Shown piece by piece: positions 1-64,000 of a DNA stretch of 64,000 nucleotides. Each line of letters opens with the position of its first letter. The first letter of the stretch is position 1. Position numbers and translations under genes: made by a program. The notes beneath the pieces were generated by a model. That model did not search any database. It was not told the origin of the DNA and was given only the letters and a program-made list of their open reading frames with translations. The DNA comes from Candidatus Latescibacterota bacterium (lineage in GTDB: Bacteria > Latescibacterota > UBA2968 > UBA8231), in NCBI GenBank assembly GCA_965243025.1, contig CBDETY010000003.1:4608001-4672000 (forward strand), read 5' to 3'.

Positions 1-143
1 TCGGCCCCGGGAAAGGCGCCGGTGACCAGGGTGATCTCGTGGCGTCCGGCGAGGCGCTCGTAGATACGGCGCGCCCGGACCGCGCCGCCGCCGCCGAGCC
101 AGGGGTTGTCGACGTCGTCGTAGATGAGGTGGCAGATCCTCAT
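1..143 (-). CDS. Glycosyltransferase family 4, N-terminal part (runs off the window start)
   Basis: Not in the ORF track. Manual translation from ATG at 143 gives MRICHLIYDDVDNPWLGGGGAVRARRIYERLAGRHEITLVTGAFPG, a typical GT4 N-terminus (GGG loop, GHEVTLVT-like strand). Confidence 0.75.
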   Translation of the reverse strand, partial: MRICHLIYDDVDNPWLGGGGAVRARRIYERLAGRHEITLVTGAFPGA

Positions 144-203
144 GCCGTTCCGAGGCCCGGGCGGGGGAAGCGCCGCGGGCCGGCAGGTCCGTGTGGCAGG
201 ATG

Positions 204-803
204 CTACAGCCGTCCCTTGGTCGAGGGGATGGAATCGCTGCGGCCGGTCCGCAGGGTCGCCCGGTCGAGGGCCTGGGCGAATGCCTTGAAGATCGCCTCG
301 ATGCCGTGGTGGTCGTTGCCCGAGCGCAGCAGGTCGACGTGGAGGTTGAACCTGCCGTGGTCGGAGACGGCGCGGAAGAACTCGACGACCAGGGAGACGG
401 GGAAGTCCCCCACCCCGGTGTCGCGGAACTCCGGGGCGGCGCAGAGGTAGGAGCGGCCGGAAAGGTCGACGACGACCCGGGCCAGGGCCTCGTCCATCGG
501 CACGTAGCTGTGGGCGAAACGCTGGATCCCCGAGCGGTCGCCGAGCGCTTTGTCGAGGGCTTTACCGAGGCAGATGCCGACGTCCTCGACGGTGTGGTGC
601 TGGTCGATCTCGAGATCGCCGCGGCAGCGCAGCTCCAGGTCGAACAGGCCGTGGCGGGCGAAGGCGTCGAGCATGTGGTCGAAGAAGCCGATGCCGGTGT
701 CGGCGGCGCAGCGGCCCACGCCGTCGAGGCCGAGCTCGAGATCGATGTCGGTCTCCGAGGTCTTGCGCAGGACTCGGGCGGTCCGGGCTTCGGCGGCGGC
801 CAT
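204..803 (-). CDS. hisB: Imidazoleglycerol-phosphate dehydratase
   Basis: Motifs TGIGFFDHML, DQHHTVED, PMDEAL, NDHHGIEAIFKA, PSTKG. Confidence 0.97.
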   Translation of the reverse strand: MAAAEARTARVLRKTSETDIDLELGLDGVGRCAADTGIGFFDHMLDAFARHGLFDLELRCRGDLEIDQHHTVEDVGICLGKALDKALGDRSGIQRFAHSYVPMDEALARVVVDLSGRSYLCAAPEFRDTGVGDFPVSLVVEFFRAVSDHGRFNLHVDLLRSGNDHHGIEAIFKAFAQALDRATLRTGRSDSIPSTKGRL

Positions 804-2122
804 CAGCTTTCCCTCCCGCTGTCTTCGAGGCGGACCTCGATGGCACGGGCGTGGGCCTCGAGCTCTTCGGCCCTGGCCAGGCGCGCGATCTTCTCACCCG
901 TACGCCGCAGGCGCTGCCCGCTGTAGCCGAGGACACTGGTGGCCCTGACGAAGTCGTCGACGCCGAGGGCGGAGGCGAAGCGGGCGGCGCCGTTGGTCGG
1001 CAGCACGTGGTTGGGGCCGGCGAAGTAGTCGCCGACCGGCTCGCTGGAAGCCTCGCCGAGGAAGACGGCGCCGGCGTTGCGGATCTCGCCGAGCCAGCGC
1101 CAGGGGTCGGCGACCAGCAGCTCGACGTGCTCCGGGGCGATGCGGTCGACGAGGCGGGCGCCGGCTTCCAGGTCGGGCACGACGACGACGAGGCCGAAGT
1201 TGGCCAGGGCCGCGGCTATCTCCCGCCGCCGCGGCAGGGTGGCGAGCTGTCTTTCCGCCTCGGCCTGTACCCGGGCGGCGAGCGCTTCGGACGGGGTGAT
1301 GCAGACGGCGGCCTCGAAGCCGCTGCCGTGCTCGGCCTGCGCCAGCAGGTCGGCGGCGACGCAGCGCGGGTCGGCGTTGGCGTCGGCGAGGACGACGATC
1401 TCTGAGGGGCCTGCGACGGTGTCGATGCCGACGCGGCCGTAGACCTGCTGCTTGGCGGCGGCGGTGTACGGGCCGCCGGGGCCGGCGATCTTGTCGACCG
1501 CGGCGACGGTTCCGGTGCCGAAGGCGAGGGCGGCGACCGCCTGGGCGCCGCCGATGGCGTAGACCTCGTCGAGCTCCAGCATGGCGGCGGCGGCGAGAAT
1601 CACCGGGTGCGGCAGACCGCCGGGCCGCGGCGGGGTGACGACGCAGATCTGGTCGACGCCGGCCACCTGCGCCGACACCGCGGTCATCAGCAGCGTCGAC
1701 AGCAGGGGGGTCTGCCCTCCGGGGACGCAGAGGCCGACGCGGCGCAGCGGCAGGAACCGCTTGCCGAGGACGACGCCGTCCCCGTCCTCGAGGAACCAGG
1801 AGCCGCGCAGCTGGCGGCGGTGAAACGACCGGATGTTGGCGGCCGCCTCACAGACCGCTTCCTCCAAACCCCGATCCATTGCCGCCCGCGCGTCGTCGAG
1901 CGCCTTGCGCGGAACGCGGAATCCCCCGGGGGGCATGACGACGCCGTCGAACTTTTCGGTGTACCGGGCGACGGCGGCGTCCCCTTCGGCCTCGACGCGG
2001 CGCAGTATCTCCGCCACCGCATCGACGATCTCCGCGGGAAACCCGGCCTTGCGGTTCAGGACCGCTGCCAGCTTTCCGGCCGCTGGGGCTCCGGCGTCGG
2101 GGCAGCGCTGGATCTCGAGCAT
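803..2122 (-). CDS. hisD: Histidinol dehydrogenase
   Basis: Real start taken as MLEIQRC (ATG 2122, overlapping the hisG stop). Motifs [42 protein letters not shown]. Confidence 0.96.
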
Positions 2123-3009
2123 CAGTAGACCACCTTGTTGAGGGGATACTCGATGATCCCCTCGGCGCCGTTGCGTTTGAGCCGCGGTATCAGGTCGCGG
2201 ACGATGGTCTCGTCCGCTATGGTCTCGACCGCCACCCAGTCGCCGTCGACCTGGTTGGAGATCGTCGGGGTGTGCAGGGCCGGCAGCAGCTCCATCACGG
2301 CGTCGAGGCGGGCGCGGGGCACGTTCATCTTGAGGCCGACCTTCGACTCGGCCTCGAGGGCGCCGGTCATCAGGGTGAACAGGTTGCGGATCTTCTGCTG
2401 CTTCCAGGAGTCGCTCCAGGAATCCCGGTTGGCGATCAGCCGCGTGGTCGACTCGAGCATGGTGTCGAGGATGCGCAGGCGGTTGGCGCGCAGGGAGGAG
2501 CCGGTCTCGGTGCCGTCGACGATGGCGTCGGCGACGCCGGGGATGCCGGCCTTGACCTCGGTCGCCCCCCACGAGAACTCCACCTCGGCCTCGACCCCGC
2601 GCTCGGCGAGGAAGCGGCGGGTGACGCCGACCAGCTCGCTGGCGACGCGCTTGCCCTGAAGGTCCTTCACGGTGCGGATGGGGGAGTTCTCCGGGACCGC
2701 GATCACCCAGCGGTAGGGCCGCGAGGTCGCCTTGCTGTAGAGCAGCTCGCCGACCTCGACGACGTCGGCGTCGTTCTCCTCGACCCAGTCCCTGCCGGTT
2801 ATGCCGGCGTCGCAGACGCCGCGGTCGACGTAGTGGGCGATCTCCTGGGCGCGGAAGAGGGTCACGCCGATCTCGGGGTCGTCGATCTCCGGCTGGTAGG
2901 ACCGCGAGGCGAGGCCGAGCCGGTAGCCGGCCCGCCCCAGCAGGTTGGCGGTGGCGTCGCGGAGGCTGCCTGACGGCAACCCCAGTTTCAGTCTGCTCTG
3001 CACGCTCAT
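2122..3009 (-). CDS. hisG: ATP phosphoribosyltransferase, long form with C-terminal regulatory domain
   Basis: Motifs LPSGSL, GITGRDW, SWGATEVK, ETGSSLRAN; C-terminal PTIS...GAEGIIEYP. Confidence 0.97.
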   Translation of the reverse strand: MSVQSRLKLGLPSGSLRDATANLLGRAGYRLGLASRSYQPEIDDPEIGVTLFRAQEIAHYVDRGVCDAGITGRDWVEENDADVVEVGELLYSKATSRPYRWVIAVPENSPIRTVKDLQGKRVASELVGVTRRFLAERGVEAEVEFSWGATEVKAGIPGVADAIVDGTETGSSLRANRLRILDTMLESTTRLIANRDSWSDSWKQQKIRNLFTLMTGALEAESKVGLKMNVPRARLDAVMELLPALHTPTISNQVDGDWVAVETIADETIVRDLIPRLKRNGAEGIIEYPLNKVVY

Positions 3010-4016
3010 ATCTCCCCGGTATCCGGTTCCTGGGCTTTCAGCTCCCGCAGGGTTTCCAGCACCCTGCCGGCCTCGCGGCGATCCTCGGCGGTGCCGGACT
3101 CGGCCAGGGGCCGCAGGTGCGGGGACGCCTTTTGCGCCCCCATCATTTCGAGGGAGCGGACCGCCTTGGTCCTGATCGTCTGCATCGGCTCCTCCAGCGA
3201 GGCGATCAGCGCCTCGGCGACGTTGTCGCGGGTGCGCTCGGATATGGGCCGGGGCCGCGGGGCCTTCCCGGAGGCGAGCTGGCCGAGCGCCTGGACCGCC
3301 ACGTGCCGCACCCTGGCCGAGGGGTCCCGGGTCATGCGGATGATCTCCTCGGCGGCGCCGCGGTAGCCGAACTCGCGGATCCCCAGAAGCGCGTTCACCC
3401 TGACCTTTGGGGTCGGGTCCCGGAGGGCGCGGAACACCACCCGGTAGGCGGAGTCGCCGACCGCCGGCTCCAGGGAATCGCTGTAGCAGCGGCCGAGGGC
3501 CCTGATCACCTCCTTGCGGACCTCCTTGGAAGCCTCGCCGGCGTAGCGCAGCATGGGCTCGACGGCCTGCGGGGCCTGCAACTCGCCGAGGCTCCAGGCG
3601 GCGACGGCGGCCACCATCGCGGACTTGTCGTCGAGGGCGGCGATCAGCGCCGGGGCGGCCTCGGGGTTTCTCAGGCGGCCGAGAAGCCGGACCACCTCGA
3701 AGCGCACCCGGGTGTACTCGGAATCCGCCTCTTCCATCAGCCTCGGCACGATCTCGTCGCCGTAGAGCAGCAGCTTGGCGGCGGCCTGTTCCCGCTCCTT
3801 GCTCTGCTGGCTGTGCAGGAGATGGATGTAGGGCTCCGGCGACGGTTTCGAGCAGCCGGTGAGAGCGGTACCGGCGACGATCCCGCCCCAGAACAGGGGG
3901 ACGGCGAGCAGGGCGGCTCCGGCGGCCGGCGGAAACGACCGCCGGATGCGGGAAGCGCCGGTTTTCGGAAGAGCTCTCATTGCTGGAGGTTCACCCGTCG
4001 ATTCGTCTGTCTGCAA
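3006..4016 (-). CDS. HEAT-repeat protein, possible lipoprotein (start may be ATG 3980)
   Basis: Repeated VRxxAVxALG HEAT/PBS-lyase-like units; hydrophobic stretch followed by LTGC. Confidence 0.8.
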   Translation of the reverse strand: MQTDESTGEPPAMRALPKTGASRIRRSFPPAAGAALLAVPLFWGGIVAGTALTGCSKPSPEPYIHLLHSQQSKEREQAAAKLLLYGDEIVPRLMEEADSEYTRVRFEVVRLLGRLRNPEAAPALIAALDDKSAMVAAVAAWSLGELQAPQAVEPMLRYAGEASKEVRKEVIRALGRCYSDSLEPAVGDSAYRVVFRALRDPTPKVRVNALLGIREFGYRGAAEEIIRMTRDPSARVRHVAVQALGQLASGKAPRPRPISERTRDNVAEALIASLEEPMQTIRTKAVRSLEMMGAQKASPHLRPLAESGTAEDRREAGRVLETLRELKAQEPDTGEI

Positions 4017-4248
4017 TCGATTTCACCTATACCAATATATAGGCGAAGCGGAGCAATGCGGTTACGGTTCCGTATCGGTTCGGCCGCGCCGGCGGTCAGA
4101 ACGCGGCCGGCGGGCGGCGTCCGCCCGCGAAAACGGGCGCCGCCGGAAGGGTTCCGGACAACGCGCGGGTATGAAAATATGCAATCCGCTGCGCATCGAC
4201 TTCAGGCGATTCGAGAATCACGCGTATCCTGGATTCGGGGTACCAACG

Positions 4249-5253
4249 CTACTCCAGCAGACCTCGCGACTCCAGCTCCCCGACGGCACTGTCGACGCGG
4301 TCGTCCGCGCGCTGGCCTCCCGCCCATTCAACGAGATCCCGCAGCCCGGTTTCCAGGGGCACCTGCGGCGAGAAACCGAGAGCCCCCTGGATTTTTTCGA
4401 TGTCGGCGACGCAGTGGAGGACGTCGCCGGCGCGGACCCGGCCGCCCGGTCCGATCTCGCCGGTGAAACCGAGGGCCCCGGCGAGGCGTCCTGCAAGATC
4501 GAGAATGGAAGTCGCGGCCCCGGTCCCGACATTGTAGGCGCCGCCGGGGCAGCTTCCGTCGAGGGCGAGGCAGACCGCCTGGACGACGTCCCGGATATGG
4601 ACGAAATCGCGGGTCTGGGTGCCGTCGCCGAAAATTACCGGCGCCTGCCCGTTCAACAGCCGCGAGGCGAAGATCGCCGCCACCCCGGTGTAGGGGTTGT
4701 TCAGGGACTGCCCGGGGCCGTAAACGTTGAAGAACCTGAGGGCTACGGTCGGAATCCCGTAGGCACGACCCAGGGAGAGGGAGAGTTCTTCCTGGTCCCG
4801 CTTGGTGACGGCGTACACCGACGTCGGGCGAAGCGGGTGGCTCTCGCCCGTTAGGCCGGGGTCGCCCTCCCCGTATATCGACATGGAGGAGGCCACGACC
4901 ACCTTTTCGATGCGGCCGCCGAGCTTGAGGACCTCCTCCCACAGGACCGCGGTGCCGCTGCAGTTGACGTCGACGAAATGCTTCACCTGGTACATCGACT
5001 GGCCGATCCCGACCGCTGCCGCCAGGTGCACTACGCGGTCGACGCCGTCGAGGCATTTGGCCACCGTGTGCGGATCGCGAACGTCGCCGGTCACGCACTC
5101 GGCCGCCTCGGCCGCGAACGGGGGTCGGCTCTCCCCGTGGACCTGAGGGTCGAAGCTGTCGAGCACACGGACATCGCGGCCGCAGGCGCACAGCTGACGC
5201 ACGAGGTGGCTGCCGATGAATCCGGCCCCGCCGGTTACCAGGATCCTTCCCAT
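4249..5253 (-). CDS. NAD-dependent nucleotide-sugar epimerase/dehydratase (extended SDR)
   Basis: Motifs GGAGFIGSH, YAVTK, RFFNVYGP, GDGTQTRDF. ATG 5253 preferred over TTG 5271. Confidence 0.93.
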   Translation of the reverse strand: MGRILVTGGAGFIGSHLVRQLCACGRDVRVLDSFDPQVHGESRPPFAAEAAECVTGDVRDPHTVAKCLDGVDRVVHLAAAVGIGQSMYQVKHFVDVNCSGTAVLWEEVLKLGGRIEKVVVASSMSIYGEGDPGLTGESHPLRPTSVYAVTKRDQEELSLSLGRAYGIPTVALRFFNVYGPGQSLNNPYTGVAAIFASRLLNGQAPVIFGDGTQTRDFVHIRDVVQAVCLALDGSCPGGAYNVGTGAATSILDLAGRLAGALGFTGEIGPGGRVRAGDVLHCVADIEKIQGALGFSPQVPLETGLRDLVEWAGGQRADDRVDSAVGELESRGLLE

Positions 5254-5313
5254 TTTTTCCCCATCTTCCAAAGAACCTCCGCCGCGAGCGCCGGGCCTGT
5301 CGAAGAAATGCCG

Positions 5314-5346
5314 TAACTTTATTATCTATATATGGTTATAATTTAG
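5314..5346. promoter_or_regulatory. AT-rich divergent promoter region with TATAAT at 5337-5342
   Basis: Strongly AT-rich patch in a GC-rich background between the divergent epimerase and flippase genes; perfect -10 hexamer on the + strand. Confidence 0.5.
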
Positions 5347-5428
5347 AAGATGCGAGGTTCCCCGTCCAAATTGCCGCTGCCGCCAAGGCCGGCCTGAAGA
5401 TTTGCAGCCAGTAGAACGCGGAGAGGAC

Positions 5429-6889
5429 ATGGTGTTCAGGCGGATCGCGCGGGGTGCGTTCCACACCCTGAGCAGCGCCTACGCCGGCCGGTTGGTCAAC
5501 TGGATCGCCGTCTTCGTCCTGACCCGCGAGCTCACGCCGGAGGACTTCGGCCACGTGGCCTGGGCGGCCTCCCTGCTCGCCCTGGTTGTGTCCCTGCGCA
5601 ACTTCGGCCTCCAGAACGCCCTGCTGCACGACCACGAACGCGTCCACCAGCTGGCGCCTACCCACTTCATTCTCAATACCGGCCTGGGGGCGCTCGGGGC
5701 CCTCGCCGCGGTTGCCCTGGCGATTTTTTTCGTCGACAGCCAGTACGGCCGCAGCGTGGCCACGGCGATGGTGGTCTTCGCTGCCTTCGATTTCCTCCGG
5801 GCCTCGGCCCTGACCGCGGAAACCCAGCTCAGGCGCGACCTCGAATTCAGCTCCCTGGCGAGCATCCATGCCCTCGCCCTGATCGCGGCAGCGGTCTCCG
5901 GGATCGCGCTTGTCTTCCTGGGAGGCGGAATCTGGGCGATCATCCTCAGCCACTCCGCCTACGGAATCGGCTACGTCGCCGTCTACTGCGCCCTGCTCTG
6001 GCGCCGCCGCTCTCCCCTCCGGTTCAGCCTCTCCGACTTCGACCGGGCCGGGGCCCGGCGCCTCTTCCGATACGGGAAATGGATCTGGGTCGGGGTGATG
6101 CTCCAGACCTTCCTGCTCAACTTCGACAGGCTCGTGGTCGGCGCCCTCCTGGACGCCAGGGAACTCGGATTCTACGACCGCGCCCATGTCTTCGCGCAGC
6201 TTCCCACCGGGGCCCTCACCCATGCCCTTACGGGCATCATGATCGCCGTCTTCGCGCGCTATTCACAGGACCGGCAGCAGCTCGCCGGCGCCTTCCGCCG
6301 CTCGCTGCGGTGGATCAGCCGGTTGGCGGTTCCCTTGTCGGTCCTGCTCGCCATCGAGATTCCCCTGATCGTCCGGGTGCTGCTGGGAGAGTCCTGGCTG
6401 CCGATGGCGGAGATCCTGCGCTTCCTTCTTCTCTACTCCCTCTGCCGCCCTATCCTGGAAGCGGCCCTGACCCTCCTTCGCAGCATCGGAGATCCCCGGG
6501 GATTCGCAGCCGTCTGTGCGGCACAGTTCGCCATCCTCCTGGTTTCAGCGCCGGTCCTTACCTGGGCGCTGGCCATCAAAGGGACCGCCATGGCAATGAG
6601 CCTGACGGCGCTGACCGGCATGATCCTGGCGCTGGGACGCAGCAACCGCTACGTCGACGTACCCTGGGTTCGCAGCTTTGCACCGCCCCTGCTGGCCGCG
6701 GCCGCGACCGCGGCGGTTCGTCTGGCCGCGGATCCCTTCATCGACGCCTTGCCGACTCTTCCGGCCCTGGTCGTGGGGGTCACCGTTTTCGTTTTTTCCT
6801 ACTGCGCCGTCCTGCTGGCCCTGGAACGTCGAACCCTCCCGAACGAGCTGAGAACGTTCCGTGCCGCCCTGAGAAACGAAGAATCCTGA
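5429..6889 (+). CDS. Oligosaccharide flippase, Wzx/MOP family
   Basis: Many TM helices; RELTPEDFG, DRLVVGALL..ELGFYDRA are WzxC-like. GGAGAGGA precedes ATG 5429. Confidence 0.9.
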   Translation: MVFRRIARGAFHTLSSAYAGRLVNWIAVFVLTRELTPEDFGHVAWAASLLALVVSLRNFGLQNALLHDHERVHQLAPTHFILNTGLGALGALAAVALAIFFVDSQYGRSVATAMVVFAAFDFLRASALTAETQLRRDLEFSSLASIHALALIAAAVSGIALVFLGGGIWAIILSHSAYGIGYVAVYCALLWRRRSPLRFSLSDFDRAGARRLFRYGKWIWVGVMLQTFLLNFDRLVVGALLDARELGFYDRAHVFAQLPTGALTHALTGIMIAVFARYSQDRQQLAGAFRRSLRWISRLAVPLSVLLAIEIPLIVRVLLGESWLPMAEILRFLLLYSLCRPILEAALTLLRSIGDPRGFAAVCAAQFAILLVSAPVLTWALAIKGTAMAMSLTALTGMILALGRSNRYVDVPWVRSFAPPLLAAAATAAVRLAADPFIDALPTLPALVVGVTVFVFSYCAVLLALERRTLPNELRTFRAALRNEES

Positions 6890-7013
6890 CGCCAACCTCG
6901 ACCGGGTTCCCGTGGAAACTAAAAAATTGAACATGGCCTGCGGGTGATTGGAACCCGGTTGAAGAGATTGATAACTTCAGCCTGCTCACTAAAACTCAAA
7001 GTATAGAAACCGA

Positions 7014-8192
7014 ATGCGCATCGCCCACGTCTGCCCCTGGTTTATCCCCGGGTTGAGCTACCAGGAAAACTTCCTGCCAAGCGAACAAGCGAAACTTGGG
7101 CATGAAGTATGGATACTCACCAGCGACCGCATCCCCCCACGCCTGCCAGCGGCGGTGAAACGGTTTGCCCCGGGCCTCTACGAAGAAGATTCGGTTAAAA
7201 TAATACGTATGCCTTCGATCATGCCGCTGAAGAACAGGGGACAGGTTTTTCTGCGCAACATGCATCCCGCATTGAAAGGAATCGACCCGGATATAGTCCA
7301 CGTACACGGCCTCTGGTTTCTGCCCACGCTGCAGGTAATGACGCGGCGTTACCGTTGCGCCCTGGTGGCCGACGACCATGCGGACAACGGAAACCTTCCC
7401 GCCGGGCCCGGAAATATAATCCGCTTCGGTTTCGCGCGGTGGGTCTGCAGGCGGATACATGGAAACGGCGGCAGGATTTTTTCGGTAAACCCGTTCTCGC
7501 GCTGGTTCGTAACCGAAGTTCTGCGAACGCCCCTCGAGGCGGTCCACTTTCTCCCGCTTGGGATCAACACCCGGTCCTTCTATCCCGATTCCGGAAAGCG
7601 AAGGGAGGGAAGAGAGAAACTCAACCTTACGCCGGAAGCTTTTGTTTTCGTTACTTCGGGCCGGCTGACTTCCGGAAAAGGGTTCGAGCTTCTTTTAGAA
7701 GCTTTTTCGAAAATCCACCGCATTAAAACGACAGCCAGGTTGATGATCATCGGATCGGGATCGCAGGTGTATGAAAGTCAACTGCGCGGTCTCGCGGAAA
7801 CACTGGAAATAGAGAATGCAGTTATCTTTCTCCCCTGGATGTCCCAGGAAGACCTCTGCACAAATTACAACGCTGCCGATGCCGGAGTTCTGCCGGGAAA
7901 GTTGGGTGGAATCAGGGAAATTCTGGCAGTTGCCCGGCCCCTCATCGTTCCCGACCATATGGCGACCCGGTATTTCGTCGACCGGGACAACGGCTCGACA
8001 TTCACCCCGGATAACCCCTCCAGCCTTTCTCAAGTCATGCTGCGCTACATGGAGGATTCCGGCTTGCGGAAAAAGCACGGTGAGAAATCCCTCCTGGCCG
8101 CGCGTGAACACCTTTCCTGGAGGGCGATAGCAGGTGAAAGCCTGCGGGTCTACTCCGAGGTAATCGAGCGTTCATCGAAGGCGGAAAATTGA
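7014..8192 (+). CDS. Glycosyltransferase family 4
   Basis: Motifs LGHEVWILT, PDIVHVHG, SGRL..GKGFELLLEAF; visibly lower GC. Confidence 0.9.
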   Translation: MRIAHVCPWFIPGLSYQENFLPSEQAKLGHEVWILTSDRIPPRLPAAVKRFAPGLYEEDSVKIIRMPSIMPLKNRGQVFLRNMHPALKGIDPDIVHVHGLWFLPTLQVMTRRYRCALVADDHADNGNLPAGPGNIIRFGFARWVCRRIHGNGGRIFSVNPFSRWFVTEVLRTPLEAVHFLPLGINTRSFYPDSGKRREGREKLNLTPEAFVFVTSGRLTSGKGFELLLEAFSKIHRIKTTARLMIIGSGSQVYESQLRGLAETLEIENAVIFLPWMSQEDLCTNYNAADAGVLPGKLGGIREILAVARPLIVPDHMATRYFVDRDNGSTFTPDNPSSLSQVMLRYMEDSGLRKKHGEKSLLAAREHLSWRAIAGESLRVYSEVIERSSKAEN

Positions 8193-9865
8193 AAGCGGCA
8201 ATCTCCGACAAGCGCATTGTCTGGCCGGCTTACGGGGCCGTCGTGGTCTTTCTGTCGGCGGTGTACTTCGCCGGCGTCAGGGATTTGGGCCTGGACGTCC
8301 ACGATGCGCAAACCTTCCGGGACAACGCCGCCATCGCGCAGGACTGGGGGTTCTACTTTTCGCCGGAAAAGGAACAACGGACCGGACGGCCGCTGGCCGA
8401 CCTCGTCAAGTATCTCGCCTACGTTGTATGGGGCAACAGCCCTCAAGCCTTTCACCTGCTGGTCGTAGCCGCTCACGCCCTGTCTTCGATCCTTCTGGGC
8501 GTTGTGGCCTGCCTGCTGAACGCCGGACGGTGGACGGCCATGGCGGGCGGGCTGCTGTTTCTCGTAAACGTCTCCCACTTCCAGGCCGTTCACCACATTT
8601 CCGCCCTGGACTATCCCCTGGGCCTGCTGCTGATGTTGTTCGGCCTGTTGTGCTACGAACGCCGGCTTTCGGGCGGGCGGAGCTGGTGGTGGGGAACCTA
8701 CGCCGGAGTGCTGCTGGCACCGCTGGCGCACGCTTCGACGGCGTTTGTCTGGCCCGTTTTCCCGTTGTTCGCCCTTGTGCGCGCCGGCAGGTCCGCGCTG
8801 CGGCCCTTGCTGCCCCTGCTGGGCCTGTTGACCCTGGAGATGGTTCTGTTGGTGGCCTTCATGCCGGAAACCACCAGCACCGGCCGGGCCTTCGACTTGT
8901 TCGCGGCGGGGGACTTTCTCGACCTGATCTCCGGTATCGCTTTTTCCGCCCTATGGCTGTCGGGCAGACTGCTGACAACGGCCCACTGGATCGGAGTTCC
9001 CCTGTACGAACGGGTATTTCTGGACCCATACATCGGGGCGGGGGTCGGCCTGGTGTTGGCAGTCCTGGTCTTCCGAATGAGGGCCCCGGCCAGCATATGG
9101 GCCGCATGGAGCCTTCTGGCCCTGACCCCTTTCCTGCTCATGTCCCACGACCCGGTGCTCAACGACAGGGTGTGGGCCTGTACCCGCTATCTGTACGCTG
9201 CTTCGGCTGGCACTTCCGTGCTGCTTGCCCTCGGGTTGGCCCGGGCGGGAAGATTCCTTGGCCCCTGGGGGCCCTGGTTTCAGGGCGGCGCCACGGCGGC
9301 CCTGTTGGTCAGCAGCTACCTCGCCCTGAAGCAGGCCGAGGGCCTCTCCCTGTTTTCGTCGGGTCGCAACTATGTAGCCCGAGGGGATTATGCCACCGGC
9401 CTTGCCCAATTGAAGCGAGCCATCCACCAGGGGCCGGATGCCATCGACCTGGAGTTCACATACGCCCACGTCTGCTTCCTGACCATTGGCGACCGGGGGC
9501 ATCGGTTCTTCCTGCGGCAGGCCCTCGATGCGTACCCGACCCATCCCCTGCTGAATCTGCTATGGCCGGTAGTCCGCTCGATGGATGCGGATTCCACGAT
9601 CGCGACACCGGCCTGGGACCGGTTGAAGCTGCTGCGGGACAGCTCTCCCGAGACCCGCATACAGCTTACCCCGGGGGTCTGGGTACTGGCGTCGAACGCA
9701 AAAAGCGACGTAGCCGCCGCCTATCACAAAGTGGGCAACGGTTTTCGATCGGAAGGGGATTTCGACAGGGCTGTCCTGGCGTATTCCCGGTCCCTGATGT
9801 TCCGCCCGGACAGGGTTCAAACCAGGCAGGCCCTGGCGGAGCTGAGAGACCGCGGGTCCCCCTGA
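8189..9865 (+). CDS. Polytopic membrane protein with C-terminal TPR, TMTC/GT-C-like putative glycosyltransferase
   Basis: Acidic loop after TM1 (DVHD), RP, HLLVVAAH, HFQAV, RYLY, then TPR-like helices; TTG start overlaps the upstream stop. Confidence 0.6.
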   Translation: MKAAISDKRIVWPAYGAVVVFLSAVYFAGVRDLGLDVHDAQTFRDNAAIAQDWGFYFSPEKEQRTGRPLADLVKYLAYVVWGNSPQAFHLLVVAAHALSSILLGVVACLLNAGRWTAMAGGLLFLVNVSHFQAVHHISALDYPLGLLLMLFGLLCYERRLSGGRSWWWGTYAGVLLAPLAHASTAFVWPVFPLFALVRAGRSALRPLLPLLGLLTLEMVLLVAFMPETTSTGRAFDLFAAGDFLDLISGIAFSALWLSGRLLTTAHWIGVPLYERVFLDPYIGAGVGLVLAVLVFRMRAPASIWAAWSLLALTPFLLMSHDPVLNDRVWACTRYLYAASAGTSVLLALGLARAGRFLGPWGPWFQGGATAALLVSSYLALKQAEGLSLFSSGRNYVARGDYATGLAQLKRAIHQGPDAIDLEFTYAHVCFLTIGDRGHRFFLRQALDAYPTHPLLNLLWPVVRSMDADSTIATPAWDRLKLLRDSSPETRIQLTPGVWVLASNAKSDVAAAYHKVGNGFRSEGDFDRAVLAYSRSLMFRPDRVQTRQALAELRDRGSP

Positions 9866-9959
9866 CGGTTGGATGGACATGTCGGTCGGAGGCCGCGGTA
9901 AATTGAATTCAATCTTAAAAAAGCGGGTCTGAAAAAAGGACCCGGTAAGGACTGCCATC

Positions 9960-11111
9960 TTGTCGGCGCCGGAGACCATCCTCGTCGGATCGCTGCCTCC
10001 CCCTCTCACGGGGCAAACCATCGCATTTCAGATTGCCTGTGAAGGTTTCGAGGAGCGCTGCCTCCCCTGCCGGGTGATCGACCTCAGCGGGGGCGGTCAC
10101 ACAAAACCGGAAGGAGGATTCTCTCTGAGCCGGTCGATGCAGCTCCTAAAACCTTTCCGCCGGGCGTTCGTTCTGTTGTTCGGCAGGAAAGTCCTGTATC
10201 TCAGCGCAACGCAGAACTGGGCGGGGTTTCTCAGGGACGCGGTATTCATCCTCCTGGCATCCCTCGGCAGACAGCGAATAGTCATCCACCTTCAGGGAGG
10301 CAATTACGACGGCTTCCACGACTCCCTGGGACCCTTGCGGAAGTACGCTGTCCGCGCCGTCCTGAGCCGCGTCGACCGAATCCTTGTCCTTGGCAAAAGT
10401 CTGTACGGGATGTTCGATTTCGACCCTTCCCTGCAGCAAAAACTGCGTGTCGTGTTCAATGGCCTGCCCTACCCGGAAACCGAAACCGCCCAGGTACCGA
10501 AGCGTTTGCCCGCGAGGGCGCAGGATCGCCCGAGACTCCTCTATCTCTCCAACCTGATCGTCAGCAAAGGGTACCTGCAGGTGCTCGACGCCCTGCGCAT
10601 CCTCGTGCACCAGCGCGGAATCGATGCCGAATGTCATTTCTGCGGCAGCTTCGTCCTGTCCTCGGACATCCGCCCGTACTCCACCCCCGATGAAGCGGAG
10701 TCGGACTTTCTCGACCGCATCGAAAAATCCGGTCTGACCCGGCATGCCTTCTGGCACGGACCTGTCGATGGAGACGAGAAGCTTCGTTTCCTCCGGGACA
10801 GTCACTTCTTTTTGCTGCCGACCTGCTACGCGTACGAAGCTCAGCCGATATCGATCATCGAAGCTCTTGCTTTCGGGCTGGTCGTTGTCGCGACACCCCA
10901 TCGCACCATACCTGAAATGATGGCGGGAAGCGCGGGAGAGTCGGTTCAGTTCGGCAGACCGGATGAAATCGCAGACGCGGTTGAATCGCATGTAAAAAAC
11001 CCTGGCAAATTCGAAGCCGGGAGCCGGGCTTCCATCGCGCGTTACCGCGGTTCGTTCACGAGGGAACAACACCTCGACAGGCTGGTTCCCCTGATTCTGG
11101 ACAGCGGCTGA
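9960..11111 (+). CDS. Glycosyltransferase family 4
   Basis: Motifs LYLSNLIVSKG and FLLPT..EAQPISIIEALAFG (EX7E). Confidence 0.9.
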   Translation: MSAPETILVGSLPPPLTGQTIAFQIACEGFEERCLPCRVIDLSGGGHTKPEGGFSLSRSMQLLKPFRRAFVLLFGRKVLYLSATQNWAGFLRDAVFILLASLGRQRIVIHLQGGNYDGFHDSLGPLRKYAVRAVLSRVDRILVLGKSLYGMFDFDPSLQQKLRVVFNGLPYPETETAQVPKRLPARAQDRPRLLYLSNLIVSKGYLQVLDALRILVHQRGIDAECHFCGSFVLSSDIRPYSTPDEAESDFLDRIEKSGLTRHAFWHGPVDGDEKLRFLRDSHFFLLPTCYAYEAQPISIIEALAFGLVVVATPHRTIPEMMAGSAGESVQFGRPDEIADAVESHVKNPGKFEAGSRASIARYRGSFTREQHLDRLVPLILDSG

Positions 11112-11213
11112 ATCCTTCCTTTACGCTTTATCGACTTTTCGGTTTCCCGGATGCCGCGGGGGTCCTGCGGCCCCGAGATCATCTTTCCGGGGAGACTCCC
11201 ACCGCGACCGAGG

Positions 11214-14078
11214 TCAGTCGAAAGTTTCCCAATAAAGGACGATGTCGGTCAGTCCAAGATCTGCGGGGCCGTCGTAGTGCAGTAGACAGAAGATGTCCTG
11301 GGGCTGGTTCAGAACGAACTTCAATCGGCGGGCGCGCTCCCCGGCAATGGGAATGGACAGAAACCAGGGAGGGTGAACCCCTTCCTGCACAGGACGCAAG
11401 TAGTCGGAGCTTTCCACCGTTGCCCACTTTCCTTGGTCCAATTTTGAACTGAACCACTCCGAATTGAAAGAACCGGAGCTCACTGCTGTCCGGAACGGCA
11501 CAGGGTTGCGCTCAAACAAGGAACGGAATGCGGAAACAGCTGAAACAGTAAGGTTGAAGCGAACTCGGTAATGGCCTTCGGGGAGGTTGGAAAAACGGAC
11601 CGCCGTCTGGAGGGAGCCCTCCTTGATCTCGGGTGCGAAGCGCTTGATCTCGACTGAACTCGGTTCGGTTCCGGATGGCGTGAAGGTGGCTCGGATCCCA
11701 TCAAGCGCCAAATTCCCATGTCCCGAATACTCATAATGGATACGGTTTACTCCAAGCCTGTCGATCGTGAATGGGAACAACTGATTCCCGTCGACCTCGC
11801 CGCCGATGAGTGGATAGCTGGTACGGTTACCCCAGGAAGAGATCGCTGGTAACGTATTTCCAAGAGTAAAGACAATATGACCGGAGACCTGTCCCTCCGG
11901 CGGTTCGACGCGCAGACCTGGGAAAGTCATCTCGTAAAGTCCGGAATGCGCTACCCTTGGAATCCATGAGGAGTTGACTATCCCCGCTGAAGTCACACCG
12001 GGACGGGCTAAAAGGCTGCCGTCAGGTAGAGCTGCCTTTTCCATCGGGTTCAAGGGGATCGAGAAATTCAAGCTCCCCACCCCCGTTCCGGCTTCCGTTC
12101 CCGTTTTTTGAAAATTGGTCGGCGACAAGCTGTGGGGCAGCCTGAGGGCCAGCGTGTCGCTACGGCTCCACAGAAAGGGTGCAAAAGCGGCCGCGGCGAC
12201 CAGTCCCCAGCCGATCAGGCCTGACCTGCCCGTGCCAGGGCCGGCGCGGAATAACAGCGCTGCCAACAACAACGCCCAGAAAGCGATGTCTAGCAGGGGC
12301 AGCTCCACCTGCTCCGGTGGAAAGAAATGTTGATGAAGCGGATAGAAGTGATTGATGGAACGATTCCTCAGATTTATCCCTTCGTATCCGCCCTCGGGCA
12401 CCGGGAGAGTATCGAGCACTCCTTCGACGCTGACGGCGAGGGATAGCGCGACAAAAAAGGCAACCGCCGCCGATCGCTTCACCAGCTTCAAACCCCAGGC
12501 AAGCCCCAAGACCAGAACGGGAAGCGCCGTCACCAGAAAGCGGGCTGGAAAGCAGAAGCCAAAGACCCAGTTCGAATGCAGACCATTGATTACAGCCGTA
12601 GCGGAATAGATACCGACCGCGACGACCACGCGCCGGTCGCGCATTCGCGCGAGAGCCACCAAGCCGAACAGGGCAAAGAAGAAAATTGGCGAACTGTTGA
12701 GAATACCTTTGTTCACATGGAGCAAGTGCCCGGGCAGGGAGATGCTCCAATTGGTGATATCGAGAGCGTCTTCCTCCCAAGCCCCGCTGCCTGGCCTTAT
12801 CGGACCCATCCAATCGCTGCTGAATGCGTAGTGGAACGAAATGAGAGCGTACAGACCAACAGCGACCACCAACCCGACCACCGAAAGGGCGAGATTCCTC
12901 CGGGGGCTGTGCCAGGCCTGCAGCAGGACACCCGCCCCGCAGAGGAGACCTAAAAGGGCAAGGCGGGGGTGAAGGAAGGGAAGGCAGCACAATAGCAGGG
13001 TCAGCAGACCAAGCAGCGGTACCTCGCAGAACCCCCAGGATCGATACGAACCACCCGGTACCTGCCAGTGAGCCAGAGCCACCAAGGCTACCAGGGCGAT
13101 CAGCAAAGCCGGGATTTCGGGAAAGAGTTGGTTGGTGAATAGAAAAAAGGGTGCCGTAATCGCCATGATTCCGGTAGCCAGCAGCGATGCCCAGAACTCG
13201 ACCCCCAATCGTCTCAGGAGAAGAAAGGTCAGAGGAACGCACAGGCTGGCCAGCAACGCCATGAACAGCGCCGTGGCAAGGCGTGGGTTTTTCCATTGCT
13301 CCAAACCCAACCAGTAGGCAGGCACGAGGGCGACGGAGAGCCCGATGGGATGCACGGAGTGCACCTTCCCCTCTGGGGAGGCGGGGGCTTTGTTTACCCC
13401 GAAATGTGAAACATGATATTCGCCGATATTTTCAGCATCGAGGTTGTTGGCCAAGTCCATGTCACCGTCGTGCAGCAGGCTTTGAGTAACGCGCAGGTAC
13501 TGGCCCTCGTCGCCATGCAGCATGGTGACCTGGCAGAAGTAGAGAGTGTAGAGGAAGTACAGCGGCAGGCAGCAGACGAGCAGGGAACCGGCTGTATACC
13601 CCGTTGGAATTCCTTTTTGCCCGTTTGCGGGCGGCAGATGCACGTAACCCAAAAAGACAAGCGCCACTGCCCACAGAGCGTGCGGGGACCAGAGCAGAGT
13701 CAGGAAAGGGAAGACATACACGATCGGATCAAGAAGAGAAACCAGACGCAACGCCAGCAGAACCACAGCAAGCAGGGTAGCGCTACGCAATCGATCCTGG
13801 AGTTGTTGCCCGCGAGAAAGGAAGCGATAGCGCACCCATGACAGAACCAGCCCGGCAATGCCGACAGCAACCGGGCCAATGGGCAACTGCAGACGGTATT
13901 CCCCTGTGGCAACCGCCAGACGCAACTCTTCCGTCGCCGCGGCGATGAGGGGCTCGAATCCACTCAGCGCCAACCATGAGCAGAAGATTCCGATCGCCAG
14001 GCCAAGGTCGATAAAAAACGGCCGCTCCGGGGGGCGAATAACTCGATTGATGAAACGCAGCGGGTCTTTGGCGATCAC
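11214..14078 (-). CDS. Large membrane protein, GT-C-like core plus soluble C-terminal region
   Basis: GDEGQYL...SLLHDGDMDLANN loop, HPIGLS, FPE, ARF motifs, many TMs; visibly lower GC. Confidence 0.6.
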   Translation of the reverse strand: MIAKDPLRFINRVIRPPERPFFIDLGLAIGIFCSWLALSGFEPLIAAATEELRLAVATGEYRLQLPIGPVAVGIAGLVLSWVRYRFLSRGQQLQDRLRSATLLAVVLLALRLVSLLDPIVYVFPFLTLLWSPHALWAVALVFLGYVHLPPANGQKGIPTGYTAGSLLVCCLPLYFLYTLYFCQVTMLHGDEGQYLRVTQSLLHDGDMDLANNLDAENIGEYHVSHFGVNKAPASPEGKVHSVHPIGLSVALVPAYWLGLEQWKNPRLATALFMALLASLCVPLTFLLLRRLGVEFWASLLATGIMAITAPFFLFTNQLFPEIPALLIALVALVALAHWQVPGGSYRSWGFCEVPLLGLLTLLLCCLPFLHPRLALLGLLCGAGVLLQAWHSPRRNLALSVVGLVVAVGLYALISFHYAFSSDWMGPIRPGSGAWEEDALDITNWSISLPGHLLHVNKGILNSSPIFFFALFGLVALARMRDRRVVVAVGIYSATAVINGLHSNWVFGFCFPARFLVTALPVLVLGLAWGLKLVKRSAAVAFFVALSLAVSVEGVLDTLPVPEGGYEGINLRNRSINHFYPLHQHFFPPEQVELPLLDIAFWALLLAALLFRAGPGTGRSGLIGWGLVAAAAFAPFLWSRSDTLALRLPHSLSPTNFQKTGTEAGTGVGSLNFSIPLNPMEKAALPDGSLLARPGVTSAGIVNSSWIPRVAHSGLYEMTFPGLRVEPPEGQVSGHIVFTLGNTLPAISSWGNRTSYPLIGGEVDGNQLFPFTIDRLGVNRIHYEYSGHGNLALDGIRATFTPSGTEPSSVEIKRFAPEIKEGSLQTAVRFSNLPEGHYRVRFNLTVSAVSAFRSLFERNPVPFRTAVSSGSFNSEWFSSKLDQGKWATVESSDYLRPVQEGVHPPWFLSIPIAGERARRLKFVLNQPQDIFCLLHYDGPADLGLTDIVLYWETFD

Positions 14079-14236
14079 TCAGGTACCCTTCGTCTGAGGG
14101 CTAGTTATCGAAAACAACGCAGGCGCGAATTAATCAAATCGAGTTTGAAAAGCGAACTCTTGACACTCCGAAGAAGGTAAGGGAGTTTGCACCGGCTCGT
14201 CCCAAGCTTCCCAGCGGCTGGGAAGCGGCGCTCCCT

Positions 14237-17200
14237 ATGACCATCCTAAAGGAGGGCGAATCGGCGGGAGCCAAGCACGGAAGGCGCGAGACTCCGCCGA
14301 AGAAATCGCTTCCTATGACAAGACGGTCGATCCGGGTGGAAGGTCATCGCCGGGGGCTGAAACGAGTTACCGGTGCCCTGATTGTCATCGGGTTGGTAAT
14401 GGGCCTGCATTTCGGGCCGGTTCCGCCGCTCGAGGGCCGGGCGCACTTGGTGTCCTGGGAAGCGGCCGGGGACGACCCCCTGCTTCAGGGTCGGGTCAGG
14501 TTTCCGTCGGGGCAGCCCGTCGCCGGGGCGCGGGTGATGCTCTTCGACCTGGACGGCCTGCACCGGGTGGCGGCCGCGACAACGGATGAAAGCGGCTGGT
14601 TTTCGCTGACAGCGCAAGCGTCGGCCCCCGCCTTGCCGGAACGGTTTCACCTCGGACAGAACTACCCCAATCCGTTCAATCCTTCCACGGTAATCCCGTA
14701 TGAACTTCCGGCCGCGGCCCGCGTCCGGCTGGAGGTGTTCAATCTTCTCGGGCAGCGGGTTGCGACCCTGGTGGACGAGGAACGCCCGGCAGGATCTCAC
14801 TCGGCGCGGTGGGACGGAACGGATTCGGCGGGGCGCGCCGTGGGAGCGGGGGTGTACCTCTACCGGCTCCAGGGGGGCGGGATGAGCGCTACCCGGCGCA
14901 TGCTGCTGATCGATGGGCAGGCGGGCATCCCTGCTTCCGAAGCGTCCTCCGGGGGCATCCCGGAAGAGGGCAGGGAGGGCGTGGAGGCGGCGGCGCCCGT
15001 CTTCGGCCTGACCGTCTCGGGTGCGGGGCTGATCACCCATGTGAACCCGGCCTTCCGGATCGAGGCAGGCGGGGGAGCGGTCGACCTTGTGGTCGAAAAG
15101 GCCGGGCACCCTCGAGGGAAGGTTGCTGCGAGCGGAATGGCCGGCGACGTGGACAACAACGGCCGGGTCGATGTCGTCGACGCCCTGCTGGTGGCCCTGT
15201 ACATCCTCGACAGCTCCCTGATCCTTCCCAACAACGGCGACATATCCCGCGGGGACGTAAACAGCGACGGCCGCATTGATACCGCCGACTTGTGGCTGAT
15301 CCTCACCAACTACGTGCTGCCGGGGCCGACACCGAGCGGGAAGATGTACTGGACCGCAGAGGGGCCGCCCAGGATTCAACGCGCCGACCTCGACGGGTCC
15401 AACGTCGAAGACCTCGTCACCTCCGGCCTGGTCAATCCGCGGGGACTGGCCCTGGATGCGGCGGGGGGAAAGATGTACTGGCTGGACAGGGGAACCGGCA
15501 AGCTCCAGCGGGCCGACCTCGACGGGTCCAACGTCGAAGACCTCGTCACCACCGGGTTGCAACATCCCCTGAGCCTGGCCCTGGATGCGGCGGCGGGAAA
15601 GGTCTACTGGCTGGACCATCGAACGGCCAGGATCCTGCGGGCCAACCTCGACGGATCCAACGTGGAGTCTCTCGTCTCCACAGGGCGTCAGCCGGAAGGG
15701 CTGGCCCTGGATGCGGCGGGGGGAAAGTTGTACTGGATGACCGTGGGGACGGACAGGATTCATCGGGCCAACCTCGACGGGTCGAATGTCGAAGACCTCG
15801 TCACCACCGGGTTGGACAGCCCATCGGGTCTGGCGCTGGACCTGGCTGCGGGAAAGATGTACTGGACCGACTCCGGCACCGACAGGATCCAGCGGGCAAA
15901 TCTCGACGGGTCCAACGTCGAAGACCTCGTCACCACCGGATTGCGACAACCCGAGGAGCTGGCCCTGGATGTCGGGGCGGGAAAGATGTACTGGGCGGAC
16001 TGGAACACGGGAAAGATTCAACGGGCCAACCTCGACGGATCGAGCGTCGAGGACCTACTCAGTGCCGGACCCGGCGGGCCCTATGGGCTGGCCCTGGAAA
16101 TTCCATCCGCCGATGGACAGGCCGCCGGAACCGCCACCCTGGAGCCGGACCCGTCCACGGTGGTCCTGGAAAACGACGGGAGGTGGCGGGCGTTCTCGGT
16201 CCGGGCGGGCGCGCCGGTCGTCGTTACCGCCAACCCTGCCGGAACCACTCCCCGGGTCGAGATCACCGGCATAGAAGCCGCCTCCAACCAGTGCCCCGCC
16301 GAATCGGAAGAGGAGGTGGAGCGCCACGACGGGGAGACGGTCTACCTGGCCGGGTGCGCCGCGGGCCAGGCCACGGTGAAGCTGCGGCGGGCTGCCGACC
16401 AGACGTTGCTGCGCACCTACACCTTCACGATATCGCAACCTTTACCGGCTTCCACGGTGTCGTCGAAGATGTACTGGACGAGCCCGGGAAAGATTCAACG
16501 CGCGGACCGGGACGGCACCAATGTCGAAGACCTCGTCACCTTTGGTTCTCCGAGGAACCTTGCCCTGGATATGCTGGCCGGCAAGATGTACTGGACCGAC
16601 ACCGGCACACGTAAAATCTGGCGAGCCGACCTCGACGGCTCCCAGGTGGAGAGCCTGATCTCTTCTGGATTGATAAGCCCCGTCGGTCTCGCCCTGGATG
16701 TCGACGCCGGCAAGATCTACTGGACCGACACCGGCTCCAACAGAATCCAGAGGGCCAACCTCGACGGCTCCCAGGTCGAATACCTGGTTTCCCTCGGGTT
16801 GCACAGTCCCGAAGGGCTCGCCCTCGATGCGGACCGGGGCAAGATCTACTGGTCCGACTACGGCACCAATAAAATCCAGCGTGCCAATCTCGACGGCTCC
16901 CAGGTCGAAGAGCTCGTCACCACCGGATTGCGCAGCCCCGAGGGGTTGGCTCTGGATGCAGACGCAGGAAAGATGTACTGGGCGGATTACACCACAGACA
17001 AGATCCAGCGCGCCAATCTCGACGGCTCCCAAGTCGAGGATCTCGTCACCGCCGGATTGAGTATCCCCAGGGATCTCGCCCTGGAGGCCGCCGCCGGCAA
17101 GATCTACTGGACCGATTCCGGCACCGGAAAGATCCAGCGCGCCAACCTCGACGGCTCCCAGGTCGAGGACCTACTGTCTGCCAGCGAGTCGAGCGCCCCC

Positions 17201-18298
17201 CTGGGACTGGCCCTGGCTTCCCCCGTCGCCGCCCTTTCCCCCAACCCGGAGACAACCTTTCCCAGGGACGGCTTCATGCGCCGGTTCACGGTCCTGGCGA
17301 GCGAGCCGGTCGTCGTCGTAGCCAACCCGGCGGGGACCCCTTCGAGGATGCTGGTCGCCGAATCCAGCGGTGCTTTCAACGAGTGCCCGGCGCAACGGGA
17401 AGACAGCCTGAGGCGCAGGCACGGCCAGACGGTGTACCTCGGCGGGTGCACCCCCGGCCAGGCGACGGTCGAGCTGAGACGGGCTTCCGATCAGGCGGTT
17501 CTGAAGACCTACGCCGTCAGGGTATCGGGAAAGTTGAAGATGTACTGGACCAATGCGGGCAGGAACGACAAGATCCAGCGGGCCGACATCGACGGGACCA
17601 ACGTCGAGGATCTGGTCACGACAGGTTTGAGTGAGCCCATCGATCTGGCACTGGATGTGACGGGCGGCAAGATGTACTGGACCGACCAGGGAACGGACAA
17701 AATCCAGCGGGCCGACCTGGACGGAACGGGGGTGGAAGACCTCCTTACGACAGGATTGTTCTATCCCGTTGGTCTGGCACTGGACCTGATTGCAGGAAAG
17801 ATGTACTGGACGGACATGGATGCCGATAAAATCAAACGGGCGAATCTCGACGGTTCCAATGTGGAGGATCTCGTCACCACGGGATTGAGCAGGCCAAGGG
17901 GGATAGCCCTGGATCTGGCGGCCGGAAAAATGTACTGGACGGATCAGGGAACGGACAAAATTCAGCGGGCCGACCTGGACGGCTCAAATATCGAGGATCT
18001 CGTTACCTCCGGGACGAATGATCTCGACAGGCTGGCTCTCGATCCGGAAGCCGGCAAGATCTACTGGACCGACGCCAGGGCTGGCAAGGTCCAGCGCGCC
18101 AACCTGGACGGATCAGATGTGGAAGACCTGGTCACCGGACTGGGAGTGGCAAGGGGAATTGCCCTGGACCTCCCAGGAGGAAGGATGTACTGGACCGACA
18201 GTGGCACAGACCGAATTCAGAGCGCGAACCTGGACGGATCCAACATCCAGACTCCGGTCACCGGAATGGTCGGTCCCACTTCCATCGCGCTGGAATGA
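14237..18298 (+). CDS. Secreted protein: QNYPNPFNP (FlgD-Ig/T9SS-CTD-like) domain, dockerin/EF-hand pair and 18 LDL-receptor class B (YWTD) repeats
   Basis: 3 x 6 repeats of KMYWTD..KIQRANLDGSNVEDLV..GLALD; QNYPNPFNPST; GDVDNNGRVDVVD/GDVNSDGRIDTAD. Start uncertain. Confidence 0.9.
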   Translation: MTILKEGESAGAKHGRRETPPKKSLPMTRRSIRVEGHRRGLKRVTGALIVIGLVMGLHFGPVPPLEGRAHLVSWEAAGDDPLLQGRVRFPSGQPVAGARVMLFDLDGLHRVAAATTDESGWFSLTAQASAPALPERFHLGQNYPNPFNPSTVIPYELPAAARVRLEVFNLLGQRVATLVDEERPAGSHSARWDGTDSAGRAVGAGVYLYRLQGGGMSATRRMLLIDGQAGIPASEASSGGIPEEGREGVEAAAPVFGLTVSGAGLITHVNPAFRIEAGGGAVDLVVEKAGHPRGKVAASGMAGDVDNNGRVDVVDALLVALYILDSSLILPNNGDISRGDVNSDGRIDTADLWLILTNYVLPGPTPSGKMYWTAEGPPRIQRADLDGSNVEDLVTSGLVNPRGLALDAAGGKMYWLDRGTGKLQRADLDGSNVEDLVTTGLQHPLSLALDAAAGKVYWLDHRTARILRANLDGSNVESLVSTGRQPEGLALDAAGGKLYWMTVGTDRIHRANLDGSNVEDLVTTGLDSPSGLALDLAAGKMYWTDSGTDRIQRANLDGSNVEDLVTTGLRQPEELALDVGAGKMYWADWNTGKIQRANLDGSSVEDLLSAGPGGPYGLALEIPSADGQAAGTATLEPDPSTVVLENDGRWRAFSVRAGAPVVVTANPAGTTPRVEITGIEAASNQCPAESEEEVERHDGETVYLAGCAAGQATVKLRRAADQTLLRTYTFTISQPLPASTVSSKMYWTSPGKIQRADRDGTNVEDLVTFGSPRNLALDMLAGKMYWTDTGTRKIWRADLDGSQVESLISSGLISPVGLALDVDAGKIYWTDTGSNRIQRANLDGSQVEYLVSLGLHSPEGLALDADRGKIYWSDYGTNKIQRANLDGSQVEELVTTGLRSPEGLALDADAGKMYWADYTTDKIQRANLDGSQVEDLVTAGLSIPRDLALEAAAGKIYWTDSGTGKIQRANLDGSQVEDLLSASESSAPLGLALASPVAALSPNPETTFPRDGFMRRFTVLASEPVVVVANPAGTPSRMLVAESSGAFNECPAQREDSLRRRHGQTVYLGGCTPGQATVELRRASDQAVLKTYAVRVSGKLKMYWTNAGRNDKIQRADIDGTNVEDLVTTGLSEPIDLALDVTGGKMYWTDQGTDKIQRADLDGTGVEDLLTTGLFYPVGLALDLIAGKMYWTDMDADKIKRANLDGSNVEDLVTTGLSRPRGIALDLAAGKMYWTDQGTDKIQRADLDGSNIEDLVTSGTNDLDRLALDPEAGKIYWTDARAGKVQRANLDGSDVEDLVTGLGVARGIALDLPGGRMYWTDSGTDRIQSANLDGSNIQTPVTGMVGPTSIALE
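15344..18295 (+). repeat. Coding tandem repeats of about 43 aa (YWTD) in three blocks: ~15344-16098, ~16469-17215, ~17540-18295
   Basis: Recurring DNA such as aagatgtactggaccgac and ctcgacgggtccaacgtcgaagacctcgtcacc. Confidence 0.92.
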
Positions 18299-18385
18299 TG
18301 CTGCCCGGTGAGACTTCGATCTGGGAACGATCCTTGCTGAAATTTGCTCGGCCCAGATCAACAGGAACCCAATCCTCGATAACCG

Positions 18386-21300
18386 CTATCTGTCCACGGA
18401 AGCCGCAGGGTCCGCTTCTTCCAGCAGGCGTTCCTTCGACCGGCACTTTTCCAGCGCCGCCTCGGCGACGGCGGCCCAGCCCGAGCGGCTGTACTCCTCG
18501 ACCAGCCGCCGGTAGTAGGGCCGCGCCCGCCGGCACCCGGACCGCTTCTCCGTAAGCGCCGCCAGCGAGCCGAGCGCGTCGTCGGCGAGGTCGGAAGCAG
18601 GGTATCCGTCGACAAGCTTTCCGTACAACCCGGCGGCCTCCTCCCAGTCTTCACGGGCTTCCGCCACGCGTCCGAGGTGGAACCAGGCCGGGGCCGTCAC
18701 AGCGCCGTCGGGGCCCTGCCTCAGCATCCGGCGCAGAGGCCACTCGGCTTCCTCGAGGCGGCCTCGCTGCAGGTGATGCCGGGCGATGTTCAGGTGGGCC
18801 TCGGCGCTGCGCTGGTGCCAGTCGAGCAGGAGCACCCGGTGATACAGCTCCTGGGCCCGCTCCTCCTCGAAGTTCCGGTCCGCGGCCTCGGCTTCCCGGT
18901 ACAGCCTTTCCCCTTCCGCCAGGAAGCGTCCCTCCCGGGTCTCGTACTCGACCAGTTCGATGCCGCCCTTCGAGGCGAGAATCAGCTGCAGCGGCAGGTT
19001 CATGCGCGCGATGCCGGCCGGGGTCAGCAGCCCCGACCCGGTCTTGACGTGGGCGGCCCCGACCGGGAAGGCGTTCCACGACGGATCGACGCCGACCCAT
19101 TCTCCGAGGAACACCTCCGGCCATACGTGGAGCACCAGCACCCCGTCCGGAGAGGCGGCGAACCCGGAGGCGACCCGGACCGGCAGCCCGGCCGCCCGGC
19201 AGAGGGCGGCGTAGAGGACGGTGTACTCGCTGCAGGTGCCACGCATGTCCTCCAGCACCTCGAGAGCGGACTTGAAGCGGACGTTGGTGTCGGCGGGGGT
19301 CATGTTGTCGTACACCCACTGCTGCAGGCGGCGCGCCGCGGTCAGGGCGTCCCGCTCGCCGGCGGCGATGCGCGCGCTCAGGGCAGTCAGCTCCGGATGC
19401 CGCGACTGGATGTAGAGGGACGGCTCGAGCCAGGGGCGCAGGGAGTCTCCCTTCACCGGCAGGGCCGTCCTCCCGGAGGGGAGCCCGAGGCGGCGCACGA
19501 CCAGCCGCGTCCCGAGGCTGTCGCTTGCGAGGTGCTGCCTCCGGTTCGCGACGAACAGGGAGCCGGCCTCCGCCGCCGACCACGGCAGGCTCAGCACGAG
19601 CCGCTCCAGGCGGGCGGGGTCCTGTATCTCGTGGTCGAGAGTCAGCACCACCGGTTTTCCCGGCGCTTCCCACGACAGCGCCCTTCCCCTGTCGGTCCGG
19701 GCCCCGGACGATCCGAACCGGGGAACCGCGGTTCTCACCTCGCCGCCCCCGGGGTCGAGCCAGGTGTGGAAGAAGACCCCCGGCAGCAGGTCCGGCGTCT
19801 CCCCCCTGACCGGTGACGGCGCCAGCGGCCCGTAGCGCATGGTAACCTTCAACAGGGAATCCGCCTCCTCCTCCGGCTCCCGTTCCCCAGCGGTGACGTA
19901 CAGGGGGCGGACGGCGAGAGCCGCGTAGTCGAAAACCTCGACAGTGTCGGCGGTCCCGGGCTGCAGCGAGCCCCGGCGGGCGAGCTCCGGGAGGGCGGTC
20001 TCGGGGAGCAGGACCCCCGGACCGGCCTCCACCGTGTCGGTGACCGTCTGCCCGGCGAGCCGCTGCTCGCTGCGCACGCGGCCGTCGCCGAGCCAGTCGC
20101 CGCGGCTGACCAGGCGCTGGCTCCCCTCGGTCTTCTCGTTGCGGAAGGAGACGGGCCGCAGATCCTCGCCGACCTCGAGGGAGGAGCGCACGCGCACGAA
20201 CCCGTGGCTCCAGTTCACGGTCTCCTCGCCGAAACGCAGGCCGCCGCCGGCAAGCACTTGCGACCACCGTTTGGCGTAGCCGGTCTTGAAGCCGCGGCTG
20301 CGCAGCTCGGTCCATACCGTATCGGCGCGGCCGGACCGCGGCGGCTCCACCCGTCTCGAGAAGGCGTACAGGTACCCGTCCGCGGCGGCGACGTACAGGC
20401 GTCCGGCATCGCCGTGCAGGCGAACGGCGCCGCGGCCTGCCCGCTGCTCCCAGGCAAACTCTCCGGTCCGCCGGTCGATTGCGGCCACCGCCCCGGAATC
20501 GTTGGAGACCATCACCTGTCCGGCGCCGGGCAGCGGGACGAGGCCGGTCGGCCTGGCCCCGAGCGGTCTCTTCCAGACCGGGGCGCCGGTCCCGGGGTTC
20601 AGGCTCCAGGCGTAACCGTTGTCCGTCAGGCAGAGGATGGAACCCCGGCCTGCCTGCGGGGGCGCCCGCAGCTTGGCCCCGAGGCGGCGCTCCCACAGCA
20701 GGGCGAGTCCCTCCCTTTCCCAGGCGCGGACGAAACCGTCGGAGGCGGCCGCGACCACCAGGTCTCCCGCCGGGACCGGGGTGCCTGCGGCGGCGCCGAC
20801 CTCGACCTCTCCCAGCCTGCGGCCGCTGCCGCCGTCGACGGCGAGCAGGAAGCCGTCGGCGTTGCCGACGTACAGCCGGCCGGCTTGCAGGAGCGGGCGC
20901 GCCGGCCGGCGGATCCCCGTGCGCAGCTTCCAGGCGAGGGTACCGTCGCCGCGGCGGGCGTAGAGCCAGCCGTCGGAGCTGTTGAAGTAATCGAGGCTGT
21001 CCCCGGCCGCTATACGGGCGCCGCCGGAAGCGGAGCCGTGATGTTTCCAGAGGAGGCTGCCGTCGGCGATCCGGCAGCTGCCCGCGGTCCCCCGGGTGCC
21101 GGCGAACAGCAGCCTGCCGGAGGCCGCCCGCAGGTCGCCGATGAGGCCGGCCCCCGGAAGCCGCCAGCGCACCGCCCCGGAGCCGGCTTCGACCGCCAGC
21201 AGGGAGCCGTCCGCTTCGGCGAGAAAGACCAGGGTGTCCGCCCACGCCACCGGCCCGGCGGGAAACCCGGTCAGCCGCTTCCACTCCAGGGTGTAGGGGA

Positions 21301-21448
21301 AAACGGCGTTGTCCCGGACCGGAGCGGCCGCCAGGGCGGCACAGAGGCAAAGCCACAGGGCAACCGGGAGCGGTTTCGAAATCCGGCAGAGTCCTGCGGA
21401 CCGTGGAAAAGGCCCATCCGGGCTGCGCCGGCAGAGCAACTCTACCAC
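18386..21448 (-). CDS. PQQ/BamB-like beta-propeller + transglutaminase-like domain + TPR fusion protein (start approximate)
   Basis: N-terminal signal-like LPVALWLCLCAALAAA; repeats DGxLYA..GxxxW; GTCSEY...LCRAAGLP...HVWPEV...VDPS; C-terminal TPRs. The 1417-aa ORF start is an antisense extension over the TPR gene. Confidence 0.8.
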   Translation of the reverse strand: MVELLCRRSPDGPFPRSAGLCRISKPLPVALWLCLCAALAAAPVRDNAVFPYTLEWKRLTGFPAGPVAWADTLVFLAEADGSLLAVEAGSGAVRWRLPGAGLIGDLRAASGRLLFAGTRGTAGSCRIADGSLLWKHHGSASGGARIAAGDSLDYFNSSDGWLYARRGDGTLAWKLRTGIRRPARPLLQAGRLYVGNADGFLLAVDGGSGRRLGEVEVGAAAGTPVPAGDLVVAAASDGFVRAWEREGLALLWERRLGAKLRAPPQAGRGSILCLTDNGYAWSLNPGTGAPVWKRPLGARPTGLVPLPGAGQVMVSNDSGAVAAIDRRTGEFAWEQRAGRGAVRLHGDAGRLYVAAADGYLYAFSRRVEPPRSGRADTVWTELRSRGFKTGYAKRWSQVLAGGGLRFGEETVNWSHGFVRVRSSLEVGEDLRPVSFRNEKTEGSQRLVSRGDWLGDGRVRSEQRLAGQTVTDTVEAGPGVLLPETALPELARRGSLQPGTADTVEVFDYAALAVRPLYVTAGEREPEEEADSLLKVTMRYGPLAPSPVRGETPDLLPGVFFHTWLDPGGGEVRTAVPRFGSSGARTDRGRALSWEAPGKPVVLTLDHEIQDPARLERLVLSLPWSAAEAGSLFVANRRQHLASDSLGTRLVVRRLGLPSGRTALPVKGDSLRPWLEPSLYIQSRHPELTALSARIAAGERDALTAARRLQQWVYDNMTPADTNVRFKSALEVLEDMRGTCSEYTVLYAALCRAAGLPVRVASGFAASPDGVLVLHVWPEVFLGEWVGVDPSWNAFPVGAAHVKTGSGLLTPAGIARMNLPLQLILASKGGIELVEYETREGRFLAEGERLYREAEAADRNFEEERAQELYHRVLLLDWHQRSAEAHLNIARHHLQRGRLEEAEWPLRRMLRQGPDGAVTAPAWFHLGRVAEAREDWEEAAGLYGKLVDGYPASDLADDALGSLAALTEKRSGCRRARPYYRRLVEEYSRSGWAAVAEAALEKCRSKERLLEEADPAASVDR

Positions 21449-21649
21449 CGGTTGGCAAGGACAGTGACGGGAACGGGCAGCCGAATCATTGCAATATTCC
21501 AACAGTGTATCCGCCCCTTCCTGCTTTGACAAATGACCGGTGCCCTGTATGTTCCGCACCTGCACGGGTTGCCCAACCCCGTTCGAAACCTCCTCCCTTT
21601 TCCACCGTTCCCTTTCCATCATTTCAACATCAGGACGACCGCTACTCCC

Positions 21650-22786
21650 ATGTCGAGGACTGCCACCCTCCTGCCGGGCGATCGCATCCGGGCTTTTGTC
21701 CTCCTGGCGGCGCTGACGGCGGCACTGTCGGCCCCGGGGCTGGTTGCGCAGGAACCGGACGACTCCGCCCGCAAACCGGACCCCGCCGCCGTTCAGCACT
21801 ACAGCAAGGGCCTCGAGCTGCTCCAGAACCGCGACTTCCGCAACGCCGCCATCGCCCTGAATCAGGCAGTGAACACCGACTCCACCTACGGAGACGCCCA
21901 CTACGCCCTGGCGAAGACCCAAAAGACCCTCAACCAGTTCGACCGCGCCATCCGCGCTTTCGAGGCCGCCGCCCGCCACGGCGTTTCCTCCGAGCGCGCG
22001 CGCCAGCGCATTCCCGCCCAGCTCGCCGACGTCTACAAGAAGTCGGCGGTGCAGTCGTTCAAGCAGAAGAAGTTCCGCGAGGCGATCGGCAGCTTCGAGA
22101 AGGCGCTGGAGCTGAAGCCCGGCGACGCCGACGTGTTCTACCTTCTCGGCCTCTGCTACAACGCCCTGCGGGAGGACGCGGAAGCGGCCAGGGCGTTTCA
22201 GGATGCCATCGACGCCGACTCCACCTACGTCAAGGCGCTCAAATCGCTCGCCGACCTGCAGCGGCGGCAGGGCAATCTCCGCGCCGCCGCCGGGACCTAC
22301 CGCCGCGCCGTCGCACTCGACCCCGCCTATACCAATGCCTACCTCGGCCTCGCCAAGGTCCAGATCGACAGCGAGGACCTCGACGGGGCCCTGTCCACCC
22401 TGAACAGCGCCGTCGAGGTCGATCCGGAGTTTCTTCAGGGGCTCTGCCTGATCGGTCAGACCTTGAGCCAGAAAGGCCGCTACCACGAAGCGATCGAGTC
22501 GCTGCAGCTGGCCCTCGATGTCAACAGCAAGCACGCCGAGGCCCACTTCCGGCTCGCCGAGGCCTACTACGGGACCGGCGACTGGAAGAAGGCGCTCGAC
22601 GCCGGCCTCGAGGCGACCCGCCTGCAGCGCAACTACCACGCCGCCGAAGTCGTGGTCGCCGACTCCTACAAAAAGCTCGGCCAGGTGCCCGAAGCGCGGA
22701 CCTGGTACAAGAAGGCCATACAGGACAGCCGTTTCAGGGACTGGTGCGAGCAGCAGCTGAAGGAACTGGACCGGCAGCAGCCCTGA
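21650..22786 (+). CDS. Secreted TPR-repeat protein, paralog 1
   Basis: Signal peptide ending LVA|QEPD followed by tandem TPRs; ATG 21650. Confidence 0.88.
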   Translation: MSRTATLLPGDRIRAFVLLAALTAALSAPGLVAQEPDDSARKPDPAAVQHYSKGLELLQNRDFRNAAIALNQAVNTDSTYGDAHYALAKTQKTLNQFDRAIRAFEAAARHGVSSERARQRIPAQLADVYKKSAVQSFKQKKFREAIGSFEKALELKPGDADVFYLLGLCYNALREDAEAARAFQDAIDADSTYVKALKSLADLQRRQGNLRAAAGTYRRAVALDPAYTNAYLGLAKVQIDSEDLDGALSTLNSAVEVDPEFLQGLCLIGQTLSQKGRYHEAIESLQLALDVNSKHAEAHFRLAEAYYGTGDWKKALDAGLEATRLQRNYHAAEVVVADSYKKLGQVPEARTWYKKAIQDSRFRDWCEQQLKELDRQQP

Positions 22787-23058
22787 GCGAAGGCGCCGCC
22801 CGCGGCCGCGGGGCTGGCCTGCCCGCCGCGGCCGTCGATGCCGGCGAGCGGAGGTGTCCGCGGCCTGAAGAGCCGGACCGGCTGCCCGCGTCCTCGCGGC
22901 GCGGCGCCGGCGGCATTTCGGAGGGGATTCGCTACATTGTTCCGGCCCCTTCCCGCTTTGAAAAATGCCCGGCGCCCTTTAAATTCCGCCTTGGCAGTCT
23001 GTCGAAACCGCTTTCGACCCTCCTCCAACTTGAAAACGCCAGGACAACTGCTAATCCC

Positions 23059-24171
23059 ATGTCGACCGATCGCATCCGGATCTTCCTCCTTCTTCCGGCG
23101 CTGACGGCGATCCTGTCGCCCCCGGCGCTGGTCGCGCAGGAGCCGGACCCCGCCGCCAGAAAACCGGACCCCGCCGCTGTCGAGTACTACAGCAAGGGCC
23201 TCGAGCTGCTCAGGAATCGCGACGTCCCCAACGCCGCCATCGCCATGCAACAGGCGGTAACGGCCGACTCGACCTACGGGGACGCCCACTACGCCCTGGC
23301 GAAGACGTACAAGGTCCTGAACCGGTTCGACCGCGCCATCCGCGCCTTCGAGGCGGCCACCCGCCACGGCGTTTCCTCCGAGGGCGCGCTCGAGCGGATT
23401 CCCGCCCAGCTCGCCGACATCTACAAGAAATCCGCGGTCAAGTCGTTCAAGCAGAAAAAGTACCGCGAGGCGATCGGCAGCTTCGAGAAGGCGCTGGAAC
23501 GGAGTCCCGGCGACGCCGATCTGTTCTACCTCATCGGCCTCTGCTACAAGGCCCTCCGGGTCAACAAGGCCGCCGTCGATGCGTTTCAGGATGCCATCGA
23601 TGCGGACCCCACCTACGTGAAGGCCTACGCGTCGCTCGCCGGCCTGCAGCGGCGGCAGGGCAACATCGGGGCCGCCGCCGGCACCTACCGCCGGGCCATC
23701 GCACTCGACTCCGGGTATACCAAGGCGTACCTCGGCCTCGCCAGGATCCAGATCCACAACAAGGAATTCGAGGACGCCCTGGCCACCCTGGGCAGGGCGG
23801 TCAAGGTCGATCCCGAGTTTCTCGAAGGGCATTGCCTGATCGGTCTGACCTTGAGCCAGAAAGGCCTCCACCAGGAGGCGATCGAGCCGCTGCGGCGCGC
23901 CATAGAAATCGACGACAATCACGCCGACGCCCATTACGTCCTCGGCGAGGCCTACTACGGGATCGGCGAATGGAAACTGGCGCTCGACTCCGGCCTCAAG
24001 GCGACGCGCCTGCAGCGCGACTACCACGCCGCCGAAGTCGTGGTCGCCGATGCCTACACCAAGCTCGGCCAGGTGTCCGAAGCGCGAACCTGGTACAACA
24101 AGGCCAAGGTGGACAACCGCTTCAGGGATTGGTGCGAGCAGCAGTTGCAGGACCTGGACCGGGAGCTCTGA
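23059..24171 (+). CDS. Secreted TPR-repeat protein, paralog 2
   Basis: MSTDRIRIFLLL..LVA|QEPD; colinear with paralog 1 over the full length. Confidence 0.88.
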   Translation: MSTDRIRIFLLLPALTAILSPPALVAQEPDPAARKPDPAAVEYYSKGLELLRNRDVPNAAIAMQQAVTADSTYGDAHYALAKTYKVLNRFDRAIRAFEAATRHGVSSEGALERIPAQLADIYKKSAVKSFKQKKYREAIGSFEKALERSPGDADLFYLIGLCYKALRVNKAAVDAFQDAIDADPTYVKAYASLAGLQRRQGNIGAAAGTYRRAIALDSGYTKAYLGLARIQIHNKEFEDALATLGRAVKVDPEFLEGHCLIGLTLSQKGLHQEAIEPLRRAIEIDDNHADAHYVLGEAYYGIGEWKLALDSGLKATRLQRDYHAAEVVVADAYTKLGQVSEARTWYNKAKVDNRFRDWCEQQLQDLDREL

Positions 24172-24803
24172 GCGGCGGCGCCGGCCGCGGCCTGCCCGGG
24201 CTGCTCGCCGCTACCACCAATGCCGGCAAGCTGAAAGAGCTGCGCCTGCTCCTCCCCGAGTACCGCCTCGTTTCACCTGAAACTCTCGGCCTCCGCCTGG
24301 AGGTTGTCGAAGACGGCGGCAGCTTTCGCGAGAACGCCGCCCTCAAGGCGCTGGCATGGGCGGCGGCTTCCGGGCGTCCGGCCATCGCCGACGACTCCGG
24401 GCTCGAAGTCGACGCCCTCGGCGGGGAGCCCGGGATTTTTTCGGCCCGCTACGGAGGCCCCGGCCTCGACGACGCCGGCAGGTGCCGCCTGCTGCTTTCC
24501 AACCTCGCCCGCGTCGCCGACCCCGCTGAACGGACGGCCCGCTTCGTCTGCTGCGCCGCGGTCGCCGCTCCCGACGGCCGCACCTGCTTCGGAGAGGGGA
24601 CCTGCGAAGGCCGCATCGCCGCCGATGCCTCCGGCGCCGGCGGGTTCGGGTACGACCCGGTCTTCTACCTGCCGCGGGAGGGCCGGACCATGGCGGAGCT
24701 GTCCGCCGCCGAAAAAAACCGGATCAGCCACCGCACCCGGGCGCTGGCGGCGCTGCGCGAGCGGCTGCCGGAGGTTTTCCCCGAGCTGGGCATATCCCAC
24801 TGA
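24168..24803 (+). CDS. rdgB: Non-canonical purine NTP pyrophosphatase, Ham1 family (start uncertain)
   Basis: Motifs ATTNAGKLKE, ENAALKA, ADDSGLEVDAL, GFGYDPVF, EKNRISHR. Confidence 0.93.
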   Translation: MSGGAGRGLPGLLAATTNAGKLKELRLLLPEYRLVSPETLGLRLEVVEDGGSFRENAALKALAWAAASGRPAIADDSGLEVDALGGEPGIFSARYGGPGLDDAGRCRLLLSNLARVADPAERTARFVCCAAVAAPDGRTCFGEGTCEGRIAADASGAGGFGYDPVFYLPREGRTMAELSAAEKNRISHRTRALAALRERLPEVFPELGISH

Positions 24804-24844
24804 CCGGTCCTTTCTCCAGCTACACCGAACCCTACCGGAAGCGG

Positions 24845-26566
24845 ATGTTCCTCGGCGCCGCCGCCATCGCGGTGTCGCAGGTCGCCGCCGCCTGCATCCC
24901 GCTCATTCTGAGCTCCGCGGTGGACTCGCTGGCGGGCGCAAGCGCCTCCCCCGAAGAGCTGCTGCGGGGTGTGCGCCGCTACCTGCTGCAGATGTTCCTG
25001 CTCGCCCTGGTCGTCGCCGCGGGAGGCTACTCGATGCGCCGGCTGCTCGGCACCATGTCGACGCGGATCGAGTACGACATCCGGCGCACCTATTTCGCGC
25101 ACCTGGTGCGCATGCCGCTCTCCTTCTTCCAGCGCCACCGCACCGGCGACCTGATGGCGCGGGCGACCAACGACCTCAACGCCGTCAGCGTCTTCTTCAC
25201 CTACGGGCTGCGCTCCCTCATCGAGCTGGTGCTGATCCTGGCCTTCAGCCTGGCGATGATGAGCGTCATCCACTGGAAGCTGACCCTGATCGTCCTGGTG
25301 CCGCTGCCGGTCCTCTGCCTGGTGACGGTGCGGATGTCCTCCCTCGTGCACAACCGCTTCCGCTCCATCCAGGACTGCTTCGGCGACATCAGCAACTTCG
25401 TCCAGGAGAGCCTCGCGGGAATCCGCGTGGTCAAGTCGTTCGTGCTGGGCGGTCCCAGGACCGAGGCGTTCGACCGCCTCAACAGCGAGTACCTGGCGCA
25501 CAACCACCGCTACATCCGCGCCCGGGCCCTGTTCCGGCCGCTGTCGCTGACCATCGCCTCGTTCGGGCTCGGGCTCAACCTGCTGTTCGGCGGCAGGGAG
25601 GTCATCGCCGGGACCCTTTCGATCGGCGACTTCGTCGCCTTCAACGCCTACCTGACCCTGCTGATCCGCCCGATCAGCTACAGCGGCTGGGTCATCGACC
25701 GCCTGCAGCGCGCCCTCGTGGCGATCCGCCGCATCGACGAGATCCTGTCGCACGAGCCGGAAAGCGCCGGGGACTTTCGCGCCTCCGGGCGCTCCCGCGC
25801 CGCTCCGGCGACGGCGACGATGGCCGGAGCCGTGCACTGGCAGGGGGTCGACTTCTCCTACGACGGCCAGCCGGTGCTCAGCGGCATCGAGCTCTACCTG
25901 CCGGCGGGAAAGACCCTCGGCGTGATCGGCCGCGTCGGCGCCGGCAAGAGCACCCTCGCCCGCCTGCCGCCCCGGCTGATCGAGCCGCAGCGGGGAACGG
26001 TGACCATCGACGGAAAGAGCGTGAGTGAGTGGCCGCTCGAGGAGCTGCGCCGCTCGATCGGGTACGTGTCGCAGCAGCCGTTCCTGTTCTCCACCTCGGT
26101 CGCCGGCAACATCGCCTACGGGGTCGAATCCGCCGCGGACGCCCGGATCCGGGAAGCGGCCACCCGCTCCCTGCTCGACCGCGACATCGAGGAGCTCGAG
26201 GAAGGGCTCGCCACCGTCGTCGGCGAGCGGGGCGTGACCCTGTCCGGGGGGCAGAAGCAGCGCTGCACCCTGGCGCGCGCCCTGCTGCGCGAGCCGCGCA
26301 TCCTCATCCTCGACGACGCCCTCTCGGCGGTGGACACGCAGACCGAAGAGGCGATCCTCGGCTACCTGCGGGAGGCGATGAGGGGCAGGACGACGATCGT
26401 CATCGCCCACCGCATCTCCACCCTGCGCCACGCCGACCTCATCGTCACCCTCGACGAGGGCCGCATCGTCGAGAGCGGCGACCACGAGTCCCTCGTGCGC
26501 GCCGGGGGGCTGTACTCCGAGCTGCACGAGCGGCAGCAGCTCTCCGCGGAGCTCGAGTCGCTGTGA
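24845..26566 (+). CDS. ABC exporter, fused TMD-NBD, subunit 1 (start may be CTG 24800)
   Basis: Walker A GRVGAGKS, LSGGQKQR, degenerate Walker B ILDDALSAVD. Confidence 0.93.
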   Translation: MFLGAAAIAVSQVAAACIPLILSSAVDSLAGASASPEELLRGVRRYLLQMFLLALVVAAGGYSMRRLLGTMSTRIEYDIRRTYFAHLVRMPLSFFQRHRTGDLMARATNDLNAVSVFFTYGLRSLIELVLILAFSLAMMSVIHWKLTLIVLVPLPVLCLVTVRMSSLVHNRFRSIQDCFGDISNFVQESLAGIRVVKSFVLGGPRTEAFDRLNSEYLAHNHRYIRARALFRPLSLTIASFGLGLNLLFGGREVIAGTLSIGDFVAFNAYLTLLIRPISYSGWVIDRLQRALVAIRRIDEILSHEPESAGDFRASGRSRAAPATATMAGAVHWQGVDFSYDGQPVLSGIELYLPAGKTLGVIGRVGAGKSTLARLPPRLIEPQRGTVTIDGKSVSEWPLEELRRSIGYVSQQPFLFSTSVAGNIAYGVESAADARIREAATRSLLDRDIEELEEGLATVVGERGVTLSGGQKQRCTLARALLREPRILILDDALSAVDTQTEEAILGYLREAMRGRTTIVIAHRISTLRHADLIVTLDEGRIVESGDHESLVRAGGLYSELHERQQLSAELESL

Positions 26567-28347
26567 GCCTGCCCGCCGGACACCGGGAGGAGACCGAGGA
26601 ACGCCCCTTCGACCTGGGGCTGATGCTGCGGCTGCTCTCCTACCTGCGCGCCTACAAGCTGCGGGTCGCGGCGGCCCTGGCGCTGATCGTGATCGAGGCG
26701 TTCTCCTTCCAGATCGGGCCCCGCCTCACCCAGATCGGCGTCGACGACCACATCCTGAAAGGGGACTGGGGCGGGCTGAAGTGGATCGCCGGCCTCTTTC
26801 TCGCCTCCCTGCTCCTGCAGTACGCCTCCCGCCTGGCGCAGACCCTGGTCACCGAGCTGACCGGACAGTTCGTGATGCGCGACCTGCGGCGCGAGATTTT
26901 CGCCCACCTGCAGAGGCTGCCCCTGCGCTACTTCGACCGCACCCCGGTCGGACGCACGATGACGCGGACGACCAACGACGTCGAGGCGCTCAACGAGTTC
27001 TTCACCGAGGGGGCGGTCCAGGTCTTCCTCGACATCTTCACGGTGATCGCCATCATCGCCTTCATGGCCGACATGGACTGGCGCCTGACCCTGGTGTCGT
27101 GCGCGGTGATCCCGGTGCTGGCGGTGGCGACCTTCTACCTGCAGGGGATGGCGATGAAAGCCTTCCGCGAGCTGCGGCGCCGCCTGGCGCGGCTCAACGC
27201 CTACCTGCAGGAGAACATCACCGGCATCGAGGTCGTGCAGCTGTTCAACCGCGGCGACCGCAACATGCGGGAGCTCGACATCGAGCACCTGCCCTACCGC
27301 GACGCCCAGGACCGGGAGATCCACTACTTCGCCGTCTTCTTTCCGTTCGCCGAGTTCGTCGGCACCATGGGCATGGGCCTGGTAATCTGGTACGGGGCCG
27401 GCTCGGTGCTGCAGGAGCGGATCGACCTCGGGGTCCTGGTCGCCTTCCTCCAGTACATACGCCGCTTCTTCCGGCCGATCATGGACATCAGCGACCGCTA
27501 TGCCCTGCTGCAGAGCGCCATGGCCGCCTCGGAGCGGATCTTCGAGCTGCTCGATATTCCGACCGAGCGCAGCGGAACGCGGCCGGCCGGGGACCGCCGC
27601 GGCGACTGCGTCATCGAGTTCGACCGCGTCTGGTTCCGCTACGACCCGGAAGCGGAGAGGTACGTCCTCAGGGACGTCTCCTTCCGGGTTCACGCCGGGG
27701 AGAGCCTCGCCGTGGTCGGCGCCACCGGGTCGGGCAAGACGACCCTCGTAAACCTGCTTTGCCGGTTCTACGAAATCGAGTCGGGGGCGATCCGCGTCGA
27801 CGGGGTCGACGTCAGGGAGTGGGAGGTCGAGGCCCTGCGGCGGCGCATCGGCATCGTCCAGCAGGACGTCTTCCTGTTCAGCGGCGACGTCGCCGGCAAC
27901 ATCCGGGTCGATCCGGCGCGGACGAGCATGGAGGCCGCCGTCGCCGCGGCCCGCTACGTCAACGCCGACCGCTTCGTCGAGCACCTGGCGAACGGGTTCT
28001 CACAGGCGATCTCCGAGGGGGGATCGAGCCTGTCGGCAGGCCAGCGCCAGCTGCTGTCGTTCGCCCGCGCCCTGGCCGTCGACCCGGAGATCCTCGTTCT
28101 CGACGAGGCCACCGCCAGCGTCGATACGGAGACGGAACGGCTGGTGCAGGAGGCGATCGCCAGGGTCATGTCCGGGCGCACCGCCATCGTCATCGCCCAC
28201 CGGCTGTCGACGATCCGCAATGCCGATCACATCCTGGTGCTGCACCAGGGCGAGATCCGCGAGCGCGGCGGCCACGAGGAACTGGTAAAACAGGGGGGGA
28301 TCTACGCGCGGCTGTACCGTCTGAGCTACAGCCAGAGCGGGAAGTAG
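26563..28347 (+). CDS. ABC exporter, fused TMD-NBD, subunit 2 of a heterodimer
   Basis: GTG overlapping the upstream TGA; GATGSGKT, LSAGQRQL, VLDEAT. One consensus and one degenerate site is typical of heterodimeric exporters. Confidence 0.93.
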   Translation: MSLPAGHREETEERPFDLGLMLRLLSYLRAYKLRVAAALALIVIEAFSFQIGPRLTQIGVDDHILKGDWGGLKWIAGLFLASLLLQYASRLAQTLVTELTGQFVMRDLRREIFAHLQRLPLRYFDRTPVGRTMTRTTNDVEALNEFFTEGAVQVFLDIFTVIAIIAFMADMDWRLTLVSCAVIPVLAVATFYLQGMAMKAFRELRRRLARLNAYLQENITGIEVVQLFNRGDRNMRELDIEHLPYRDAQDREIHYFAVFFPFAEFVGTMGMGLVIWYGAGSVLQERIDLGVLVAFLQYIRRFFRPIMDISDRYALLQSAMAASERIFELLDIPTERSGTRPAGDRRGDCVIEFDRVWFRYDPEAERYVLRDVSFRVHAGESLAVVGATGSGKTTLVNLLCRFYEIESGAIRVDGVDVREWEVEALRRRIGIVQQDVFLFSGDVAGNIRVDPARTSMEAAVAAARYVNADRFVEHLANGFSQAISEGGSSLSAGQRQLLSFARALAVDPEILVLDEATASVDTETERLVQEAIARVMSGRTAIVIAHRLSTIRNADHILVLHQGEIRERGGHEELVKQGGIYARLYRLSYSQSGK

Positions 28348-28510
28348 CCGCGGCCGGCGCCCGGCCGGGGCGGCCCGGGTCGAAGTCGAGCTGTCGGGAA
28401 ACTGCGGTGGGAATTTAAAAGGCGGACGCTTCGGAGGAGCTCGTCCGGGGCGGGTCCGGAAAGGTTGGGGCTGCTGCGGGTCTCGAAGGTGGGCGGGGCG
28501 GGCAGGCCGC

Positions 28511-28606
28511 TCAGTCGGCCCGCTCGCACTCCAGGCACTCGAGCAGGCAGCTGAGCAGCACCAGGCCGAGGATGAATCCTATCGTCAGGCCGCAGAGGAA
28601 GCGCAC
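28511..28606 (-). CDS. Small 31-aa single-TM protein
   Basis: GTG..TGA gives MRFLCGLTIGFILGLVLLSCLLECLECERAD; GAGGG upstream; below the ORF-track cutoff. Confidence 0.55.
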   Translation of the reverse strand: MRFLCGLTIGFILGLVLLSCLLECLECERAD

Positions 28607-28639
28607 GGTTCGCCCTCGATGTAGCGCGGGGGTCGCATT

Positions 28640-28975
28640 TCAGACGGCGGGCTCGCCGTCCTCCCGCCCTCCGGAACGCACGATCTCCCTCAGCTCCGCC
28701 TCCTTCAGCCGGATGTCGGCCTTGCAGCCGTCGATCCGCTGGGTGTAGGCCAGCAGGGTCTCGTCCCCTTCCGCGCCGGCGGCGGCCGGCAGGTCGCCGG
28801 CCTTGATGCGGGAGTAGACGTGGTTTCCCAGCTCGCCGAAGGTGGTCTTCAGCTGGCGCTGGGAGGCGGCGATCTCGGCCCGGACCTTCAGCGCCCTGCC
28901 GAGAACGCGGCCGCGCTCGGCAGCGCCGGCGAGGCGCTCCCTGAGGGCGTCAGCTAATTGCCTCTTCCTCGTCAT
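28640..28975 (-). CDS. Hypothetical coiled-coil protein
   Basis: Helical charged sequence; GGAGG upstream; overlaps the end of the YtxH gene. Confidence 0.7.
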   Translation of the reverse strand: MTRKRQLADALRERLAGAAERGRVLGRALKVRAEIAASQRQLKTTFGELGNHVYSRIKAGDLPAAAGAEGDETLLAYTQRIDGCKADIRLKEAELREIVRSGGREDGEPAV

Positions 28976-29201
28976 TGCCGTCCTCCCTGCGGTGCACCAT
29001 CAGGTCTTCGACCTTCTCCACGACCTGGTCCTTCGTCTCTCCGGCGGCGCGGGTGATCTTGCGGCGGGTTATGTCGCCGCGGTGGGGCGCCAGCAGCACT
29101 CCGAGGGCGCTGCCGACCACGAAGCCGGCGCAACACCCGATGACGAAGCCGGTCAGGCGGCCGCCGGAGCGGTTTCCGGGATAGTATCGACTGTAGAACA
29201 T
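28950..29201 (-). CDS. YtxH-domain protein
   Basis: GFVVGSALGVLLAPHRGDITRRKI; GAGGAG before ATG 29201. Confidence 0.8.
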   Translation of the reverse strand: MFYSRYYPGNRSGGRLTGFVIGCCAGFVVGSALGVLLAPHRGDITRRKITRAAGETKDQVVEKVEDLMVHRREDGNDEEEAIS

Positions 29202-29497
29202 TGGCTTTTCCTCCTCTTCGCAGCCCGTTGACAAAGTTGCTCCGGGGACGAGGCCGCTGCCCCCGGATCAAACTTTGTTCCGGCTGCCTGATTACGACTC
29301 GCCGGCGGCGGAAAGGATCCGCTGAAAGGCGCGGCGCCGGGAGCCGTTTCCTTTCAGAACATAACCGCCGGACTCCATTTGAACAAAGCAGTTCCCCCCT
29401 CTATTTTTGCCCTCTTACCTGTTGTCGCGGAGCAGCTTCTGCCTCCGCCTTCCCGCACCACGCACGCCCCCGCGCGTCCACCACCGAGAGGCCGCCG

Positions 29498-30979
29498 ATG
29501 GCGCAGATTCTCAACCGCCCCTCCCACAGCCTCAGAGAGTTCCGCATTCTGCCCGGGTACACCCCGCCGGACGGCAACGCCCTCAACGTCGATCTCGGGA
29601 CGCGCCTGTGCGCCTGCGGCGACGGCTTCATCGAGCTGAAGACGCCGTTCCTGAGCGCCGCAATGCAGGCGGTGACCGGAGCCGAGATGGCGATCGCGAT
29701 CTCGCAGCTCGGCGGCATCGGCATCCTGCCGGTGAGCCAGAGGACGGATGAGCAGTGCGCGAAGATCGACGTGGTCAAGCGCTTCAAGGCCGGCTTCCAG
29801 ACCAACATCATGACCCTGTCCCCGGGGCAGCTGATAGCCGACGTCATCGAGATCATCCGCGACACCGGGTACTCGACCTTTCCCGTGACCGACAGCGGCG
29901 CCTTCCACGGCCGCCTGCTCGGCATCATCACCGACAAGGACTTCGACGTGCGCCGCGACCACGCCTGCACCGTAGGGGAGCGGATGCGCCGCGACGTCCA
30001 GGCCGGGGTCGGCATCGCCGACCTCAAGGAAGCGAACGAGCTGATGATCAAGTACGGCCGCGGCTTCCTGCCGATCATCGACGGCGACGGCATCCTGCAG
30101 TCGGTGGTTTTCAAGAGGGACCTCGACAAGCATCTCGAGCATCCCAACGAGTCCGTCGACAGCAAGAAGCGCCTGCTCGTCGGGGCCGCGGTCTCCACCC
30201 ATCCCGAGGACCGCGAGCGGGTGCAGTTCCTCGTCGAGCACGAGGTCGACGTCCTCGTCATCGACGCCTCCGACGGGCACACGCACTTCCAGCGCCAGAT
30301 GATCGAGTGGATCAAGGGGAGCTACGGCGTCCCGGTGATCGCCGGCAACGTCATCACCGCCAGGGGGTTCGATTTCCTCGTCGGCGCCGGGGCCGACGCC
30401 ATCAAGGTCGGTATGGGGATCGGCTCGGGATGCACGACCATGGAGGTCAAGGCGACCGGCCGCGGGCAGGCGACGACGCTGATGGACATCGCCCCGGTGC
30501 GGGACGCCCTGTTCGAGAAGGAGGGCCGCTACATTCCGCTGATCGCCGACGGCGGCATCAGCGGCCCCGCGGAGATGTCGGTGGCCCTGGCCCTGGGAGC
30601 GGACGCGCTGATGATGGGCAACTTCTTCGCCCGCTACACCGAAAGCGCCGGAAACCTCGTCCGCAACGCCGGCGGCGAGATCGTCAAGGAGTACTGGATG
30701 GAGGGGAGCAGCAAGGCGCGCAACGCCCGGCGCTACGCGCAGCTGCAGGACCTCTTCTTCGAAGAGGGGATCACCGGGTACGTCCCCCACCTCGGCTCGA
30801 TCTACGACAAGCTCCCGGTGGTGCTGCAGATCCTGCGCTCGACGCTGGCGACCGCGGGCTGCCGCTCCATCGGCGAGCTGCACCGGTCGGCGCAGGTCGA
30901 GATGCAGTCCCCGACCGCTCTCGCCGACAGCGACATCCACGACATGGTGCCGATGAACATCGACCAGCAGATCCTGTAG
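29498..30979 (+). CDS. guaB: IMP dehydrogenase with CBS pair
   Basis: Motifs SAAMQAV, IDASDG, AGNV, catalytic loop GMGIGSGCTT, ADGG, KEYWMEGS. GMP reductase activity is not excluded. Confidence 0.88.
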   Translation: MAQILNRPSHSLREFRILPGYTPPDGNALNVDLGTRLCACGDGFIELKTPFLSAAMQAVTGAEMAIAISQLGGIGILPVSQRTDEQCAKIDVVKRFKAGFQTNIMTLSPGQLIADVIEIIRDTGYSTFPVTDSGAFHGRLLGIITDKDFDVRRDHACTVGERMRRDVQAGVGIADLKEANELMIKYGRGFLPIIDGDGILQSVVFKRDLDKHLEHPNESVDSKKRLLVGAAVSTHPEDRERVQFLVEHEVDVLVIDASDGHTHFQRQMIEWIKGSYGVPVIAGNVITARGFDFLVGAGADAIKVGMGIGSGCTTMEVKATGRGQATTLMDIAPVRDALFEKEGRYIPLIADGGISGPAEMSVALALGADALMMGNFFARYTESAGNLVRNAGGEIVKEYWMEGSSKARNARRYAQLQDLFFEEGITGYVPHLGSIYDKLPVVLQILRSTLATAGCRSIGELHRSAQVEMQSPTALADSDIHDMVPMNIDQQIL

Positions 30980-31100
30980 TGTCCCGTCCCGACGATATCC
31001 CGCAGTTCTTCAGCCGATCCATCCCGGGGGAAAAATCGCGGCTCGATCGAAATATCCCTTGGGCGATTTTTCCCTCGATCCGGGTTCACCGGCCCACACC

Positions 31101-31796
31101 GTGAAGGTCCTGGTCACCGGGGCCGGCAGCCGGCTCGGCCGCGCCCTGGCGACGGAGCTGCGGGCGTCGGGCCACGAGCTGCGGCTCAGCCACCGCTCCC
31201 GCATCCGCACCGGCTGCGAGTTCGCGCAGTCGCAGCTCGGTCACGGCAGCGCCACCGACCGCCTGGTGAGCGGCATCGAGACCATCGTGCACATTCCCGA
31301 TCCCGGGCCGCAGCCGTCCCCGGAGGACTGGATCGACGCGGGCACGCGCTGCGCCTACAACCTCTTCCGCGCCGCCGCCAGGGCAGGGGTCGGCCGCGTG
31401 ATCTACATCAGCAGCCTCGATCTCTTCCTGTCTTACGACGAGGACATGGCGGTCGGCGAGACCTGGCGGCCGCTGCCGTCGACGGACCCCGAACAGCTCG
31501 GCATCTACCTCGGGGAGTTCGTCGCCGAGGAGTTCGTCCAGGAAAGGCGCTTCGGCTACACCTGCCTGCGGCTCGGCCACCTTGTCGAGGCCGCCGAAGC
31601 CGGGGGGCAGCCGTACGACCCGATGTGGCTCGAGCTGTCGGACGCGGCGCTCGCCGTCGCCGCGGCGGTCGGGCGCTCCGCTGAGGCCCCCGCCTTCGAG
31701 ATCCTGCACGTCCAGTCCTCCTCCCCGGGCTCGCGCTTCGGCATCGACGCCGCGCGCGACGCTCTCGGTTTCGAGCCGCGGCACAACTTCGCATGA
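31101..31796 (+). CDS. NAD(P)-binding epimerase/uronate dehydrogenase-like SDR, degenerate active site
   Basis: VLVTGAGSRLG and RVIYISS; no YxxxK at the expected position. Confidence 0.75.
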   Translation: MKVLVTGAGSRLGRALATELRASGHELRLSHRSRIRTGCEFAQSQLGHGSATDRLVSGIETIVHIPDPGPQPSPEDWIDAGTRCAYNLFRAAARAGVGRVIYISSLDLFLSYDEDMAVGETWRPLPSTDPEQLGIYLGEFVAEEFVQERRFGYTCLRLGHLVEAAEAGGQPYDPMWLELSDAALAVAAAVGRSAEAPAFEILHVQSSSPGSRFGIDAARDALGFEPRHNFA

Positions 31797-32524
31797 AGGT
31801 GCTGATACTCGGCGCCCACGGGATGCTGGGCCCGTGGGTAGTGAAGGAGCTCGAAGGGAGCTGCGACCTCAGGCTCACCGACATAATCGACATCGACTCC
31901 CCCCACGAGACGATGCGGGTCGACGTCGCCGACTTCCGCCAGGTTTTGGCTGCGGCCGAGGGCACCGACGCCATCGTCAACTGCTCGGTGCTGCGCTCGC
32001 ACCGCAAGGCCGCCTTCGACGTCAGCACCCTCGGCACCTGGAACGCGGTGCGCGCCGCGGTCGAGCTCGGCATGCCGAGGTTCGTCAACACCGGTCCGCA
32101 CTTCACGGTCACCGGCAGCTTCTACCACCAGTTCGATTTCGGCATTCCCGAGGAGGTGCCGGCGCACTCAGGCTCCGGCAACGTCTACGCCCTGTCGAAA
32201 TCCGCCGGGCAGGAGATCTGCCGCCTGTTCGCCGCCAACCACCCGATCCACGTCCTCTGCATGCTGTTCCTCAACTTCCGCTCCCACGTAGCACCCGCCG
32301 ACGAGGTGGGCGGCGACCTCAACCCGTTCACGGTCAGCTGGCGCGACGCCGGAAAGGCGATCCGGCTGGCTCTCGAGGTCGACCTCGCTACCCTGCCGAG
32401 CCGCAACGAGGCCTTCTTCGTCACCGCGGACCTGCCGCACGGCAAGTACTCCAACGCCAAGGCGAAGCGGCTTCTCGGGTTCGAGCCGCAGGACCGGCTC
32501 GAGGAATACTGGCGCAGGTCCTGA
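31793..32524 (+). CDS. NAD-dependent epimerase/uronate dehydrogenase-like SDR
   Basis: GAHGMLG, LRLTDI, YALSK; ATG overlaps the upstream TGA. Confidence 0.8.
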   Translation: MKVLILGAHGMLGPWVVKELEGSCDLRLTDIIDIDSPHETMRVDVADFRQVLAAAEGTDAIVNCSVLRSHRKAAFDVSTLGTWNAVRAAVELGMPRFVNTGPHFTVTGSFYHQFDFGIPEEVPAHSGSGNVYALSKSAGQEICRLFAANHPIHVLCMLFLNFRSHVAPADEVGGDLNPFTVSWRDAGKAIRLALEVDLATLPSRNEAFFVTADLPHGKYSNAKAKRLLGFEPQDRLEEYWRRS

Positions 32525-32549
32525 CAGCCCCACGGACGAGCCGCTGACC

Positions 32550-33617
32550 GTGCCTTCGACCGAAGCTGTGCTGCAGGTGTTCCGGGGACCGGACCGCGGC
32601 TTCGAGCTGCGCAGCCTGGAGCTGCCGGAGCCGGCCGCCGGAGAGGTCCTGGCGCGGGTCGACCTGGCGACGATCTGCGGCTCCGACCTGTACACGGCGC
32701 GCGGCGCCCGTCCGCAGCCGGTCCCGGCGGTGCTCGGACACGAGGGGGTCGGGACGGTCGTTGCCACGGGGCGCGGCCGAAACCTCGAGGTCGGAAGCCG
32801 GGTAACCTGGTCCCTGGTCGACCGCTGCGGTTCCTGCGCCTTCTGCACCCGCTACGGCCTGCCCGAGAAGTGCGAGTCCCTGTTCAAGTACGGGCACGCC
32901 CCGCTCGCCGAGGGGGGCGCGAGCGGATGCTACGCCTCGCACATCCTGCTGCGCCCCGGCACCAAGGTGGCGGCGGTGCCGGAAGCCTTGAGCGACGCGG
33001 CGGCGGCACCGGCAAACTGCGTCCTGGCGACCGCGGTGAACGTCGTTTCGCAGCTTCCCGAATCCTGCGAAAGCGCCGTCGTCCAGGGCGCCGGCCTTCT
33101 CGGTCTCTACCTTTGCGCGCTGCTGCGCAGGCGCGGGGTCGGCCACCTTTTCTGCTGCGATCCCGACGGCCGGCGGCTGGCCCTTGCCCCCTCTTTCGGC
33201 GCCACCCCTCTCGGTGCGGACCCCGGGGCGAGAGAGGCCGCGGTCCGCGACCGCTGCCCGCACGGCGTCGACGCCGTGATCGAGGCCGCGGGGGATCCGG
33301 CCGTCGTGCCGGAAGGGGTGGACCTCGTGCGGACAGGGGGATGGCTTGTTCTCGCCGGCATGGTGCACCCGCGCAGCGCCCTGGAGCTGACCGGGGAGCG
33401 GATCATCCGCAAGTGCCTTACCCTGCGCGGGGTCCACAACTACAGCCCTCGCCATCTGCACGAAGCGGTGCGGTTTCTCGAGGCGACCGCGGCCGTCCAT
33501 CCGTACGAGCGGCTCGTCTCACCGTCACTCTATCCGCTGCCGCGGCTCGAGGAGGCGTTCGCCGCCGCGGAGTCCCGGGAGTGGCACCGGATCGCGGTGC
33601 GCCCAAAGGAGTGCTGA
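32550..33617 (+). CDS. Zn-dependent alcohol dehydrogenase resembling the phosphonate-catabolism-associated (HpnZ-like) clade
   Basis: Motifs ICGSD, GHEG, CGSCAFC..C, PANC, GAGLLG, GVHNY; 1 nt upstream of phnA. Confidence 0.8.
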   Translation: MPSTEAVLQVFRGPDRGFELRSLELPEPAAGEVLARVDLATICGSDLYTARGARPQPVPAVLGHEGVGTVVATGRGRNLEVGSRVTWSLVDRCGSCAFCTRYGLPEKCESLFKYGHAPLAEGGASGCYASHILLRPGTKVAAVPEALSDAAAAPANCVLATAVNVVSQLPESCESAVVQGAGLLGLYLCALLRRRGVGHLFCCDPDGRRLALAPSFGATPLGADPGAREAAVRDRCPHGVDAVIEAAGDPAVVPEGVDLVRTGGWLVLAGMVHPRSALELTGERIIRKCLTLRGVHNYSPRHLHEAVRFLEATAAVHPYERLVSPSLYPLPRLEEAFAAAESREWHRIAVRPKEC

Positions 33618-33618
33618 T

Positions 33619-34833
33619 ATGCCCGGAGTGAACGGACGCGACTACGGCCTGCCGGCCGCGCCGGTCGTCGGTATCTGCATCGACGGCTGCGACCCGGCCT
33701 ACATCGAGGCCGCCGCGGGCTCCATGCCCAACCTGCAGGAGATGATCGCCTCGGGATGCTCCGGCCTGGCGCAGGCGGTCGTTCCCTCTTACACCAACCC
33801 GAACAACGTCGCCATCCTCACCGGAACGACCCCGGACGTCAACGGCATCTGCGGCAACTACTACTACGACGAGGCCAGCGAACGCGAAGTCATGATGGAC
33901 GACCCGCGGCACCTGCGGGCGGCTACCGTTCCGGCGGCTTTCAGCGCCGCGGGCGCCAGGGTGGCGGCGGTCACCACCAAGGAGAAGCTGCGCCGCTTTC
34001 TCGGCCACGGCCTGCGCGGAATCAGCTTCTCCGTCGAGCGCGCCGAGGCGGTTACAGAGGCCGAAAACGGCATCGGCGACGTGCTCGGCATCGTGGGGCG
34101 GAAGAACCCCGGTATCTACGATCCCGAGGCGAGCGTCTTCTGCCTCGAAGCGGGAGCGCGCCTGCTGCAGCGGGAGAAAATCGACCTGATGTACCTGTCG
34201 ACGACCGACTTCGTGCAGCACAAGTTCGCCCCGGGGGCGCCGGAGGCGGCCGCCTTCTACAGCCGCCTCGACCTCTTCCTCGGCGAGCTGCACGATATCG
34301 GCGCCGTCGTCGGCATCACCGCCGACCACGGCATGAACGACAAGACGAAAGCCGACGGCACCCCGAACGTTCAGTACCTCGGGAGCATCCTCGAATCCGC
34401 CGGCATCGAGGCGCGGGTGATTCTGCCGGTCACCGACCCGTACGTCGTCCACCACGGCGCCCTGGGCTCGTACGCGACCGTTTACCTCGGGGCCGCGGAC
34501 CTCCCCCGGGCGCGCGCCCTGTTGGAACAGGTTCCTGGAGTGGAGCGGGTTCTCGCGAAGCAGGAGGCAGCCCTGGAATACGCGCTGCCACCGGATCTCA
34601 TCGGCGATCTCGTGCTGCTGGCGGACCGCGGCACCGTGCTCGGCAAGACCCCGGACTGGCACGACCTGTCCGACGTCGAGACCGGGCTCAGGTCGCACGG
34701 CGGCCTGCACGAAGCGACGGTCCCCTTCATCGTCAACCGCCCCCTGAAGAGCCGCTGGCGGGAGCGCCTGGCAGGAAACCGGATGCGGAACTTCGACCTC
34801 TTCGACGCCCTCTGTAACGGGGTGGAGGACTGA
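33619..34833 (+). CDS. phnA: Phosphonoacetate hydrolase
   Basis: Motifs ICIDGC, PSYTNPNN, HKFAP, TADHGM, TDPYVVHHGALGS, RSHGG, RNFD. Confidence 0.95.
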   Translation: MPGVNGRDYGLPAAPVVGICIDGCDPAYIEAAAGSMPNLQEMIASGCSGLAQAVVPSYTNPNNVAILTGTTPDVNGICGNYYYDEASEREVMMDDPRHLRAATVPAAFSAAGARVAAVTTKEKLRRFLGHGLRGISFSVERAEAVTEAENGIGDVLGIVGRKNPGIYDPEASVFCLEAGARLLQREKIDLMYLSTTDFVQHKFAPGAPEAAAFYSRLDLFLGELHDIGAVVGITADHGMNDKTKADGTPNVQYLGSILESAGIEARVILPVTDPYVVHHGALGSYATVYLGAADLPRARALLEQVPGVERVLAKQEAALEYALPPDLIGDLVLLADRGTVLGKTPDWHDLSDVETGLRSHGGLHEATVPFIVNRPLKSRWRERLAGNRMRNFDLFDALCNGVED

Positions 34834-35112
34834 TCCGCTGTCCTGTGGACTCTCCGAACCGGAGGACCGGGACCCGGGGATGCGGGGCCCGGGATGGAAC
34901 AAGCGGGTGGGATTTTCGGGGGAATAACGGACCGGGTGCCTCGGCTGTCCGAGGGCATTCGTGGGACTGGCAACCTCAACCCGTGGCAGCGCGGCAGTTC
35001 CCGGGCGGGACCGGGAGCCGGGCAACGAACCGGCAGCAGATCAAAAGCGGGCAGAAAAACCCGTGGCTGAGCGGAACACCCGCCCCGCCGCGGACTTTCC
35101 GAGGCAGGACCC

Positions 35113-36537
35113 ATGCGTGAGTACGGCAGCATCATCGGCGGGAAACAGCAGCCTGGCGGCGAGTGGATCGACGTGCGCAACCCGTATACGTCGGAGCCGG
35201 TGGGAAGGGTCGCCTCCCTCGATCCCGGGAGCCTCGACGCCATCGTCAGGCAGGTCCACGCCGCCGAGGTGCGCCTCAGCCGAAGGGAGCGCAGCGACGT
35301 GCTTACGCGGATGGCGGCCGCGGTCGAGGAGCGTGCCGGCGAGATCAGCCGCCTGATCACGGACGAGTCCGGGCTCTCCCTGAAGGACTCCCGCTACGAG
35401 GCGCTGCGGGTCTGCGAGGTGCTGCGCTTCTCGGGGATGGCGGCGCTGCAGGACGATTCCGAGGTGTTCCCCTGCGACGTCTCCGTCCAGGGGCGCCCGC
35501 GCCGCATCTACACCTCCCGGTTTCCCTGGCGCGCCATCGCGGCGATCACCCCCTTCAACCACCCGATGAACCAGGTCGCCCACAAGATCGCGCCGGCGAT
35601 CGCGACCAATAACACGGTGCTGCTGAAGCCATCTGAGAAAACCCCGCTCTCCGCTTACTACCTGGCGGAGCTGGCGTTCGAGTGCGGACTGCCGCCGCAG
35701 TCGCTGGCCGTATTCAACGGCACGGCCGGCGGTGTTGCCGAGCCCCTGGTCGCCCACGACCTCGTCGACATGGTGACCTTCACCGGCGGCACCGCCACCG
35801 GCCGCCGCATCGCCGAACTGGCCGGGTACAAGCGGCTGGTGCTCGAGCTGGGGGGCAGCTCGCCGCTGCTCGTGCTCACCGACGCCGACCCGGAGACCGC
35901 GGCGGGGATCGCCGCCGCCGGCATCTTCCGGAACAGCGGCCAGCGGTGTACGGCGATTCGCCGCCTACTCGTCGACGAGAGGGTCGCCGGCCGCTTTGCC
36001 GCGGCCCTGGCGGCGGAGGTCTCGCGGCTGACCTGCGGGAACCCCTACGAGGAGGAGACCGACGTCGGCACGGTGATCTCCGGGGAAGCGGCCCGCGGCA
36101 TCGAGGCCCGGGTTGAGGACTGCCTCGGCCGCGGCGCCGAGCTGCTGGCCGGCCACCGGCGCGAGGGGGCCCTCTACCACCCGACGGTCCTCGACCGGGT
36201 CGATCCCGCCTGCGAGCTGGTGAAGCGGGAGACCTTCGGACCGGTCGCACCGATCATCCGCGTCTCCTCCCTCGACGAGGCGGTCCGCCTGGCCAACGAC
36301 ACCCCCTACGGGCTGTCCGCCGGGGTGGTCAGCGATCACTGGCCCTCCATTCAGCGGGTGATCGGCGAGGTGGAGGCGGGGACGGTGAACGTCAACGAGG
36401 CGCCGAGCTACCGGCTCGAGACCACTCCCTTCGGGGGCATCAAGTCATCGGGGCTCGGGTACAAGGAAGGGGTGCTCGAGACGATGAAGGCGATGACCTG
36501 GGTCAAGACCTACTCGCTGCCCTGGGACCGGCCCTGA
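35113..36537 (+). CDS. phnY: Phosphonoacetaldehyde dehydrogenase
   Basis: Motifs TPFNHPMNQVAHK, ELGG, NSGQRCTA, SGLGYKEGV, KTYSLPW; next to phnA. Confidence 0.92.
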   Translation: MREYGSIIGGKQQPGGEWIDVRNPYTSEPVGRVASLDPGSLDAIVRQVHAAEVRLSRRERSDVLTRMAAAVEERAGEISRLITDESGLSLKDSRYEALRVCEVLRFSGMAALQDDSEVFPCDVSVQGRPRRIYTSRFPWRAIAAITPFNHPMNQVAHKIAPAIATNNTVLLKPSEKTPLSAYYLAELAFECGLPPQSLAVFNGTAGGVAEPLVAHDLVDMVTFTGGTATGRRIAELAGYKRLVLELGGSSPLLVLTDADPETAAGIAAAGIFRNSGQRCTAIRRLLVDERVAGRFAAALAAEVSRLTCGNPYEEETDVGTVISGEAARGIEARVEDCLGRGAELLAGHRREGALYHPTVLDRVDPACELVKRETFGPVAPIIRVSSLDEAVRLANDTPYGLSAGVVSDHWPSIQRVIGEVEAGTVNVNEAPSYRLETTPFGGIKSSGLGYKEGVLETMKAMTWVKTYSLPWDRP

Positions 36538-36576
36538 GTGACGCGCCGCCGCGAGCGTACCCGCCTTGCGAACCGG

Positions 36577-37602
36577 CTACAGCGGAAACTCGACGCGCCT
36601 GCCTTCGCGGAGGCTGATGTCGACCGCCTCGGTGAATTCCATGTACCTCACGCCGTCGGCGAAGTTGGTGTGCGTCACCGGGGCGCCTTCGCGAACGGCG
36701 TCGACGAACTCCCTCTCGACGCGCCACTCCCCCCGCTTTTCGGGCGGGATCTCCAGCCGCCGGAACTCGCTGTCCCCCTCTCCCGCCACCCAGGCGGCCC
36801 CGTCCTCCAGCTTGAAGGCCCCCTTTGTCCCGTGCAGCTCGAGATCGGCTCCGCTGCCACCGAGCCGCGCCACGTTGGACAGGTGGTAGACGGCGGTGGC
36901 CCCCGACTCCATTTCCGCGACGATCCCGATCGACTCGGGGACGTCGGCATCCTGCATCCGGCCGGTCTCCTCGTTCAGCCGCTCCGTCGTGAACGACGCG
37001 GCGTGCGCGACGAGGGATTTCTCGAACCCGGCGTAGCGGTGGACGTTCTCGTTGTAGATGCCCATGGCCATGATGTTGTTGCCCGACAGGTCGCGGCGCT
37101 GGCGCCAGTGCAGCGGAGCCTGCGGATCGTAGCCCCCTGCGAGCGAACTGACCCGGATCTCGAGCCAGTCGCCGAAGCAGCCGTCGGCGATCAGATCCAG
37201 GGTCGTCGCCTCCGACTCGGGGTCCATCTGCCCGGGGACGATCATGGCGACCTTGTCCGATGCCAGGGAAGCGTCGTACATCCGCCGGGCTTCCTCGAGA
37301 TTCATCGCCATGCGCGCCTCGGTGAGGATGTGCTTGCCGGCTTTCAGGGTCTCGAGGGTGACCTCGCAATGCATGTACGGCCAGGTGCCGACGCAGACGG
37401 CGTCGACGTCGTCCCGGTGCACCACTTCCCTCCAGTCCTCGACGACGTCGGGGATGCCGAAGTCGTCGGCGACCTTCTGCGCCGACTCGCGGCTGCGGTT
37501 GCAGACGGCGACCACCTCGACGCCGTCGATCTCCTGGAACCCGGGGATGTGTTTCAGCCTGGTGTTCGCCCCGGCGCCGATCAGTCCTATTGAGAGCGTC
37601 AT
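36577..37602 (-). CDS. Gfo/Idh/MocA family oxidoreductase
   Basis: IGLIGAG and TWPYMH..GKHILTEARMA. Confidence 0.88.
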   Translation of the reverse strand: MTLSIGLIGAGANTRLKHIPGFQEIDGVEVVAVCNRSRESAQKVADDFGIPDVVEDWREVVHRDDVDAVCVGTWPYMHCEVTLETLKAGKHILTEARMAMNLEEARRMYDASLASDKVAMIVPGQMDPESEATTLDLIADGCFGDWLEIRVSSLAGGYDPQAPLHWRQRRDLSGNNIMAMGIYNENVHRYAGFEKSLVAHAASFTTERLNEETGRMQDADVPESIGIVAEMESGATAVYHLSNVARLGGSGADLELHGTKGAFKLEDGAAWVAGEGDSEFRRLEIPPEKRGEWRVEREFVDAVREGAPVTHTNFADGVRYMEFTEAVDISLREGRRVEFPL

Positions 37603-37801
37603 GCTGACTCCTGCGAGGTATGCATTCTGTACGTGATTGGTGATTGAGTGGAAACCGTGCCGACGAGCTGACAGCCAGCGGAAATTCAGCTTTTGCAGGG
37701 TTGGAATCCCCGCATCGTATTCGCGCCGAATCCGGCCGCAAGGGCCGCCCGCAGGGCCAGTGCGTCAAGAGGCTGCTAAGGTAGGGCGGCCCGGGGGGCG
37801 G

Positions 37802-38218
37802 TCAATCGGCTTTGCCGCCGGCGAACTGCCGCAGCCGCGCCGCGATTTCGTCGCGCACCCGGCGAAACACCGCCATGCGTTCGTCGCGCGAGCCGGTCGC
37901 TGCGGCCGGGTCGTCGAAGCTCCAGTGGTGCTGCCGGCCTCCCGGCAGAAGCGGACAGGTCTCGCGGGCGTGGTCGCACACGGTGATGACGTGATCGAAG
38001 GTCTGGCCGCGGTATATCTCGACCGACTCGGACCGCTGGCCGCTGATGTCGATGCCGATCTCCCGCATCGCCTCGACCGCCATCGGGTTGAGTCCGTGGG
38101 GCTCGGTGCCGGCGCTGAACGCCTCGCAGGCGCCGCCGCCCAGCGAGCGCAGCAGGCCCTCGGCCATCTGGCTGCGGCAGGAGTTGCCCGTGCACAGGAA
38201 GAGGACTCTTTCAGGCAT
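37802..38218 (-). CDS. arsC: Thioredoxin-coupled arsenate reductase (LMW-PTP fold)
   Basis: CTGNSCRS, TVCDHARETCP, HWSFDDP; three redox Cys. Confidence 0.9.
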   Translation of the reverse strand: MPERVLFLCTGNSCRSQMAEGLLRSLGGGACEAFSAGTEPHGLNPMAVEAMREIGIDISGQRSESVEIYRGQTFDHVITVCDHARETCPLLPGGRQHHWSFDDPAAATGSRDERMAVFRRVRDEIAARLRQFAGGKAD

Positions 38219-38885
38219 CTTCGTCTTTCGCCGACCCGGGCCCGGCAGGGCTGCGGCTTCGCCAGACCCGGTGAATCAACCCCGCGGCCGCGGCCCCGGC
38301 GAAGGTGCCGGTGAAGTAGATCCAGAAAAGGTTCAGGGTGTCGGTGAACAGGGCCGGCCCCAGGGTGCGCGCCGGGTTCAGGGAGGCGCCGGTCAGCGGC
38401 CCCCCCATCAGGATGCAGAAGATGAGGGTGAAGCCGACGATGATCGGCGCGAGGTTCCCCGCCCGGCCGCTGGCGGGAACGGCGAGAACGGCGTTGACGA
38501 GAATGAAGGTGAGGACCGCCTCGAGGAGCAGTCCCTTTCCCGGCGAGATCCCCTCGGCCAGGACGGTGGCGCCCAGCGAAGACTCGGCGCCGAGAAGAAA
38601 GAAGAGCAGTGCCCCCCCGGCGATGCCGCCGGTCAACTGCGCTGCCCAGTACGCCGCCATCTTCCCCGGCTTCATCTCGCCGGCGACGAACAGCCCGAAG
38701 CTGACCGCGGGGTTGAGGTAGCTGCCGCTGAGGGAGCCGTACCCGTACGGGTAGGCGATCACGACGAAACCGTGGGCAAAAGCGGCCCCGATCAGTCCGC
38801 CGACGCCCACGGCGACCGCTCCGGCGCCGATGAAGATGAGTAGGAAGGTGCCGAAGACCTCGGCTGCGAACGCCTTGAAATCCAT
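38211..38885 (-). CDS. MIP family aquaporin/aquaglyceroporin
   Basis: AEVFGTF and two NPA motifs (YLNPAVS, SLNPART); ATG 38885. Confidence 0.92.
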   Translation of the reverse strand: MDFKAFAAEVFGTFLLIFIGAGAVAVGVGGLIGAAFAHGFVVIAYPYGYGSLSGSYLNPAVSFGLFVAGEMKPGKMAAYWAAQLTGGIAGGALLFFLLGAESSLGATVLAEGISPGKGLLLEAVLTFILVNAVLAVPASGRAGNLAPIIVGFTLIFCILMGGPLTGASLNPARTLGPALFTDTLNLFWIYFTGTFAGAAAAGLIHRVWRSRSPAGPGSAKDEDA

Positions 38886-39111
38886 GAACCCGTGCTGCTG
38901 TTGCTGGTGAGGCGGTACCGGCAGGGATTCTGGCGGGGCCGGAACCGGAGTTGAAACTCGACCTGACCGCGAAGCCGGGTCAAGCTCCCCGTTCCGGCGC
39001 TTACCCCGGTTTTTCCGGAAACTTATATTTCGCCGTTCTTCACCTCGACCCTCTTCCGATTCCAACTCCTGACGCTCATCGATGCCGGCCGCGGACGCCC
39101 CTGAGAACCGC

Positions 39112-40194
39112 ATGCGCCTGCTGTTCCTGGCGCGGCGCTACCCCCCTTCGGTCGGCGGCATTCAGACCCACTGCCACAAGCTCTACAGCCGCCTCAGCCG
39201 GCAGTACCCCGTCACCCTCGTAGCCCTCGGCAGAGACTCGCTGCTGCACCTCGCCTGGTTCCTCCCCTGGGTTGCGGTGCGGACCCTTGCCGCCCTGGTC
39301 TTTCGCCGCGTCGATGCCGTGTACTTCGCCGACGGCGTGGTCTGCGCCCTGGCCCCGGTTTTACGCCCATTCAAGGGCAGAGCCCGCTTCGTCGTAACCA
39401 TCTACGGCCTCGAAATGACCTACCGGAGCGCTCTTGCCCGGGGGCTGATGAAGAGCGGATGCCGCTGTTGCGAGCGCATCGTCCTCATCAGCGAGCACAC
39501 GCGGAACCTCGCCCTGGCCTGGGGGCTGCCGCCGGAGCGGCTGCGGGTCGTCTACGTCGGGGTCGAACCGGCCGAACCGGCCGCGCAGCGCTGCGCGGAG
39601 CTGCGGGCCGAATTCGAGGAGCGCACCGGCGTGGCGTTCGCGTCGGAGAAGGTGCTGCTCAACATCGGCAGGCAGGTGCGCCGCAAGGGAATGGTCCCCT
39701 TCGTCGAGCAGGGGCTGCCCCTCCTGGAGTCCGACATCCGCCTGATCATCGCCGGCGGCGGCCCCGACATGCCGCGGCTGCGCGAGCTGGCGTCGCGCCC
39801 CGAGACCGCTTCCCGCATCCTGATCGTCGACGCCCCGGACGACGATGCCGCCGCCATGCTGCGGCGCAGCGCCGGCCTCTTCGTGATGCCGAACGTGCCG
39901 ATGGCAGACGACGTCGAGGGGTACGGGATCACCCCCCTGGAGAGCATGCATTCCGAAACCCCCGTGGTCGCCTTCGCGGTCGACGCCCTGGTCGAGAGCA
40001 TCCGCGAGGGAGGCTGGCTCGTCCCCGCCGGCGACTATTCCGCCTTCGCCGGCCGCATCCACGAGTTCTTCTCGCTCGGAGAACCCCGGCGCGCCGAGCT
40101 GGGCCGCGAGGCGCGGCAGTACGTGCTGCGCGAGTACGGCTGGGACAAGAGCGCCCGCGAGTACGCCGCGATCTTCGCCGGCGATTCCCCCTGA
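39112..40194 (+). CDS. Glycosyltransferase family 4 (PimB-like)
   Basis: YPPSVGGIQ, GRQVRRKG, EGYGITPLES. Alternative ATG at 39082. Confidence 0.88.
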   Translation: MRLLFLARRYPPSVGGIQTHCHKLYSRLSRQYPVTLVALGRDSLLHLAWFLPWVAVRTLAALVFRRVDAVYFADGVVCALAPVLRPFKGRARFVVTIYGLEMTYRSALARGLMKSGCRCCERIVLISEHTRNLALAWGLPPERLRVVYVGVEPAEPAAQRCAELRAEFEERTGVAFASEKVLLNIGRQVRRKGMVPFVEQGLPLLESDIRLIIAGGGPDMPRLRELASRPETASRILIVDAPDDDAAAMLRRSAGLFVMPNVPMADDVEGYGITPLESMHSETPVVAFAVDALVESIREGGWLVPAGDYSAFAGRIHEFFSLGEPRRAELGREARQYVLREYGWDKSAREYAAIFAGDSP

Positions 40195-40212
40195 AACCGA
40201 AGGAGCATTCCC

Positions 40213-41262
40213 GTGCGCGTCACCGACCTGGACACCCCCGCCCTCACCGTCGATCTCGACGGCCTCGAACGGAACATCACACAGCTGCAGGAGGCGTGCG
40301 ACCGGCTCGACATCTCCCTGCGCGTGCACACCAAGACGCACAAGACCCCGGCGATCGCCCACCGGCAGGTGGACGCCGGGGCGATCGGCATCGTCAGCCA
40401 GAAGCTGGGGGAGGCCGAGGCGATGGCGGCCGCCGGCATCGAGGACATCCTCGTCCCCTACAACATCGTCGGCAGGCCGAAGCTCGAGCGCCTGTCCCGC
40501 CTGGTGCGGTCGGGAACGTCGACGGTCACGGTGGCCGCCGACTCGGAAGCCACGGTGGAAGGGCTGTCGGCGCAGGCCGCCCGCGACGGCTGCACCTTCC
40601 GCGTCATCGTCGAAATGGACACCGGCAGCCGGCGCGTCGGAGTGCAATCCCCCCCCGAGACCCTGGCTCTCGCCCAGACCATTGACCGGCTGCCTGGGCT
40701 GCGTTTCTGCGGCGTCATGACCTACCCGAGCCACGAGCCGGCGCGGCCCTTCCTCGACGAGGTGAGAGCCCTGACCGCCGCGGCCGGGCTGCCGCTGGAG
40801 ATCGTCAGCGGCGGGGGAACGGGAAGCGAGGAGATCTCGAAGTCCCTCGGCTGCACCGAGACCCGCATCGGCTCGTACGCTTACGAAGGAATGACCCGGG
40901 TGGGAAAACCGGAGGACCTCGACCCGGTGCGATGCCCCCTGCGCATGATGGTGACGGTGGTGAGCACCTCGGTCCCGGGACAGATCATCGTCGACGCCGG
41001 GATGAAGGCGTTCACCAGCTACCCGCCGACTCCGTACGGCTACTGCATCGAGCACCCGGAGATCGCCATCAGGAAGATGTCGGTGGAGCACGGCCACATA
41101 GACATCGCCGGGTCGTCCCATAGATTTGCTGTGGGCGACATGCTGTCGTTCATACCGCTGCACGGCGGCATGACCACCAACCTCCACGACCGCATCTACG
41201 CGGTGCGCAACGGCGAGGTCGAGGAGGTCTGGGAGGTCGCCGGCCGCGGCCGGGGGCAGTAA
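40213..41262 (+). CDS. PLP fold-type III D-threonine aldolase / D-serine dehydratase (DSD1)-like enzyme
   Basis: Motifs LDTPAL, HTKTHK, SGGGT, SVEHG. Confidence 0.88.
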   Translation: MRVTDLDTPALTVDLDGLERNITQLQEACDRLDISLRVHTKTHKTPAIAHRQVDAGAIGIVSQKLGEAEAMAAAGIEDILVPYNIVGRPKLERLSRLVRSGTSTVTVAADSEATVEGLSAQAARDGCTFRVIVEMDTGSRRVGVQSPPETLALAQTIDRLPGLRFCGVMTYPSHEPARPFLDEVRALTAAAGLPLEIVSGGGTGSEEISKSLGCTETRIGSYAYEGMTRVGKPEDLDPVRCPLRMMVTVVSTSVPGQIIVDAGMKAFTSYPPTPYGYCIEHPEIAIRKMSVEHGHIDIAGSSHRFAVGDMLSFIPLHGGMTTNLHDRIYAVRNGEVEEVWEVAGRGRGQ

Positions 41263-41274
41263 CCAACGGGAAGG

Positions 41275-42171
41275 ATGGCGAGCGCTATGGAAATGACATC
41301 CCGGGTGATCGACGTAGATTCCGGCAACTTCGAGGAGGTCGTGCTCCAAGGGTCGAGCGAGCGCGTCGTCGTCGTCGACTTCTGGGCCCCCTGGTGCGGG
41401 CCCTGCAAGACCCTGGGACCGGTGCTCGAGGAGGTCGTCACGGCGCTCGGGCCGGGGGTGGCCCTGGCCAAGGTCAACGTCGACGACAACCAGGACCTGG
41501 CGATGGCGTTCCGCGTCCAGGGAATTCCCGCGGTCAAGATCGTCAAGGACGGCCAGCTCGTCGACGAGTTCACCGGGGCGCTGCCGCGGCAGCAGATCGA
41601 GGAGGTGCTGAGGCGCCACGTCCCCGGGGCGCCCCCGAGCGAAGAGGAGGTCGCAGGCGACCTCGTCGAGGCCGGCAGGGGGCGCATCGACGCCGGCGAC
41701 CTCGCCGGGGCCGCGTCCCTGTTCGAGCAAGCCCTGCGAGGCGACGAGGACAACGGCGCCGCCTGGGTGGGGCTTGCCCGCGTGCGCTTGCTGGAGAACC
41801 GCTTCGACGAAGTGCACGAGCTGGTAGGAAAGATCGAGCAGGGCACCAGCGAGTACGACCAGGGCCAGGCCCTGCTCAAGCAGCTCGAGTTCCACCGCCT
41901 GTGCGAGGAGGCCGGGGGGCGCCGGGCCTGCGCCGGGCGCCTGCTCGCCGACGCCTCGGACCTTAAGGCCCGCTACCGGCTCGGTTGCTGCGCCGCGGCG
42001 GACGGCGACTACGCCACCGCCCTGCGCGAGTGGTTCCAGGTGCTCGAGAAGGACGGCAGTTTCGGCCAGGGGACCGCCAGGGATGCGATGGTGTCGGTCT
42101 TTCACCTGCTCGGCCGCCACCACCCCGTCGTCGGCGACTACCCGCAGCGGGTGTACCGCCTTCTCTACTGA
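41275..42171 (+). CDS. cnoX: Thioredoxin-TPR chaperedoxin (YbbN/CnoX)
   Basis: WAPWCGPC thioredoxin domain plus C-terminal TPRs ending R..LY. Confidence 0.85.
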   Translation: MASAMEMTSRVIDVDSGNFEEVVLQGSSERVVVVDFWAPWCGPCKTLGPVLEEVVTALGPGVALAKVNVDDNQDLAMAFRVQGIPAVKIVKDGQLVDEFTGALPRQQIEEVLRRHVPGAPPSEEEVAGDLVEAGRGRIDAGDLAGAASLFEQALRGDEDNGAAWVGLARVRLLENRFDEVHELVGKIEQGTSEYDQGQALLKQLEFHRLCEEAGGRRACAGRLLADASDLKARYRLGCCAAADGDYATALREWFQVLEKDGSFGQGTARDAMVSVFHLLGRHHPVVGDYPQRVYRLLY

Positions 42172-42320
42172 GAAGGATTCACACAGCCCGGCCTTCATCC
42201 ACCGGGGGTCGGTCAACGACGAGAAACTACTGACCCGCTCCTGGAGGCGCCGGACGGGCCGGAGTACCGTCAACCGCTTCCTTTCCGCGGGGAAGTACGA
42301 GCCCCTCGCTGCGCGGGATC

Positions 42321-43502
42321 CTACCAGAAGGACTTGCCGGTCCAGGGGTGCCGCAGCACCTCGTCCCAGTCGAGCTCGGTGCCCCACCCCGGGGCCGCCG
42401 GAGTCTTCATCGCCCCCGACTCGATCTCCGGCAGGTTGGTCACCAGTTCGTCCTTCCACGGCACGTCGTCGACGTCGATCTCCATGATGTGAACGTTGGG
42501 CAGCACCGCGCACAGGCTGGCGCCTATGAAGGTCGCCAGGTGGCTGTAGTAGTTGTGCGGGGCGACGTTGTGCTGAAAGGTCTCGGCGAGGTCGCCGATC
42601 TTCTTCGCCTGCGAGAAGCCGTTCCAGGGGACGTCGATCATGTACACGTCCGCGGCCCTGGCCCGGAAGTACGGCAGGTATTCCCGCATGTAGTAGAGGT
42701 TTTCCCCGGTGCAGATCGGGATGCCGGTGTTCTCGCGGACGTGGCGGATCGCCTCGCAGTCGTAGAGGTCGATCTCGAGCCACATCAGCTCGAACGGCTC
42801 GAGAGCGCGGGCGAGGCGCACGGCGGCTTCCGGCTTGAAGTTGAAGTTGAGGTCGAGGGCTATCTCGGCGGCTGCCCCGGTCCCCTCGCGGAAGGCCCCT
42901 ATCTGGGCGGCGACGTGGTCGATCAGCCCGCGGCTCACCGTCTGGTCGGTGGTCCCCCCCTGCCCGAAGCAGGGGAAGTAGACCGACGCCGGCTCCCCCG
43001 GAAAAACGATGTTGGTCTTCAGCGCGGTGTACCCCCTGGCGACCACTTCCCTGCCGAGAGCGGCGATGTCGTCGAGGGTGCGCAGCGGGGGCGCCCCGAG
43101 CAGCTCGTGGTTCAGCGCCCGGGAGGTGCCGCAGTGCGACCAGTAGAGGCGCACCCGGTCGCGGGTGGGGCCTCCGAACAGCTCGGTTACCGAAATGCCG
43201 AGGGCGCGCGCCTTGGCGTCGACGAGGGCGAGCTCGATGCCGGCGATCGCCTTGGCGGCGATTCCCCCCGGGCTCTGCCGCGAGCCGCGGATCATGTCCT
43301 GGAAGCGCGTCTCGTAGGCGCGCGGGTCCGCTCCGAGGAGAAGCGGCTTCAGGTCGTCGATGGCCCCGGCCACTCCCAGGGGATTCTTGCCGTCGCTGCA
43401 CTCGCCGTAGCCGGTGACGCCGGTATCGGTCTCGACCCTGACGAACAGCCAGGGCCGCCAGCCGGCGTCGACGACCGCGGTCTCGATGCGGGTGATCTTC
43501 AA
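42321..43502 (-). CDS. Mandelate racemase/muconate lactonizing (enolase superfamily) enzyme
   Basis: GYGEC, ALKTN, DLN, WLE, TGEN, HN; TTG start. Confidence 0.9.
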   Translation of the reverse strand: MKITRIETAVVDAGWRPWLFVRVETDTGVTGYGECSDGKNPLGVAGAIDDLKPLLLGADPRAYETRFQDMIRGSRQSPGGIAAKAIAGIELALVDAKARALGISVTELFGGPTRDRVRLYWSHCGTSRALNHELLGAPPLRTLDDIAALGREVVARGYTALKTNIVFPGEPASVYFPCFGQGGTTDQTVSRGLIDHVAAQIGAFREGTGAAAEIALDLNFNFKPEAAVRLARALEPFELMWLEIDLYDCEAIRHVRENTGIPICTGENLYYMREYLPYFRARAADVYMIDVPWNGFSQAKKIGDLAETFQHNVAPHNYYSHLATFIGASLCAVLPNVHIMEIDVDDVPWKDELVTNLPEIESGAMKTPAAPGWGTELDWDEVLRHPWTGKSFW

Positions 43503-43520
43503 AGGAGTGCCTTCCCCCCC

Positions 43521-45143
43521 TCAACCGCCGGGGATTCCGCCGGCGACGGGAACGTGGACGAGGGCCGGGACTTCCGCCGCGAGACCGGCTGCCAGAGCCT
43601 TCGGCAGCTCGCCGCGGTCCTCGACGCGGGTGCCGAGGGCTCCGAATGCGCGCGCCGCGGCGGCGAAGTCGACCGGCCCGAGGCGGCTGCTCATCGCCTC
43701 GCCGTAGGCTTTCAGGTGGCCGCTCTCGGTGATCCCCCAGCTCTCGTCGTCGGCGACCACCATCAGGAACGGGAGCTTCTGGCGCACGGCGCACTCGAGG
43801 TCGGGGAGGTTGAAGGTGGCGGCGCCGTCCCCGGACAGCAGCGCCACCGGACGCTGCGGGAACCCGGCGCGCGCCGCCATGGCCGCCCCGATGCCGTAGC
43901 CGACGACGCCGCTGGCGCCGCAGGTCAGCGTCAGCCCGGAGTAGCGCTCCCGCCCGGCAGTCTGGTGAAACCACTGGCCGATGTTGCCGCCGTCGACGAC
44001 GAGGACCGCCTCCTCGCCGGCCGCGGCTGCGAGGGCTTCGACGACGTCGAGGGACTGCAGCCCGCCGGAGCGGTCCACGGCCCCCGTAATCTCGCGGCGG
44101 TGGGCGTCGACGCGGGAACGGGTCTCGGCGAGCCAGCTCTCGAACCCCCGGATCTGCCGTTCGGCGCAGGCCCGGTCGAGCTGTTCCAGGGCCGCGGCCG
44201 GATCGGCGAGGATCGACAGCCCGTTCGACGGCAGGTGGTGCAGGCGCCCGGGGTCGATGTCGATGCGGATGACGGCGGCGTCCCGGGAGACTTCCGGAGG
44301 CCGCAGGAAGCCGACCCGGTAGTCGGCGGCCGCCCCGACCAGGAGCAGCAGGTCCGCGTCCGCGAGGATGTCCGGCCCGCCGCTGGCGGCGCCGACCACC
44401 CCGAGGAACTCCGCCCGCCTGCTGCTGACGCAGCCGCGGTCCCAGATCGGCACGACGAACGGAACGGCGAAAGCGGTGCAGAAGTCGGCGAGGACCTCCC
44501 CGGCCCCGGAGTACCAGGCCCCGCTGCCGGCCACAAGGAGCGGACGCTCGGCCGCTGCAAGCATCTTCGCCGCCCTGGCGACGCCGGCCTCGTCGGCACG
44601 GGCCCGGTCCTCCCGGCGGCCCGGCGGAGCGGGGACCTCGGCCTCGACCTCGGCCTCCTGGACATCCATCGGAAAGGTCAGATGCACCGGTCCGGGCCGC
44701 CCGCTGCGGGCGCTTTCGAAGGCCTCGCGCACCTGCCCGGGGATGCGTTCTGGTATGTCGAGGACGCGCGCGTACTTGCAGACCGGGGCGGCCAGGGCCA
44801 CCTGCTCGAAGTCCTGGAAATGCCCCATCCCCGCCGTTGCCAGCGGCCCCGAGCCGGTCAGCAGCAGCATCGGGGCGCCGTCGAAGTGGGCGTTGACGAC
44901 GCCGGTCAGGGCGTTGGCGTGGGCGACGCCGCTGCTGACCGCGCAGACCCCGGCCTCGCCGCTCATGCGGCCCCAGCTCTCGGCCATGTAGGCGGCGGTC
45001 TGCTCGTTGCGGGTGTCGATCAGGCGGATGCCGGCGCGGCCGCAGGCGGCGTACACCTCGTTGAGGCCGTGGCCGCACAGGGTCGAGATCCACTCGACGC
45101 GCAGGCTCGCCAGCGTCTGCGCCAGCAGGTCGGCGCCGTTCAT
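43521..45143 (-). CDS. ThDP-dependent enzyme (acetolactate synthase / 2-hydroxyacyl-CoA lyase-like)
   Basis: MNGADLL, RNEQTAAYMA, GRPGPVHL, SGDGA...DDESWG. Confidence 0.88.
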   Translation of the reverse strand: MNGADLLAQTLASLRVEWISTLCGHGLNEVYAACGRAGIRLIDTRNEQTAAYMAESWGRMSGEAGVCAVSSGVAHANALTGVVNAHFDGAPMLLLTGSGPLATAGMGHFQDFEQVALAAPVCKYARVLDIPERIPGQVREAFESARSGRPGPVHLTFPMDVQEAEVEAEVPAPPGRREDRARADEAGVARAAKMLAAAERPLLVAGSGAWYSGAGEVLADFCTAFAVPFVVPIWDRGCVSSRRAEFLGVVGAASGGPDILADADLLLLVGAAADYRVGFLRPPEVSRDAAVIRIDIDPGRLHHLPSNGLSILADPAAALEQLDRACAERQIRGFESWLAETRSRVDAHRREITGAVDRSGGLQSLDVVEALAAAAGEEAVLVVDGGNIGQWFHQTAGRERYSGLTLTCGASGVVGYGIGAAMAARAGFPQRPVALLSGDGAATFNLPDLECAVRQKLPFLMVVADDESWGITESGHLKAYGEAMSSRLGPVDFAAAARAFGALGTRVEDRGELPKALAAGLAAEVPALVHVPVAGGIPGG

Positions 45144-45386
45144 GGAGACAGCGGACGGATACGGGGCGGGAGGGAACTGCCTGTTCTGCAACAAGCGGGC
45201 ATGGGACAGCACCTTACTGCTGCGGCAGTCGAGGGTCAAGCGCACCGGTGCAGGACGGTTCCGCCGCCGGCCGGGGGCTCAAAGACCGGTCCGGCCGGTA
45301 CACCCGCGTGCCATGTCGCCGCGCCCGGTTTAACTTGTTGCCGCCTGACGAAAATCTACGCCCCACCCTCACCGGATCCGGAGAAC

Positions 45387-46739
45387 ATGGTGACCGAATC
45401 GCAAACCGGCGCCGCCGCGGTAGGGGACGCCGCCCGATCGAAGGTCCCGCTGTCCCATCGCCTGGGTTTCTGGAACAACTGCGTCGTCCTCTGGGGCTGG
45501 GTGCTGGTGCTGTCCAGCTTCCTCGTCGGGGGCATGGTGGGCAAGACGTTCCCCCTGCAGATGGCGGTGCCGATCATCTTCTTCGGCACCCTGTGCAACG
45601 CCATCGTCGGGGTCCTCATCGGGTCGGCGGCCGCCCGCACCGGGTATTCCAGCGCCCTCCTCTACCGCTACACCTTCGGCCGCAAGGGGGTGATCCTTCC
45701 CAACGTCCTGATGGGGCTGACCAACATGGGCTGGTTCGCCCTCATCCTCAACATCACCCGCGACGGGCTGGTCGCCCATTACGGCGCCGAGACCGGCGGC
45801 GCCCTGTGGCTGTGGTCGACCGTCGTCATCGGGGCGCTGTTCATCCTGCCCGCGGCGATCCGCATCCGCTGGATCGCCTACGTCGACTGGTTCGCGGTGC
45901 CGGGCTTCATGGCGATCTTCCTGCTCGTGCTGACGACGACGCTGTCGGCTGCCGGCGGGTTCGGCCCGCTGTGGAACAAGTGGTCCGACCCGGGCAAGCC
46001 GGTATTCATCGGCTTCGACATGGCCGCCGGCGGCTGGCTCGTCGGGGTCACCATCATCGCCGACCTGGCGCGGTTCTGGAAAAACGCCAAACACGCCATC
46101 TTCGGCATCATGTCGGCGTACGTCGGCCTGGTGACGATCCAGTACTGGGGGGGCGCGATCAGCGCCGCGCATACAGGGGAATGGAACCTTTTCCTGATCG
46201 CCAATTCCCTGGGACTGGGCATACTCGCCTGGCTGGCGCTCTGGTTCGGCGCCCAGTCCACGGTCCAGGGGGGCACGTACGCTTCCGGGCTTGCGTTTTC
46301 GGCGCCGCCGATTCCCATGGTCCGGAGCCAGGAGTTCATGCGCCGGCTGGCGACCGTCGGCGTCGGAGTGGTCGGCTTCATCGGCAGCTACCTCGGCCTC
46401 GACCAGATCGCGCTCTGGTGGGTGCAGTTCCTCTCCTGGGTCGTCGGCCCGATCGCCGTCACCGTCATCCTCGACTACTGGGCGTTTCCCGGCCGCCGCC
46501 TGCTCTACGAGCGCGCCGACGGGGCCGACATGAACCTCAACCCGGCCGCGTTCGCCGCCTGGATCGTCGGTTTCCTGACCGGGTTCTACGTCGGCGGCAA
46601 CGAGATCTTCAGCGGTCTGCTGTGCTCGATGTCCGCGGCCGGTCTGATCTATTTCGTGTGGATGAAGACGGCCCTCGCCAAAGGCACCACACCCGAGGCG
46701 CAGTTGTTCGGCGCCGGAAACAGAACGGAGGCGGCATGA
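45387..46739 (+). CDS. NCS1 / cytosine permease (CodB-like) transporter
   Basis: About 12 TMs; RYTFGRKG, GWF, ADLARF, LDY..NPAAFAAW. Confidence 0.85.
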   Translation: MVTESQTGAAAVGDAARSKVPLSHRLGFWNNCVVLWGWVLVLSSFLVGGMVGKTFPLQMAVPIIFFGTLCNAIVGVLIGSAAARTGYSSALLYRYTFGRKGVILPNVLMGLTNMGWFALILNITRDGLVAHYGAETGGALWLWSTVVIGALFILPAAIRIRWIAYVDWFAVPGFMAIFLLVLTTTLSAAGGFGPLWNKWSDPGKPVFIGFDMAAGGWLVGVTIIADLARFWKNAKHAIFGIMSAYVGLVTIQYWGGAISAAHTGEWNLFLIANSLGLGILAWLALWFGAQSTVQGGTYASGLAFSAPPIPMVRSQEFMRRLATVGVGVVGFIGSYLGLDQIALWWVQFLSWVVGPIAVTVILDYWAFPGRRLLYERADGADMNLNPAAFAAWIVGFLTGFYVGGNEIFSGLLCSMSAAGLIYFVWMKTALAKGTTPEAQLFGAGNRTEAA

Positions 46740-46879
46740 CGGCACTGGCATGGCTCACCATTCTCGCCGAGGTGGTGCTGGCAATCTGGGTCGTCCGCCT
46801 CGTGTGGCGCACCGAAACCGAGCGGCCGACCGAGGAGATCGTCCCCGCCGGGGACGACGACGTGGAGCTCGTCGGTTAG
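46736..46879 (+). CDS. Small 47-aa single-TM protein coupled to the permease
   Basis: GGAGG then ATGA overlap; MTALAWLTILAEVVLAIWVVRLVWRTETERPTEEIVPAGDDDVELVG. Confidence 0.7.
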   Translation: MTALAWLTILAEVVLAIWVVRLVWRTETERPTEEIVPAGDDDVELVG

Positions 46880-46902
46880 CGGGTTCGGCCGAAGCGAAGA
46901 GC

Positions 46903-48882
46903 ATGGCGCTGCATCACTTGTTCACCCCTATCCGGGTCGGCCCGCTGGAGGTGAAGAACCGCGTGGTCCTGGCGCCGCTCGACGTCGGCCTGCACGGCCC
47001 GGACGGCGAGGTGACCGACCGCTACATCGACTTCCTGGTGGACAGGGCCCGGGGAGAGACCGGGCTGCTGATCACCGAGTTCACCTCGGTGTGGCCGGAA
47101 AAGAGGGTGATCACCACCTCCGTCTGGGACGACAGGTTCATACCCGGCCTCTCGCGGATCCCCGAAGCCGTGCACGATGCCGGGGCTCCGGTGTTCATGC
47201 AGATAGCCGCCCTTGGCGGGAAGTCCTACGTCGAGCCGTTCGCACCGTCGGCGGTCGACAGCGAGCTGTACGAGCAGGTGCCGCGGGAGATGACGGTCCC
47301 CGAGATCGAGAACATGGTCGAGTGCTTCGTGCGCGGGGCGGAGCGGGCGCAGAGGGCCGGCTTCGACGGCGTCGAGTACCACTGCGCGCACTCCTACCTC
47401 GGCGGCCAGTTCATCTCCCCCCACACCAACCGGCGCGACGACGAGTACGGCGGCGACTTTCAGCGGCGCATGAGGTTCTCAGCCGAAGTCGTCGCCGGAA
47501 TCCGCCGGGCCTGCGGCGACGATTTCCCCATCGGCTTCAAGTTCAGCGCCCACGAGCACCTGCACGGCGGGGTCAACGACCGCTACGACGTCGGCGAATC
47601 CGACGGCGACCACCTGCGGGTCGCCAAGTACATGGAGGATATCGGGGTCGCCTACCTGCACGTGGCCACCACCTCGTCGACGATCATGAAGGTCAAGGGG
47701 TTCGTCGAGTGCACGCACCCCTCGGTCCCGCCGCTCTACATAAAGCCGAACACCCTCGTCGATCTCGCCGCCGAGGTGAAGGACAGCGGCGTCCGGGTAC
47801 CGGTGATCGCCACCGGCGGCATCACCGATCCTGTCGATGCCGAGGGGATCATCGCCGAAGGCAGGGCGGACATGGTCGCCCTGGGGCGCACTCTCATAGC
47901 CGACGGACACTGGGCGAGAAAGGCGCGGCTCGGCGGGAACATCGCTCCCTGCATCCGCTGCAACTTCTGCCACACCTTCGTCGTCATGGACCGCGGGGGA
48001 ATCCAGTGCACCACCAACCCCGTGGTCGGCCGCGAGAACATCCTCTCCTTCGAGAAGACGGCTCGGGCCAGGAGGGTGGTGGTCGTCGGAGCGGGTCCGG
48101 CCGGCCTCGAGGCAGGCCTGCGCGCCAGGGAGATGGGTCACGACGCCGTCGTTTACGACAGGCGCGATTCTCTCGGAGGCGAGATGATCTCCGCCTCGAT
48201 ACCGGAGTTCAAGTGGGACATCAGGCGTCTGCTGAACTACTACGAAGTCGAGGTGGAAAGGACGGGACTGGAGGTACGTCTCGGCACCGAAGTGACCGTC
48301 GATACCCTGAGGGAAGAGGGGGCCGATGCCGTGGTCCTGGCGACGGGGGGAGAGGCCATCGTTCCGGACGTTCCCGGCATCGACGGCGACTGTGTGGTGA
48401 CGGCGATCGACGCGCTGGTGCGCTGGGACGAGCTCGACATCGGGGAACGGGTCATGGTGCTCGGCGCCGGCCTGGTCGGGTACGAAACGGCCTGGCACGC
48501 CGGTTCCCAGAGGCGGGAGGTCACGATGGTTTCCCGCCGCAGCGAAGACGAAGTCGGCAACCTCGAGGAACACGGCACCAACCTCGCCCTGCTGATCAAG
48601 GGCACGCGGGAGGCCGGGGTACGGGTGCTGGCCGAACGCGAGCTCGTGGCGGTCGATGACGGCGCCGCAGTCCTCAGAGACCCCGATGGCCGCGAGCGGG
48701 CCCACCCCGTCGACACGCTGATCGTCAGCAGAGGCTACCGGCCGCGCCGGGAGCTCGAGCGCGCCATCGGGGAGGCCGGCCTGGGCTGCGGGGTGTTGAT
48801 GGCGGGGGACTGCGTCGAAGTGCGCAACTTCTTCGATGCCATCAACGAGGGAGCGCACGTGGTGAGGACGTCGCTGGCTTAG
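46903..48882 (+). CDS. Old-yellow-enzyme/2,4-dienoyl-CoA reductase-like FMN, [4Fe-4S], FAD oxidoreductase
   Basis: HCAHSYL, NRRDDEYGG, CIRCNFC...C, GAGPAG, GAGLVG. Confidence 0.92.
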   Translation: MALHHLFTPIRVGPLEVKNRVVLAPLDVGLHGPDGEVTDRYIDFLVDRARGETGLLITEFTSVWPEKRVITTSVWDDRFIPGLSRIPEAVHDAGAPVFMQIAALGGKSYVEPFAPSAVDSELYEQVPREMTVPEIENMVECFVRGAERAQRAGFDGVEYHCAHSYLGGQFISPHTNRRDDEYGGDFQRRMRFSAEVVAGIRRACGDDFPIGFKFSAHEHLHGGVNDRYDVGESDGDHLRVAKYMEDIGVAYLHVATTSSTIMKVKGFVECTHPSVPPLYIKPNTLVDLAAEVKDSGVRVPVIATGGITDPVDAEGIIAEGRADMVALGRTLIADGHWARKARLGGNIAPCIRCNFCHTFVVMDRGGIQCTTNPVVGRENILSFEKTARARRVVVVGAGPAGLEAGLRAREMGHDAVVYDRRDSLGGEMISASIPEFKWDIRRLLNYYEVEVERTGLEVRLGTEVTVDTLREEGADAVVLATGGEAIVPDVPGIDGDCVVTAIDALVRWDELDIGERVMVLGAGLVGYETAWHAGSQRREVTMVSRRSEDEVGNLEEHGTNLALLIKGTREAGVRVLAERELVAVDDGAAVLRDPDGRERAHPVDTLIVSRGYRPRRELERAIGEAGLGCGVLMAGDCVEVRNFFDAINEGAHVVRTSLA

Positions 48883-48988
48883 TGTCCCCTTCCGGCGCGG
48901 GCGCGCCAGGATCGCCGGGGCAGATCGTTGTCCTCACCCGTCTCGATGCGCCGCTGCACTGGATATTCAGCGCCCGAGGAGAAACGAG

Positions 48989-50008
48989 ATGGCCCGAATT
49001 CTGCGCCAGGCCACCGTCGTGCGCGACGGGAATCACAACGGCTTCACCGACCTTCAGTACTGGCAGGGCTGCTACTGGGTGGCCTACCGCAAGGGCGCCG
49101 GGCACGTATCCATGGACGGCGCCGCGGCTCTTTCCGTGTCCGACGACCGCACCCGGTTTCGCGAAGTCGCCCACCTTCACATGCCGGGCGACAACCGCGA
49201 CCCCAAGCTTCTTCCCGTTAGCGAAGAGCGGATGGCCCTCTACTTCCCGAGCTGGATAAACGGCTACGAGGCCAGGGAACTGCAGCAATACATCACCTTT
49301 TCGGGCAACGGGTACGACTGGGAGAAACCGGCCCCCGTCCTGTCCCCCGGGAACTGGCTCTGGCGCGTCCGCCGGCACGAGGACCGCTACTACGGACTGA
49401 TCCAGAACCTCACCGGGGAGTGGGACGGCGAGGAGATGCCGCACCAGCTCGACCTGGCGGTCAGCGGCGATCTGCTCGAGTGGGAGGTCATCGCCCGGGT
49501 CGGCGAGCAGCACGGGCTCAACGAGAGCGACATCTGCTGGCGGGACGACGGCGAAGCCTGGATCGTCGCCAGAAGCGCGGTCGACAACTTCGCCAGCTGC
49601 TTCTGCTCGGCGCAGCGGCCCTGGATCGACTGGCAGTGTACCATGCTGGCGCCGATGGTGCACGCCCCGGTCTTCCTGCCCTGGCAGGGAGAGCTCTACG
49701 TCGCCGGCCGCAACATGCCCTCTGTCGAGGGGGACGCCGCGTTTCCGTTCAAATCCGCCAGTCTCGGCTTGTGGCGGGTCCGACGCCGGCAGCTCGAACC
49801 GGTGCTGCGCATTCCGGCTGCCGGCGATTGCTCCTATCCCGGTCTGATCGCAGACCCGGAGGGGCGCATCTGCATGAGCTACTACTCTCAGCACGCCTAC
49901 CACATGGGCGTGTTGCCGCAGCCGTCGCGGTTCCAGTCGCATCCTGACAACACGGCCTCCCTGCTCGAAGCGGATGACGTGTATTTCGCCGAACTCGAAC
50001 TGCCGTGA
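48989..50008 (+). CDS. Hypothetical beta-propeller (sialidase/BNR-like) protein
   Basis: HNGFTDL, DNRDPKL, WLWR, NESDI, GDCSYPG, SYYSQH. Confidence 0.65.
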   Translation: MARILRQATVVRDGNHNGFTDLQYWQGCYWVAYRKGAGHVSMDGAAALSVSDDRTRFREVAHLHMPGDNRDPKLLPVSEERMALYFPSWINGYEARELQQYITFSGNGYDWEKPAPVLSPGNWLWRVRRHEDRYYGLIQNLTGEWDGEEMPHQLDLAVSGDLLEWEVIARVGEQHGLNESDICWRDDGEAWIVARSAVDNFASCFCSAQRPWIDWQCTMLAPMVHAPVFLPWQGELYVAGRNMPSVEGDAAFPFKSASLGLWRVRRRQLEPVLRIPAAGDCSYPGLIADPEGRICMSYYSQHAYHMGVLPQPSRFQSHPDNTASLLEADDVYFAELELP

Positions 50009-50117
50009 GCCGTGCACTCACTTGCGTCCTCCGCGAAAGGACTACACGTGAAGCCTGAGGGCGCGCCGGCGACCGGCCGCGCTGCCCCTGATCCCCGATT
50101 TTGAAAGGAGGTGACGA

Positions 50118-51092
50118 ATCGATACCGCGGTCAGATCAGTCCACTTTCAGGAAGCGGACCCCGGGCTCCGGTGGGTCAAGGACCCCGCCATCGCCGTCGA
50201 TTCCGACGGCCCCCTGGATTCGGTCCGGACCCTGACGCCGAACGTGGTCAGGATGGACAACGGCTACCGGATGTACTACCACGGCTTCGGACCGCAGCGT
50301 CCCAACCCCGAATCGAAGGGGTACATCCTCAGTGCATTCTCCCCGGACGCCGAAAAATGGGAGAAGGAACCCGGGGTAAGGATGGATGCGGGAGGGGAGG
50401 GAGCGGAGCACTACATCTGGAGCCCCGACGTCATTCCCCTCGAGGACGGCCGCTACCGGATGTATTACGAGGGCAAGACCGAGGGGGCCGGCGGCGGTGA
50501 AGTCACCAGCGCCGTCGTCAGCGCCCTGTCGCCAGACGGCCTCGTCTGGGAAAAGGAACCCGGCGTCCGGCTGGGGGCTGAAAACGGCTCGTACGGCGCC
50601 CCGCGGTGCCTGCACCTCGACCCGGGACCTGGCGGGGACGGCCCCCGGTTTCGCCTCTACGCCAGCGATTTCCGCGATCACCAGATCGTCAGCGCCGTGT
50701 CCGGCGATGGGCTGCATTTCGACATGGAGACCGGCGTTCGCATAGCCCGGGAAAAGGAGCTGGAGGCATACGAGGTCTACGCCCCCGAAGTCCTGCGCCT
50801 GGGGGCGGGCGGGTGCCGGATGTATTATGCCGGCTGGGTGTCGGCTCCCGAAGTTCCGGCCGGATCGAAGTTCCACGGCAGAATATTCAGCGCCTTCTCC
50901 GACGACGGGCTGCACTGGCGCAAAGACCCCGGTATCTGCCTCGACAACGGCGGCCGGTGGGACGCCGCCAAGGCATCCGAGCCGTGCGTGATCGACCTTG
51001 CCGACGGCCGCTTCCGCATGTTCTATGAAGCCTGCGATCTCGAGGGTCGCTGGCGCATTGCCAGCGCCACCTCGGCTGTCTCCGCCCCCTGA
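50118..51092 (+). CDS. Five-bladed propeller glycosidase-like protein (GH32/43/130-like); start probably ATC 50118, first canonical GTG 50244
   Basis: Repeats of P.V....YRMYY...I.SA.S.DG..W.K.PG; the repeat pattern continues upstream of 50244. Confidence 0.75.
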   Translation: MDTAVRSVHFQEADPGLRWVKDPAIAVDSDGPLDSVRTLTPNVVRMDNGYRMYYHGFGPQRPNPESKGYILSAFSPDAEKWEKEPGVRMDAGGEGAEHYIWSPDVIPLEDGRYRMYYEGKTEGAGGGEVTSAVVSALSPDGLVWEKEPGVRLGAENGSYGAPRCLHLDPGPGGDGPRFRLYASDFRDHQIVSAVSGDGLHFDMETGVRIAREKELEAYEVYAPEVLRLGAGGCRMYYAGWVSAPEVPAGSKFHGRIFSAFSDDGLHWRKDPGICLDNGGRWDAAKASEPCVIDLADGRFRMFYEACDLEGRWRIASATSAVSAP

Positions 51093-51154
51093 CTGCCCGC
51101 AAGGCGAAAGCTGCCGCGCCCCGATGCTCCGCCCCCCTGACCGCGAGGACGAGT

Positions 51155-52414
51155 ATGAGACCAGCGCTGGCCATCCTGTGCGCCGTGGGCCTTAGCGGCA
51201 TGCCGTCGTCGGCCGAATCACCCCCGCCGGTGGAAAGAGTCGAGACCCGCGACGGCAAGGTGTACGTCAACGGGAAGCCGTTCTTCCTGGTGGGCACGAG
51301 CCACGTCGCCCACTCCCACTATTCGCTCCCCGAGGCCGCGGAGATGGGCTTCAACGCCGTCGTCACCCACGGGCACAGGGAAGACCCGCAGTCGTTCCGC
51401 ATCGACATCGACGACGCCTGGGCCAACGGGCTCTACTCGCTGGCGTCGCTCAGCAACGGCATCTGGAAGGATCTCGAGACGACCGAGCAGATCGTCCTCG
51501 CCTGCCGCGACGCCCCCGGTCTGCTGGTCTGGGAGCTGGAGGACGAACCCAACATCCGCACTTCCGGACCGGAGGGAACGCCCCACGTCGACCTCCCCTA
51601 CAAGATGCCCCCGGAAGAGTTCAAGCCGGTGTACGACCTGATCAAACGGCTCGATCCCGACCACCCCGTGTGGCTCAACCTCGCCTACGGGTACGAAAAG
51701 GACCACCGGGAATACCGGGACGTCGCAGACATCCACTCCGACGACGTCTACCCGGTTCCCGACTATCCCCTGACCCACGTCGCGCGGAACTCCGATGCGG
51801 TCGTCAAGGGCGCCGCGGGAAAGCCGGGATGGATGTACATACAGATGTCGATGCAGAGCGCCGACCAGGAGCGCGCTCCGAACATGGACGAGGTCCGCTG
51901 CATGACCTACCTGTCCATCGCGCACGGCATCGTCGGCGTCATCCATTTCGCCTATCACGCCCTCGACTGGTGGCCGCGGGAGTCGGAGCCGGCCTACTAT
52001 GCGCAGTTTCTCGACCTGACGGCCGAACTGCGCGGCCTGGCGCCCTATCTCGTAGCCCCGGAAGAGCCCGTTGCAATTGAAGCGGAGATCGTCGAAGGGT
52101 CCGCCGAACCCTCCAACTTCGGTTACACGGCGCTGCACCTGTCGCTGCGCAAGGCCGCGCGCGGCTACCTGCTGATCGCCGTCAACGGGTTCGACTCGCC
52201 GGTCAAAGCCCGCATCAGGGTCCCCGTGGAAGGGATCGCGCCGCGGGCGGCGGTCCGTTCCGAGTACCGGCTCGTCGACGTCGCCGACGGAGTCATCGAG
52301 GACTCCTTCGCGCCGTACGCCGTGCATCTGTATGATTTGCCGTTCAGCGCCCCGGACGATTTCGAACGCAGGAAGGTGAGCTGGCCGCGGTGGCAGCGGC
52401 GGCCCCGACAGTGA
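51155..52414 (+). CDS. Secreted putative glycoside hydrolase (TIM barrel, clan GH-A-like)
   Basis: Signal peptide; VNGKPFF, MGFN, WELEDEP, DVYP. Confidence 0.65.
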   Translation: MRPALAILCAVGLSGMPSSAESPPPVERVETRDGKVYVNGKPFFLVGTSHVAHSHYSLPEAAEMGFNAVVTHGHREDPQSFRIDIDDAWANGLYSLASLSNGIWKDLETTEQIVLACRDAPGLLVWELEDEPNIRTSGPEGTPHVDLPYKMPPEEFKPVYDLIKRLDPDHPVWLNLAYGYEKDHREYRDVADIHSDDVYPVPDYPLTHVARNSDAVVKGAAGKPGWMYIQMSMQSADQERAPNMDEVRCMTYLSIAHGIVGVIHFAYHALDWWPRESEPAYYAQFLDLTAELRGLAPYLVAPEEPVAIEAEIVEGSAEPSNFGYTALHLSLRKAARGYLLIAVNGFDSPVKARIRVPVEGIAPRAAVRSEYRLVDVADGVIEDSFAPYAVHLYDLPFSAPDDFERRKVSWPRWQRRPRQ

Positions 52415-52437
52415 ACAGCGAACATGGAGGAACAGTG

Positions 52438-53358
52438 ATGTCGTCTCGCCAGGTGTACCTTTCCGGAGCGTTGGTTCCGGAAGAGGACGCGAAGATCTCG
52501 ATTTTCGATACCGCGGTGACTCTGGGCGACACCGTTACCGAATCGACCCGCACCTTCGCCCACCGGCCCTTCAAGCTCGACCGCCACATCGAACGCCTGT
52601 ACAAGTCGCTGAAAGTGACGCGGATCGATCCCGGGTGCGGACCGGAGGAGATGCGGCGGATCACCCTGGACCTGCTGGAGACCAACCTGCCGCTGATCGG
52701 CCCCGAAGAGGACTACTGGATCGTGCACAACATCTCGCGCGGGCTCTACGTCCCCGGGCCCGACCCCACGGTGCAGCGGAGCACTGCGACGGTGATGATC
52801 CACAACGCCCCGATGGACCTGCGCGGCTGGGCGGCGTTCTACCGGGCCGGCTGCCACGCGGTAACCGCCATGAGCCGGATCCCCCCCTCGCAGGCGATCG
52901 ACGCGCGCGTCAAGAACCGCAGCCGCATGTCCTACACACTGGCGGAAATGGAGGTGAAGCTGGTCGACAGGGATGCCCAGGGCGTCATTCTCGACATCCA
53001 CGGGAACGTGGGTGAAAACAAGGGCGGGAACATCTTCGCCGTGAGCGAAGGGGAACTGCTCACGCCGACGACGGACAACTGCTTGGCGGGAATCAGCCGG
53101 GAGACGGTTCTCGAGCTCGCCGACGAGCTGAAGATTCCGGCGCGGGAGACGGCGCTGCAGCCGTACGACCTGTACACCGCCGACGAGCTCTTTTTCACGA
53201 GCACCCCCTACTGCATCATGCCGGCCACCCGGTTCAACGGCGTGCCGGTGGGAGACGGCGAAGTCGGAGCGGTGACCAGGCGGCTGCTGGATGCGTGGAG
53301 CGAGCTGGCGGGGGTCGACATAGTGAAGCAGGCGGAGAAACAGATGGGGGGCGGCTGA
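52438..53358 (+). CDS. Class IV PLP aminotransferase (BCAT/D-amino acid type)
   Basis: HIERL, VKNRSR, ENKGGNIF, LAGISR, ADELFFTST; GGAGG SD. Confidence 0.92.
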   Translation: MSSRQVYLSGALVPEEDAKISIFDTAVTLGDTVTESTRTFAHRPFKLDRHIERLYKSLKVTRIDPGCGPEEMRRITLDLLETNLPLIGPEEDYWIVHNISRGLYVPGPDPTVQRSTATVMIHNAPMDLRGWAAFYRAGCHAVTAMSRIPPSQAIDARVKNRSRMSYTLAEMEVKLVDRDAQGVILDIHGNVGENKGGNIFAVSEGELLTPTTDNCLAGISRETVLELADELKIPARETALQPYDLYTADELFFTSTPYCIMPATRFNGVPVGDGEVGAVTRRLLDAWSELAGVDIVKQAEKQMGGG

Positions 53359-53447
53359 GTCAGCGTCCCGGGCCGACAGGGCACCGCTCCCAGGACAAAG
53401 GACCCGTCACCGGCTGCTGCCACGAACGAATACACTGCCGAATACGA

Positions 53448-54821
53448 ATGAAAATCGATCGCACTCACAAGCCTTTCACCCTGGCGCCGGCAATCGACCG
53501 GCTCCTGAACCTGTCGGCGCACAAAATCCGCCGGATCAACGGTTCCTGGAGCCCCGACCGGGGCGCCCCCGTCTTCACGCGGGCGGGCCGCTACACCACC
53601 CGCGGCTGGACGGAGTGGACCCAGGGGTTCCAGTACGGATGCGCCATCCTCCAGTACGACATGACCGGCGAGGAGGAGTTCCTCGACATCGGCCGCGGCG
53701 CCACCCTTGCCAGGATGGCCCCCCACGTCTCCCACGTCGGCGTCCACGACCACGGCTTCAACAACCTGTCGACCTACGGCAACCTGCGGCGCCTGATGCT
53801 CGAGGGCCGCCTGCCGATGGACCGCAGCGAGCTGGCGCTCTACGAGCTGGCCGTCAAGCTGTCGGGGGCGGTGCAGGCGGCGCGCTGGACCCCGGCCGCG
53901 GGAGGCGGGGGGTTCATCCACTCCTTCAACGGGCCGCACTCGCTGTTCTCCGACACCCTGCGGTCGCTGCGCATCCTCTGTCTCGCCGACCGCCTCGGCC
54001 ACGTGCTGATGGGAGAAGGGGACGAGGCGATCGACCTTCTCGGACGGGCCGTGGCGCACGCGCTGACCACCTTCGAGTTCAACGTCTACTACGGCGAGGG
54101 GCGCGACGCCTTCGACGTCGACGGCCGCGTCGCCCACGAGTCGATCTTCAACACCAACGACGGCAACTACCGCTGCCCGAGCACGCAGCAGGGATACTCC
54201 CCGTTTTCGACCTGGACCCGCGGCCTCGCGTGGATCCTGTGCGGCAGCGCCGAGCTCCTCGAGTACTTCGAGACGCTGCCGGCCTCCGCCCTCCAGCCGT
54301 TCGGCGGCAAGCGCAGGCTCGTGGCGGCGACGGAACGGGCGGCCCTGTCCACGGCGGAGTTCCACATCCGCAACAGCTTCGCCGACGGCGTTCCGTTCTG
54401 GGACACCGGCGCCCCGGGGGTGGCCGGGTTCGGCGACATCGCCGGACAGCCCTCGGACCCCCACAACGACGTCGAGCCGCTCGACAGCTCCGCTGCGGCC
54501 ATCTGCGGACAGGGGTACCTGCGCCTCGGGAACTACTTCCTGTCGAAGGGAGACCGCAGGCGCGGAAACCGCTACCGCGCCGCCGCTTTCACCATCGCCG
54601 CCGCCCTGCTGGCGGAACCGTATCTGTCGGCCAGGCGCTCCCACGAGGGGCTGATCCTGCATTCGATCTACCACCGCCCCAACGGCTGGGACCACGTTCC
54701 GCGCGGCCGCCGCATCCCCTGCGGCGAATCGTCGATGTGGGGCGACTACCACGCCCTCGAGCTGATGCTGCTGATCAAGCGCGAGGCCGAGGGCGGTCCC
54801 TATCCCGTTTTTTACAGTTGA
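53448..54821 (+). CDS. GH88-like unsaturated glucuronyl hydrolase
   Basis: WTEWTQGF, HDHGF, WTRGLAW, PFWD, DSSAAAI, WGDY. Confidence 0.85.
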   Translation: MKIDRTHKPFTLAPAIDRLLNLSAHKIRRINGSWSPDRGAPVFTRAGRYTTRGWTEWTQGFQYGCAILQYDMTGEEEFLDIGRGATLARMAPHVSHVGVHDHGFNNLSTYGNLRRLMLEGRLPMDRSELALYELAVKLSGAVQAARWTPAAGGGGFIHSFNGPHSLFSDTLRSLRILCLADRLGHVLMGEGDEAIDLLGRAVAHALTTFEFNVYYGEGRDAFDVDGRVAHESIFNTNDGNYRCPSTQQGYSPFSTWTRGLAWILCGSAELLEYFETLPASALQPFGGKRRLVAATERAALSTAEFHIRNSFADGVPFWDTGAPGVAGFGDIAGQPSDPHNDVEPLDSSAAAICGQGYLRLGNYFLSKGDRRRGNRYRAAAFTIAAALLAEPYLSARRSHEGLILHSIYHRPNGWDHVPRGRRIPCGESSMWGDYHALELMLLIKREAEGGPYPVFYS

Positions 54822-54835
54822 ATGGAGCTGCGAGC

Positions 54836-55978
54836 GTGAAAATCACCGCCATCAGGACGTTCATCGCCCGCTTCGGCAACCGCCCGCGGGCCCTGCTCAA
54901 GGTCGAGACCGACGAGGGCCTGCACGGCTGGGGGGAGGCGTACTCGACCGGCCCCGACCTCTCGGTCGAGCCGGTGGCCGACTACCTGTTCGAGATGATC
55001 AAGGGAGAGGACCCGCGGCGCATCGAGTACATCATGATGAAGCTGCACCAGCAGTTCCGCTTTCCCCCCGGCGGCGTCGGCTACCCGGCGATCTCCGCCC
55101 TCGACCACGCCCTGTGGGACATCAGCGGCAAGGCCGCCGGACTGCCGGTCTACATGCTCCTCGGCGGCGCCGTGCGCGACCGCGTGCGGGTCTACCACGG
55201 CATCGGCGGGGCCAGCGGGAAAGATGCCGCCGAGCAGGCGCTCCGGCATCACGAGGAGGGGGGCTTCACCGCCTTCAAGCTCAGCCCCTACCGCCTCGAC
55301 CCGGACGCCGACCGCTGGGGCCGCGTCTGCTCGGAGGCGGCGAAGTTCTTCGAGGAGCTGCGCCTCAACTCGCCGGACGGCTTCGAGTTCGCCTTCGATC
55401 CGCACGCCAAGATCTTCGAGCCGGCCCGCGCCCTGCAGCTCGCCGACGCCCTGGCCCCGTACGACCCGTTCTTCTACGAGGAGCCGCTGCGGCCGGAGCA
55501 CATCCCCCAGTGGGCGCGCCTGCGCGCCCAGATGCGGGTGCCGCTGGCGACCGGGGAATCGCTCTACGGGCGCTTCGAGTTCCTCGACCTGCTCGCCGCC
55601 CAGGGAGCCGACATCATCCAGCCCGACGTCTGCATCTGCGGCGGGCTGCTCGAAATGCGCAAGATCGCCGCCATCGCCGAGGCCCACTACGTCAGCGTCG
55701 CGCCGCACAACCCGATGGGGCCGCTGGCGACCGCCGTCAACCTCCACTTCGCCGCGGCCTCGGCCAACTTCAAGATCCTCGAGTACATAGATCCGCGCGG
55801 TTCCGAGTGGAACGACTGGGTCGACGAGCCCTACCTGGCGAAGGACGGCTACCTCGAGCTGCGCGACCGCCCCGGGCTCGGCGTCGAGGTCGACGAGGAG
55901 GCGGTCTCGGGGGACCAGTACATCCACTGGCAGCGGACCTGCCCGGTGCGCCCCGACGGCTCGACCGGGTACATCTGA
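54836..55978 (+). CDS. Galactonate dehydratase-like enolase-superfamily acid-sugar dehydratase
   Basis: GWGEA, WDISGK, DPHAK, EEP, TGE, QPD, APHNPMGP. Confidence 0.88.
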   Translation: MKITAIRTFIARFGNRPRALLKVETDEGLHGWGEAYSTGPDLSVEPVADYLFEMIKGEDPRRIEYIMMKLHQQFRFPPGGVGYPAISALDHALWDISGKAAGLPVYMLLGGAVRDRVRVYHGIGGASGKDAAEQALRHHEEGGFTAFKLSPYRLDPDADRWGRVCSEAAKFFEELRLNSPDGFEFAFDPHAKIFEPARALQLADALAPYDPFFYEEPLRPEHIPQWARLRAQMRVPLATGESLYGRFEFLDLLAAQGADIIQPDVCICGGLLEMRKIAAIAEAHYVSVAPHNPMGPLATAVNLHFAAASANFKILEYIDPRGSEWNDWVDEPYLAKDGYLELRDRPGLGVEVDEEAVSGDQYIHWQRTCPVRPDGSTGYI

Positions 55979-56103
55979 GGAAACCCTGAGTCAGTGGTTC
56001 GAGCCCGGCACACCGGTGCCCGGGCTATCGACGGCCGGAATGGGTGAAGCCCTCATGAACGAGACCGCTTATTGCAGAGAACAGGGAGTGGAAGGAGCTC
56101 GCG

Positions 56104-56643
56104 ATGCTTGAAGCTTCCGACACCGCGCTGGCCCTCATCGACGTCCAGGGCAAGCTCGCCAGCCTCATGCACGAGAAGGAGAAGCTCTACCGCAACCTGC
56201 GCATCCTCGTGCAGGGGGCCGTCGCCCTCGAGCTTCCGATCCTCTGGCTCGAGCAGTACCCCGAGGGGCTGGGGCCGACCATTCCCGAGGTCGCCGAGCT
56301 GCTCGAGGGGCGGCAGCCGCTGGCCAAGACCTGCTTCAGCGCCTGCGGGCAGCCGGAGTTCGCGCGCCGGCTCGAGGAGAGCGGCAGGAAGCAGGTCCTG
56401 CTCGCCGGCATCGAGACCCACATCTGCGTCTACCAGACCGCCCGCGACCTGCGCGGGAGCGGCTACGAGGTCGAGGTCGTCGAGGATGCGGTGTCGTCGC
56501 GAACCCCGGCCAACAAGCAGGTAGGGCTGGAGAAGATGAGGGCCGCCGGGGCCGGCGTCACCTCGGTGGAAACCGCCCTGTTCGAGCTGCTGCGCGAGGC
56601 CGGGACGCCTGAGTTCAGGGAGATCGCCCGGCTGGTGAAGTAG
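56104..56643 (+). CDS. Isochorismatase-family cysteine hydrolase
   Basis: IDVQ, EQYPEGLG, KTCFS, GIETHICV. Confidence 0.92.
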   Translation: MLEASDTALALIDVQGKLASLMHEKEKLYRNLRILVQGAVALELPILWLEQYPEGLGPTIPEVAELLEGRQPLAKTCFSACGQPEFARRLEESGRKQVLLAGIETHICVYQTARDLRGSGYEVEVVEDAVSSRTPANKQVGLEKMRAAGAGVTSVETALFELLREAGTPEFREIARLVK

Positions 56644-56695
56644 CCCGGATACTCTCCGGCTCCCGCCATCGTGGGGGCGACATCCGCGGTGGGCC

Positions 56696-57118
56696 CTACT
56701 CCGGAACCAATACCTGGACATCGGAAAACTTCCCGAAGCCCTGGTCGAAGGTTACGAGCCTCAGACCGGCAACGGCGGCGAAGGCCGCCAGGTAGGCGTC
56801 GCTCCAGACCCGATGGGAGTAGGGGTACGGTTCGGTACAGCGGCGCCACACCGCCTCGAGACCCGGGGGTTCGGGGGCGAAACAGACCCGTTCGTCCGAC
56901 AGAAGCTGGTCGAACATCGACCATGCCTGAGGAACGGAAGCCGCTTCCGTTCTGAAAACGGCGGGATTGGTGGCCAGCCGCAGGAACCCGGACTGGGACT
57001 GCCGGCTGAAGGCGCAGGTGTCGGGTGTCGTCTGGTCGAACCAACGCAACGCCCGCGCGTGGTGGATGTGGGCTTCGAAAGCGAGGGCGAGCCAGAGATT
57101 AACGTCCGGTAAGTACAC
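56696..57118 (-). CDS. vapC: VapC-family PIN-domain toxin
   Basis: LPDVNLWLAL, DAYLAAFA, LVTFD.GF. Confidence 0.9.
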   Translation of the reverse strand: MYLPDVNLWLALAFEAHIHHARALRWFDQTTPDTCAFSRQSQSGFLRLATNPAVFRTEAASVPQAWSMFDQLLSDERVCFAPEPPGLEAVWRRCTEPYPYSHRVWSDAYLAAFAAVAGLRLVTFDQGFGKFSDVQVLVPE

Positions 57119-57359
57119 GGACCTCCTCGGCCTCGAGGATGCCGGCGATGGTCTCGGGGTCCGGATCGACCGAACCCGGATTGCTGGAGGGAACCAGCGG
57201 GAGCTGGACCCGGCGGCTGCCGAATCCCCCGCCGGCGGCGCTGGCCACTCTCTCTTCGAGAGCTTCGGTCACGAAGACTTTCAGGCTTTTCCCCTGAAGA
57301 GAAGCAACCGCCTTGGCGCGGCGCAGAAGGTGATCGGGAACATCGATAGTAGTACGCAT
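57099..57359 (-). CDS. vapB: VapB-like ribbon-helix-helix antitoxin
   Basis: MRTTIDVPDHLLRRAK..SLK..VTEAL; overlaps the vapC start. Confidence 0.85.
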   Translation of the reverse strand: MRTTIDVPDHLLRRAKAVASLQGKSLKVFVTEALEERVASAAGGGFGSRRVQLPLVPSSNPGSVDPDPETIAGILEAEEVRVLTGR

Positions 57360-57385
57360 ATTGATGCAATATACATAAATATGCG
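57355..57385. promoter_or_regulatory. Inverted-repeat operator overlapping the vapB -10 box and start codon
   Basis: cgcatattgatg-N7-cataaatatgcg (11/12 match); TATATT on the minus strand lies 8 nt before ATG. Confidence 0.65.
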
Positions 57386-57509
57386 CGGCTGGAAAGATGG
57401 ATGACAGGGCCGCGATTCAGATGGGGTTTTTTTCGCTCCCGACCGTGTAAATCCCTGGGTAGCCGCCTGGTTGCCGGTCGCTATACAGGCTGGTTACGGA
57501 TTTCGGAAG

Positions 57510-60200
<2,691 letters not shown>

Positions 60201-60262
60201 GTCTGTTGCTCCTCGCCGCGGCGAAAAGCCGCGGAAACGCCCTCGTGCGCGGGCGGCTGCGG

Positions 60263-61597
60263 CTAATGCACGGGCAGGTAGCGGTCGCGCTCCCACTGGC
60301 TTACAGAGTCGTGGTACTCCCGCCACTCCTCCCGCTTGCACTCGATGTAGTAGTCGGCGTACTCCGCCCCGAGCGCCTGCTTTACGACCTCGTCCTGCTC
60401 GAGACAGTCACAGGCCTCGCTCAAGGTCGCCGGCAGGAAGTCGATGCCGCGCGCCCGCAGCTCGGCCTCGGGGACCTCGTAGAGGTTGTCGTCGTTGCGC
60501 TGGCCGGGGTCGGTTCCGTTGTCGATGCCGTCGAGCCCGGCCGCCAGCAGCGCCGCGCAGGCGAGGTAGGGGTTGGCGGCGCCGTCGACGGAGCGGTTCT
60601 CGATGCGCCCCGGTCCCGGGATGCGGACCATCTGGGTGCGGTTCGAGCCGCCGTAGGTGACGTAGACCGGGGCCCAGGAAGCGCCCGAGCGCGGGCGGTT
60701 GCGCACCAGCCGCTTGTAGCTGTTGACCAGGGGCGCGCTGACCGCGGCCAGGGCGCGGGCGTGGGCGAGGATGCCCCCGGTGAAGTGGTAGGCCATCTGC
60801 GACAGGCCGGCCTGGTCGTCGAGGTCCTCGAACAGGTTGGTGCTGTTGTCGAGGTCCCAGAGGCTCATGTGGTAGTGGGCCCCCGAGCCGGTCAGGTCGG
60901 AAAACGGCTTGGGCATGAAGGTCGCCAGCAGGCCCCGCTCCTCGGCGAGCACCTTGACCATCCAGCGGTAGAAGGTGTGGCGGTCGGCCGTCTCCATCGC
61001 CGTCGCGTAGTGCCAGTTGATCTCGAACTGGCAGTTGGCGTCCTCGTGGTCGTTGGCGTACGGCCCCCAGCCCAGGTCCTGCAAGTGGCGGATCAGGGTG
61101 GTCATGAAATCGAAGTTGCGGTTCAGGGTCACCAGGTCGTAGCAGGGCTTGTCGAGCACGTCGAGGGGGTCGTACGGGCGGCAGGTGCCGTCCTCGTCCC
61201 GCGCCAGCAGCAGGAACTCCGCCTCGACGCCGACGTTGAACAGCAGCCCGCGCTCGCGGGCGCGGTCGAGCTGGCGCTGCAGGATCGTGCGCGGGCAGTA
61301 GTCGTAGGGCTCTCCTTCGACCTCGACGTTGCCGGCGACCCAGGCCATCTCGCGGCGCCAGGGCAGGACGGTCAGCGAGTCGAAGTCGGGGATGTTGGCC
61401 AGCTCCGGGCTGTGCGGACCCTGGTTCATGTTTCCCGCGGCGAAGCCGGCGAACCCGGCCCCTTCCGAGGCCATCTCGTCGAGGTTGGAAACGGGCACGA
61501 GCTTGGCCTTGGGGGCTCCGCCCATCTCTACGAAGGAGCAGAGGAAGAACTCGATCCCCTTTTCGGCTGTCAGTTCGCGAACCTGATCAACGGTCAT
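60263..61597 (-). CDS. gmaS: GlnT-type glutamine synthetase-like protein, likely gamma-glutamylmethylamide synthetase
   Basis: PKAKLVP, GAGFAGFA, DHEDANCQFEINW, SGASWAP, NRTQMVR; GGGAGG SD; adjacent to sox/mgd-like genes. Confidence 0.75.
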   Translation of the reverse strand: MTVDQVRELTAEKGIEFFLCSFVEMGGAPKAKLVPVSNLDEMASEGAGFAGFAAGNMNQGPHSPELANIPDFDSLTVLPWRREMAWVAGNVEVEGEPYDYCPRTILQRQLDRARERGLLFNVGVEAEFLLLARDEDGTCRPYDPLDVLDKPCYDLVTLNRNFDFMTTLIRHLQDLGWGPYANDHEDANCQFEINWHYATAMETADRHTFYRWMVKVLAEERGLLATFMPKPFSDLTGSGAHYHMSLWDLDNSTNLFEDLDDQAGLSQMAYHFTGGILAHARALAAVSAPLVNSYKRLVRNRPRSGASWAPVYVTYGGSNRTQMVRIPGPGRIENRSVDGAANPYLACAALLAAGLDGIDNGTDPGQRNDDNLYEVPEAELRARGIDFLPATLSEACDCLEQDEVVKQALGAEYADYYIECKREEWREYHDSVSQWERDRYLPVH

Positions 61598-61944
61598 GTC
61601 GACCTCCCATGTGTGTTTTTGATGATTAAACCTGTGCGCAATCAGAAGTCGTCGGCAATGCAGGTCTGCCAGAAGGCCCGCCCCTTGCGCCCGCATCCGG
61701 CGCGGGTGCCTGCGCGCGCCGTTGCGCGTGAATCCGGCCGCCGGTGCATCCCGGCTCCGCGGCGTTGCGCTGCTCGGCAATCCGGGCCCTGGGCCCGGTC
61801 GTGAACGGAGGAAAGGTACTCCGCGGCGAAGGGGCTGGCTTTCTCATTCAATCCCCCTCGGTGGATGGCTCACGCACCCGGGCGGCCGGCTTGGCGGTCC
61901 GGACGCCACGGCGCCTTTCCCACGCGACGTAACCCACGATCAAG

Positions 61945-62637
61945 TCACCGTGGGCTCAGCGCCCGCAGGTCCCGCAGGCCGAGCGGCGCTACCGCGAACT
62001 CCGCCCCCGCCTGCATCAGGGTGTCCCAGAGGTAGGCGCCGAGGGACCTGCCGCCGATCAGGGAGTACGAGGGCAGGCCGCCGACGTCGCCGCGGACGAT
62101 CAGCTGCCTCGTCTTCGCGACGCTGCTCTGGCGGGCGTCGCCGTCGGGGAAGCGCCGCTGGTCGAAGTCGAGCCCGCAGACCTTGGACAGCAGTTCCGGG
62201 GCGGCCGGTCCGACCAGGCGCAGCTCGCTGCAGCCGTGGGTGAGGTCGGTCACCGCGGTTTCTGCATTTTCCGAAGCCCCCTGTTCCCTGTGCAGGCGTT
62301 CCAGCGCCGGCGCGGCCTCGGCGGGGGCGGTGCCGATGAAGTACAGGTCCCGGCGCAGGCGGCAGACGCGGCCAGGCCCCAGGGTCTCGACGGTTGCGCT
62401 CTTCCCCACGGCGAGGGCCGGGGCGGCAAAGGCGGCGCCGACCAACCCTTCGGCGTCCTCACCCTGCACCTGGAGCTTGCCGTTGGCCGACTCGTCGGCG
62501 ATCGCCACCCCCCGGGCAGCGGCATCCGGTCCTGCTTCCGGGAAACGCTCGGCAACCTGCCAGCCGTCGCGCCCGGCGAACTCCGCGTCGAGCGTCCCCA
62601 GGCGGGAATGCAGGGGTGAAAGGGCGGTCGCGGCCAC
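61945..62637 (-). CDS. Sarcosine oxidase gamma / N-methylglutamate dehydrogenase small subunit-like (GcvT-fold)
   Basis: DLTHG...LVGP.APELLSKVCGLD, RSLGAYLW; start GTG 62637 or CTG 62643. Confidence 0.8.
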   Translation of the reverse strand: MAATALSPLHSRLGTLDAEFAGRDGWQVAERFPEAGPDAAARGVAIADESANGKLQVQGEDAEGLVGAAFAAPALAVGKSATVETLGPGRVCRLRRDLYFIGTAPAEAAPALERLHREQGASENAETAVTDLTHGCSELRLVGPAAPELLSKVCGLDFDQRRFPDGDARQSSVAKTRQLIVRGDVGGLPSYSLIGGRSLGAYLWDTLMQAGAEFAVAPLGLRDLRALSPR

Positions 62638-62639
62638 GG

Positions 62640-64000
62640 TCAGCTCCTCAGGCGCTCGCCGGCCGGGTCGTAGAAGGCGCCGTGGTGAACGCGGGCTTCG
62701 GCCAGCCTGCCGCCGCAGTCGATGCGGAAGGTCTCCCCTTCGCGGGCGGCGACCTCGGCCGGCAGCCAGCAGAGGCCGATGGTGTCCCCGAGGGTGGGGC
62801 TGACGCGGCAGGAGGTCACCCAGCCGATGATCTCCGGCCGGCCGCGGCCGTTGCTCCGGACGATCTGCATCCCCTCTTCGGGCACGGGGTTCCGCTCCTT
62901 CATCACGAAGCCGGTGAGCCGCTGCCGCGGTCCCTCCGCGGCGACCCGCGCCAGAGCCCGCTTCCCGAGGAAGTCGGGCTTCTCGAGCTTGACCGCCCAG
63001 GCGGCGTCGGCGGCGATCGGGTCCGACAGCGCGTCGGTGTCCTGGCCGACGATGATGTGCCCCTTCTCGAGACGCAGAACGCGCTGGGCCTCGACGCCGA
63101 AAGGCCGGATGCCGAGCTCCTCCCCGGCCTCGAGGAGCCGCTCCCACAGGTGGCGGGCGAACCCGGCCGGGCAGTGGATCTCGTACGACAGCTCCCCGGT
63201 GAAGCCGATGCGCAGCAGCAGGCAGGGCACCCCGGCGACCTCGGCGCGGCGCGCCCGCATGTAGGGGAAGCGTCCGTTGGCGAGGTCGCGTTCGGTGAGC
63301 CGGGAAAGCAGCTCCCGCGAGCGCGGACCGGCAAGATTGAAGGCGGCGTTGGCTTCGGTCAAGTCGGCGACCTGCACCCCTTCCCCCCACCCGGACTGGC
63401 GCCACCACTCGATCCACTCCAGCACGTTTCCCGCCCCGGCCGAGGTCGTGCTCATGTACCACTCCCGGTCGGAGAGGCGGGCGCAGACCCCGTCGTCGAT
63501 GACCACCCCCTCGTCGTTGCACATGATGCCGTAGCGCACCCGCCCGCGGCGCAGGTCGCGCCACTGGTTGACGTAGAGCCGGTCGAGCAGTCCGGGGACA
63601 CCGGGGCCGGTGAGCTGCAGCTTGCCGAGCGGGCTGACGTCGATGAGGCCGGCGCGCTCGCGCACGGCGCGCACTTCCGCCGCCGGGTCGCCGTACTGCT
63701 CGGGACGCAGCCACGGCCCGGCCACCATCATGCGGGCGCCGTTGTCGAGGTGCCACTCGTGCAGCGGCGACACCTGCACCGGGTCCATCCGCTGCCCTGC
63801 GAGGGCGCCGAGGGTCACCGGGACCACCGGCGGCCGGGAGGTCGTCCTGCCGAGGTCGGCGACGGCGCGGCCGAGCTCCCGCCCGGCCTGCTCGAGACTG
63901 TTGAGGGCGCACATCTTCCCCTGGCAGGGGCCCATCGACACGGTGGTGTAGCGCTTCAGCAGCTCGACGCTGTCGTACCCCTCGGCGATGGCGGCGGCGA
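62640..64000 (-). CDS. Sarcosine oxidase alpha / N-methylglutamate dehydrogenase large subunit, C-terminal part (5' end outside the window)
   Basis: Frame open to the window end: EGYDSVELLKRYTTVSMGPCQGK, TTSRPP, DVSPLGK, GFTGELSYEI, LRLEKGH, FYDPAGER. Confidence 0.9.
   Translation of the reverse strand, partial: AAAIAEGYDSVELLKRYTTVSMGPCQGKMCALNSLEQAGRELGRAVADLGRTTSRPPVVPVTLGALAGQRMDPVQVSPLHEWHLDNGARMMVAGPWLRPEQYGDPAAEVRAVRERAGLIDVSPLGKLQLTGPGVPGLLDRLYVNQWRDLRRGRVRYGIMCNDEGVVIDDGVCARLSDREWYMSTTSAGAGNVLEWIEWWRQSGWGEGVQVADLTEANAAFNLAGPRSRELLSRLTERDLANGRFPYMRARRAEVAGVPCLLLRIGFTGELSYEIHCPAGFARHLWERLLEAGEELGIRPFGVEAQRVLRLEKGHIIVGQDTDALSDPIAADAAWAVKLEKPDFLGKRALARVAAEGPRQRLTGFVMKERNPVPEEGMQIVRSNGRGRPEIIGWVTSCRVSPTLGDTIGLCWLPAEVAAREGETFRIDCGGRLAEARVHHGAFYDPAGERLRS

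Follow-up and report, generated by a model that had tools for sequence, protein, structure and literature searches.

The window, the whole stretch of 64,000 nucleotides analysed here, originates from a Candidatus Latescibacterota bacterium and carries three genes on its plus strand that could be assigned to phosphonate metabolism. The first (32550..33617) starts with GTG and encodes a pbfG-type Zn-dependent alcohol dehydrogenase (ADH) of 355 aa, in which the PF08240 (67.8 bits) and PF00107 (55.6 bits) domains were recognized. It is followed by phnA (33619..34833), assigned to phosphonoacetate hydrolase, the enzyme that breaks the C–P bond to give acetate and phosphate, and by phnY (35113..36537), assigned to the NAD-dependent phosphonoacetaldehyde dehydrogenase that produces phosphonoacetate. 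The TGA stop of the ADH gene occupies positions 33615–33617 and the ATG of phnA begins at 33619, thus only a single base separates the two genes, which suggests that their translation is coupled. The preliminary description had placed the end of the ADH gene 1 nt before phnA with phnY next to it, and this arrangement was confirmed, with the refinement that phnY does not abut phnA: a non-coding spacer of 279 nt (34834..35112) lies between them. All three ORFs are intact and their third-position GC content (0.87 to 0.92) is gene-like for the host genome. Two small SDR genes are located only 25 nt upstream of the pbfG–phnA pair.

No recognized element was found in the spacer: the 34834–35112 segment gave no Rfam match at E ≤ 1, no promoter-like site was detected in it, and the one hairpin resembling a terminator is confined to the minus strand. 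The sequence occurs only once in the genome. In two genomes of the same genus, the corresponding spacers measure 280 and 148 nt and show little conservation except for approximately 40 nt ahead of the phnY start, and in other genera the phnA–phnY gap is roughly 0–20 nt.

PhnA reached 486.1 bits on TIGR02335, above the cut-off of 407.55, and its gene is present in a single copy in the genome. The best solved structures were the phosphonoacetate hydrolases 1ei6 (402.9 bits, residues 3–400) and 3szy (397.4 bits), which align from end to end, and the S-x-T-N-P-N-N motif, whose Thr we take to be the nucleophile (Thr64), is kept in the alignment to 1ei6. PhnY contains PF00171 (431 bits) and its best family is TIGR03250 (592.6 bits, next family 398.3 bits). 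This score stays under the cut-off of 635.65, a shortfall that counts against the route proposed below. The best solved structure for PhnY is the Sinorhizobium meliloti enzyme 4i3t (421.4 bits, next entry 274.1 bits), and the Arg of E-x-x-R is retained in their alignment together with F-N-H-P, E-L-G-G, Q-R-C-T (GQRCTA), and Y-R. The catalytic and phosphonate-binding residues of S. meliloti PhnY are presumably Arg108, Asn158, His159, Glu254, Arg290, Cys291, and Arg447.

For the ADH, TIGR03366 (HpnZ_proposed) was the top family by about 200 bits (next family 98 bits). Scoring against this model had been proposed in the preliminary description, and the result, 300.7 bits, falls just below the curated cut-off of 328.1, which counts against a role in the oxidation of 2-hydroxyethylphosphonate (HEP). 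The homologues of V. spinosum (313.5 bits) and of a Gemmatimonadota member (307.7 bits) are also just under this limit, and the actinobacterial enzymes score 412–416 bits, including P0143 of C. protaetiae (415.6 bits). P0143 is listed as 'zinc-binding dehydrogenase [Cellulosimicrobium protaetiae]' and has all seven residues named by Piazza and co-workers (Protein Sci, 15 Sep 2026; PMC13576164) at the exact numbers of that paper, and on the grounds of its name and these residues it was taken as the assayed reference enzyme. The window ADH shares only 40% identity with it (E 2e-52), while both have the same Pfam families and all seven residues are kept: C43, S45, R54, H64, H116, C157, and N297 correspond to C45, S47, R56, H66, H124, C166, and N298 of C. 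protaetiae. Among these, C43, H64, and C157 (Cys45, His66, and Cys166) are the ligands of the catalytic zinc, and S45, R54, H116, and N297 (Ser47, Arg56, His124, and Asn298) are the predicted HEP-binding residues. The structural-zinc cysteines C93, C96, C99, and C108 are likewise kept at the aligned columns (4/4). The AF2 model (pLDDT 86) shows a medium-chain Zn-ADH fold with 1vj0 as the top PDB match (TM-score 0.86). Fold and zinc sites are common with L-threonine 3-dehydrogenases and other Zn MDRs (2dfv, 2dq4, and TM0436 1vj0), for which the Foldseek TM-scores are 0.79–0.86 and the sequence matches 75–126 bits, but on the Tdh family models the ADH reached only 93–98 bits vs cut-offs of 380–458. 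To our knowledge, these enzymes have no phosphonate link.

The distribution of the residues and the gene neighborhoods were compared between 53 loci of the ADH clade and 34 loci of other MDR ADHs. S45, R54, H116, and N297 are present in all 53 clade loci, covering both subclades, whereas outside the clade the Arg54 position is never Arg (0/34), and His116 and Asn297 occur in 4/34 and 3/34 cases, respectively. Phosphonate-type genes were found within 7 kb in 41 of the 53 clade loci and in none of the 34 others, and 11/53 contain PhnA and PhnY without PbfD or a class-V aminotransferase. A quick IQ-TREE analysis of 89 rows placed the window ADH and P0143 in one clade of 55 rows with an SH-aLRT of 99, separate from the threonine dehydrogenase-like ADHs. 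The same clade was monophyletic in FastTree with weak support (0.589), and this weakness counts against the HEP route, as does the fact that the window ADH belongs to a different subclade from that of the assayed C. protaetiae enzyme. The window's subclade also holds members of Verrucomicrobiota, Planctomycetota, and Chloroflexota.

Together with the score below the TIGR03366 cut-off, the separate subclade and the 40% identity leave some room for the idea that these enzymes prefer another alcohol, such as a different hydroxyalkylphosphonate or isethionate, and that HEP is not the true substrate of the pathway. We consider this unlikely, given that the four predicted HEP-binding residues are invariant across both subclades and that the downstream PhnY and PhnA act on C2 phosphonates. 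In addition, PMC13576164 describes the assayed PbfG as highly specific, with an activity on isethionate four orders of magnitude lower. By analogy, the window's subclade would use the same substrate as its 40%-identical homologue, and the ADH is most likely a HEP dehydrogenase forming phosphonoacetaldehyde, as predicted from its sequence.

According to PMC13576164, the pf00107 family named PbfG there includes the C. protaetiae enzyme that oxidizes HEP to phosphonoacetaldehyde with a kcat/KM of 88,500 M−1 s−1. In that work, PbfG was coupled to PhnX, not to PhnY–PhnA, and phosphate was released; the part of the paper at hand reports no growth experiment. It also describes pbfG clusters with phnX or phnY–phnA and without phnW and pbfD, with Gemmatimonadota among the phyla, and the window cluster follows the same logic of pbfG plus phnY–phnA lacking phnW or pbfD. 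Accordingly, the locus is a new example of an already published pathway, not a new pathway, and the central idea of a Zn-ADH as the entry to hydrolytic HEP catabolism is no longer new. The statement of the preliminary description that this combination was not a characterized pathway has thus been overtaken by the publication of September 2026 (PMC13576164). Actinobacterial relatives of the assayed enzyme in the loci compared here are mostly accompanied by a PhnX-like hydrolase, phnCDE, and a PbfD-type oxidase, not by PhnY–PhnA. The PhpC-type (pf00465) HEP dehydrogenases/phosphonoacetaldehyde reductases have the reaction and the cluster partners in common with the window ADH, but their fold is unrelated to this pf00107/pf08240 medium-chain dehydrogenase, and the two types are treated as convergent in PMC13576164.

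Considering these data, the locus very probably represents a three-enzyme, C–P-lyase-independent HEP route yielding phosphate and acetate. In the first step, the PbfG-type Zn-ADH would oxidize HEP to phosphonoacetaldehyde with NAD+; PhnY would then convert the aldehyde irreversibly to phosphonoacetate, and PhnA would hydrolyze the C–P bond of the latter to acetate and phosphate, so that the breakdown of each HEP would generate two NADH and release one molecule each of acetate and phosphate. This scheme presumes that HEP enters the cell and that the trio acts together in vivo, as its arrangement suggests. That the ADH takes the place of PhnW as the entry enzyme, as initially put forward, is supported by the 40% identity, the 7/7 conserved residues, the clade, the synteny, the genome-wide lack of other entry enzymes and of C–P lyase above the cut-offs, and the published PbfG data (PMC13576164). 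The equilibrium of the published enzyme favors HEP and the reductive direction is faster (PMC13576164), consequently the first step would have to be pulled forward. The same kinetics, along with two pbfG homologues reported within Actinoplanes biosynthetic clusters in that paper, could also mean that the ADH runs in the opposite direction in vivo, reducing phosphonoacetaldehyde to HEP in biosynthesis or detoxification. This appears extremely unlikely here, as the neighbors are two catabolic enzymes and no PEP mutase was found above the cut-off in the genome (best match 109.1 bits vs 319.55), which leaves it without a source of phosphonoacetaldehyde.

Other entry enzymes were sought in the entire genome assembly (6,801,905 bases, 96.17% complete). 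For PhnW (TIGR02326, cut-off 400.8), the best match reached 154 bits and is encoded 2.9 Mb from the cluster, and the best match to PhnX (TIGR01422) reached 38.3 bits vs 220; none of the PhnW and PhnX matches listed fell inside the window. The absence of phnW and phnX noted earlier for the cluster therefore extends to the genome at these cut-offs. Likewise, the best genome-wide match to the TIGR03364/PbfD oxidase was 77.4 bits vs 285.1, and nothing exceeded the family cut-off for PhnJ of the C–P lyase. As its ADH orthologs are linked to phosphonate genes and no PhnW scores above the cut-off, the pattern named in the preliminary description as contradicting its reading, unlinked orthologs combined with a phnW elsewhere, is not seen. 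The downstream steps are homologous to those of the S. meliloti-type PhnW–PhnY–PhnA pathway for 2-aminoethylphosphonate (AEP; 421 bits to 4i3t for PhnY and 397 bits to 3szy for PhnA), but the entry enzyme differs: an NAD-dependent alcohol dehydrogenase stands where that pathway has PhnW, a PLP transaminase.

PhnY and PhnA could nevertheless be fed mainly by AEP through an unlinked and unrecognized transaminase or oxidase, with the ADH as an ancillary or side enzyme. The candidate is the class-V aminotransferase behind the 154-bit PhnW match (G000:C3:1.69 Mb), which also reached 205.9 bits on TIGR03301 (PhnW-AepZ); this makes some AEP transaminase activity possible and counts against the HEP route. 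In addition, 5/10 of the examined clusters at the guaB locus described below encode a true TIGR03364 (PbfD-type) amine oxidase, with 404 and 402 bits for the two proteins compared with the model, thus the ancestral cluster probably handled AEP too. However, the aminotransferase falls well short of both cut-offs (400.8 and 360.8), its best family is pyridoxamine–pyruvate transaminase, it is encoded 2.9 Mb away, the best TIGR03364 match of the genome stays at 77.4 bits, and the 1-nt gap suggests that the ADH gene is translationally coupled to phnA, therefore we regard the feeding by AEP as improbable. Since the TIGR03364 oxidase is absent from the guaB site in the window's genus, HEP is the only recognizable entry substrate.

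The cluster occupies a conserved chromosomal position between guaB and a Gfo/Idh/MocA gene, and the nearest named locus of its family is in a Gemmatimonadaceae MAG. Relatives have lost different parts of it at this site: phnY is missing in G019, both phnA and phnY in G017 and G015, and G012 has phnA alone. Such piecemeal loss makes it conceivable that the cluster is on the way to decay. Furthermore, no phosphonate transporter or regulator was found in or near the cluster, which counts against the HEP route and sets it apart from the actinobacterial pbfG loci, mostly equipped with phnCDE; the only PhnD-like binding protein of the genome is of the selenate type (TIGR04553, 368 bits) and adjoins selD. 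The cluster might accordingly be an evolutionary remnant with intact sequence, whose use ceased since the transporter and the regulator have gone. This seems very unlikely, because the three ORFs are intact with their high third-position GC, and both same-genus genomes keep the trio with 85–91% amino-acid identity. Contigs of a sponge metatranscriptome library also map onto all three genes of a relative (approximately 91–94% DNA identity), an argument weakened by possible DNA carry-over.

A more specialized form of the HEP route can also be envisaged, although with a low probability: a marine or sponge-associated genus of HEP specialists that has lost the PbfD oxidase retained by its relatives, takes up HEP by a transporter type not yet linked to phosphonates, and co-transcribes pbfG–phnA with the two upstream SDR genes, whose products may add an unrecognized step, for example, the conversion of a phosphonate-bearing precursor to HEP.

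HEP contributes notably to the dissolved organic phosphorus of the sea, and we know of no documented fate for it before 2026 other than C–P lyase. The locus adds an example of the HEP route from a poorly sampled lineage. With HEP as the only recognizable entry to the hydrolytic pathway, the genome fits the HEP specialization that is suggested for some organisms in PMC13576164. As the cut-offs of TIGR03366 and TIGR03250 miss the window's subclade, surveys relying on them would undercount such clusters. DNA related to the cluster is present in runs labeled as sponge and marine metagenome.

The three genes of the cluster lie on the + strand and share a high GC content at the third codon position (GC3 of 0.87–0.92) in a window that is itself GC-rich (0.58–0.73 in 2-kb windows). 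The first gene (32550–33617) encodes a 355-aa pbfG-type alcohol dehydrogenase (ADH) with ADH_N and ADH_zinc_N domains. The arrangement given in the preliminary description, with the ADH gene ending 1 nt before phnA and followed by phnY, was confirmed: the TGA codon of the ADH ends at 33617, the ATG of phnA (33619–34833) starts at 33619, and phnY (35113–36537) is not contiguous with phnA, being separated from it by a 279-nt spacer. PhnA was assigned by TIGR02335 (486.1 bits vs. the cut-off of 407.55), and two solved phosphonoacetate hydrolases could be aligned with it from end to end (402.9 and 397.4 bits). The best family of PhnY was TIGR03250, with a score under the cut-off (592.6 vs. 635.65 bits; next family, 398.3 bits), and its closest solved relative was the S. 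meliloti PhnY (4i3t, 421.4 bits; next entry, 274.1 bits). Alignment to 4i3t revealed that the motifs surrounding the catalytic Cys and Glu are kept, the roles of these residues being those established in the literature. No sign of a structured RNA or a repeat was seen in the 279-nt spacer: Rfam gave no match, and the spacer occurs in one copy in the genome and is poorly conserved within the genus.

The ADH had been proposed to replace PhnW, the transaminase of 2-aminoethylphosphonate (AEP), as the entry step by oxidizing 2-hydroxyethylphosphonate (HEP) to phosphonoacetaldehyde. An enzyme with this activity, named PbfG, is described in a recent paper (Piazza et al., Protein Sci 2026 Sep 15; PMC13576164) as a pf00107 dehydrogenase recurring in degradative clusters with phnX or phnY–phnA, often without phnW and pbfD, in phyla that include Gemmatimonadota. 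According to the same paper, the Cellulosimicrobium protaetiae PbfG oxidizes HEP with NAD+ (kcat 9.9 s−1, KM 0.10 mM) and releases phosphate from HEP when coupled with PhnX, while the AlphaFold3 model presented there assigns Cys45, His66, and Cys166 as catalytic zinc ligands and Arg56, His124, Asn298, and Ser47 as HEP-binding residues (PMC13576164). The reference sequence P0143 (351 aa, named for C. protaetiae) was retrieved by a search with an Isoptericola homologue taken from the genome collection. Because it contains the seven PbfG residues at numbers identical to those in PMC13576164, P0143 was taken to be the assayed enzyme or a near-identical one. The window ADH shows 40% identity to P0143 over 344 residues (E 2e-52), has C43, S45, R54, H64, H116, C157, and N297 in the seven PbfG columns, and also keeps the four structural-zinc cysteines. 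Its AF2 model (pLDDT 86, pTM 0.88) adopts an ordinary medium-chain Zn-ADH fold, for which TM0436 (1vj0) was the best match among the solved structures and threonine dehydrogenases were a close second.

For phylogenetic analysis, 89 sequences were aligned (the window ADH, P0143, 74 loci from the genome collection, and 13 loci from the genomes of relatives), each with a tblastn match that spanned >70% of its query and no fewer than 250 residues. A quick IQ-TREE run placed the window ADH and P0143 in one 55-row clade (SH-aLRT 99), which consisted of a 26-row subclade (SH-aLRT 100) comprising the window, Gemmatimonadaceae, Verrucomicrobiota, Planctomycetota, and Chloroflexota and a 29-row group (SH-aLRT 87) comprising P0143, actinobacteria, and others. 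FastTree also recovered the 55-row clade, with weak support (0.589), and did not recover the 29-row group. Arg54, His116, and Asn297 were present in all 53 clade loci vs. 0, 4, and 3 of the 34 loci outside the clade, respectively. Similarly, at least one phosphonate-type gene (PhnA, PhnY, PhnX-like hydrolase, TIGR03364 oxidase, class-V aminotransferase, PgtP-like MFS, or PhnD/PhnE) was found within 7 kb in 41/53 clade loci vs. 0/34 outside; several of the 12 clade loci lacking such a neighbour were short contigs. The survey of ADH–phnA–phnY synteny that had been suggested earlier yielded 11 of the 53 clade loci with PhnA and PhnY and neither the oxidase nor the aminotransferase, and a class-V aminotransferase occurred in just two of the 53.

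When the ADH was scored, as proposed, against TIGR03366 ([quoted passage not shown]), this was the top NCBIfam family by about 200 bits (300.7 bits; runner-up, 98 bits), with a score under the curated cut-off (328.1 bits). Since the homologues from V. spinosum (313.5 bits) and Gemmatimonadota (307.7 bits) scored in a like manner and the actinobacterial enzymes reached 412–416 bits, the below-cut-off score is a trait of the window's subclade. In the full-text literature search the name “HpnZ” was met just as an incidental mention in the methods of one 2020 preprint.

Alternative entry enzymes were sought with family profiles in the whole genome (three contigs totalling 6,801,905 bases; completeness 96.17%), and the absence of phnW and phnX, previously stated for the cluster, proved to be genome-wide. 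No PhnW scored above the cut-off (best 154 vs. 400.8 bits); the best PhnW-like gene encodes a class-V aminotransferase 2.9 Mb away, the top family of which was pyridoxamine–pyruvate transaminase and which reached 205.9 bits with TIGR03301 (cut-off 360.8). Likewise, no PhnX (best 38.3 vs. 220 bits), no TIGR03364/PbfD-type amine oxidase (77.4 vs. 285.1), and no PEP mutase (109.1 vs. 319.55) were detected in the genome, and the whole-genome profile search gave zero matches to PhnJ. Queries for PhnX-like and PbfD proteins taken from other loci had no tblastn match in the genome at E ≤ 1e-6, nor did PhnD and PgtP-like MFS queries of the same origin, so that no phosphonate transporter was found. The genome's one strong PF12974 (PhnD-like) protein is a binding protein of the selenate type (TIGR04553, 368 bits vs. 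250) and adjoins selD. No phosphonate transporter or regulator adjoins the trio.

The genome carries a second, oxidative-type phosphonate locus outside the window (contig C3, 2490913–2492336; 6913–8336 of locus L130, − strand), which consists of a PhnZ-like HD-domain oxygenase gene and an adjoining PhnY*-like hydroxylase gene. The former scored 249.5 bits with NF052439 (hydroxymethylphosphonate dioxygenase; cut-off 300) and 202.6 bits with TIGR03276 (cut-off 214.6), the latter 352 bits with NF052437 (methylphosphonate hydroxylase; cut-off 500). As all these scores are under the equivalog cut-offs, the candidate substrates are methylphosphonate, AEP, or another compound. The pair is flanked by a Gfo/Idh/MocA oxidoreductase gene and by a divergent ABC importer with an SBP_bac_1 protein and two permeases. 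This locus would not supply phosphonoacetaldehyde.

In the route proposed for the trio, the PbfG-type ADH would convert HEP to phosphonoacetaldehyde, an activity in print for the 40%-identical homologue, PhnY would oxidize this to phosphonoacetate, pulling the unfavourable ADH step forward, and PhnA would then cleave the C–P bond to give acetate and phosphate. Behind this HEP route stand the gene identities, the residues, and the synteny; we infer that the three enzymes work jointly in this organism, and the same applies to uptake and regulation. Entry through the ADH, as originally suggested, is supported by PMC13576164, the shared clade, the 7/7 residues, and the synteny. The accompanying remark that this combination was not known as a characterized pathway has been overtaken: because the type was already published in September 2026 (PMC13576164), the window locus is a further example of it and not a new pathway.

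The locus was then compared in 41 genomes (the window's own and 40 relatives). An ADH match (E ≤ 1e-40) was found in 20 of them, including 17 of the 24 other same-family genomes and both other genomes of the genus. The family-wide backbone consists of two ABC genes, guaB, a Gfo gene on the opposite strand, and then a glycosyltransferase, an alanine-racemase-like, and a thioredoxin gene, and the segment between guaB and Gfo is variable. In the window, two ABC exporter-type genes and the IMP dehydrogenase gene (guaB) lie upstream of the trio on the + strand, and the Gfo/Idh/MocA oxidoreductase gene is convergent downstream. The IMP dehydrogenase gene was ruled out as pathway-specific because the genome has no second guaB. 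The order SDR1–SDR2–ADH–PhnA–PhnY is shared by the window, the relatives G001 and G009, and L023, the locus of a Gemmatimonadaceae MAG. A TIGR03364 oxidase gene is present at the guaB locus in G009, G021, L023, G017, and G015 (the two that were scored reached 404 and 402 bits), the G019 cluster has no phnY, and phnA is the sole remaining gene of the trio in G012. In G017 and G015 (loci L115 and L117), the ADH is accompanied by the TIGR03364-type oxidase, a K-channel-like gene replaces phnA and phnY, and no PhnX-like gene occurs at the site; either the phosphonoacetaldehyde-consuming enzyme is located elsewhere in these genomes or the cluster is decaying. Given this variable content of the guaB–Gfo segment, the window's genus looks like a lineage that retains the HEP branch without the AEP oxidase. 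Separately, four relatives (G010, G016, G005, and G003; loci L121–L124) carry a distinct PbfG-like ADH, 37–38% identical to that of the window. An aldehyde dehydrogenase with just 31–32% identity to PhnY flanks it in each of these relatives, and three of them also have a flanking PhnA homologue (40–42%). Each of these ADHs has His, Ser, Arg, and Ser in place of the structural-zinc cysteines and retains the residues for catalysis and HEP binding.

Directly upstream of the ADH, two genes of the NAD-dependent epimerase/SDR family, SDR1 (31059–31796, 245 aa) and SDR2 (31793–32524, 243 aa), overlap by 4 nt on the + strand, and SDR2 ends 25 nt before the ADH. Their best family match was weak (archaeal NAD-dependent glucose-6-phosphate dehydrogenase Azf, ~44 bits), and PbfF, which belongs to pfam02826, was ruled out as their identity. 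The pair (31059–32524) was discarded as a member of the pathway, being conserved across the family also where phosphonate genes are missing. It precedes the ADH in seven of the ten guaB-locus clusters and is absent from the cluster-bearing G002, G007, and G021, and it is kept at the guaB site without the ADH in G003, where it is the sole content of the guaB–Gfo segment, in G005, where no phn gene separates SDR2 from the backbone gene that follows, and, with phnA only, in G012. Among the 80 genome-collection loci, L023 alone has the pair. The SDR pair is part of the chromosomal backbone, not of the phosphonate pathway. Two more adjacent SDR pairs of similar type are located on contig C3 of the same genome (6562473–6563926 and 1181017–1182512), and this recurrent pairing suggests a hetero-oligomeric enzyme. 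On the other side of the trio, a low-molecular-weight phosphatase gene (ArsC-like, PF01451) overlaps the 5′ end of a gene for a MIP-family channel (PF00230) at 37802–39113 on the − strand; this pair is conserved beside Gfo in the other genomes of the genus, and such a pairing is typical of arsenic handling.

The public runs containing most of the stretch bear coded organism labels. Runs labelled sponge metagenome (from several studies) and marine metagenome contained some 20–25% of the sampled words. One sponge DNA run, one marine DNA run, one coded run, and one sponge metatranscriptome run were aligned to 29000–38500 of the window; all four consist of contigs, from which neither expression levels nor transcript ends nor operon structure can be read. 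Sponge and marine metagenome contigs were ~93–98% identical across the locus, and the pieces listed for the coded run were identical to the window. These data, along with further sponge-labelled runs from several studies at about a fifth of the sampled words, suggest that the lineage is marine and possibly sponge-associated; the small-share runs X14–X19 enter this habitat evidence through their labels alone. Contigs of the RNA library, ~91–94% identical, lay on the ADH, across the ADH–phnA junction (33333–33752), on phnA, and on phnY, no more than a weak hint, from contigs open to DNA carry-over, of transcription of the trio in a related strain. The low cover at 34706–35022, shared by the RNA run and one of the DNA runs, reflects divergence of the spacer in related strains and is uninformative on transcription.
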